Shown: positions 1 through 64,000, counted from the first letter of the stretch. The stretch is DNA of 64,000 nucleotides from an uncultured Verrucomicrobiae bacterium (GCA_963813025.1 CAWEXO010000011.1:69810-133809); one strand, 5' to 3'. The notes: generated by a model not told the origin, from the letters alone. Made by a program: numbers and translations.

Positions 1-18093: not shown

Positions 18094-19201
18094 TGGCTCG
18101 AGCTTTCTCCACCGGCAACGCCCGGCGAACACGGGGTGGTCGGGTCCGCGGCGGTTTGGCTGGTTCCGCCTTCCTTTCCTCTTTCTGGTCGCCTACGGGA
18201 GCTACCGTTTTTGCCGCTTCTTCGGAGTTATCGACAGGCAAGCCCGGGCTCGCGACTGGCTCGGCGGCCTGCACGAAGGTGACTGGAATGTTGCGCTCGG
18301 GCATTAAGTTAACTGACTGCAGTTCCTTGCCGTTGTGTTCGCAATAGTTCAGGATCGGCTCGAGCCGGTGCAACTGCTCCTCGATCTGGTCAGGACGAAA
18401 CGTTATGCTCGTGTGTTGTTTGTCCGTCGCAACCAGGGCGTAGGCCTTAGAAACGTCGATCGTCTGGAATTGAAGCCGGCCCGGCAGAATCTCGGAGGAG
18501 GCACGCAATATTTCCAAGGCCGCCTTTACTTCATCGGCCTCGACCGGCTTCCCCGGAAGGCAGCCGGTCACGTTAGCTCCAATGATCAAGGGCAACGTAA
18601 GGTATTCCGGCACCAAGGTTTTGGTCTTCAAGAGAATCCCGCGTCGATCGACGAGATAAGCATTATTGAAATTGAACGAACCGGCGCTTGCTTCCGGCAT
18701 CAGCCACGCAACTGGCCGCCGCTCGCGAATCGAGATTACGACCTTATCTGGAAGGACGCGCTCGATACGGCTTTCCTCGACTTGCGGAAGCCTGCCTAAC
18801 TTTTCCTGAATTTGTGGCAGGTTGACCGAAAAAATGTTAACTCCTTCATTCAATTTCGCCGCCTGCAAAACTGCGTCACGAGTTAGTTTACCGTCGACGC
18901 TCACCTCAATGTTTTTGACCGCATAATCCGGGTTGGCGAAAAAAAGCGCATTCAGGGCGTTCTTGGCTCCGAAGACAACGGCGCCCACACCTGCGCCAAG
19001 GAGAATGAACAAACAAAATCCAAAGAACATCTTCTGGGTTCGTTTCGCCGAAGCTTTCCGGGCGCGAACCTTGACATCGAGAAGATGTTGCTGACGCCGT
19101 TGCCGTGAGGTCGACAGGCGTCGATTTTGTCGCCGCGTTGTTTTCTTCGCTATCACTACCTTTACTTCTCTTGCGTGCCTACTCCGCTGCGCATCTCTCA
19201 T
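18086..19201 (-). CDS. ftsQ: cell division protein FtsQ (POTRA domain)
   Basis: Basic N-terminal tail, one TM helix, a POTRA-like VKNIEVSVDGKLTRDAVL segment, and its position between murC/B and ftsA. Confidence 0.75.
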   Translation of the reverse strand: MRDAQRSRHAREVKVVIAKKTTRRQNRRLSTSRQRRQQHLLDVKVRARKASAKRTQKMFFGFCLFILLGAGVGAVVFGAKNALNALFFANPDYAVKNIEVSVDGKLTRDAVLQAAKLNEGVNIFSVNLPQIQEKLGRLPQVEESRIERVLPDKVVISIRERRPVAWLMPEASAGSFNFNNAYLVDRRGILLKTKTLVPEYLTLPLIIGANVTGCLPGKPVEADEVKAALEILRASSEILPGRLQFQTIDVSKAYALVATDKQHTSITFRPDQIEEQLHRLEPILNYCEHNGKELQSVNLMPERNIPVTFVQAAEPVASPGLPVDNSEEAAKTVAPVGDQKEERKAEPAKPPRTRPPRVRRALPVEKARANG

Positions 19202-19313
19202 CGGCTACGCAGGGAACCCTTGCGCGTGCCCGAGGACACCGCCGACTCTCGTCGCTATAACAGAGACCCACCGGATATCCAAGCCTTGATCGCGTATTTT
19301 CCCGCCAACCGCT

Positions 19314-21632
19314 TCAAACTATCTCGTCCGTTCCCACAATCTGAACTTCTGTCTCCAACCGAATGCCGCGGCTTCGTTTGGCGACATCCTGGATCTCGGA
19401 GATTAAATTCAGAATGTCCTGTGCCCTGGCTCCTCCATCATTGACGATAAAGTTACCGTGGACTTCCGATATTCGCGCCAAACCGACCGAGCGGTTTTTC
19501 AGGCCTAGTTCCTGGACGAGACGTCCGGCTGGGCATTCAGCGGGATTCTTAAAAATGCAACCGGCGCTCGCGGCGACAGGTTGGGTCGCTTTGCGGTGCG
19601 CCATCGACTCAGCGAGCAGCCGGTCAATCTCCCGCCGATCGACCGGGACACCGGTAAACGTAGCCGCCACCGCAAACTGCTCCCGGAGCGTCGGAACGTT
19701 CCGATAATGAATCGTCATCTGAGCTGGAGTAAGCGTCTCAAATTCGCCTTTGGCGTTCACCACTTGCACCTCCACAACCTGACCGAACGTCTCTCGCCCC
19801 ATGGCTCCGGCATTCATGCGCAAGCTTCCACCAACATTGCCGGGAATACCCTCCATCCACTCAAATCCGCCAAGCCCGGCTGACGTGGCCAGGGCGGCCA
19901 ATTGCTTGAGGCGCACACCGGCACCGGCTCGAATACGGTTTCCCTCTACGATCGCTTCGCTGAAGTGACCCCGATTGAGATGAATGACGACACCGGCAAT
20001 CCCCCCGTCGCGCACCAGCAAGTTCGAACCCCGGCCAACAAAGAAAACCGGCAACCGATTCGCGGAACAATACGCCAGGACGTTTGCTAATCCGCCGCGG
20101 GTCTCGGGTTCCAGCCAAAACCGCGCGGGTCCGCCGACCCGTAAGGTCGTATGCTTGGAAAGCGGTTCATAAAGGCGCAGCTCGCCCCGGCCCATGTTCT
20201 CCTGGAGTTCCGCGGCAATTTGGAAATCCGCCGCCAGCCGGGCTGCTTCTTCGTGGACGTCACCGGCTCCCAGGCTCAACAGGAGATCACCCGGGCGAAC
20301 AATCCGCCCAACTTCACTATGCAGCAGCTCGCGTCGAGCGACGTACGATACCGCCGGATGCTGAGCTGTCTTCACCGCTTGCACGATGATGTTACCATCG
20401 ACTCCCGGGATCGGCTGTTCACCAGCGGAATAAACATCGGTGATGTAAACCACGTCCGCCAGGTTAAACGCCTCTCCAAACTGTTCCCGCAGCGCCTGGG
20501 TACGACTGTACCGGTGCGGTTGAAACATCACCACTACCCGGTTGCGTTGCATTGCTCGGGCGGTGGTCAGAGTCGCCCGAATCTCCGTCGGGTGATGCCC
20601 GTAATCATCGACCACCAAAAAGTCCGATGCGCAATAGCGCACCTCGAATCTTCGACGTGCTCCGCGAAACGTCTCGAGTCCGTAAGCGATCTTCGAAAAC
20701 TGGATTTCGAGCCGGTCCGCCAGAGCGATCACCGAAAGCGCATTGCTGACATTGTGAACTCCCGGCACTCCAAGACGGACTCTGCCGAGACATTCGCCGC
20801 TTCGGCGGTACACTTCGAATTCCGATGCCGCAGTGTCGGCGGTCATCATTTGAAAATGATAGTCGGCCTCCTGGTTACAACCAAATGACACGGTGTTGGG
20901 AAGACCTCCGCAAATCCGCGTCGAGTGGACATCATCGGCGCAGTAGAAGATCGTGTTGCGGGTTTGCGCGATGAGCTGACAGAATACCCTTTCGATTGCA
21001 GCCAGATCCTCGTAGTAATCGAGATGTTCTTCCTCGATGTTGAGAATGATGGCGTATTCCGGACAGTAGTTCCGCAAGCTACCGTCACTTTCGTCGCCTT
21101 CCGCGACGAACAGTTCGCTCGCTGCTTCCCAGTGTGCATTTGTCCCCAGCAGCGGGATCTCTGCTCCCACGTAGTGGGATGGTTTTGCTCCACCCACCCG
21201 TAGAACATGAGCCGCCATGGCCGCCGTGGTGGTCTTTCCGTGCATGCCGGCGATGACAACGCCCTTTTTCGTCGACATGACTGCCGCCAGCGCTTCCGCT
21301 CTCCGGATCATCGGCAGACCCAGGCGCTCTGCTTCGTCGTAGGCTGGATTGCCGGATCTGATGGCGGACGAGTAGATAACAACCTCCGCGGTTCGAACAG
21401 TTTCCGCAGTCTGCGGTAGATAAAAGGTCAATCCCATTTGCTCAAGGCGGCGGGTCTCGAGCGTACTGACCCGATCGGATCCGCTGACCTGGTGACCCAG
21501 CTCGAGGAGCAATCCTGCGATGCCGCTCATACCGGAACCGGCAACACCTATCAGGTGGACTCGCCGCGGAACGCCCAGTAGCAGTTTGGTCGCGCTTATC
21601 ATTCCGTCGGGTATCATCATCGACTTTGGCAA
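19314..21632 (-). CDS. murC/murB: fused UDP-N-acetylmuramate--L-alanine ligase / UDP-N-acetylenolpyruvoylglucosamine reductase (MurC-MurB)
   Basis: The N-terminal ~490 aa is MurC (GVAGSGMSGIA, GMHGKTTT, DDYGHHP). The C-terminal ~280 aa is MurB (HTTLRVGGPA, GRGSNLLV, GCIFKNP). Confidence 0.9.
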   Translation of the reverse strand: MPKSMMIPDGMISATKLLLGVPRRVHLIGVAGSGMSGIAGLLLELGHQVSGSDRVSTLETRRLEQMGLTFYLPQTAETVRTAEVVIYSSAIRSGNPAYDEAERLGLPMIRRAEALAAVMSTKKGVVIAGMHGKTTTAAMAAHVLRVGGAKPSHYVGAEIPLLGTNAHWEAASELFVAEGDESDGSLRNYCPEYAIILNIEEEHLDYYEDLAAIERVFCQLIAQTRNTIFYCADDVHSTRICGGLPNTVSFGCNQEADYHFQMMTADTAASEFEVYRRSGECLGRVRLGVPGVHNVSNALSVIALADRLEIQFSKIAYGLETFRGARRRFEVRYCASDFLVVDDYGHHPTEIRATLTTARAMQRNRVVVMFQPHRYSRTQALREQFGEAFNLADVVYITDVYSAGEQPIPGVDGNIIVQAVKTAQHPAVSYVARRELLHSEVGRIVRPGDLLLSLGAGDVHEEAARLAADFQIAAELQENMGRGELRLYEPLSKHTTLRVGGPARFWLEPETRGGLANVLAYCSANRLPVFFVGRGSNLLVRDGGIAGVVIHLNRGHFSEAIVEGNRIRAGAGVRLKQLAALATSAGLGGFEWMEGIPGNVGGSLRMNAGAMGRETFGQVVEVQVVNAKGEFETLTPAQMTIHYRNVPTLREQFAVAATFTGVPVDRREIDRLLAESMAHRKATQPVAASAGCIFKNPAECPAGRLVQELGLKNRSVGLARISEVHGNFIVNDGGARAQDILNLISEIQDVAKRSRGIRLETEVQIVGTDEIV

Positions 21633-22699
21633 ATTACTTCCGCGATCCGAGCAGCGGCGTCCGCCGGAGCAAGCACGCGCATGCGTTCGCGCATCGTCTC
21701 TCTTCGGCCCGAATCATTCAGGATGGCCTGGATGCTGCCCGCCAGCGCCCCTCCGTTTACGCGCGACTCCTCTATTACCTCGGCGGCGCCTCCGCGCGCA
21801 AATATTTCCGCATTGAGCAGTTGATGGTTCTCGGCAGCAAAAGGATACGGGATGAGAATACTTGGGACTCCAAAATAAGAAATCTCAGTCAGACTTGCTG
21901 CGCCCGAACGAGCAATCGCGAGATCGGCGACCGAGTAGACTTCCTCCATCCGATGGTAAAAAGCGGAAACATACGCCGGTAAACCGTCCCGGCGATACTG
22001 ATCTCGCACAGCGGCTTCATCCTCCTTGCCGGTAAGGTGAACAAATTGAACCGGCCAGCCCAGGAACCGGGGTAGCAGCTGGAGGACAGCCTGATTTAGC
22101 GCATGAGCACCCTGGCTGCCGCCCATCACCAGGACCGTCTGAAGGTTTGGTTTGAGATTCAAAGAAGCGAGACTAGCGCTGCGATCCAGCGGCCGACGTA
22201 ACGAACTGCGAATCGGCGTGCCAGTAATTTCGACCGCCGCCTCTGGAAAATGTTTGGCGCACTCAGCAAAGCCGAGGAGGACCCGATCGCAGAACTGCGC
22301 ATTTAACCGATTCGCTTTTCCCGGTATCGCATTTGATTCGTGCAGATAGGTGCGCAGCCGGAGTAGCCGGCCAGCGATAATCGGACCGGTGGACGTAAAT
22401 CCGCCCATCCCCAGAACAGCCTGAGGACGGAATTTCCGAAACAGAGCCCGGCAGCGAGCGAGTCCGTGCAGGAATTTTCCAGCGAAGCTGACCACCTGCA
22501 GCGAATTCCAGCGAGGCAGCCCAACCGCCGGGATTTTGTCGATCTGAAATTCCGGCCAGGCGCGCACGGCGGTGGCGTCGATCTCCCTCTCAGAAATCAA
22601 TACCAAGACTTGATGCCCCTGGGCGCGCAAAGTTTCCGCTACTGCCAACCCGGGAAACAAATGGCCTCCCGTTCCTCCGCAAGCAATGGCGACATTCAT
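21617..22699 (-). CDS. murG: undecaprenyldiphospho-muramoylpentapeptide beta-N-acetylglucosaminyltransferase MurG
   Basis: ACGGTGGHLFPGLAV and VMGGSQGA motifs, plus dcw context. Confidence 0.9.
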   Translation of the reverse strand: MNVAIACGGTGGHLFPGLAVAETLRAQGHQVLVLISEREIDATAVRAWPEFQIDKIPAVGLPRWNSLQVVSFAGKFLHGLARCRALFRKFRPQAVLGMGGFTSTGPIIAGRLLRLRTYLHESNAIPGKANRLNAQFCDRVLLGFAECAKHFPEAAVEITGTPIRSSLRRPLDRSASLASLNLKPNLQTVLVMGGSQGAHALNQAVLQLLPRFLGWPVQFVHLTGKEDEAAVRDQYRRDGLPAYVSAFYHRMEEVYSVADLAIARSGAASLTEISYFGVPSILIPYPFAAENHQLLNAEIFARGGAAEVIEESRVNGGALAGSIQAILNDSGRRETMRERMRVLAPADAAARIAEVICQSR

Positions 22700-22724
22700 T
22701 CGGCTTCCTGCTCACTCGGACGTC

Positions 22725-23870
22725 TCAGATGCGTGAGAGATGTCTCACGCGAACCATCATTTGATTCTGCCCTCCGGGCTTCTCCTCTTTGCCCTGGCGA
22801 TAGATATTAATGAGGACACCGATACACATGAGGCAGAAAAACAGGTTCGACCCGCCATAGCTGATAAAAGGCAACGGGAGCCCTTTGTTGGGCAGGAGCG
22901 AAGTTGTCACTCCAATATTAATCGCCGCCTGCAAACCAATGATGGATGTACAGCCAAAACCCAGCAGCAGACCGAATCGATCCTTGGCGTTGAGCGCGAT
23001 CAATGTGCCAGCCGTGAGTACCAGCAGATAACAAAAGACGATTATCAAGGTAACCCGCAAGCCAAGTTCCTCACCAACAACTGGAAAAATAAAGTCGGTG
23101 TGCGCATAAGGAAGATAGAGCATTTTTTGCCGGCCGTTTCCAAGACCGAGACCCTCAATACCGCCTGAGCCGAATGCAATCAGACCCATCAACTGCTGGT
23201 GACCTTCTGTCTCCTGGTATCGCTCCGGGTTCAGAAACGCGAGCAACCGGCCTTGTCGTTGCGAGATATGCCAGGCAAGCAGCAGAATTCCGCCAACTCC
23301 TGAGCAGACCAGCGGCCCAAGGAAGCGCAGACTCGATCCACCGACGAACATCATGAGAAAGACCGTCCCTCCGATCAAGAGAGTGGTCCCGAGATCTGTC
23401 TCCATAATGATCAAGGTCAGGACTGCGCCCACCGTCGCCAGCGGATACAAAAATCCTTTGAGTAATTGGTTACGCTCGGTCTCGAACCGGGAGAACCACC
23501 AGGCGACGAAAACGACTATCGCAAATTTGGCCAGCTCCGATGGTTGAAAAGTAACCGGCCCCGCATGAACCCAGCGCCATGACCCATTGATCCGCATGCC
23601 AATGGGTCGAACAAAACACAGGCTCAGAAAGATGACGGCAGCGAGCAGCCAGATTATCCAGGTCCGTTGCCAGAAATGATAATCGAGAATCGCGCAAACG
23701 ACCGCGTTGAGAAAACCGATGACCAACCAGAAACTCTGTTTCTTCAGGAAACTGAATTCATCACCATGGCTATCTGGCGCATACGCGCCTGTGCTGAACA
23801 GCATGACAATCCCGATCGTAACCAGCGTTGCTACCGCAAGGACGAGAAGATAGGCGCTGTGTTTACGCAT
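22725..23870 (-). CDS. ftsW: SEDS-family peptidoglycan glycosyltransferase FtsW
   Basis: About 10 TM helices, FQPSELAK, PEAHTDFIF-like HTDFIFPVVGEELG and LPFISYGGS motifs. Confidence 0.9.
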   Translation of the reverse strand: MRKHSAYLLVLAVATLVTIGIVMLFSTGAYAPDSHGDEFSFLKKQSFWLVIGFLNAVVCAILDYHFWQRTWIIWLLAAVIFLSLCFVRPIGMRINGSWRWVHAGPVTFQPSELAKFAIVVFVAWWFSRFETERNQLLKGFLYPLATVGAVLTLIIMETDLGTTLLIGGTVFLMMFVGGSSLRFLGPLVCSGVGGILLLAWHISQRQGRLLAFLNPERYQETEGHQQLMGLIAFGSGGIEGLGLGNGRQKMLYLPYAHTDFIFPVVGEELGLRVTLIIVFCYLLVLTAGTLIALNAKDRFGLLLGFGCTSIIGLQAAINIGVTTSLLPNKGLPLPFISYGGSNLFFCLMCIGVLINIYRQGKEEKPGGQNQMMVRVRHLSRI

Positions 23871-23899
23871 TGCTTTCGGTGTTCAAGGACTCTAGTGCA

Positions 23900-24598
23900 C
23901 TAGTTGTTCGATGGTATGAGCAGCTTTTGCCCGATCTGCAATTTCTTCGGGTCGGCGATGTTGTTATTCCTCAATAACTCGGTGTAATTCACTTTGAAAC
24001 GCTTCGCGATCCCGGCGGGGCTATCGCCCCGCTGCACGACATAAGTGCGTTCGAGTTGATCGTTTGCCGGCGGAGAAGTGGTCCCGGACTTTGCCGCTAC
24101 TTTTGGTGAATCAATCAACTTTTGCACGTCCAGCGGGACCGGTTTGAGCCTGGACTGGTTGGGAATGACTAGTTCCCGGCCAACCGGAACGCTGCTCCCC
24201 GGCCGTAAATTGTTTGCCTTTTCCAAGTCTCGCACTGCCAATCCGTACTGCGATGCGATGCCAGCCAATGTTTCGCCAGACTTAACCCGGTGAGTTCTGT
24301 TCTCGACCTTGTTGATGCCGCTCGCCTGATCATTGCCGGTGTTTTGGCTTCCTGCTGTTTCTTTTGCCATGGCATTGTTCGCCCCTTCCCGATTTTCTGT
24401 TTGTTGGCGATCCTTCAGCGCGCTGAAAGCAAAAATTCCGCCGACCGCGACGACGTGCAAAAGAAGGACCACGACAAATGCCCGCGAGAGACGCACGTTG
24501 GGTTCGTCCAGTTCCTGATCCGCATCGGCGTAACGTGAGGCGGCACGTTGTGCAGCGGTTCGCAATTTTCGTGTTTGACTCATCGGCCTTCGGGTCAT
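23900..24598 (-). CDS. membrane-anchored protein with two LysM domains
   Basis: N-terminal basic tail and TM helix VVLLLHVVAVGGIFAF. LysM repeats HRVKSGETLAGIASQYG...VGRELVIP and YVVQRGDSPAGIAKRF...IGQKLLIP. An alternative GTG start lies at 24604. Confidence 0.8.
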   Translation of the reverse strand: MTRRPMSQTRKLRTAAQRAASRYADADQELDEPNVRLSRAFVVVLLLHVVAVGGIFAFSALKDRQQTENREGANNAMAKETAGSQNTGNDQASGINKVENRTHRVKSGETLAGIASQYGLAVRDLEKANNLRPGSSVPVGRELVIPNQSRLKPVPLDVQKLIDSPKVAAKSGTTSPPANDQLERTYVVQRGDSPAGIAKRFKVNYTELLRNNNIADPKKLQIGQKLLIPSNN

Positions 24599-24600
24599 TT

Positions 24601-25926
24601 TCACGGCGTTAACTCCTGAACGATTTTGCGAAATTGATCTCCGCGATCGGCGTAATCGCGAAACATATCGAACGACGACGTACCTGGAGAGAAGAGCACC
24701 ACATTTCCGGGCTTGGCTTGGGCGCGGGCTTGAGCGACGGCTTCCCGCAAGCTCTTGGCTCGAGAACTTTTGATCGCTCCAGCCCAGGCCTCGTCCATCG
24801 CCGGTGCCATCTCCCCCAGCAAAACGGCATGCTGGACTTTGGTGCGGATGAGCTCTCTCAACGGCTGGAAGGCAAACCCTTTGTCCTTGCCGCCGGCAAT
24901 CAGAATGACCGGCTTGGTTTGAGCTTCCAGGGCCTTGGCCAGAGCGTCCGGATTCGTGGCTTTGGAGTCATTGATATAGAGAACGCCATCGCTAGTCCGG
25001 ACCAGTTCGCAGCGATGGGGCGGGAGTTGGTAATCCAGCAGGCCTCCTCTCGCTTCCGACCACGGGATCTTCAAGGCGGCGGCCACCCCCAGCGCTGCCA
25101 TAAGGTTCTCGGCATTGTGCGGACCGGTTAAACGCGTCTCGTCAAGGCTCAGAATCGGATCGCCCTGAAACAGAATTCTTTTCTCGTGCAAACAAAGGTC
25201 TGCTCTCCGGTCATAGGCACTGAAGGTTATCCGAGTCGCCGCAAACGGCGGAAGCCGGTCGTAGGAATTCACCACCGCATAGTCTTCCTTCGTCAGATTT
25301 TCGAAGATACGCAATTTCGCGCGCCGATAGGCATCAATCGAAGGATAACGATCGAGGTGATCCGGAGAAAAATTGAGCCAGACCGCAACACGAGGCCGAA
25401 ACGCGCGGATTGCCTCCAGCTGGAAAGAACTGACTTCGACCGCGAAGAAATCCATTTCGTCCTGGCGATCAAGCGCGGCCGACAGCGGTGTCCCGATATT
25501 TCCGCAAGCGATTGCCCTCCGGCCGGCTCGGTTCAACATTGCCTCGATGAGTTGGGTGGTGGTGGTCTTCCCGTTTGTACCCGTGATCGCGACAATGGGT
25601 TTCGCACAAAAGCCAAAGGCTAACTCCAGTTCGCCAATGCGCTCGGCCGGCACCCAGTTAAAGGCTTTGACCAAAGGCGAGGTCGGATCGATCCCCGGGC
25701 TCAAGACAAGCAGGTCAAACTGTCCCGCGTCGATGTTGCGGACTGGACGTCCAATGCGCACGACAACCCCTAACTTCTGCATTCGGGCCAGCTTTGGCGC
25801 CAGCTCGCCTGGATCGCCATCATCAAAGACAGTAACCCGCGCGCCTCGTCGCGCCAGCAGCTTCGCGGCCGCTTCTCCGCTTACGCCGAGTCCAAGCACT
25901 GCCACTGATCTCTGCCGCAAATTCAT
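24601..25926 (-). CDS. murD: UDP-N-acetylmuramoylalanine--D-glutamate ligase MurD
   Basis: VLGLGVSGEAAAKLL and GTNGKTTT motifs. The ATG at 25926 overlaps the mraY stop (ATGA). The longer ORF-track start at 26280 lies inside mraY. Confidence 0.9.
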   Translation of the reverse strand: MNLRQRSVAVLGLGVSGEAAAKLLARRGARVTVFDDGDPGELAPKLARMQKLGVVVRIGRPVRNIDAGQFDLLVLSPGIDPTSPLVKAFNWVPAERIGELELAFGFCAKPIVAITGTNGKTTTTQLIEAMLNRAGRRAIACGNIGTPLSAALDRQDEMDFFAVEVSSFQLEAIRAFRPRVAVWLNFSPDHLDRYPSIDAYRRAKLRIFENLTKEDYAVVNSYDRLPPFAATRITFSAYDRRADLCLHEKRILFQGDPILSLDETRLTGPHNAENLMAALGVAAALKIPWSEARGGLLDYQLPPHRCELVRTSDGVLYINDSKATNPDALAKALEAQTKPVILIAGGKDKGFAFQPLRELIRTKVQHAVLLGEMAPAMDEAWAGAIKSSRAKSLREAVAQARAQAKPGNVVLFSPGTSSFDMFRDYADRGDQFRKIVQELTP

Positions 25927-27047
25927 CGCAGTTTTAAGGTGGCCAATCCCAGAAAGGCGAACATGAGCGACATGACCCAAAATCGGACGATGACTGTGTT
26001 CTCCTTCCAACCTTTGAGCTCGAAATGGTGATGGAGCGGCGCCATCAAGAGAACGCGTTTGCCGCGAAGCTTGAAGCTGCAGACTTGCAGGATGACCGAC
26101 ATCGCCTCGATAAAGAAGATCCCACCGACCACAATCAGGAGCAGCTCCTGCTTGCAGCAAATCGCGACCACTCCCAACGTGCTGCCGATCGACAATGAAC
26201 CGGTATCGCCCATGAAAACCTGTGCCGGGTGACAGTTGAACCAGAGGAATCCCAAGCCGGCGCCCACCAACGCGGTGCACAGGATGGTGAGCTCCTGGGC
26301 CTGTTGGTAAAACGGCAGATCAAGATAAGTCGCAACGGCGACAGTCCCGGCGGCGTACGCGAAAATCGCGTAAGCTGAGGCGACTGTGACCGTGCAGCCG
26401 GTTGCCAATCCGTCGAGACCGTCTGTCAGGTTCACCGCATTGGAACATCCCATGATGACCGCGGCAAAAAAAAGGAGGGTAAACCAGCCGAGGTTCTCGA
26501 TGAGCGGCTCTTTGAAGAACGGGATGTAAAGTTCCCTCGCCTGAATTTCGAGCGTCGGATTCAGGAGAAAAAAACTGGTCACGAGCAGGGCCAACCCGAA
26601 CTGACAGATCAGTTTCACGCGGCCAGGAATTCCGCTCGATTTCCGTTTGGTTACCTTGAGGTAATCGTCGGCAAATCCCAGCGCCGCGGTAGCGACAATG
26701 GTGAACAGACAGAGCCAGATAAAACTATTGTCCCACCGCGCCCAAAGCAGTGTCGACACGACGACAGATCCCATCAGAAACACGCCCCCCATCGTGGGTG
26801 TTCCCTTTTTTGCCCCGTGTAGTTCGTACAGGCGATGCACTTCCTCTGCAGTTCGAATCGGCTGCCCAAATTTTAAGGAGACCAGGCCGCGAATAATAAC
26901 GTCTCCAAAAATCAGGCACAGCAGAAATGCGGTAATCGCCGCGCAAACCGCGCGAAACGAAACGTATTGGAAGACGTTAAATCCGGTTTCCAAAGGCCTG
27001 GGGCCCTGGCTGAGAAAGTACAGATAATACATCATGGCGCGATCCAT
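25923..27047 (-). CDS. mraY: phospho-N-acetylmuramoyl-pentapeptide transferase MraY
   Basis: KKGTPTMGG, NAVNLTDGLDGLA, FMGDTGS and HHHFE motifs. Confidence 0.95.
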   Translation of the reverse strand: MDRAMMYYLYFLSQGPRPLETGFNVFQYVSFRAVCAAITAFLLCLIFGDVIIRGLVSLKFGQPIRTAEEVHRLYELHGAKKGTPTMGGVFLMGSVVVSTLLWARWDNSFIWLCLFTIVATAALGFADDYLKVTKRKSSGIPGRVKLICQFGLALLVTSFFLLNPTLEIQARELYIPFFKEPLIENLGWFTLLFFAAVIMGCSNAVNLTDGLDGLATGCTVTVASAYAIFAYAAGTVAVATYLDLPFYQQAQELTILCTALVGAGLGFLWFNCHPAQVFMGDTGSLSIGSTLGVVAICCKQELLLIVVGGIFFIEAMSVILQVCSFKLRGKRVLLMAPLHHHFELKGWKENTVIVRFWVMSLMFAFLGLATLKLR

Positions 27048-28420
27048 TTAGCCTGCTTTTCCGCCGCTTCAAGGCCGGCGATCACGCGATCCATTCGGGC
27101 AGAGAAGCTACCCTTCACAAGGACAACGTCACCGGCCTGGAGAAGGTCGCTCAAGACGGCGACTCCGCCGGCTTGATCGGGCGCCGCCAAAGCATCCTTC
27201 AGGCCTCGTTCCCGTGCGGCCTCAGCGATTAGACTCGCCTCTTTTCCGATCGTCACCAGGAACTGAAAACCGAGATCCGCTACGGCGGCCCCCACACGCC
27301 GGTGCCCGGCGACGCCCTCCCGACCGAGTTCAGCCATCCGTCCAAGCACAGCGATTCGGCGGCCGGCGATCGGGAGTTCCGCAGCAGTCCGCAAAGCGGC
27401 GATCATCGAGTCGGGATTCGCGTTATAGGAATCGTTGATCAGCGTGATCCGACCAAGTTTTTGAAGCTTAAGGCGACCGCCCGGAATAACGGTCTTGTGC
27501 AGGCCCGCAGCGATCTGTTCCGGCGACAGGTTTAACGCGTGCCCCATCGCCGCCGCCAAAACCGCGTTTTCTACCATGTGCTGGCCGACCACGGGTAGTT
27601 CGACTTTGAAAACAAAATCCGGTCCGCGCAGCGTGAAGCTTTCGCCACTGGCTCGATGGACCAGATCGGTTGCTCGGAGGTCGCCTCGGCCAAGGCCGGC
27701 TTGTACGACTCGGGCCCGACAGCGGGCCGCGATCGCCGGGGTAAACTCATCATTCGCATTGAGCACAACCACCCCCTGCGGAGGTACTCGCTCGGCCAGC
27801 GCGGCTTTTTCGTTGGCAATCGCCTTTTTGCTACCCAGAAATTCGATATGAGCGACGCCGACATTGGTGATCAACCCGAAATCGGGCTCAATCAGAGCCG
27901 TCAGAGCGGCGATTTCCCCCGGCTGATTCATTCCGAGCTCGATCACCGCGAATTTGTGGCACCGATTTGCCCGAAGCAGCGAAAGCGGGACGCCCAGATG
28001 GTTATTGAGGTTGCCTTCAGTTTTCAGTACTCGGAACTTCTCGCCGAGGATAGCGGCCAGCATTTCTTTGGTGCTGGTCTTTCCATTGCTGCCGGTAATT
28101 CCAACAAAACGAGTGGGCAACGCCTTCCGCGCAGACCGGGAAAGCTGCTGGAGGGCAGCTACGGAATCGGAAACAACTATTTGGGGAAATGCCCGGAGCT
28201 CTATTGCCAGACTCTCAACCAGCGCTCCCGCTGCTCCGGCTTGAGCCGCCTCCGCCAGAAAATTGTGTCCATCGTGATTTGGCCCCCTGAGCGCGACAAA
28301 CAGCTCTCCCGGCAGAACGCGACGGCTATCCGTACAGACGGCCGTTACTTCGAGATTGCTTTCTCCGTGCAGCTTTCCCCGGACGACCTCAGCGATGGAA
28401 GAAAGGCTCTTAGGATCCAT
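27032..28420 (-). CDS. murF: UDP-N-acetylmuramoyl-tripeptide--D-alanyl-D-alanine ligase MurF
   Basis: GITGSNGKTSTKEM and NDSYNANPDSM motifs, plus dcw order. Confidence 0.9.
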   Translation of the reverse strand: MDPKSLSSIAEVVRGKLHGESNLEVTAVCTDSRRVLPGELFVALRGPNHDGHNFLAEAAQAGAAGALVESLAIELRAFPQIVVSDSVAALQQLSRSARKALPTRFVGITGSNGKTSTKEMLAAILGEKFRVLKTEGNLNNHLGVPLSLLRANRCHKFAVIELGMNQPGEIAALTALIEPDFGLITNVGVAHIEFLGSKKAIANEKAALAERVPPQGVVVLNANDEFTPAIAARCRARVVQAGLGRGDLRATDLVHRASGESFTLRGPDFVFKVELPVVGQHMVENAVLAAAMGHALNLSPEQIAAGLHKTVIPGGRLKLQKLGRITLINDSYNANPDSMIAALRTAAELPIAGRRIAVLGRMAELGREGVAGHRRVGAAVADLGFQFLVTIGKEASLIAEAARERGLKDALAAPDQAGGVAVLSDLLQAGDVVLVKGSFSARMDRVIAGLEAAEKQAKWIAP

Positions 28421-29918
28421 GTCTGATTAATTCTACCGGCCGCCCCTCCAATGCGCGCCCCGCGATCTCGACGTCGTCAAAAGGAATCGTGTGGTCGGCA
28501 AACTCCTGGTACTTCTCATGTCCTTTACCCGCGATCAGCACGATGTCGCGCGGCTCAGCCAAGGAAATAGCCCGGGTGATCGCCGTCTTTCGATCCAATA
28601 TTTTCTCGTACTGTTGGGAGCGAAATCCTCCTTCAATTTGTTTTAGGATACTCTCCGGTTCCTCTTTCCTCGGATTATCCGAGGTAATGATCGAGTAATC
28701 GGCATGTTGTTCAGCTGCCGCGCCCATCAGTGCTCGCTTGGCCCGATCGCGATTGCCGCCGCAGCCAAATACGACGATGAGACGATGAGGATTAAGATCG
28801 CGACAGGTGGCCAAAACGTTCATCAAGGCGTCGGGCGTGTGGGCGTAGTCGACAAAAACGTGAAACTGTCGCTTCGCCGGGACGACTTCCAGCCGTCCCG
28901 GCACTTGCGGCGCGCGCGAAAGCGCGAGTACAGCAGAGCGGAGGTCCAGGCCCAAGGCAGTTACCGTGGCCAAAGCAGCCAAGGAATTGTAAATGTTGAA
29001 TCGCCCGATCAAGGGTAAGCGGACGAGATAGCTCCGATCGCGGGCATCCAACTGATAGGAGGTGCCCGTCAGTTCAATCTTGAAGTTACTGGCCCGAAAC
29101 TCCGCGCGCGCCCCCATGCCGTAAGTCAGAACCGGAAGATCTCTCCCGAATCGGGCAACGAGCTGCTGCCCATAAGGGTCGTCCAGGTTGAGTATTGCGC
29201 AGCGTTGCTCCTTCCGGCTCTCGCACAAGCCGCTAAACAGGCCGGATTTGGCTTCAAAATAGTCCCGCATGTCCCGATGAAAATCCAGATGGTCCTGGGT
29301 CAGGTTGGTAAAGACTCCCGCGTCAAACTCAATCTCGCTTACCCGGTCTTGCGCCAACGCGTGCGAAGAAACCTCCATCACGACGTCGGAGCAGCCGGTA
29401 TCCCGGCACTGTGCGAGCAGATGCTGTAAGTCGAGAGACTCTGGCGTGGTTCTCTGCGCAGGGAGGATACGTTCGCCGATTTCGTAGTTTACCGTGCCGA
29501 GCAGACCTGACCGGTGGTTAGCTCGTTCAAGCAGATGTTTAATCAGGAAGGCCGTCGTCGTTTTCCCGTTCGTGCCAGTCACGCCAATCATCTGCAGCTT
29601 CCGGGACGGATTCCGGTAAAAAGCCGCGGCAATCGTCGCCAACGCCCGGCGAGAATCCCTTACCCGGATCACGGTGGCTTTGCCGGTAGCGGCCGTTTCC
29701 TGGGCAACGATCGCCACCGCTCCCCGGTCGATCGCGTGCGGAATAAACGAATGGCCGTCCGCGTGTTCCCCTCTCATCGCCACGAACAAGCCTCCGGGCA
29801 AAACGCTCCGCGAGTCGTAATAAATTCCCGAGATTTGCCGATCAAGGATCCCTGTAACCGACGTTGTCTCCAAACCTTGCGTTAATTCGGCCAAGTGCAT
29901 AAACGATCGATTACTCAC
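28410..29918 (-). CDS. murE: UDP-N-acetylmuramoyl-L-alanyl-D-glutamate--2,6-diaminopimelate ligase MurE
   Basis: GVTGTNGKTTT, DYAHTPDAL and DNPR motifs. Confidence 0.9.
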   Translation of the reverse strand: MSNRSFMHLAELTQGLETTSVTGILDRQISGIYYDSRSVLPGGLFVAMRGEHADGHSFIPHAIDRGAVAIVAQETAATGKATVIRVRDSRRALATIAAAFYRNPSRKLQMIGVTGTNGKTTTAFLIKHLLERANHRSGLLGTVNYEIGERILPAQRTTPESLDLQHLLAQCRDTGCSDVVMEVSSHALAQDRVSEIEFDAGVFTNLTQDHLDFHRDMRDYFEAKSGLFSGLCESRKEQRCAILNLDDPYGQQLVARFGRDLPVLTYGMGARAEFRASNFKIELTGTSYQLDARDRSYLVRLPLIGRFNIYNSLAALATVTALGLDLRSAVLALSRAPQVPGRLEVVPAKRQFHVFVDYAHTPDALMNVLATCRDLNPHRLIVVFGCGGNRDRAKRALMGAAAEQHADYSIITSDNPRKEEPESILKQIEGGFRSQQYEKILDRKTAITRAISLAEPRDIVLIAGKGHEKYQEFADHTIPFDDVEIAGRALEGRPVELIRHGS

Positions 29919-31671
29919 GCTTTAATCGGGCTAACGCCACCTTTTTTGTGGGTAGCGGCATCGGCACAGGTTCTGTCGGGGTGAGATCGAGGTAGCGAGC
30001 AGCTTTCTCGGCAATTCTTGCAAAGACCGGTCCCGCCACCAAACCCCCGTAAGCTTCTCCCGCTTTCGCGACCGGATCATCTAAAAGAACGAGCAGGGTA
30101 AACCTGGGATCGTCAGCCGGCATGAACCCGACAAAAGACACCACATACCTGCCGGGAAGATAGCCGCCGCGCGGATCGATCTTTTGAGCGGTCCCAGTCT
30201 TGCCCGCTACCGCAAAGCCGGGCACCGCAGCTTTCTGCGCCGTACCGTTTTTGCTGACGACGTCCTTTAAGGCAGCGACGATTTTACGGCTTGTTTCCCT
30301 CGAAACGACCTGTCGAACAACCTCTGGCCCGAACGAAGCGACGATCCTCCCGTCCGGATCCGTGACTTTGGAGAGAATCAACGGCTTCATCAGCTTGCCG
30401 CCATTGGCGACGGCCGACATGGCCATCACCGCCTGAAGCGGCGTCACCGCGACCGATTGCCCCATGGGTATGCGAGTAATATCCAACTTGTTCCAGCGGT
30501 AGGGCGGATTGACCAGTCCCGGAATTTCGCCAGTCATTGCTACCCCGGTCCTCTCGCCAAAACCGAACCGGCGTATGTATTCATAAAGCTTGGTGTCACC
30601 GAGTTGCAGCGCCAGTTTGGCTACACCGATATTGCTCGATTTTTCGAGGATCTGATGCACGCTGAGAATCCCCATCGGGTGCGCATCGCGGAGGACCCGC
30701 CCGGCATAAAGGAAGTGACCGTTCTCGCAAAAAACCTTCGTTTCCGGCGTGACCAACTTTTCTTCGATTACGGCGGAGGTAGTCACAATCTTGAACGTCG
30801 ACCCAGGTTCAACCATATCGACGATGGGCCGGTTTTTCGTTTGATCCGGCGAGGCGTTCCCGGGGCGATTCAGATCGAAAGTCGGCCAGCTGGCCATCGC
30901 AAGAATTTCGCCGGTCTGCGGCCGTACCATCACGGCGCTCCCATCCTTTGGTTTGTATTGGGCGCAAGCCGCCGCTAATTCACTCTCGACGATATCCTGA
31001 AGCCCTAAGTCGACGGTTAAAGTGATGTCGCAACCATCTTTGGCCGGCGTTTCCAGGCCTCGATACGGGACAATTTCGCGTCCAGTGCGATCACTCTCGA
31101 TATAACGGCTGCCGTCGGCCCCATGAAGGAATTCCTGCATCGTTTTTTCGATGCCGAGAACACCCCGATGGTCGTGATCGAGAAAACCCAAAGCCTGGGA
31201 CAGCATCGATCCATTCGGGTAGATACGAACGAAATCCTGTTCGAAATAGACGCCCCGGAGGTCTTGGTTCCGAAGGATCTCCTTTAACCGCTCAGCTTTG
31301 TCTTCCGGAACTTCTTTCTTGAGGACAATGTATTGCCGGCCGCTTTTCAGCTTTTCCGCGAGTTCCCGCGGATCCATTTCCAGCTGAGTTGCGATTGCCT
31401 CAGCCACAGCCAGTGGGTCCCGTACGTGCGAAGCATCGGCAATGACTGTTTTGACTGGTAAGTTCTCGGTAAGGCCTTCGTTCCGGATGTCTCGGATAAT
31501 TCCCCGCCTGGCATAGATAGTTTCTTTGTGAACGTGTTTTTCAGCGGCAAGCGCGGTGTACTCGTCGTGCTTCACGATCTGCAAATCGATCAGCCGAAAC
31601 GAGTAGACACTGAAAAGGCCGACCAATCCGAAGCAAATGGTGACGGCGCGCGCTTGTGCATCCCACCTCAT
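29911..31671 (-). CDS. ftsI: peptidoglycan D,D-transpeptidase FtsI (class B PBP)
   Basis: N-terminal TM helix, PBP dimerisation region, and STFK, SSN and KTGT motifs. Confidence 0.9.
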   Translation of the reverse strand: MRWDAQARAVTICFGLVGLFSVYSFRLIDLQIVKHDEYTALAAEKHVHKETIYARRGIIRDIRNEGLTENLPVKTVIADASHVRDPLAVAEAIATQLEMDPRELAEKLKSGRQYIVLKKEVPEDKAERLKEILRNQDLRGVYFEQDFVRIYPNGSMLSQALGFLDHDHRGVLGIEKTMQEFLHGADGSRYIESDRTGREIVPYRGLETPAKDGCDITLTVDLGLQDIVESELAAACAQYKPKDGSAVMVRPQTGEILAMASWPTFDLNRPGNASPDQTKNRPIVDMVEPGSTFKIVTTSAVIEEKLVTPETKVFCENGHFLYAGRVLRDAHPMGILSVHQILEKSSNIGVAKLALQLGDTKLYEYIRRFGFGERTGVAMTGEIPGLVNPPYRWNKLDITRIPMGQSVAVTPLQAVMAMSAVANGGKLMKPLILSKVTDPDGRIVASFGPEVVRQVVSRETSRKIVAALKDVVSKNGTAQKAAVPGFAVAGKTGTAQKIDPRGGYLPGRYVVSFVGFMPADDPRFTLLVLLDDPVAKAGEAYGGLVAGPVFARIAEKAARYLDLTPTEPVPMPLPTKKVALARLKRE

Positions 31672-32030
31672 TAGTTAAAAACGCGATTGGCAACGACTCT
31701 GAGTTCATTTTGAGCCGCCTCATGCCGCTGATTGAGGCGAACGACTTGTTCGCTCGCAATCGGCACCAGCCCGAGCGAGTTTTTTGTCAGCTTCTTTTCC
31801 AGAATCACTCGTGAACTGAGCGATGCGATCTGGGCTCGAGCGACTTCGTTTTCCGACCGCAATTCGGCCAGTTCACGTTCCAGCCGGCGCTGAATATCTC
31901 CGTACTGGTAGAGCTGGTTCTTCAGGTAAACATACGTCAGGCCGGCCAGAGCCAGGAGCGCCGTGCAAACGACGACGCGAAGAATCGAGGCCGCTCTGAT
32001 GGAATGGGTAATCTGCTTTTGTTTGTTCAT
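31671..32030 (-). CDS. ftsL: FtsL-like cell division protein
   Basis: 119 aa with a single TM helix followed by a coiled-coil (LERELAELRSENEVARAQI). It lies between rsmH and ftsI. Confidence 0.55.
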   Translation of the reverse strand: MNKQKQITHSIRAASILRVVVCTALLALAGLTYVYLKNQLYQYGDIQRRLERELAELRSENEVARAQIASLSSRVILEKKLTKNSLGLVPIASEQVVRLNQRHEAAQNELRVVANRVFN

Positions 32031-32998
32031 ACATCGATCCTCTCAATGGCGCGGAGCTTGGCACTGCGAGCCCGCGGGTTTTCCGAAAGTTCCTGCGCTG
32101 TGGGTTCGATGGGATGCGCAGTGATCAGCCGAAACCGGTAGCTCGGGTTCGGCCGCGGCTCCGGCCACTCCGGCCGGTCAATCCACTGCCGAGTGACCGA
32201 TCGGAAATAATTCTTCACGATCCGATCTTCCAGCGAGTGAAAGGCGATTATAGCGAAGCGTCCGCCGGGCCGGAGCAATCGGCTCAGGCTCGGCAGTGCT
32301 TGCTCCAAATGTTCCAACTCCCGATTCACCGCCAGACGCAACGCCTGAAATACTCGCGTCGCCGGATGCCGGGATCCCCTTCGGGGAATCACCTTCTCGA
32401 CTGCTCGGGCCAACTCGCCGGTAGTGGAGAATCGTTGAGAGATTCGGCTTTTCACGAGATATGCGGCAACCCGGCGCGCCTGTCTTTCTTCGCCGAGTTC
32501 AAAGAAGATGCGGACCAGGTCATCTTCTGACGATTCGTTGACGAGATCGGCCGCCGTCGGAAGGTTCGCCGACGGCGACATGCGCATGTCCAGAGGACCC
32601 TCATGTTGAATGCTGAAGCCTCGGCCGGGGCTATCGAACTGGTGCGACGAGACACCGAGATCCAGCAGAATGCCGTCAAGCGCTGAGACGCCAAGAGCGG
32701 GCAACCGGTCAGCGGTTTCCGCGTAATTCATTTCCACCAGCCGGATACGCTCCGAATAGGCGATCAGCCGAGTGGCCGCGGCGGCCAACGCGGCAGAATC
32801 GCGGTCTCCGGCAATGACCATAGCCCCGGCCCTGAGCAGCGCTTCAGTATGTCCTCCGCCCCCAACTGTCCCATCGAGGAAAATTTTGCCCGGCGCCGGT
32901 TGCAGCAGAGCTATAGTCTCCCGCAGCATCACCGGGCGGTGAAACGCAGGCTCTTGGCTGCTTGCTGTCATCGAGATCTCGTCAATTAAACTAATCAC
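32027..32998 (-). CDS. rsmH: 16S rRNA (cytosine1402-N4)-methyltransferase RsmH
   Basis: HRPVML, DGTVGGGGH, DLGVSSHQFD and FHSLEDRIVK motifs. An alternative ATG lies at 32971. Confidence 0.9.
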   Translation of the reverse strand: MISLIDEISMTASSQEPAFHRPVMLRETIALLQPAPGKIFLDGTVGGGGHTEALLRAGAMVIAGDRDSAALAAAATRLIAYSERIRLVEMNYAETADRLPALGVSALDGILLDLGVSSHQFDSPGRGFSIQHEGPLDMRMSPSANLPTAADLVNESSEDDLVRIFFELGEERQARRVAAYLVKSRISQRFSTTGELARAVEKVIPRRGSRHPATRVFQALRLAVNRELEHLEQALPSLSRLLRPGGRFAIIAFHSLEDRIVKNYFRSVTRQWIDRPEWPEPRPNPSYRFRLITAHPIEPTAQELSENPRARSAKLRAIERIDV

Positions 32999-33035
32999 TG
33001 CTGTTGTTCCTGTTCGACCTCTGCTCGTCGGCTTT

Positions 33036-33491
33036 TCAGAGGCCGATCATTCCTAAAACGTGTTTAAACGTGGGTGAATCGGCATCGAAGGCTGCTTTCC
33101 AATTGTCCGGGTTCCAGATTTCGAACCGGCTATGGCCACCCACAAGGACCACTTCACCCGTCAATTGCAGCGATCGGCAATGCTCCTCCGGGAGAACGAT
33201 CCGGCCCTGTTTGTCGCTCACGAGATGCTGAGCGCGGGAATAAAACTGCCGAATGAACTTTCGTCTTTCCTGCGGCCGTAATCGGGCGTCCTGTTCCACC
33301 CGTTCTGCCACCCGCTGAGTTTCCTCGGGCGGCATCACCATCAAACATCCGTTCTCCACGTCGGGAATGGCAAAGAACTCGTCTAGCTCCCCCCGCCGCC
33401 ACCGCGCCGGGATTGTGACCCGGTTTTTGGCGTCCATGGCGTGCCGAAATTCGCCGGCAAAAATGGGCTGGCTTGTCCGGGACGACTCCAT
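33036..33491 (-). CDS. mraZ: division/cell wall cluster transcriptional regulator MraZ
   Basis: Duplicated SpoVT/AbrB-like halves DAKNRVTIPARWR and DKQGRIVLPEEH. It is the first gene of the dcw cluster. Confidence 0.9.
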   Translation of the reverse strand: MESSRTSQPIFAGEFRHAMDAKNRVTIPARWRRGELDEFFAIPDVENGCLMVMPPEETQRVAERVEQDARLRPQERRKFIRQFYSRAQHLVSDKQGRIVLPEEHCRSLQLTGEVVLVGGHSRFEIWNPDNWKAAFDADSPTFKHVLGMIGL

Positions 33492-33521
33492 AGGTACAGC
33501 GTGGTCAGATTAACCATTTTA

Positions 33522-33547
33522 CCCCACTGCACCCCACTTGTATCCAC
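33522..33547 (-). promoter_or_regulatory. candidate MraZ operator: three direct GTGG(G/A) boxes at 10-bp spacing
   Basis: The minus strand reads GTGGAtacaaGTGGGgtgcaGTGGGg, 30-55 nt upstream of the mraZ start. This resembles the direct-repeat, roughly one-helical-turn operator architecture described for E. coli MraZ. Confidence 0.45.
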
Positions 33548-33600
33548 TTCGCTCTCTCCAGGTCAATTCTATTTTGCGCAAATTCCGCTTTCTTTTATTA

Positions 33601-33668
33601 TGGAGTGCGTGCGACTTGTCGCCGCTTTGAGACCGCGCGGAGCGCGGCGACAAGTCGCACGCACTCCA
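33601..33668. repeat. perfect 25-bp inverted repeat with an 18-nt loop
   Basis: tggagtgcgtgcgacttgtcgccgc (33601-33625) and gcggcgacaagtcgcacgcactcca (33644-33668). The loop contains the palindrome ccgcgcgg. Confidence 0.8.
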
Positions 33669-33827
33669 CGATGCCAGGCTAAAAAGACTGCGACAAACAG
33701 CTGACATTTTCCCTCTTTCGGTTATCTTCCAAGGGAAAATCCCCTGATCGGCCATCAATTTGTCAACTGATCAGCGGTTTTCTTTCTCCTCGTCTTCGGG
33801 CCTTTCTGTGTTATATTTCCGGCCTCT

Positions 33828-34151
33828 ATGGCTATTCAGAAGAAAAACGCTTTCTCTCGTCGCCTCCCTGACCTGGTCACCGAAGAATTGGTGTCAGTTC
33901 TGTCTCAAAAGAAATCCTTCGAATTCAAACAATTGTTTGAGATTGTGCACGAGAATCTCCGCCAGCGGAATGCGGCAAGTGGTGGCGAAGAAATGTTGCG
34001 TTTGCGCGCCTATGAGAAGCTGCAGAATCTGGTAGCCCGAGGGGCCGTGAAGAAGACCGGGAAGATTTACAAAGGCGATTCTTCCGCCTTGGCGGCGATG
34101 GTTGCGGCAAACACGGCTCAGGCGGCAGCCTTGGCTGCTTCGAAGTCCTAA
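33828..34151 (+). CDS. hypothetical small protein (107 aa)
   Basis: ATG start and a charged helical sequence with an Ala-rich tail. It sits directly upstream of nuoA. No recognisable motif. Confidence 0.45.
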   Translation: MAIQKKNAFSRRLPDLVTEELVSVLSQKKSFEFKQLFEIVHENLRQRNAASGGEEMLRLRAYEKLQNLVARGAVKKTGKIYKGDSSALAAMVAANTAQAAALAASKS

Positions 34152-34157
34152 CGACTC

Positions 34158-34535
34158 ATGCTCCGGGATTATCTCCCTATCCTGCTGCAGGTCATCGTCG
34201 CGATTGGATTCGCGGCTGTTGCTCTCCTGATCAGCGTCGTAGTCGGTCGTGTTGGGAAAAGAAATCCAACGAAAGACTCTGCTTACGAATGCGGGATGAT
34301 CCCGGTGGGCGAAGCGCAGCCGCGATTCAGTGTGAAATTTTACCTGGTCGCGATGCTTTTCATTCTTTTCGATATCGAGATCGTGTTTATGTACCCGTGG
34401 GCGGTGGTCTATCGGGATTACATCGCGCAGTTCGGCAGCCTGACCATCCTCAGCAGCATGTTCGGTTTCATTGCTATCCTGATGGTGGGGTTCGTCTACG
34501 CGATAAAAAAGGGCGCTCTCGACTGGAGAAGATGA
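34158..34535 (+). CDS. nuoA: NADH-quinone oxidoreductase subunit A
   Basis: YECGMIPVGEAQPRFSVKFYLVAMLFILFDIEIVFMYPWA is the NuoA/ND3 signature. Confidence 0.85.
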   Translation: MLRDYLPILLQVIVAIGFAAVALLISVVVGRVGKRNPTKDSAYECGMIPVGEAQPRFSVKFYLVAMLFILFDIEIVFMYPWAVVYRDYIAQFGSLTILSSMFGFIAILMVGFVYAIKKGALDWRR

Positions 34536-34647
34536 GAGGGGAAAAGGCAATAAGGCAGCGGAATTCGCCGGCGTAGCTGGAGCATTCCGCGCTGCTACGG
34601 CCTGCATCGCTTGCAAATGCCTGAGGATCTGCGAGCAACGCAGGCTC

Positions 34648-34917
34648 CTATCGAATCCGAAAGCCTTTCAGGTTCTCGTCGACTGGCACTTCTCGCCTCG
34701 TGAGACGGGCAATAAACGGCCGCAACGAGCTGGCCTGAATTTCGTCAACGAACGCCTCGACTTCCGCAGGCTCGCCTTGGACGTACATCTCGACTCGGCC
34801 ATCGAGCAGATTTCTGATCCATCCGCAGATGTCATATCCCTGGGCCAACTCTTTGACGCTGAACCGAAAACCAACACCCTGAACGCGACCTTCAAAAAGT
34901 ATGAGTTGCGCGATCAT
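34648..34917 (-). CDS. acyP: acylphosphatase
   Basis: 89 aa with GRVQGVGFRF and GWIRNLLDGRVE motifs. Confidence 0.85.
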   Translation of the reverse strand: MIAQLILFEGRVQGVGFRFSVKELAQGYDICGWIRNLLDGRVEMYVQGEPAEVEAFVDEIQASSLRPFIARLTRREVPVDENLKGFRIR

Positions 34918-34989
34918 TTCGATACGTAACCAAAATAAACACCGGGAACTAGCCCGAACTGCTCACGAATCCTCAGAGACTTGTGACCG

Positions 34990-35754
34990 ATGCTGGACCT
35001 TACTGAACTTCGAAACGATTATGCGCGCAGAATGCGATTCGCAATCTTCGGTGATATTCATGCGAATCTCGAAGCGCTTAACGCAGTTTTGGCCGATGCC
35101 AAAGATCAGGCGTGCACCGGCTATGTCTGCCTGGGCGACGTTGTCGGTTACAATGCCGATCCGAACGAATGTCTCCGCATCGTTCGTTCGATGAATTGTG
35201 CGGTGGTGAAGGGTAATCACGATGAATACGCCTCGACCGAAGAGTCACTCGATTCGTTTAATCCACTCGCCGAAGCGGCGATCCGTTGGACTCGGAAGAC
35301 GCTTTCGTCGGCGGAAAAGGAATGGCTCAACGGACTGCCGCTCGTCATGAAGGTAGCTGGATTTACTGCTGTGCATGCCAGCCTCGAGCAACCCTCCGAC
35401 TGGATCTATATCCTCAACCAAGCCGAAGCAGCGGCCAGTTTCGCCTACCAACAAACCCAAGTTTGTTTTGTTGGGCATACTCATTCACCCCGGGTTTACG
35501 TGCATAACCATTCGATCATCGGACAGCCACTCACTGTGGTCCGGCTTGAGCCCAAAAAATTTTACCTGATTAACGTCGGCAGCGTCGGTCAACCGCGCGA
35601 TGGCGACTGGAGGGCTTCATATGCCATTTTCGATCAACAATTTGGAAAAATCGCGCTGCGCCGTATCCCTTACGACATCACCCGAACCCAGGAAAAAATC
35701 TATCGTGCCGGGCTTCCGGGAAAATTAGCGGAAAGACTGTTGTTCGGCCGATGA
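34990..35754 (+). CDS. metallophosphoesterase (calcineurin-like, YfcE/MJ0936 type)
   Basis: FGDIHAN, LGDVVGY, GNHDE and GHTH motifs. Confidence 0.8.
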   Translation: MLDLTELRNDYARRMRFAIFGDIHANLEALNAVLADAKDQACTGYVCLGDVVGYNADPNECLRIVRSMNCAVVKGNHDEYASTEESLDSFNPLAEAAIRWTRKTLSSAEKEWLNGLPLVMKVAGFTAVHASLEQPSDWIYILNQAEAAASFAYQQTQVCFVGHTHSPRVYVHNHSIIGQPLTVVRLEPKKFYLINVGSVGQPRDGDWRASYAIFDQQFGKIALRRIPYDITRTQEKIYRAGLPGKLAERLLFGR

Positions 35755-36722
35755 GCGCCTTGGAGATTCTGATCATCAAACCGAGCTCGCTCGGAGACGT
35801 TTTGCATACGCTCCCTGCGGTTGCTGCACTCAAACAAACTTTTCCTCAAGCGTTGATTCGCTGGATCATCAACACCGAGTGGCAGGTTTTGCTCGATGGC
35901 AATCCGCATGTGGACCAGGTCATTCCCTTTCCCCGCAGACAATTTCGGGGAATTCGTGCTTTTCTTCGTTATTTGAGCTGGTGCCGATCACTGGCCGGGT
36001 TACGACCGGGCTTGGTTCTTGATTTTCAAGGTTTGCTGCGCAGCGCCTGGATGGCCCGGAGTTCGGGTGCGCAGCGGATCTACGGGTTGGCCGATGCGCG
36101 CGAAGGCGCTCGCATTTTCTACGATGGAGTCGCTCCGGTCAGGCGCGACCAGCATGCCGTGGAACGCTATTTGAGTCTTGCTCAACTGGCCGGCGCCGAG
36201 ACCGAACGGCCGCTTGATTTCCAGCTTCCCGCCGGAAAACCTTTCACGGCAGTTCCTCTCCCCAATCCGTTGGTCGTCTTGCATCCGTTTGCCCGCGGGA
36301 AAGGAAAATCACTGAGCCTCCAGGAAGTCACTCAACTGCGGAAGGCACTGCTTCCCCTCCAAACGGTTGTCATTGGTCGTGGCGCACCTACCCCCGGCGC
36401 ACCAGCAGATTCACTCTGGCTAGTCGATCAGACCGACATTGCCCAGCTCATTTGGCTGCTCCGCAAGGCCGATTTCGTCATCAGCGTCGACAGCGGTCCA
36501 ATGCATCTGGCCGCCGCGCTTTCCCACAAATTGCTGGCGATTCATTTCTGGAGCAATCCGGCACAAGTTGGCCCTTACCGAAAGGATGCGTTTATCTGGT
36601 ACAATAACCAGATTATCTCGTTTGCGCAGGTTTCCGGTGTTGCTTCCTCGCCCTACAACCGCCAGCGGCCATCTCCATTGAAAATCGCCGATTTTGTTCG
36701 CGCCCAGCTTGCACTAGGATAA
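35751..36722 (+). CDS. glycosyltransferase family 9 (LPS heptosyltransferase-like)
   Basis: ILIIKPSSLGDVLHTLPAV at the N-terminus and DSGPMHLAAAL near the C-terminus. Confidence 0.8.
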   Translation: MSALEILIIKPSSLGDVLHTLPAVAALKQTFPQALIRWIINTEWQVLLDGNPHVDQVIPFPRRQFRGIRAFLRYLSWCRSLAGLRPGLVLDFQGLLRSAWMARSSGAQRIYGLADAREGARIFYDGVAPVRRDQHAVERYLSLAQLAGAETERPLDFQLPAGKPFTAVPLPNPLVVLHPFARGKGKSLSLQEVTQLRKALLPLQTVVIGRGAPTPGAPADSLWLVDQTDIAQLIWLLRKADFVISVDSGPMHLAAALSHKLLAIHFWSNPAQVGPYRKDAFIWYNNQIISFAQVSGVASSPYNRQRPSPLKIADFVRAQLALG

Positions 36723-36730
36723 GAACTGGT

Positions 36731-37219
36731 ATGCCCTCTTTCGACATCGTTTCGGAAGTCGACCGTCAGGAGATTACCAACTCCCTTGACCAGTCGCGCA
36801 AAGAGCTGGCCACTCGCTTCGACTTCAAAGGAAGCAATGCCCGGATTGAGATAAAAAGTCCGGATCTGGTGGAGCTTCATGCGGAGGATGCCGCTCGCTT
36901 GAAATCATTACAGGAAATCGTGATCGGCCGAATGGCCAAGCGCTCGATCGATCTACGAAACATAGAGCGGAAAGACCCGTCGATCTCTCCCCTCGGGCAC
37001 GCTCGCCAAGAGCTGCGTATCAAACAAGGCCTCGACGGCGATACAGCCAAGAAAATCATCCTGGCGATCAAGGATCTCGACGTGAAAGTGCAGAGCCAGC
37101 TGCAAGACCGCCAGATACGCGTTACGGGAAAAAAGCGAGACGATCTGCAAGAGGTGATCCAATTCCTCCGCAGCCGCGATTTTGGGGTTGGTTTGAATTT
37201 CAAAAATTTCCGCGATTAG
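36731..37219 (+). CDS. yajQ: YajQ-family nucleotide-binding protein (UPF0234)
   Basis: MPSFDIVSEVDRQEITNSLDQSRKELATRFDFKG is the canonical YajQ N-terminus. Confidence 0.9.
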   Translation: MPSFDIVSEVDRQEITNSLDQSRKELATRFDFKGSNARIEIKSPDLVELHAEDAARLKSLQEIVIGRMAKRSIDLRNIERKDPSISPLGHARQELRIKQGLDGDTAKKIILAIKDLDVKVQSQLQDRQIRVTGKKRDDLQEVIQFLRSRDFGVGLNFKNFRD

Positions 37220-37235
37220 CAGTAACTCTGGGGTG

Positions 37236-37420
37236 CAGGAGTCCAGGAGTCGGGAGTTCAAGGAGTCAGAGTCGAGGAGGGCACTCCCGGGTAGTGTCGG
37301 CTTTTTTGTGTGTGGGTCGTTTGTTGCTTTGCCGTCTAACCTCCGGGCAAGTTGTTCTGAGGACGGCAGCTCGAGCCGGCGAGACCGCCCGACTCCGGAC
37401 TCCCGACACCTGGCTCCTTA
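37236..37420. repeat. octamer array (c/g)aGGAGTC x5 with an inverted partner, between convergent yajQ and moaD
   Basis: 37236-37280 reads caggagtc caggagtc gggagttc aaggagtc agagtc. 37388-37420 reads cccgactccggactcccgacacctggctcc and can pair with it. Confidence 0.45.
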
Positions 37421-37421
37421 A

Positions 37422-37661
37422 TCACCCCCCCTGCACCGGCGGCATCAGGGAGACTAGATCGTCCGGTTCGAGAGTGTCACTTCTGGAAGCGTACTCCTCC
37501 GCCACGGCGATAAGGAGGTGGCGGTCCCAGCCGCGCAGGCCAGGCACTCGTGCGAAGAGCTGCTCGAGCATTTCACCGATGGTGGCACCTTCGCGGACAT
37601 CCAACTCGCCCGGAGCCCCAAGCTCCCGCAGCGCTGAGAAATATTGCAGACGGACTCTCAT
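37422..37661 (-). CDS. moaD: MoaD/ThiS-family sulfur-carrier protein
   Basis: 79 aa with a beta-grasp-like sequence ending in the diglycine PPVQGG. Confidence 0.7.
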   Translation of the reverse strand: MRVRLQYFSALRELGAPGELDVREGATIGEMLEQLFARVPGLRGWDRHLLIAVAEEYASRSDTLEPDDLVSLMPPVQGG

Positions 37662-38194
37662 GGTTCCAGAACCCCGATCAGAGGCAGATTGCGGTATTGC
37701 TCCTGGTAATCCAAACCATAACCGACGACAAATTCATCCTCGATATCGAAACCAACATAGTCGGCTTCGATCGGCACGGCTCGATCCTTCCGTTTTCGCA
37801 AGAGAACACAACTGCGAACGCTTCGGGGACGACAATCGCGAGTGATCGCGTCGATGATCACCGAAAGAGTGCGCCCGCTGTCCAGGATATCGTCCAGCAA
37901 CAGTACGTGGCGTTCGCGCAAATCGGGTAGTGCGTCTCGATCAAACTCGACGCGGCCTGTCGACGTCGTACCCCCACAGTAGCTTTGCACACGCACACAA
38001 TCCAGTCGCAATGGCAATGGAATGCGCCGAAGCAAATCGGCCATGAAAATCAAGCTTCCGTTGAGAATCGCAAGGACGGTCAAATCCTTACCTTGGTAAT
38101 CGCGGGTGATCGCCGCCGCGATCTGGTCGAGTCGAGCCGCGATTTCCTCCTCTCGATAGAGTATTCTGGTCAGGTCTTGTTTCATCCGCTCCAA
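37658..38194 (-). CDS. hpt: hypoxanthine phosphoribosyltransferase
   Basis: VLLLDDILDSGRTL PRPP-binding motif and GYGLDY. Confidence 0.9.
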   Translation of the reverse strand: MERMKQDLTRILYREEEIAARLDQIAAAITRDYQGKDLTVLAILNGSLIFMADLLRRIPLPLRLDCVRVQSYCGGTTSTGRVEFDRDALPDLRERHVLLLDDILDSGRTLSVIIDAITRDCRPRSVRSCVLLRKRKDRAVPIEADYVGFDIEDEFVVGYGLDYQEQYRNLPLIGVLEP

Positions 38195-38312
38195 CCATCC
38201 TCCAGAGATAATGATCCGACGGGCAGCCCCGCTCTTCCGGTTTTAAGCTCCGGTCTGTTCCTCGTTTTGCCGAACAGCTTTATCGAGTGCCGCGAAGTTT
38301 GCTTCAAGCACG

Positions 38313-38933
38313 TCAGGCAGCAAGCGGAATATTCAAGGCGGCACGCTGGGCATACCGCCGGATCATTAGAATAAGACGCTGTTTTGAGGTCTTATCGGTA
38401 AACCGTAGTCCGTTTGCTTCAGCCAGCCGCCGCAGCTCGCCGAACGTCCGGCGGGCTATCTCGCCGCCAAATTCGTCATCGGCTAATCGCCCCAGCCGGA
38501 TAAACTCCTGTTGTAATCCAGCCTTCTGCTTGCCCCCCGAAGCGACGCGGGCAGCATCGGCAAACTCGTTTCGCAGGCGCTTGGCTACCTCCTGAGCGCA
38601 GTTCTCACGGTGAACGGTGTCGACAAATTCGTGTTTCGCCGCGGAGAGATTGTCGGCTTTCACTCGCTTGCCTGCGACCTCGCGGAGCATCCTGCGCAAG
38701 AGATCGAGGGTTAAGTGACGCTTTGCCGACGGCGAGCGCAGGAGAATCTCGAGCATCAGTTCGCCCGATTTACGGCTCGAGACGAATGCGTCGAGCGCTT
38801 CGGCAAACCGATCAACCTCCCGTTCGAGTCGCCGGGCGGAGCGGGCAAAATCGTTTCCTTCAATCTTGCCGGCTTGCTTGGTCAGGCGAGCGGCGATCAG
38901 GCTAAGTTTTTCGGACAGTTCCGGGTAATTCAT
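38313..38933 (-). CDS. hypothetical charged helical protein, translationally coupled to the ParA-like ATPase
   Basis: 206 aa. Its start overlaps the parA-like stop (ATGA). No recognisable domain. Confidence 0.5.
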   Translation of the reverse strand: MNYPELSEKLSLIAARLTKQAGKIEGNDFARSARRLEREVDRFAEALDAFVSSRKSGELMLEILLRSPSAKRHLTLDLLRRMLREVAGKRVKADNLSAAKHEFVDTVHRENCAQEVAKRLRNEFADAARVASGGKQKAGLQQEFIRLGRLADDEFGGEIARRTFGELRRLAEANGLRFTDKTSKQRLILMIRRYAQRAALNIPLAA

Positions 38934-39826
38934 CGTCTTCCATCCAGATGATCAAGGAGTGCTTGAGTCAAATCGCAATAATCCTGCGCCCCGATGCTTC
39001 CGGGCGCATAAAGAATGACTGGAAGATGCTCGCTCGTCGATTCCGCTACCCGCACACAATGCCGGATATAAGGATGCAGAACCTGGGTTTTGGCCGACAA
39101 AAAGCCCGCATTCTTGAGCTGACCGAGGGCAAGTTCCAGCTCGTTGACTGCCAAGCGAAAGACATTTCCGCTGTGCCGGTAATGGCTGACGATTAGCGCT
39201 CCGATATTCGGCCTATGCTTGTGCGCAAAGTGATCGGAAAACCGCTGCCGGAATTCGCGAATTTGTTCGGCTAATACCTGAAACCCGGAAAGGGACAAGT
39301 AATCAGGCACATAGGGAACGATACAACTTTCGGCCACAAACATGGCATTCTTCGTCGTGGTGTAGAGATTCGGCGGACAGTCGAGCAAAACAAAATCGTA
39401 ATCCTTAAATCGCGGACCCAGTGTCTTGGCGATCACTTCGTAAGAACGCGGCGGCCGCAGTTCATGCAATCCTTCCTCCGCCTTCAGCAACTCGACCGAG
39501 GCGGGGAGGAGATGCAGCCGCGGTAAGTCAACAAAGCCGGTCCAGGTGACAACCCCTCGCACCAGCGTCTCGTCAAAGCCAAACTTCTCTTTGCCCTCGA
39601 TCGCGTCATCGAAAATTTGAAAGGTCGACCTGCGCCCTTTGGCGACGTGCTCCCGCCATCGATCGGGCCGCATCAGCCAGAGGCTGGCATTGGATTGCGG
39701 ATCGAGGTCCACCACCAATACTTTTTTTCCATGGAGCTTGGCTAAAGTCGCTCCGATGTTAACTACCGTGGCGGTCTTGCCAACGCCTCCCTTGAAATTG
39801 ATAAAAGCGAGAATTGTTGCGCTCAT
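38930..39826 (-). CDS. ParA/MinD-family P-loop ATPase
   Basis: Deviant Walker A FINFKGGVGKTAT, VLVVDLDPQSNAS and LLDCPP motifs. Confidence 0.85.
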   Translation of the reverse strand: MSATILAFINFKGGVGKTATVVNIGATLAKLHGKKVLVVDLDPQSNASLWLMRPDRWREHVAKGRRSTFQIFDDAIEGKEKFGFDETLVRGVVTWTGFVDLPRLHLLPASVELLKAEEGLHELRPPRSYEVIAKTLGPRFKDYDFVLLDCPPNLYTTTKNAMFVAESCIVPYVPDYLSLSGFQVLAEQIREFRQRFSDHFAHKHRPNIGALIVSHYRHSGNVFRLAVNELELALGQLKNAGFLSAKTQVLHPYIRHCVRVAESTSEHLPVILYAPGSIGAQDYCDLTQALLDHLDGRR

Positions 39827-39921
39827 CCGCGAGCCCCATTATAACGCGCCGAGTTAGCTCGATCGATCAAGCGATTTATTTCCATTTGGTCACCAACACG
39901 CACGTTCTCACGCGCTTTTTT

Positions 39922-40469
39922 ATGAAGTACACCGCACTATCGGCCGCCGATTACGACCAGAAGCTTCGCGAAATCGGAAACTACCTTTGGGATCTGGAGC
40001 AATGCGCGGACTTGGCAAGTGCACGACCGGAGACCTCCCGAGTAGCCGATCTCGAAAACCGAATCAGCAGGCTGACGGCCAAAGCGGAGCGCTTTGCCCG
40101 GCAGCCCGGTGATCATCAGACCCTGGTTTTATGTCTCCGGTTTGGGGAACAGAATGCTGCGCGACTGGTCGCGCGCCGCCGCTTTCTTTGATCGGATCGT
40201 CCAGGCCGATCCACGAAATGGAGAGGCGTGGCTCGAATTGACCTGGTGCCTGGCCGAGCTCGGCCAGTGGCCAGCCGCAGCAGATGCCGCTCGCCGATCG
40301 ACCGAGATTTTTCCAAAAGCGGCGGCAAGCTGGAGCAAACCTGGCGCTGACACTCGCGCAGATCGGCCGCTCGGATGAGGCTCGGTTCGCCGAACAGCGC
40401 GCCGTCGAGCTCGCAGAGGGTCAGGTCGAAGTGACGGGTCCCAAGTCCCGAGTCCCGGGTCCCGAGTGA
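39922..40469 (+). pseudogene. TPR-like protein split over three frames (two +1 shifts)
   Basis: The ORFs at 39814-40191, 40094-40378 and 40284-40469 read consecutively in frames 1, 2 and 3. The fragments include DPRNGEAWLELTWCLAELGQWPAAADAARRS and ANLALTLAQIGRSDEA. Confidence 0.4.
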
Positions 40470-41752
40470 CCGGTCCCGCATACCTCTTCGATGGCCGTGC
40501 TGAGCGCCGACTCCGCCAAAGCAATCTCCTCTTCTGTTGCACACAGCGGGAGCATCAGGACAATCACGTCGCCAATCGGCCTGGTGAGCAACTGATGTGC
40601 GCGCGCCCGCTGGCAAATCAGGGCGCCTATTTGTTTTTCCGGCAAAAACGCAGTGCCGTCCGGCTTCCCGAGCTCAACTCCCGCAATGAACCCGCATTGG
40701 CGCGTCGCCCGAACAAAGCGGCTAAGGCCGATGCGCTCAAGCCCGTCCGCTAATCGCCGAATTTTGGGCAGAAGCCCGTCGAGCGTGCCTTCCGCTCGAA
40801 AAACGTCGAGGTTCGCGAGAGCCGCCGCACAGCCAAGCTGATTGCCTGCATAGCTGTGCCCGTAGAAAAAAGTTCGTTCCGTTCCGCCGAGAAAACCCTG
40901 AAAAATCTTTTCCGTCGTCAAAGTAGCGCCCAGCGGCAGATATCCGCCGGTCAGCCCCTTGGCCAGCGCCAGGAAATCCGGGGCGACGCTTTCGTGCTGG
41001 AAGGCGAACATTTTTCCGGTTCGGCCAAAGCCGGTCATAACCTCGTCGAAAATGAGAAAGACCTTATGTTGATCGCACCATGATCGCAATTTGCCGAGAA
41101 GCCCAGGCGGCCAGAGTCGCATGCCGGCTGCGCCTTGGATCAAAGGCTCGATGACAACCGCCGCAATCTCAGAGGGGTCCAGCGCGAGCAAGTCAGTCGC
41201 CGCCGCGATATGCTGAACCGGAAAGTGCCACGGGGCAAACCTGGCATGAAACGCCGGGATGCCTCCCAGGCTCGACGCGCCCATGGTGTCACCATGGTAG
41301 GCATTTGAAAAAGCCACCAGACGCTTCTTTTTTGGGAATCCATTCTGAAAAAAATACTGGAGACACATCTTGATGGCTACTTCGATCGCCGTTGAGCCAT
41401 CGTCGGAAAAAAAGACCCGCCTCAAGCGAGCCGGGTCAACCAGGTTCACGAGTTCTTCGGCCAGCCGTGCCGCAAGTGGATTGCCCAATCCCAAAAACGA
41501 GGTATGCGCCACCCGGCCCAGCTGATTGCGGATTGCCTGGTTTATCGACGGATGATTATGCCCATGGATATTAGTCCAGATCGACGAGTTACCATCCAGG
41601 TAGTTCCTTCCATCCGCGTCGAAAACCCAGGCTCCCTGTCCGCGTACGAGCATCAGGGGTTCGTACTCCGGCCGAAGCCAATCCAGCATCTGGGTGAACG
41701 GGTGCCAGACAAACTCTTTATCAGCTGCAACAAAGGATTTAGCAGTCTTCAT
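40421..41752 (-). CDS. bioA: adenosylmethionine-8-amino-7-oxononanoate aminotransferase
   Basis: VWHPFTQM, DGNSSIWTNIHGH, FDEVMTGFGRTGKMFA and class III aminotransferase features. The ATG at 41752 is preferred. The last ~18 codons run into the heptamer array. Confidence 0.85.
   Translation of the reverse strand: MKTAKSFVAADKEFVWHPFTQMLDWLRPEYEPLMLVRGQGAWVFDADGRNYLDGNSSIWTNIHGHNHPSINQAIRNQLGRVAHTSFLGLGNPLAARLAEELVNLVDPARLRRVFFSDDGSTAIEVAIKMCLQYFFQNGFPKKKRLVAFSNAYHGDTMGASSLGGIPAFHARFAPWHFPVQHIAAATDLLALDPSEIAAVVIEPLIQGAAGMRLWPPGLLGKLRSWCDQHKVFLIFDEVMTGFGRTGKMFAFQHESVAPDFLALAKGLTGGYLPLGATLTTEKIFQGFLGGTERTFFYGHSYAGNQLGCAAALANLDVFRAEGTLDGLLPKIRRLADGLERIGLSRFVRATRQCGFIAGVELGKPDGTAFLPEKQIGALICQRARAHQLLTRPIGDVIVLMLPLCATEEEIALAESALSTAIEEVCGTGHSGPGTRDLGPVTST
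40431..40479. repeat. tandem heptamer array GTCCCNN (7 units)
   Basis: gtgacgg gtcccaa gtcccga gtcccgg gtcccga gtgaccg gtcccgc. Confidence 0.7.
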
Positions 41753-42050
41753 CTCCAGAGTTTCGGCTTTGGCGCGCCAATTCACGTTCGGCCCAAACGT
41801 AGTCCTCGTACGAGGCGCGCCGATGCTGATACTTGCGAAAAAGCCGCTCTTTGAACTCGCGCAAATCTTCCACCAACGGACTGTCGTAGTATGTCCAGGC
41901 GTGTTCATCCGACCTTTTTGCCTGGAAACGCCAGCGCTTTGCTTGTTTGGTGACCCGGACCTCCCGTTTGAATCCGTCCGCGGTGCGTTCAGTCCAAATG
42001 TGCTGATTGCGCATCGGCTGAACTTTAGTTTGCGGCCCTTGTTCGTCCAC
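41739..42050 (-). CDS. hypothetical small basic protein
   Basis: 103 aa with a GTG start, overlapping the bioA start by 14 nt. No motif recognised. Confidence 0.4.
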   Translation of the reverse strand: MDEQGPQTKVQPMRNQHIWTERTADGFKREVRVTKQAKRWRFQAKRSDEHAWTYYDSPLVEDLREFKERLFRKYQHRRASYEDYVWAERELARQSRNSGDEDC

Positions 42051-42055
42051 GGTAA

Positions 42056-42958
42056 TTGCTTCCCTTGATTTTAAAGCTACTTTGCTATCTCTTTTTCACC
42101 GTTCTATTGGGGGCTGCTTTTGCGCCGGTGCTCTACGAAGCCGGCCAATGGAGCGCGCATTGGCCTCCGTTCGCGGCGCTCGCCGACAGCGATTTCAGCC
42201 GATTCTTTGATCGATCGGTTCTCCTGGCGGCTCTAGTATTGCTTTGGCCGACCATTCGCTGGACCGGACTTAGCCGCCTCGACCAGCTCGGGCTGCGCCG
42301 CAATCCCGCCCGGTGGCGGGACTTGGTAATCGGCTTTGGCTTGGCGGCGCTCACTATTGCGGTGCTTGGCAGCGGACTCTTAGCCGCCGGAGCGTATGCG
42401 GTGAAATGGCATCCGCCCCTGAACGCTCTTCCTCGTCTTTTCTTATCTTCATTCGTTGTCGCTTTGCTCGAGGAATTCCTCTTTCGCGGGGGGATTCTTG
42501 GGCTCCTCCGGCGCTCCCTGCCCGTGTGGGGCGCCCTCCTGGTCTCCTCATTCTTGTTTGCTATCGTGCACTTTCTGAAACCCGCGGACAATACGGTGTC
42601 CTTGGTCAGCTGGCACTCTGGTTTTGATCTTCTGCACGCACTGTTTTTTCGCTTCGCGGATCCGCTGCTGGTAGCGGGCGCCGGCCTCACCCTGCTTCTG
42701 CTTGGACTCGTCCTGGGTTATGCCACTATTAAAACCTCTTCACTTTGGCTGCCGGTTGGGCTTCACGCCGGCGTGGTCTTCGCCAAAATGGGCTTTAACA
42801 AGCTCACTAAACGATCCGGCGACCTTTTCCCCTGGTTTGGCGCAGACCTGACGGTCGGTTTGGGCGCTATTCTCATCATCGTTTTCCTTTGGTGTGCCGT
42901 CTGGTTTATTCTGCGGGTGAGCAGACCCCTTCCCTCCGATGTGGCACACAGCGCTTGA
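42056..42958 (+). CDS. CPBP-family intramembrane glutamic endopeptidase (CAAX protease/Abi)
   Basis: LLEEFLFRGGILG and FAIVHF motifs in a multi-TM protein. Confidence 0.8.
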   Translation: MLPLILKLLCYLFFTVLLGAAFAPVLYEAGQWSAHWPPFAALADSDFSRFFDRSVLLAALVLLWPTIRWTGLSRLDQLGLRRNPARWRDLVIGFGLAALTIAVLGSGLLAAGAYAVKWHPPLNALPRLFLSSFVVALLEEFLFRGGILGLLRRSLPVWGALLVSSFLFAIVHFLKPADNTVSLVSWHSGFDLLHALFFRFADPLLVAGAGLTLLLLGLVLGYATIKTSSLWLPVGLHAGVVFAKMGFNKLTKRSGDLFPWFGADLTVGLGAILIIVFLWCAVWFILRVSRPLPSDVAHSA

Positions 42959-43646
42959 GCTTTTTTATCCAGAACATTGCGTCGTCTGCGGGTCAGCCCA
43001 GACCGTCGCGCCATTGCTCTGTAAATCCTGCCACGAGACGGCTCAGAAGGTGACCGCACCCTTTTGCGAAATTTGCTCCCGGCCTTACGACGGCCAGATT
43101 CCCGCTCCCTTCTCCTGCCCAAACTGCATCAGCCAATCTTTTGGGTTTGCCTGCGCCGTCGCTCCCTATCGCGCGCGCGGAATCGTGCGCGAGTTAATCC
43201 ATCGTTTCAAGTACAACGGTGATTTTCATTTGCGCCACATTTTGGCCAGGTGGGCCGCTGAGGGTTTGGCAGATCCTCGGCTGCAACAATCGAGCTTCGA
43301 CGCTATAGTCCCGGTGCCGCTCCATCCGGCGCGACAGCGAGAGAGGGGCTTCAACCAAGCCCAAGCCATTGGCGAACTCCTTTCAAAAAAAAGTAACATC
43401 CCCCTGCAAACGTGTTTGCGCCGGGTTCGCTACACTGAGACCCAGACCCATTTCGATCGGGCAACCAGAATGCGAAATCTCCGAACCGCTTTTCGGGCCG
43501 CCGGCGACCCCATTTCGCTCGCGGGCAAAAAACTGCTGCTGGTCGACGATGTTTTCACGACGGGGTCTACCTTGGATGAATGCTCTCGTGTCTTGCTGGA
43601 AGCCGGGGCCGAATCGGTCAGTGCGATTACGATCGCCCGTGGGTGA
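42939..43646 (+). CDS. comF: ComF-family phosphoribosyltransferase-like protein
   Basis: N-terminal CxxC pairs, PVPLHPARQRERGFNQA and LLLVDDVFTTGSTL. Confidence 0.85.
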   Translation: MWHTALELFYPEHCVVCGSAQTVAPLLCKSCHETAQKVTAPFCEICSRPYDGQIPAPFSCPNCISQSFGFACAVAPYRARGIVRELIHRFKYNGDFHLRHILARWAAEGLADPRLQQSSFDAIVPVPLHPARQRERGFNQAQAIGELLSKKSNIPLQTCLRRVRYTETQTHFDRATRMRNLRTAFRAAGDPISLAGKKLLLVDDVFTTGSTLDECSRVLLEAGAESVSAITIARG

Positions 43647-43685
43647 ATGTTCTAACGGAGAGGCTTTTGATCACGCAGCCTAAGT

Positions 43686-44534
43686 ATGGCAATTTTTCCA
43701 AAACCAAGTCTTAAAACCGGACAAAAAAGGAAACGCGACATGCCCGAGGGTCTCTGGCAGAAATGCCCAAGCTGCGGTGAGGTGATTCACCACCTCGAGC
43801 TTACGCAGAACCTCGAGGTTTGCCCAAAGTGCGACCATCATTTTACCTTTTCGGCCGAGAAACGGATTACCAGCCTGGTCGATCTCGGTTCGTTTACCGA
43901 ACTTGATCCAAATCTGGAATCGGTCGATGTCCTCAATTTCACCGGAGTGGTCGCCTACACCGATCGACTCAAGAATTACCAGGAAAGAACCGGTCTTACA
44001 GATGCGGTCATTACCGGTTTCGCCACTTTGGAGTCGCGTCCAATCGCGTTGGCCGCCATGGACTTCAACTTCCTGGCGGCGACCATGGGTTCGGTTGTCG
44101 GCGAAAAAATCACGCGCCTGATCGAGAAGGGTACCGAGGCCCGCCGTCCGATCGTTATTTTCTGCGCTTCCGGGGGTGCCCGGATGTACGAGGGAATGTT
44201 CAGCCTCATGCAGATGGCAAAGACCAGCGGCGCTCTGGCCCGGCATGATCAAGCGAAGCTGCCGTACCTCGCCGTGCTGACTCATGCGACCACCGCCGGC
44301 GTTATGGCTAGCTTCGCTTCACTCGGCGACGTCATCATTGCTGAACCGAAAGCCATGATCGGCTTCGCGGGACCACGGGTGATCCGGGAGACGACCCAAC
44401 AGGAGTTGCCGCCGGGATTTCAGACAGCCGAGTTTTTGCAGGAACACGGTCTGATTGACCTCATCGTTCACCGCCGATCCATGCGCAGTGCTTTGAGCGG
44501 CTTACTCGGCTACCTGGATGCCGGACGCCGGTGA
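43686..44534 (+). CDS. accD: acetyl-CoA carboxylase carboxyltransferase beta subunit
   Basis: Zn-ribbon CPSCGEV...CPKCDHH, FLAATMGSVVGEK and SGGARMYEG. Confidence 0.9.
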   Translation: MAIFPKPSLKTGQKRKRDMPEGLWQKCPSCGEVIHHLELTQNLEVCPKCDHHFTFSAEKRITSLVDLGSFTELDPNLESVDVLNFTGVVAYTDRLKNYQERTGLTDAVITGFATLESRPIALAAMDFNFLAATMGSVVGEKITRLIEKGTEARRPIVIFCASGGARMYEGMFSLMQMAKTSGALARHDQAKLPYLAVLTHATTAGVMASFASLGDVIIAEPKAMIGFAGPRVIRETTQQELPPGFQTAEFLQEHGLIDLIVHRRSMRSALSGLLGYLDAGRR

Positions 44535-44538
44535 CTAA

Positions 44539-45750
44539 ATGAACTCCTACCAAAAGGCGCTTGAGTGGTTGTATGGCACTCAGGACCGGGGGGTGAAACT
44601 CGGTCTCGAGAATGTCCGGCGGTTACTCGCTCGTTTTGACAACCCCCACCGTCGGCTCCGTTGCGCCCATGTCACCGGCACTAATGGCAAAGGCTCCGTC
44701 TGCGCCATGATGGCGTCCATTTGCCGAGCTCAAGGTCTGCGGACCGGATTGTTCACCTCTCCTCATTTGGTTCGCTTTAATGAGCGGATCAACATCGACG
44801 GCCACGCCATCACCGATGATTTCGTCGTTGAGGGGCTGGAGCAAATCCGTGGGGCGATCGAACCCGAGACGCATCCCACCTTCTTTGAAATCACCACCGT
44901 CCTGGCCTTCAACTTCTTTGTCCGAGAGGGGTGTGACCTTGTCGTGCTGGAGACCGGACTGGGTGGACGACTTGATGCGACAAATGTCGTCTCGCCTTTG
45001 GTCACCGTTCTGACTTCGATCGATCTGGACCATCAAAAACTGCTGGGAAACACGCACGCGGAGATCGCCCGGGAAAAAGCCGGTATCATTAAGCCGGGAA
45101 TTCCCGTCGTCTCCGCGCCGCAGTGTCCCGAGGTGGAGAGCATCATTCGAGAGGTCGCGCTTCGACACTCCGCGCCGGTGAGATTTATCAGGAAGCCCGT
45201 CGAAGAACTGACGATAGCTCTCGCAGGATCTCACCAACGGCTGAACGCCGCGATCGCTATTGGCGCGCTTGAATCGGCTCAAGTTGTCCTCTCGGACGGC
45301 GCGGTCCGTCAGGGTTTAGCGACAGTCCACTGGCCCGGCCGTTTCCAATGCATCGATGCAAACCTGGTCCTCGACGGCGCCCACAACCCATCAGCCATTG
45401 CTCAACTGATTCAGACCTGGGAAGAACATTTCGGCCCGGTGAAGCCGGCGATTCTTTTTGGCGCACTTCGTGACAAAGCGATCAAGGAAATGCTGCTTCT
45501 CCTGAAGCCTCTGGCCGCCGAGTTGGCGGCAGTCCCGGTCAATAGCCGCCGGGCCGCTTCTCCGCAGGAGATCCAAGCCCTGGCAGGACCGGACGTGGAT
45601 CTTCGATCCTTTTCCTCCGTACCGGCTGCTCTCGCCGAGCTGCGGTCTCGCCACGAAATGATTCTGGCAACGGGTTCTCTTTTCCTCGTCGGGGAACTTC
45701 TTGCGATATTTGAGCCAGCTTCGGGAAATTATCAGCCGAGTTTACAATAA
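44539..45750 (+). CDS. folC: bifunctional folylpolyglutamate synthase/dihydrofolate synthase
   Basis: VTGTNGKGSV, ETGLGGRLDATN and DGAHNP motifs. Confidence 0.9.
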   Translation: MNSYQKALEWLYGTQDRGVKLGLENVRRLLARFDNPHRRLRCAHVTGTNGKGSVCAMMASICRAQGLRTGLFTSPHLVRFNERINIDGHAITDDFVVEGLEQIRGAIEPETHPTFFEITTVLAFNFFVREGCDLVVLETGLGGRLDATNVVSPLVTVLTSIDLDHQKLLGNTHAEIAREKAGIIKPGIPVVSAPQCPEVESIIREVALRHSAPVRFIRKPVEELTIALAGSHQRLNAAIAIGALESAQVVLSDGAVRQGLATVHWPGRFQCIDANLVLDGAHNPSAIAQLIQTWEEHFGPVKPAILFGALRDKAIKEMLLLLKPLAAELAAVPVNSRRAASPQEIQALAGPDVDLRSFSSVPAALAELRSRHEMILATGSLFLVGELLAIFEPASGNYQPSLQ

Positions 45751-45761
45751 CATTTGCATAG

Positions 45762-46130
45762 ATGGTTACTATTTGTTTGATTGAGGGAATGGTCGGCCGT
45801 CACCAGATCCTGCGTCCGGAGTTGCAGGCTTATCTCTGTCATTCCGGTAGTCAGCCCGGCCAGACTTGTAGTTTTGTGCTCGCCGCGCCACCGCGGAGCC
45901 GAACCATCCCTTACAGTCATCTCCTGGTTATCGATTCCCTGGGCGATCGCTTGATCACCGTGCGGTATTCGTTTGCCGACGTCGAAGTTTCTCTCGGGCG
46001 CGACTTTTCCGGTAAACGCCAGTTTCTGGATGATCTGGCCAGTTTCCGGGTGGCTCTTGTGCGGGAAGGACCACAGCTGCGTCTCCGCATCGTGGCGGAG
46101 CCATTCGTCGATAAATCGGTCGAATTCTAA
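45762..46130 (+). CDS. hypothetical protein (first ORF of the Rep/T4CP island)
   Basis: A 122-aa ORF with no motif recognised. Confidence 0.35.
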   Translation: MVTICLIEGMVGRHQILRPELQAYLCHSGSQPGQTCSFVLAAPPRSRTIPYSHLLVIDSLGDRLITVRYSFADVEVSLGRDFSGKRQFLDDLASFRVALVREGPQLRLRIVAEPFVDKSVEF

Positions 46131-46168
46131 ACCGCGTTTTTGGGCAAAGAAGATGCGAAGCCGTCAAT

Positions 46169-46720
46169 TTACGGCGAAGCGCTCGACCTCTGGCGAATTC
46201 CCCAGCGATTCATAATGGCGTTATTCAATGCGCGCCGGATGACGGGATTTTTTGCACAGACAAAGAATTGCTTCCACGGCGAGAGCGCCTCCAAAGCATC
46301 GAATTTCCGTGCTAAATCCAACAGCTGATCCATAACGTCTTCCGCGGTCGGGCTCAATATCCCGCGCAGTTCGGGAAGAGATTCGCGGGTCGATTCCGCG
46401 ATTTGCAGGCAAAAGGCAATCAGCTTCGCGGTGCTGATCACACTCAAGTATCCAGGCCGGCCCATTTGTGCGGCACTAAAAAGACGCGCGAAATTATCCA
46501 TTGAGATAACGCTGACCTCCCACTTGTCGCCGGCATCCGCGAACGCAAACGGGAATCGTGCATTGGCCAGATAATCACTGAGGCTCACTTCGACTTGCGG
46601 ATCCGGCGGCTCCGCGAAATTATAGGTATGCTCGGGCAAGATCGACCGGATATCCAGCAGTTCGTCCGCGGTCAGATCACGCAAGCCTGGGACGTTTGTC
46701 CGACGGTCTTGATCATTCAT
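46169..46720 (-). CDS. hypothetical protein, paralog of 47537-47977
   Basis: The ATG at 46720 (MNDQD...) is preferred, since the track start at 46894 overlaps rep. The C-terminus RRALNNAIMNRWG resembles REAVTNAVVNRWG of the other ORF. Confidence 0.45.
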   Translation of the reverse strand: MNDQDRRTNVPGLRDLTADELLDIRSILPEHTYNFAEPPDPQVEVSLSDYLANARFPFAFADAGDKWEVSVISMDNFARLFSAAQMGRPGYLSVISTAKLIAFCLQIAESTRESLPELRGILSPTAEDVMDQLLDLARKFDALEALSPWKQFFVCAKNPVIRRALNNAIMNRWGIRQRSSASP

Positions 46721-46736
46721 CCCAGTACCGCGGGAC

Positions 46737-47471
46737 TCAGGCGCTCGGCTTTGATCCGTTTGCGCGAGCTTTTTTCTTCTTTTCCTTGATCTCGAAAGCC
46801 AGCGACAAGACCCGTCGATACTTGGCTTGGCCAACCGCAACCAACCGGATGCCCAGATCAGTTTTCTTGTTGATCTCCTGGAGAGCCCGATCAATCGCCC
46901 GCTGCTTGAGATTCGGCCAATGAACCAGGCATCTTTCGCTGACTACGTTGCCCTCGGCGTCCCTGACTTCGTCAACACCCAGGATCTTCCGAATCTGAGG
47001 AATCGAAATCCGTTTCAGCCCGACGTGCCGCCAGCGCCACGCCCATTCGTAGAGGCGAATGGAATATTGGCTGGCCAATTTCACGCTGGCTCTTTCCGAA
47101 TCGACCTTCTGGTGCGCTTTCAGACGCTCGAAATGCGGCAAGAGACCCGGATCGACATGCAGGAACATCTTCTTATCGACCATCACGATCGAACTCAACC
47201 AGCGGGCAAACAACACCGAGTTTTGCGGGTCGTTGTTATGCAAAACGAGCCGGTGATAGGTCAGGAGCTTCAGGGCCGCCGGTTCGAGCTTGAGATCGGT
47301 CCATTCGAAACTGATCAATCCCGGTTTCAAACGATCAACGATACTCATGACAATCGCCCGCTCGTCTGGACTGAGTTTATAATAAGCCTCGATCAGGTCG
47401 TCGCCGAAACCGAGTTGCTCGGCCGATTCGGTTGAGGGCAACGTACCGAAAACTTTGTTGTATTTACGCAC
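46737..47471 (-). CDS. Rep_3-type (RepA/RepB winged-helix) replication initiator
   Basis: SQYSIRLYEWAWRW...KRISIPQIRKILGV...NLKQRAIDRALQEINKKTDLGI...RRVLSLAFEI matches the plasmid initiator pattern. Confidence 0.7.
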   Translation of the reverse strand: MRKYNKVFGTLPSTESAEQLGFGDDLIEAYYKLSPDERAIVMSIVDRLKPGLISFEWTDLKLEPAALKLLTYHRLVLHNNDPQNSVLFARWLSSIVMVDKKMFLHVDPGLLPHFERLKAHQKVDSERASVKLASQYSIRLYEWAWRWRHVGLKRISIPQIRKILGVDEVRDAEGNVVSERCLVHWPNLKQRAIDRALQEINKKTDLGIRLVAVGQAKYRRVLSLAFEIKEKKKKARANGSKPSA

Positions 47472-47536
47472 TTTACTTTCTCTGGATTAGAGTGTTACAA
47501 CATTCTATACATTTTTTATTTTTAGAGAAGACAAAA

Positions 47537-47977
47537 ATGGTTAGCACCAAAGAAAGCCGCGCGACGACGACAACCGAAGCTACCCAGTGGTCATTTTCCG
47601 CTGATGGAAAACCACTCGGTCTGGATGAGTTCCTTGATAGCTACCGCGAGCAAGGGACTTTTTTCGAAGGCAAGGAGCAATGGCTGAAAGGAGTGAATAA
47701 GGTTACCTGGGAAAATTTCTTTTTGGTTTGCACTGAAGAATTGGACGACCTTTCTCAGCGAGCCGCTCGGATGCTTATCCTTTATTGCCTGGAAATCGTC
47801 GAACAGGTGGTCTCGCGAATGAAAGGGCCGGTTTCGGCGGCGCGGATTGCCGAGGCAATGAAGCGGGAATTTGATGAGCAATACGACAACCCGGTGTACC
47901 AATTCCAGTGGGCAATGCGCCACGACGCCGTGCGCGAAGCGGTCACCAATGCGGTCGTCAACCGCTGGGGACGTTGA
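47537..47977 (+). CDS. hypothetical protein, paralog of 46169-46720
   Basis: ATG at 47537 preceded by an AT-rich spacer. It shares the CL(Q/E)I segment and the N-A-(I/V)-(M/V)-N-R-W-G C-terminus. Confidence 0.45.
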   Translation: MVSTKESRATTTTEATQWSFSADGKPLGLDEFLDSYREQGTFFEGKEQWLKGVNKVTWENFFLVCTEELDDLSQRAARMLILYCLEIVEQVVSRMKGPVSAARIAEAMKREFDEQYDNPVYQFQWAMRHDAVREAVTNAVVNRWGR

Positions 47978-48146
47978 GGAACCCATCAGTCGCATCGGGT
48001 AGTACACCTTCAGCGAACCTACGGGGCAGCGCGCATAACTCTTTCTAGATTGTGTAGAGCTTATTGGGTTTGCGTTGCCAACCCAAAATCCTCATAGCTT
48101 CTTCGCCTGTCTATTGTGACTTTGCAGTCGCGAATAACAATGTTCC

Positions 48147-48176
48147 TTGACAAATATTATTACATTTATTTATATA
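48147..48176 (+). promoter_or_regulatory. sigma-70-like promoter directly abutting the T4CP start codon
   Basis: TTGACA (48147-48152), a 17-18 nt AT-rich spacer, then TTATAT/TATATA (48170-48176). The ATG is at 48184 with no SD. Confidence 0.35.
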
Positions 48177-48183
48177 GTTCCTA

Positions 48184-50010
48184 ATGATCGCCGAAACTGC
48201 TGCGCTTGGTTCACCGTCCCGGGTCCAGTCCCTGCCACAGTTCGATCGACTGAGCTGCCGAAATGCGCAGGGCGCTTTGATTCGTTTGTCTTTCGAACCG
48301 GCGTCAGCTCCGATCGTTCTCGAGCAGCATGGCGATTTCCGAATCTGCGCTGCGCTTTTGGAGACGAGCGGGCAATCGGCCGGCAGCGCCGGTTGTCTGT
48401 TCAGCGTGCGGATTTATCAGGGCAAAACCTGCATTCACGCTCGCACCTGGAGCACCGCCGAAATCTCGCTGGAAGAAGCGCGCCAAACTGCGCGAAGCTG
48501 GCTGCGGCAGCGCCGGCTGGGAGACCGAGTGGCGTTCGTCCTTTCGCCGGCATTGCTTTTACTTTGGTTTTGCTGCCTGGCTGCCGCCTGGTTTCTCTTT
48601 CCGCTCATCGCGTGGTCGGCTTTGTTGCCCCTGGCGGTTTCTTCTCCTCTCGCCTGGACTTTTGCGCCGCCGCGACGGCTACCGCAGACCTCAGCCCGCC
48701 TCGCCGGGCTCGCCTGGGATCGCAATGACTTTTGCCGCGGCTGGCTCATCACCGGCGATACTGGGTCCGGCAAGACCTTTGCCGTTAATGCGTTGTTACA
48801 TTCTGTTTTTCAGCACGAACCCGATTGGGGCGGTCTCTGCTGCGATGAAAAAGGGGTTTATCACGAAATCCTGGCCGCCATGGTGCGCCACTACGGCCGT
48901 CAAAATGATCTGCTCCTTTTGCAGACCCGGCCAGACCAGGCGCGGGATAATTGGGCACCCCCCGCTCGATACAATCTGCTGTCGGATGACACGATTCCCC
49001 CCTCCACCTACGCTACTGTGATCGTCGATACCGCGTCTGCTTTAAACACCGGGAAAGAGGATCAAGGCTTTTTTAAGACCCAAGCCCACTCTTATATCGG
49101 CCGCGGTATCCAGCTCTTCCGCCTTCTCGGCCTGCGCCCGACTATGCATCATCTGCTGGAAATGCTGCAGTACCAGCCGGTCCTGAAAGCGATGTTACAG
49201 GAACTGGAACCAAAAAAGAACGCGGGCGATCCCGACGCTAGCGATTGTCATGACCATTTCCTCAATGGTTTTCTGCGCCAGCCAGCCGAGCAACTGGGCG
49301 GGGTTATCTCGACGATTTATAACTACTTGAATTACTTCACCAATCCGGATATTGCCGAGGTATTCGGCACCGAGGAAAACACGTTTGATTTTAAAGCTCT
49401 GGATCGAGGAGCGATCATCTGCTTATCGATGCCGCAGAAGTATCAGACTGAGCGCCGCTACGTCACCACCATCCTGAAGCTTCTTTTTTACACACACGCC
49501 CTGCGTCGATTCGATCCACGCGACAACCGGCAGCGGAGCCGCGAACAGGACAACCTTCTGATCTGTTGGCAGGACGAGGCCCAACGATTCGTTACTGACT
49601 CGGACGGCAATGTCGATGTGCTTCGGCAGAGCAATGCGACCACCGTTATGGCCACACAATCAAAGATCTCCTTTTTTCCAGTGCTGGGTGGCCGGGAGAA
49701 AGCCGAAGTAACGATCCTTAACCTACGTAACCGGATAATCTTCAAGGCAGCTGACCGCGTTTGTGCAGAAAGCTCGGCTGATTTCATTGGCCGGCACCTG
49801 TTCTGGAAAAAATCGTACACGCGCGCGAAAGGCGGGATCAGCACGACCCGTTCTCGCGAAGAAGAATATCTGGTTAAACCATACCAGATAATGAGCCTTC
49901 CCAAGTTCACGGCGATTATCAAGCATTGTGAACGCCCTTTTGTGCGGCGCCGGATCCATCCATTGGATCCGCAGGGCCGCACGCCTCGCTGGTACTCGCG
50001 CTGGGGATAG
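48184..50010 (+). CDS. type IV secretion coupling protein-like ATPase (TraD/TraG/VirD4 family)
   Basis: A soluble N-terminal ~110 aa, then two TM helices, Walker A ITGDTGSGKT and Walker B-like LLICWQDEAQRF. Confidence 0.7.
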   Translation: MIAETAALGSPSRVQSLPQFDRLSCRNAQGALIRLSFEPASAPIVLEQHGDFRICAALLETSGQSAGSAGCLFSVRIYQGKTCIHARTWSTAEISLEEARQTARSWLRQRRLGDRVAFVLSPALLLLWFCCLAAAWFLFPLIAWSALLPLAVSSPLAWTFAPPRRLPQTSARLAGLAWDRNDFCRGWLITGDTGSGKTFAVNALLHSVFQHEPDWGGLCCDEKGVYHEILAAMVRHYGRQNDLLLLQTRPDQARDNWAPPARYNLLSDDTIPPSTYATVIVDTASALNTGKEDQGFFKTQAHSYIGRGIQLFRLLGLRPTMHHLLEMLQYQPVLKAMLQELEPKKNAGDPDASDCHDHFLNGFLRQPAEQLGGVISTIYNYLNYFTNPDIAEVFGTEENTFDFKALDRGAIICLSMPQKYQTERRYVTTILKLLFYTHALRRFDPRDNRQRSREQDNLLICWQDEAQRFVTDSDGNVDVLRQSNATTVMATQSKISFFPVLGGREKAEVTILNLRNRIIFKAADRVCAESSADFIGRHLFWKKSYTRAKGGISTTRSREEEYLVKPYQIMSLPKFTAIIKHCERPFVRRRIHPLDPQGRTPRWYSRWG

Positions 50011-50017
50011 TGGCCAC

Positions 50018-50066
50018 ATTTCACGTTTCAAGTTTCGCGTTTCAAGTTTCGCGTTTCAAGTTTCGC
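50018..50066. repeat. tandem heptamer array GTTTCNN (7 units; equivalently three 14-bp units gtttcaagtttcgc)
   Basis: atttcac gtttcaa gtttcgc gtttcaa gtttcgc gtttcaa gtttcgc, starting 8 nt after the T4CP stop. Confidence 0.8.
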
Positions 50067-50218
50067 GTCGCTCGTTCTTGCACCATCGGTGCTATCAGGA
50101 GGCTCGAATTCACTGCTCCGGTCAGTTCTCTCCGCCGTCTCGGCTGAGGTCTTTTCCCTTTGCAAACCTGGAGGGCACGCGAAGTTTTTCCGGCCTAGTC
50201 GTTACCATGGAGGAACAT

Positions 50219-50841
50219 ATGTTACAAAGAAGTGCCTTAGCTGTAATGGTAGCCTTTCAGTCGGCTGCCGCATTTGCCGGAGAGCCGGTTACGTCATCGA
50301 AAGAAGTCGTGCCCCCACCGCCTCCGCCGGCCCCAACCTCCTACTTTCGTGCCAACGAGTGGAGCTTGGGCGCATTCGCAACTTATAATGCTACGTGGGA
50401 TAAGAATCGCCGCGTAACGGGTTCACACGCCTGGGGCGGCGGTGTCAGTGTCAGCTATTTTCCGTGGCTCTATGCGGGCTTTCGCCTCAGGGAAGCGTGG
50501 TGAATGCGAAACCGGAAGATAACACGGTCGGAGATGTAACCGGGGATTTCGTTTTACGCTATCCTCTCGATTTGATAAATCCAAAATTGCACCTTGCGCC
50601 CTATGCGTATGCTGGCGTGGGCGGCGTCTTCGTTTCCGAGGACAGCTTCGGGACCTTCGTCAGCGATAGATTTCGCCGCAACAATAATACGGACGATCGG
50701 GTCTTAGGAGATTTCGGCGCCGGTCTCGAGTACCGTTTCACACCTCATATCGGGCTTTTTGGCGAGTGCGAGTATGATGTTGTCGACGGTCCCAAAAACA
50801 ACTACTTACAAACGAACTTTGGGTTGAAGTACGCGTTTTAA
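50219..50841 (+). pseudogene. outer-membrane beta-barrel protein, apparent frameshift near 50490
   Basis: SD ggagga plus ATG at 50219 and signal peptide MLQRSALAVMVAFQSAAAFA. The reading continues in another frame (50464-50841) and ends with the OMP signature NFGLKYAF. Confidence 0.55.
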
Positions 50842-50865
50842 GGACCGATTACGAAAAGATCATTA

Positions 50866-50897
50866 AGCCGACCGGAACGTTCCGGTCGGCTTTTTTG
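50866..50897 (+). terminator. intrinsic terminator
   Basis: agccgaccggaa-cg-ttccggtcggc followed by tttttt. Confidence 0.8.
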
Positions 50898-50970
50898 TTT
50901 CCGGATTGCGATCTCTGATTTGCTATTGGTCAATTGGTGGGACTGTTTGTAAGCTGCTCATGTTCTCAAC

Positions 50971-52110
50971 ATGACGGCAAATGTCCCACCTCATCCTCGC
51001 CTGGACAATCGCCGGCTGGTTTCCGTCGCTCTGACCCTCGGGATTCTCCTCGCCGCTTTTTTCATTCTCGGTAAAGGCAAAAGTTTCTTCATCCCATTGG
51101 CAATCGCTTTCATTGCCGTTTACCTCGTCGAAATACTGGCTCGGGCGATCCGCCAGGTGCGGATCGGTCACGCGCACCTGACAACCTTTCTTTCCCTCGT
51201 CCTGGCGTTCGGGGTCATCTTTGGCCTCGGCTACTGCTTCGTTCTGATCTTGGCAAATAATGCCGCACACGTTGCGGGAGCGGCGCCACGTTACCAGGCG
51301 CGCTTCCAGCATTTACAAGCAGCGCTATTTGCCACAGCAGGTCTCGAGGAGCCAGCGGAAATACGGCAGCTCATTCGAACACTCGATCTCCGAACCGTCT
51401 TTACGACCGTCGCCGCCGGCATCGCTGGTCTTCTGGAAAACATCAGTCTGGTGGCGGTTTACGGATTTTTTATCCTTCTCGAACTTCGCTTTGCCGGGAC
51501 GAAACTAAACGCTCTTCTTCCCGATCCCGAGAGACGCACGAAAGCGCTCGCCCTGATGCAACGGATCGACCGCGATATTCATACCTATCTCGGGGTGAAA
51601 ACGGTCGTCAGTTTTACAAGCGCGATCCTGGCTTATGCCCTAATGCGTTTTGTCGGCCTCGACTTTGCCGAATTCTGGGCTCTGCTGGTCTTTGTCCTGC
51701 ATTTCATTCCAACTTTTGGAGTGATTGTGGCGGTTTTCCTGCCGACCGCTCTTGCTCTCGTGCAATTCGACTATTCTGGCCCAGTCCTCATCATTGGCAT
51801 CGGACTCACCGCCATCGCTCAGGTTATGGGAAATATCATTGAACCCAACATTATGGGAGAAAGTTTGAATCTTAGTCCACTGGCCGTTATCATGGCTCTG
51901 ATATTTTGGGGAACACTTTGGGGGATTACCGGTGCTTTCCTTTGTGTTCCTCTCACCGTAATTCTTGTCATTATCCTCTCGAATTTTCGGACCACTCGCT
52001 GGATCGCGATTCTCCTCTCGAAGACCGGTTCGTTGCAATTCGCTCCAGCCGACGAGCAACGAGTAATTCGCCGGAGCGCTCCCCGGGTCAGCGCAGTCAA
52101 TAAAGACTGA
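50971..52110 (+). CDS. AI-2E family transporter (PerM/UPF0118)
   Basis: Multi-TM protein with IIEPNIMGESLNLSPLAVIMALIFWGTLWGITGAFLCVPLT. Confidence 0.85.
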   Translation: MTANVPPHPRLDNRRLVSVALTLGILLAAFFILGKGKSFFIPLAIAFIAVYLVEILARAIRQVRIGHAHLTTFLSLVLAFGVIFGLGYCFVLILANNAAHVAGAAPRYQARFQHLQAALFATAGLEEPAEIRQLIRTLDLRTVFTTVAAGIAGLLENISLVAVYGFFILLELRFAGTKLNALLPDPERRTKALALMQRIDRDIHTYLGVKTVVSFTSAILAYALMRFVGLDFAEFWALLVFVLHFIPTFGVIVAVFLPTALALVQFDYSGPVLIIGIGLTAIAQVMGNIIEPNIMGESLNLSPLAVIMALIFWGTLWGITGAFLCVPLTVILVIILSNFRTTRWIAILLSKTGSLQFAPADEQRVIRRSAPRVSAVNKD

Positions 52111-52215
52111 CGCCGGCACGGGGCGCTGAGATCCAGCGCACACGCACGAAGAATCCTGCTCCGCCGGCGATTAATAAATTATCGTCACTTAAGCATTGTC
52201 GAGGCAAACTGTGAC

Positions 52216-52614
52216 ATGCCCCTGCCCATTCGATTTGATCACTGTGTTGTTCATGTTTCCAACTGGGCCCGCTCCAATGAGTTTTATCGCCAGATACTCG
52301 GAGCAGAACTCATTCAGAGTTCTCAGGGACGTTGGTCTTACCGTTTCTCCAACGCTCAGCTGAATTTACACGGTCCGGGCCTGAACTCCCATCCGCTGGC
52401 CGGAATTCCAGTCGCCCCCGGAGGAAGCGATCTCTGTTTCGAGTGGACAGGGTCGATTGAGGACGCAATCGATCATCTCAGACGTCACGGCGTTTCGATC
52501 GAATTGGGCCCGACTGCTCGCTCCGGGAGAGGCGGACAAGGAACATCGATTTATTTCCGGGATCCGGATGGTTCATTGCTGGAGTTGATTTCTTATCAAA
52601 AACCGGCTGAATAG
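52216..52614 (+). CDS. VOC-family (glyoxalase/bleomycin resistance-like) protein
   Basis: 132 aa with FDHCVVHVSNW...FYRQILG and YFRDPDGSLLELI. Confidence 0.8.
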   Translation: MPLPIRFDHCVVHVSNWARSNEFYRQILGAELIQSSQGRWSYRFSNAQLNLHGPGLNSHPLAGIPVAPGGSDLCFEWTGSIEDAIDHLRRHGVSIELGPTARSGRGGQGTSIYFRDPDGSLLELISYQKPAE

Positions 52615-52638
52615 TCCGCACAGGTTTTTCAACGTCGT

Positions 52639-53172
52639 ATGAAAGCTCAAATCTTAGGGGTTCTTTTCTGTATGTCGATCAACCCGCTCTTTGCAGCCGA
52701 TTTTCGCCTGCAAAGCCCAAGCTTGCGGGACGGCGGTTCTGTACCGGTTGAGCATCTTTTGACAAAGTGCGGCGGCCGCAACCTTTCTCCGGCTTTAGCT
52801 TGGTCCGGCGCCCCGGCGGGAACAAAATCCTTCGCGGTGACTTTCTTCGACCCCGATGCTCCTGGCGGCCGTGGCTTTTGGCATTGGGCTATCTTTGATC
52901 TGGCCCCGAAGATGGTGCGCCTTCCCGCCGGAGCCGGTGCGAGTACCGCCGGAATCCCCGGAGCAAAGCAAGCACGCAACGATTACGGATCGATCGGCTA
53001 TGGCGGACCATGCCCGCCCGCCGGAGCCACTCACCGGTACGTTCTTACCGTGACGGCGCTCGACGTGGAAGATCTGCCCATATCGCCGAACGCGAGCGCC
53101 GGACAGGTGGCCGCGCTGGTGTCCAAGCATGCTCTGGGCAAGGCTACGATCACCGTCCGCTATGGCCGCTAA
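52639..53172 (+). CDS. YbhB/YbcL-family PEBP (Raf kinase inhibitor-like) protein
   Basis: Signal peptide, NLSPALAWSGAP, DPDAP, FWHWAIFDL and HRYVLTVTALD. Confidence 0.85.
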   Translation: MKAQILGVLFCMSINPLFAADFRLQSPSLRDGGSVPVEHLLTKCGGRNLSPALAWSGAPAGTKSFAVTFFDPDAPGGRGFWHWAIFDLAPKMVRLPAGAGASTAGIPGAKQARNDYGSIGYGGPCPPAGATHRYVLTVTALDVEDLPISPNASAGQVAALVSKHALGKATITVRYGR

Positions 53173-54514
53173 GACAGCTCCATCGCGGAAGCCGGCCGCT
53201 GCCCACTGGCAGAGTTTTCAAGGCACACTCGACGATTGCGAGTTGTTCGACGTATTGCAAATGGCCTGCCTGGCCCAACAAACCGGACGGCTATTCGTCA
53301 GGCACCAACGGCGCCGGGGAATGGTTGTTCTCGAAGGCGGCAGTATCATCGACGCTCAAGCCGGCTATCTCTCGGGCGGAGACGCTCTGGTCGAGATTTT
53401 CTGCTGGCGAAGCGGCCGATTTCGCTTCACCAGAACCCAAACCTCTGAGCCCGGGCGAATAACGATCACCAACTCCTGGGAGCATGCGTTGATGGAAGCC
53501 ATCCGGAAACGGGACGAAAAATTGCCTTGGGCCGAGCGACCGCGTTTTGCCGGGGGATTAGCTCGTCGCCTGAGCCCGGCGGCATTGCAGAAAATCCGCC
53601 GAGCCAACCAGCGTGCGGTTATTCGGCATCTTTTGTTCCGGCTCGGAGTCCTGGTGGTTTGCGCCGGTCTTCTTCTGGGCGGCATTCACTTGTACCGGCA
53701 CCGGGCAGCGTTGCTGTCGTCGTGGTGGAACAGCTCTTTTCTTGCGCAGAAGAATAACAGATTATTCGGGTGGAAAAAACGGGAACCCCGCAGTGTCGCC
53801 ATACCAGCCGGCAGCTTTATCGACCAACGCGGCCGCGAAGTGACGTTGCCTGCCTTTGAAATAGATGATGTCGAGGTCCCAATTTGGCAATACCAAGAAT
53901 TCCTCGATGCAATCGGCCCGAGTCATGCCTTCGATCATCCCGACCAACCTTCTTCCAAGACACACAGCAATCCGGAGTGGGTCGCGTACTCACAGGCCGC
54001 GTTCCAATTCAAAATGTTCCACGGCACGAAACTGACGCCGAACCATCCAGCCGCCTATCTCGACTGGTTTGACGCCTACGCTTTCGCTGCCTGGCGCGGT
54101 CGCCGACTTTCTTCGGAGGAAGAATGGGAGAAAGCGGCCCAAGGTGTCCCGGACCTTCGATCGCGCGAACTTGCCCAAGATCCGGCGCTAGCATCGTCCG
54201 GCCGGCCGACGCAGCTCGGCGGTCCCGAGCCGGTCGGATCGAATCCAAACGATCGAAGCTCCATGGGAGTCTATGACCTGGCCGGAAACCTCTCTGAATG
54301 GTCTGGCACTCTGGACGCGGACGGTTCACCGATCGTTCGCGGAGGTAATTTCGAAAATGGTGGGGGCGACATTACTGAACGCGTCCTCCATCTTTCGCCA
54401 TTTCATCGGGATGGCCGAATCGGTTTTCGAACGGTAAAACCAGCTTCCGGCTTGGCCGGTCAGGCGCCGTCGGCCAAACCAATCTCCCCGGCCGAGGGAG
54501 CAAATCGCAAGTAG
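53162..54514 (+). CDS. DUF4388 (PATAN-like) - TM - FGE-sulfatase (SUMF1-like) domain protein
   Basis: N-terminal GTLDDCELFDVLQMACLAQQTGRL...GGDALVEIFCWRSGRFRF, one TM helix, and C-terminal YLDWFDAYAFAAWRGRRLSSEEEWEKAA...GVYDLAGNLSEWS...RGGNF. The ATG at 53162 is preferred. Confidence 0.7.
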   Translation: MAAKTAPSRKPAAAHWQSFQGTLDDCELFDVLQMACLAQQTGRLFVRHQRRRGMVVLEGGSIIDAQAGYLSGGDALVEIFCWRSGRFRFTRTQTSEPGRITITNSWEHALMEAIRKRDEKLPWAERPRFAGGLARRLSPAALQKIRRANQRAVIRHLLFRLGVLVVCAGLLLGGIHLYRHRAALLSSWWNSSFLAQKNNRLFGWKKREPRSVAIPAGSFIDQRGREVTLPAFEIDDVEVPIWQYQEFLDAIGPSHAFDHPDQPSSKTHSNPEWVAYSQAAFQFKMFHGTKLTPNHPAAYLDWFDAYAFAAWRGRRLSSEEEWEKAAQGVPDLRSRELAQDPALASSGRPTQLGGPEPVGSNPNDRSSMGVYDLAGNLSEWSGTLDADGSPIVRGGNFENGGGDITERVLHLSPFHRDGRIGFRTVKPASGLAGQAPSAKPISPAEGANRK

Positions 54515-54597
54515 TGCAAAGCCGCCTTGAATACGTTCAATCATTTTGTTAGGAAATGAGCAAAACGCAATTCCTCGGCTGAGTATAACTGCCACAC

Positions 54598-55223
54598 ATG
54601 TCGTTCATCAATTTTGTTACCGGTGAGGTAGAGTTCAAAATCGTCTATTACGGCTGCGCCCTTGGCGGAAAGACAAGCAGCCTGGGTTACATCCATGAAC
54701 GGGTCGACGCGAATGACCGCGGCGACCTGCTGCTGTTGCCAACTCAGAACGATCGAACCTTGTTCTTTGATTTCTTACCGATTGATGGAGGTAGCGTTAA
54801 AGGCTTCAAGGTTCGCTTCAAGCTTTGGACCGTACCGGGTCAGGTGATGTACAATGCGACCCGTCAGTTGGTGCTGCGCGGTGCGGACGGGATCGTTTTC
54901 GTCGCCGATCACAGTGGGAACGCATGGAAGCCAATATCGAAAGTTTGCGGAACCTGGAAGAGAATCTGGCTGAACTCAATTCCTCCGTCAGCCAGATCGC
55001 GTGGATCCTCTTTTACAACAAGAGAGATCTGCCGATGGAGACGATCGCCCCGGTCGAAGCTTTGGATCTGTTGCTCTTGACTGGGCGTCAACGGGTTCCG
55101 CGATTTGCCGGCAGTTGCCTTGATGGTACCAACGTATTCAACGCGCTGAATGACGTGAGTCAGCGCGTCCTGCGCGAGTTTTTAGTCAAAGACGATCTCG
55201 AAAATTACGAGGCTTACCGCTAA
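54598..55223 (+). pseudogene. mglA: MglA-like Ras-superfamily GTPase with a 1-nt deletion frameshift near 54909
   Basis: MSFINFVTGEVEFKIVYYGCALGGKT...DRTLFFDFLP...LWTVPGQVMY...GIVFVAD, then in the next frame SQWERMEANIESLRNL...YNKRDLP. Adding one T after gat at 54907-54909 restores VADSQWERMEAN. Confidence 0.7.
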
Positions 55224-55277
55224 CGAGGCGTACCTCAGACCGGCGAGATTTACTGGACGAAAGGGGAAGTACGATTC

Positions 55278-55724
55278 GTGAAAGAAAAAAAGTTGCTTAA
55301 AAAAGGTGATTCATTCACATCCTGCCAGTCGTTAAGGACTCTGGACATGATGCTCACCCCGAACTGGCGCACCGCGTGCACTTCCCGATCAGGCTTCACT
55401 CTCGTGGAGTTGCTGGTTGTTCTGTCCATTGTCGCGGCGATGGCAGGGTTAATCAGCTTTGCCGTCGGTCGAACACTCACAAAACAGGACGAAAAGATGT
55501 GTCTGAACAATATGACGATGATCGAAGCGGCCAAGGATGAGTATGCTCGCGATCATGTCGGGCAGCCGATCGACCCGGTGGAGTTCGCGCGTTACTTCAA
55601 ATTCTCCATCCCGCGGTGCCCCGACAATCCGCAGGAAGACTACGAAAACCTCTACAATCTCAACGCGCCGGTCGCCTGCCGAGTCCATCAGAACAATAGT
55701 GCGCTGCTCAATTCTGGAAAGTGA
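55278..55724 (+). CDS. prepilin-type N-terminal cleavage/methylation domain protein (pseudopilin-like)
   Basis: SG/FTLVELLVVLSIVAAMAGLI motif. Alternative ATG starts at 55347 and 55350 would give a 16-aa leader. Confidence 0.7.
   Translation: MKEKKLLKKGDSFTSCQSLRTLDMMLTPNWRTACTSRSGFTLVELLVVLSIVAAMAGLISFAVGRTLTKQDEKMCLNNMTMIEAAKDEYARDHVGQPIDPVEFARYFKFSIPRCPDNPQEDYENLYNLNAPVACRVHQNNSALLNSGK

Positions 55725-64000: not shown

Follow-up and report, generated by a model that had tools for sequence, protein, structure and literature searches.

Gene content downstream of folC

The DNA analysed here is a 64,000-nt stretch (the window) from an uncultured Verrucomicrobiae bacterium (genome G000), and our analysis focused on positions 45751–50066. 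All genomes compared are MAGs, and the family referred to throughout is a single Chthoniobacterales family of uncultured soil Verrucomicrobia; the sister genome, G001, was paired with G000 for the dN/dS estimates of the five ORFs. These ORFs, orf122, parL, rep, parR and T4CP, had been proposed in a first-pass annotation and all five were confirmed at the coordinates listed in Table 1. Also as described there, 45751–50066 contains no integrase, relaxase, mating-pair-formation (MPF) or partition gene and no flanking direct repeats were found around it. The rep/parR spacer and positions 47978–48183 (43% GC) are indeed AT-rich relative to the genome (56%).

Table 1 Features of the locus and its flanks (positions in the window).
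Feature	Position	Strand	Description
folC	44539–45750	+	Pfam Mur_ligase_M/C; last gene of the order-wide CPBP-comF-accD-folC block
orf122	45762–46130	+	Small β-rich protein, family-restricted
parL	46169–46720	-	Helical paralogue of parR
rep	46737–47471	-	GTG start; Rep_3-family winged-helix protein, WH1+WH2
Divergent rep/parR control region	47472–47536		24.6% GC
parR	47537–47977	+	146 aa, all-helical
T4CP promoter-like element, TTGACA-N18-TATATA	48147–48183	+	Alignment across genera
T4CP	48184–50010	+	VirD4/TraD/DotL-type coupling ATPase; profile matches
Small outer-membrane β-barrel (OMP) gene	50219–50841	+	Two frames, split
AI-2E-family permease	50971–52110	+	Travels with the locus
DUF4388 (PATAN)-TM-FGE-sulfatase fusion	53129–54514	+	Family-specific full-length architecture
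MglA/Arf-like small GTPase	54598–55223	+	Two frames, split
Pseudopilin	55278–55724	+	N-terminal methylation motif
PilT/DotB-like hexameric ATPase	55721–56779	+	Family-only orthologues, 57–62% identical

The products of parL and parR, read earlier as paralogues, align with a BLASTP E-value of 2e-8 at 25% identity and share an NRWG C-terminus. The longest parL ORF extends to 46894, but in its orthologues the start codon is the ATG equivalent to that at 46720. Because parL begins 16 nt past rep on the same strand, the two genes probably form a rep-parL operon. The parL gene has a dN/dS of 0.125; genus g4 has no copy of it at this locus. The parR protein is 69–95% identical across the family genomes compared (dN/dS 0.056) and its homologues make up only 88 clusters among 1.84 billion representatives; neither parR nor parL was found in any of 300 other Verrucomicrobiota genomes. 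An AF2 model of the parR protein (pLDDT 82) gave no fold match in the PDB. The parR protein belongs to a new, lineage-restricted protein family. The orf122 protein was found in 5/5 family genomes, with 49–61% identity across genera, and in none of 55 genomes from 15 other families of the order. Its gene has a dN/dS of 0.145, and its AF2 model (pLDDT 81) likewise matched no fold in the PDB.

The coupling protein and its type IV secretion operon

Profile searches bear out the assignment of T4CP to the TraD/VirD4-like ATPases. The protein scores 40.4 bits against TrwB_AAD_bind (PF10412; cut-off 20.5) and 24.3 bits against TraG-D_C (PF12696; cut-off 22), while PF02534, the profile named in the first-pass annotation, falls just under its cut-off (18.1 versus 20.1 bits). 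The Walker A (GDTGSGKT) and Walker B (CWQDEA) motifs can be read directly from the sequence, and the N-terminus consists of an extension of ~110 residues followed by a hydrophobic segment. T4CP thus has the same domains, Walker motifs and hydrophobic N-terminal segment as VirD4, TrwB, TraD and DotL/IcmO and, as with VirD4-type proteins, its own locus also encodes a VirB4-type ATPase and further MPF components. Unlike known T4CPs, it has no relaxase partner in the locus, carries the N-terminal extension, is very divergent and, in several genera, directly adjoins a PilT/DotB-like ATPase. It scores below the NCBIfam cut-offs and is at most ~31% identical to plasmid T4CPs, the best of these matches (29–31%) lying on Verrucomicrobia plasmids. 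T4CP occurs in 23/24 family genomes, at 60–85% identity, and in none of 16 genomes from the 15 other families; its gene has a dN/dS of 0.133. The promoter-like element ends just 5' of the T4CP ATG and its position is conserved across genera in the alignment; a strict promoter consensus scan did not call it.

The coupling protein had been described as an orphan. That holds within the 4.3 kb, but not for the locus as a whole, where a family-specific T4SS operon with MPF genes lies 20–30 kb to the right of T4CP in G000. The T4SS genes are contiguous with T4CP in G012 and form one locus with it in G008, G015, G000 and G001, and their order is common to G001, G007, G008, G012 and G015. The 949-aa VirB4-type ATPase matches PF19044 above its cut-off (35 bits) and TIGR02746 with an E-value of 2e-20, and is found in 22/24 family genomes (72–89% identical) and in none of 16 genomes from 15 other families. 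A VirB10/TrbI-like protein exceeds the cut-off of the TrbI profile (40.6 bits). The VirB2-, VirB5-, VirB8- and VirB9-like readings fall below curated cut-offs or have no profile match, and a polytopic membrane protein without a profile match is read as VirB6-like solely from its position and topology. A ClpB-D2-like AAA+ ATPase also belongs to the locus. The T4SS genes have dN/dS values of 0.03–0.22. In G000 the VirB9-like, AAA+ ATPase, GTPase and OMP genes are split or interrupted, and an IS630 insertion lies inside the T4SS operon. In G012 and G008, whose loci are contiguous, no relaxase gene was found within the locus, and the relaxase sequences of G000 are fragments on other contigs.

Between T4CP and the T4SS operon lies a block encoding the PATAN-FGE fusion, the small GTPase, the pseudopilin and the PilT-like ATPase. 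Full-length PATAN-FGE matches occur only in family genomes, other families matching the FGE domain alone, and an intact paralogue of the GTPase (L080:13976-14620) matches Pfam Arf. The PilT/DotB-like gene is convergent with and directly adjoins T4CP in genera g6, g8 and g9, and the OMP gene neighbours T4CP in genera g1, g4 and g11. The AI-2E permease gene adjoins the PATAN-FGE block in g6, g9 and two genomes of g7 (G015 and G007), and lies ~3 kb beyond it in g8 (G008, G016). The Rep-T4CP arm and the T4SS arm were not seen together in G007, G019, G023 and G011. In G007, the only genome where the separation was measured, the arms are megabase-separated on one contig, and physical linkage is thus not obligatory.

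Two observations give supporting evidence that Rep is tied to this machinery. First, in genera g4 and g2 a paralogous operon, rep'-parL'-VirB9-like'-PATAN-FGE'-GTPase'-pilin'-PilT', runs on one strand with parR' divergent from it. Second, locus 1 of g4 lacks both parL and the PATAN-FGE/PilT block. The closest paralogues of T4CP and VirB4 (49% and 46% identical, respectively) are carried together on a conjugative element with TraX in G001.

The Rickettsiales rvh system and the bacteria-killing X-T4SS of Xanthomonadales are T4SSs that lack a relaxase, are fixed in the chromosome and are inherited vertically. The locus resembles these in that conjugation-derived machinery is present clade-wide, the T4CP is kept and the genes are sometimes split into chromosomal arms. 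It differs in having a Rep_3 protein, three new small proteins, the PATAN-FGE fusion, a small GTPase, a pseudopilin and the ClpB-D2-like AAA+ ATPase. Proteins are the usual cargo of relaxase-less chromosomal T4SSs, which counts against relaxase-independent DNA export or exchange, in which Rep would open or mark chromosomal DNA and T4CP, the T4SS and pilus-like parts would pump it out. Such export would fit the co-inheritance of a DNA-binding initiator with T4CP and a T4SS in a locus without a relaxase, the adjacent pseudopilin and PilT-like ATPase, and the presence of comF three genes upstream. However, Rep_3 proteins are not nucleases, no nicking enzyme was seen, a transfer-origin repeat was not found, and comF is part of an order-wide block older than the locus. 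A precedent for a lone translocase donating DNA without a T4SS is transjugation in Thermus thermophilus, which depends on the ICE-borne, FtsK/HerA-like TdtA and involves no Rep (PMC5365140, PMC7767461). TdtA is likewise a membrane ATPase of the DNA-translocase type that works without a relaxase and is coupled to pilus/competence machinery; for the present locus DNA transfer is hypothetical. We regard DNA export as unlikely, while the best placed of the alternatives.

Rep and its control region

The description of rep as encoding a Rep_3-type initiator is borne out by profile searches, in which both Rep domains exceed their Pfam cut-offs: Rep3_N (PF01051, WH1) scores 25.5 bits (cut-off 22.4) and Rep3_C (PF21205, WH2) 26.6 bits (cut-off 21.1). 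The protein matches RepM (E=1e-16) and the R6K π protein (E=0.002), its best PDB sequence matches are π and RepE, and Rep genes in 816 plasmid records are 28–32% identical to it over ~90% of its length. Across 11 genera Rep is 75–93% identical, a level of conservation equal to that of AccD, and the GTG start is kept in 36/36 orthologues. The dN/dS of rep (0.064) and that of parR are the lowest in the neighbourhood.

The rep/parR spacer measures 64–71 bp across 36 genomes and contains the invariant blocks TTTACTTT, TGTTA and GAAG. In genus g1, the genus of G000, it holds a 20-bp imperfect palindrome, TAGAGTGTTACAACATTCTA, which is clear there and in only part of the other genera. Searches of the window and of 15 relatives showed no iteron array next to rep, and a spacer of this length leaves no room for one. 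A 14-bp repeat array at 50019–50068 is of a genome-wide repeat type rather than a set of iterons; the sister genome does not have it. Short, AT-rich TGTTAT/ATAACA sequences similar to those of the spacer recur, as candidate Rep sites, at the T4CP promoter and the virB2-like one.

Rep has the same WH1+WH2 architecture as the Rep_3 plasmid initiators (π of R6K, RepE of F, RepM/RepA of Acinetobacter plasmids), and a compact, AT-rich upstream control region is common to both, here with a palindrome in some genera. Unlike those initiators, Rep is chromosomal, single-copy and vertically inherited throughout a family, has no iterons or recognisable origin, and evolves as slowly as AccD; moreover, rep lies between parL and parR, two paralogues from a new protein family. 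Rep could nevertheless still initiate DNA synthesis, either at a cryptic origin at or near the locus or in trans, serving a secondary or conditional origin or local amplification. The retention of both WH domains would fit this, as would the slow evolution, expected of a protein that must dock with DnaB, DnaA or chaperones, or with the host replisome; in addition, initiators whose dosage is limited typically have a conserved GTG start and a tight control region. An operator-like 9-mer tandem doublet near the GC-skew minimum is a weak lead in the same direction. Against this, none of the 16 genomes has an iteron array and the only nearby repeat array is the genome-wide type described above. There is also no GC-skew switch at the locus, the skew minimum lying ~400 kb away. 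The genome encodes both DnaA and FtsK, and the Rep locus belongs to the main chromosome, represented in G007 by a contig of 5.04 Mb. RctB, which acts at ori2 of Vibrio chromosome 2, is a plasmid-type initiator that was domesticated and is conserved in a bacterial lineage. RctB drives a separate replicon with iterons, whereas Rep is on a DnaA-bearing main chromosome with no origin signature. A replication role for Rep appears improbable, slightly more so than DNA export.

Conservation and inheritance of the locus

The first-pass annotation had viewed the five ORFs as an island inserted between folC and the OMP gene, which could be what is left of an integrated plasmid/ICE after decay or else a minimal element relying on helper functions in trans. 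Comparison with relatives does not agree with this view. All 15 relatives compared, which represent 11 genera, share the gene order CPBP-comF-accD-folC-orf122-(parL)-rep-parR-T4CP, and the module is present in every relative whose contig covers the folC junction. Rep is single-copy in 37/43 family genomes, including 10/10 high-quality ones. Of the six family genomes without Rep, all but G057 were checked, and in these five folC is also missing or cut by a contig end. Outside the family, Rep was found in none of 16 genomes from 15 other families of the order; the CPBP-comF-accD-folC block is kept in five outgroup families, none with a module gene downstream, which marks folC as the left boundary of a family-specific locus.

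The composition of the module is native rather than foreign, with a GC fraction of 0.541 against 0.558 ± 0.018 for the genome, and in tetranucleotide content it deviates less than 77% of windows drawn at random from the genome. The five ORFs have dN/dS values of 0.056–0.145 with dS like that of the flanks, so they show no decay. Trees built from the module and from the flanks share their well-supported clades, which argues against mobility, and the T4SS genes that might have acted as helpers are encoded in cis, within this conserved locus, rather than in trans. Occupation of the same locus in relatives together with native composition is what the first-pass annotation had itself named as refuting an island. 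A recent or still mobile island would account for the plasmid-derived gene types, the AT-rich spacers, the start of the locus exactly where order-wide synteny stops and the related T4CP and VirB4 genes on the ICE of G001, but in view of the fixed position in all 11 genera, the low dN/dS (0.06–0.15), the concordant trees and the lack of any integrase or att-like repeat found, we consider it very improbable. What stands of the earlier reading are the gene identities and a plausible plasmid/ICE ancestry, the latter backed by the paired T4CP and VirB4 paralogues on the G001 element and by the plasmid-initiator homologues of Rep; recency, decay, mobility and orphan status do not.

Just as improbable is a role in anti-plasmid or anti-conjugation defence, in which a chromosomal Rep would handcuff incoming iteron plasmids and the T4CP-like ATPase would disturb transfer: distant Rep homologues (36–41% identical) do occur in defence islands with McrBC, Shedu, TIR-NACHT and restriction-modification genes, but PADLOC returned nothing beyond generic P-loop similarity, universal single copy and very slow evolution are the opposite of typical defence genes, and the module forms part of a T4SS locus.

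A probable domesticated secretion locus

The explanation we favour, and hold to be reasonably probable, is that the five ORFs make up the left arm of a ~30-kb family-specific, vertically inherited T4SS locus fixed in the chromosome beside folC, a domesticated plasmid or ICE in which Rep would act as a regulator. This locus comprises rep, parL, parR, orf122, T4CP, the ClpB-D2-like AAA+ ATPase and the VirB4-type/VirB10 operon, and usually also holds the PilT/DotB-like ATPase, pseudopilin, small GTPase and PATAN-FGE block. Most likely, the common ancestor of this Chthoniobacterales family acquired it as a conjugative plasmid or ICE. Domestication would have followed capture, leaving a locus with no integrase or relaxase gene and no iterons found, its remaining genes under purifying selection.

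There is a precedent for an initiator that regulates host secretion genes: TrfA, a theta-type plasmid initiator, represses the P. aeruginosa T3SS (PMC12691604). TrfA comes from a different family, is carried on a plasmid and keeps its initiator function, whereas Rep is a putative regulator. In the domesticated locus T4CP would serve as the substrate receptor and ATPase of the T4SS. Rep is probably a regulator, a DNA-binding protein of the secretion locus, that would no longer fire an origin and would instead bind the conserved 64–71 bp rep/parR control region sequence-specifically; it may also bind the T4CP and virB2-like promoters at their TGTTAT/ATAACA repeats, with the parR and parL proteins as its putative lineage-specific partners.

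Gene content of the interval beside folC

The interval 45751–50066 holds the five ORFs that the first-pass annotation had claimed for it, each at the window coordinates tabulated here. Rep matches both Rep_3 domain models over the Pfam cut-offs (Rep3_N, 25.5 bits; Rep3_C, 26.6 bits) as well as NCBIfam RepM (E = 1e-16) and the R6K pi protein among PDB sequences, and annotated initiators on 816 plasmids are 28–32% identical to it over about 90% of its length. The coupling protein, T4CP, passes for TrwB_AAD_bind (40.4 bits) and TraG-D_C (24.3 bits) in Pfam, and its Walker A and Walker B motifs are legible in the sequence. The two small proteins beside rep, which we name parL and parR, are indeed paralogous (parR against parL, BLASTP E = 2e-8) and have the motifs W, NF, YCLEI and NRWG in common. 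The two spacers are AT-rich (GC 24.6% and 43%) and there is no integrase, relaxase or flanking repeat inside the interval. Thus, the ORFs, their domain matches, the spacers and the lack of mobility features confirm the observation itself.

The predicted structures of parR and orf122 are both confident models (pLDDT 82 and 81, respectively). Neither matched a PDB fold at E ≤ 0.001, a PDB-sequence profile search returned nothing, and an Rfam search of the spacers for non-coding RNA gave nothing over noise. Elsewhere, the source genome encodes a third and only distantly related parR/parL-family protein (G000 C12:142374-142760, L100; E = 7e-13 to the profile), whose neighbours are ORFs without Pfam matches.

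Features of the locus and its paralogues (window positions unless another locus is named)
Feature	Position	Strand	Remarks
orf122	45762-46130	+	
parL	46169-46720	-	
rep	46737-47471	-	GTG start
parR	47537-47977	+	
T4CP	48184-50010	+	608 aa
PATAN(DUF4388)-TM-FGE protein, MglA/Arf-like GTPase, pseudopilin, PilT/DotB-like ATPase	53129-56779		block between arms
TrbC/VirB2-like pilin			27.0 bits, below cut-off of 27.9
small membrane protein			T4SS operon
VirB4/TraC-type ATPase			949 aa; PF19044 35 bits, over cut-off; TIGR02746 E=2e-20; TIGR00929 E=1e-18
TrbJ-like coiled-coil protein			weak match
polytopic protein			about 500 aa; without profile match
TraE/VirB8-like protein			weak match
CagX/VirB9-like protein			weak match
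TrbI/VirB10			40.6 bits, over cut-off
218-aa protein			T4SS operon
ClpB-D2-like AAA+ ATPase			86 bits
second operon loci	L080 (G012 C2:629-636 kb), L081, L083		

Distribution and inheritance of the gene set

The source genome is a 4.4-Mb, 16-contig MAG of the Chthoniobacterales (Verrucomicrobiota), and every genome compared with it is likewise a MAG. T4CP is present in 23 and Rep in 22 of the 24 genomes sampled from the family, and both are absent from the 16 genomes of 15 other families of the order. A wider family search recovered exactly one Rep orthologue in 37 of 43 genomes, including 10 of 10 high-quality ones and covering all 11 genera. The gene order CPBP-comF-accD-folC-orf122-(parL)-rep-parR-T4CP is identical in all 15 relatives with fetched loci, which represent 11 genera. 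The first-pass annotation had proposed a search of related genomes for an empty folC-OMP junction; no true empty site is known in the family, as of the five Rep-less genomes checked (all six but G057), four also lack folC and the fifth has folC truncated at a contig end.

Rep (75–93% amino-acid identity) and parR (69–95%) are more conserved than accD (70–76% outside the genus) and folC (52–57%). Comparison with the sister genome, G001, gives dN/dS values of 0.064 (rep), 0.056 (parR), 0.133 (T4CP), 0.125 (parL) and 0.145 (orf122), and dS of these genes resembles that of the flanks. The composition of the module is native, with a GC content of 0.541 compared with 0.558 ± 0.018 for the genome and a tetranucleotide distance below that of 77% of random genome windows. 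The supported clades are the same in a tree built from rep+parR+T4CP and in one built from CPBP+comF+accD+folC. Five outgroup families have an intact CPBP-comF-accD-folC block, and no module gene follows it in any of them; a simple empty site, folC-nadC, was not seen in the outgroups. orf122 was found in 0 of 55 genomes of other families, and the parR/parL profile in 0 of 300 other Verrucomicrobiota genomes; searched against 1.84 billion representative proteins, this profile matched no more than 88 clusters. Synteny, distribution, native composition, congruent trees and outgroup absence together indicate that the gene set entered or arose once at the family root and was then inherited vertically. 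This is the very outcome that the first-pass annotation had named as refuting its reading of the set as an inserted island, and that reading falls accordingly.

A T4SS gene cluster linked to the coupling protein

T4CP had been described as an orphan, which does not hold: in the source genome a T4SS cluster lies 20–30 kb to its right, beyond the right end of the window, as one minus-strand cluster (C11:137.7-149.9 kb). Its genes are best identified from the intact copy in the relative G008. PF03135 gave a false negative for VirB4 in the source genome, where the gene was detected via PF19044 and TIGR models. The VirB4-type ATPase is encoded in 22 of the 24 family genomes, at 72–89% identity, and in none of the 16 genomes of other families. 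The T4SS gene order is common to G001, G007, G008, G012 and G015, and dN/dS of these genes is 0.03–0.22.

A single-module ClpB-D2-like AAA+ ATPase is conserved in the operon (L108:1635-2822 in G008; C11:137.7-138.5 kb in the source genome). Such an ATPase is an unusual T4SS accessory and recalls ClpV of type VI systems. In the source genome an IS630-like transposase gene (C11:142368-143432, outside the window) has been inserted into the operon, with the VirB6-like gene on one side and the 264-aa gene on the other; G001 lacks this insertion.

The arrangement of the Rep-T4CP and T4SS arms differs among genomes. In G012 (genus g4) the T4SS, AAA+, OMP, T4CP, parR, rep, orf122 and folC genes are contiguous and take up about 17 kb. 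G008 and G015 have a single locus of about 30 kb that extends from folC to nadC. The two arms of G000 and G001 are separated by housekeeping genes over about 11 kb, and in G007 the Rep-T4CP arm has moved to a site >1 Mb from the T4SS arm. The PilT-like gene of the block between the arms directly adjoins T4CP, convergently, in genera g6, g8 and g9. Both the PATAN-FGE architecture at full length and the orthologue group of the PilT-like protein are confined to the family.

Several genes are frame-split in G000 and G001, namely those for the OMP (window 50219-50841), the MglA-like GTPase (54598-55223), the VirB9-like protein, the AAA+ ATPase and an HscA-like protein, and in the source genome the region with several split genes is C11:135-141.6 kb. 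The number of split genes, together with a 'completeness' of 80% in only 16 contigs, suggests long-read MAG indel errors rather than decay into pseudogenes.

A second paralogous operon

In genera g4 (14 of 19 genomes) and g2, a second operon carries paralogues of rep, parL, the VirB9-like, PATAN-FGE, GTPase, pilin and PilT genes on one strand, with a divergent parR paralogue. At the folC-adjacent locus of genus g4, parL and the PATAN-FGE/PilT block have been lost, and the parL of G002 at that locus has an internal stop. That two paralogous loci each hold Rep, parL/R and pilus-like genes together argues for a shared function, with Rep likely part of the machinery rather than a chance neighbour.

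Control region

Short inverted repeats of the TGTTAT/ATAACA type recur in several genomes in the rep/parR spacer (47472-47536), the T4CP promoter (48100-48183) and the virB2-like promoter (L107-L110), and may represent a shared operator. A genome-wide search for operator-like sites gave chance-level matches only, apart from one tandem doublet near a tRNA gene. This doublet consists of two copies of TGTAACACTTT directly 3' of the tRNA gene (C11:543980-544005, outside the window). A 9-10-mer within it also occurs in the rep operator, and the cumulative GC-skew minimum is about 24 kb away. The match is probably due to chance, though we list the doublet as a candidate distant Rep site.

Origin and proposed function

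Among mobile relatives of the fixed locus, the closest is a conjugative element in G001 (L078; C1:252-272 kb), which carries, side by side, the nearest paralogues of T4CP (49% identical) and VirB4 (46%) together with TraX. The best plasmid matches of T4CP, at 29–31% identity, are on Verrucomicrobia plasmids, and more distant Rep relatives have integrase or defence-island surroundings. From these relationships a plasmid or ICE ancestor is plausible. As it has no iterons, relaxase or integrase, the present locus looks like a domesticated T4SS, in which T4CP would be the substrate receptor and Rep would have been kept as a protein that binds DNA sequence-specifically, most likely to regulate from the conserved divergent control region. 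Regulation of a host secretion system by a plasmid initiator has a precedent (PMC12691604).

Alternatively, the system might export DNA independently of a relaxase, by analogy with transjugation in Thermus (PMC5365140). A specific and, in our estimation, improbable form of this would have the theta-type Rep_3 initiator replace the relaxase as DNA-processing partner of the chromosomal T4SS and, with parR and parL, mark or melt a specific chromosomal site and pass DNA to T4CP; if true, DNA export or exchange without a relaxase would be a fixed trait throughout a family of abundant soil bacteria. Rep could also be an initiator at a cryptic or trans-acting origin. Against this, the rep-parR spacer is fixed at 64–71 bp in 36 genomes, which leaves no space for iterons, no direct-repeat array is conserved from folC to beyond T4CP in 16 genomes, GC skew keeps its sign at the locus with the cumulative minimum of contig C11 about 400 kb off, and dnaA is present. 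We therefore read the locus, from its sequence features, as probably not being an active replicon.

A 14-bp array at 50019-50068 was rejected as iterons, being of a genome-wide repeat class in the source genome (TRF: 132 period-7, 131 period-9 and 89 period-14 arrays) and missing in G001. Similar short tandem arrays are also common in intergenic DNA of relatives, for example L032 and L034. The presence of DnaA and a GC-skew minimum near 520 kb on C11, with no switch at the locus, dismiss Rep as the main chromosomal initiator; T4CP is no FtsK substitute, since FtsK is present in 23 of the 24 family genomes; and a PADLOC search for a defence system gave no meaningful match. The dnaA gene itself (C13:171759-172241) is on a contig whose GC skew is monotonic, and the sole V-shaped minimum is the one on C11, which makes it unlikely that dnaA adjoins the origin.

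Significance

A literature search did not find a description of the locus; the present analysis contributes its T4SS context, the second operon and the comparison with outgroups. To our knowledge, chromosomally fixed T4SSs occur in few lineages only, and we know of none in which a plasmid replication initiator is co-inherited and is among the slowest-evolving genes of the locus. In MAGs, genes used as plasmid markers, Rep_3 and T4CP for example, can belong to the chromosomal core and so can mislead plasmid and ICE callers. parR and parL form a new small-protein family, with no structural relatives of the parR model detected in the PDB at E ≤ 0.001. With Rep read as a regulator within a domesticated T4SS, the locus would offer a clear example of a Rep_3 protein exapted by the host. 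The T4SS is a composite one, which includes an AAA+ ATPase, a PilT/DotB-like ATPase, a PATAN-FGE protein and a small GTPase, and its carriers are uncultured Chthoniobacterales met repeatedly in metagenomes from soil.
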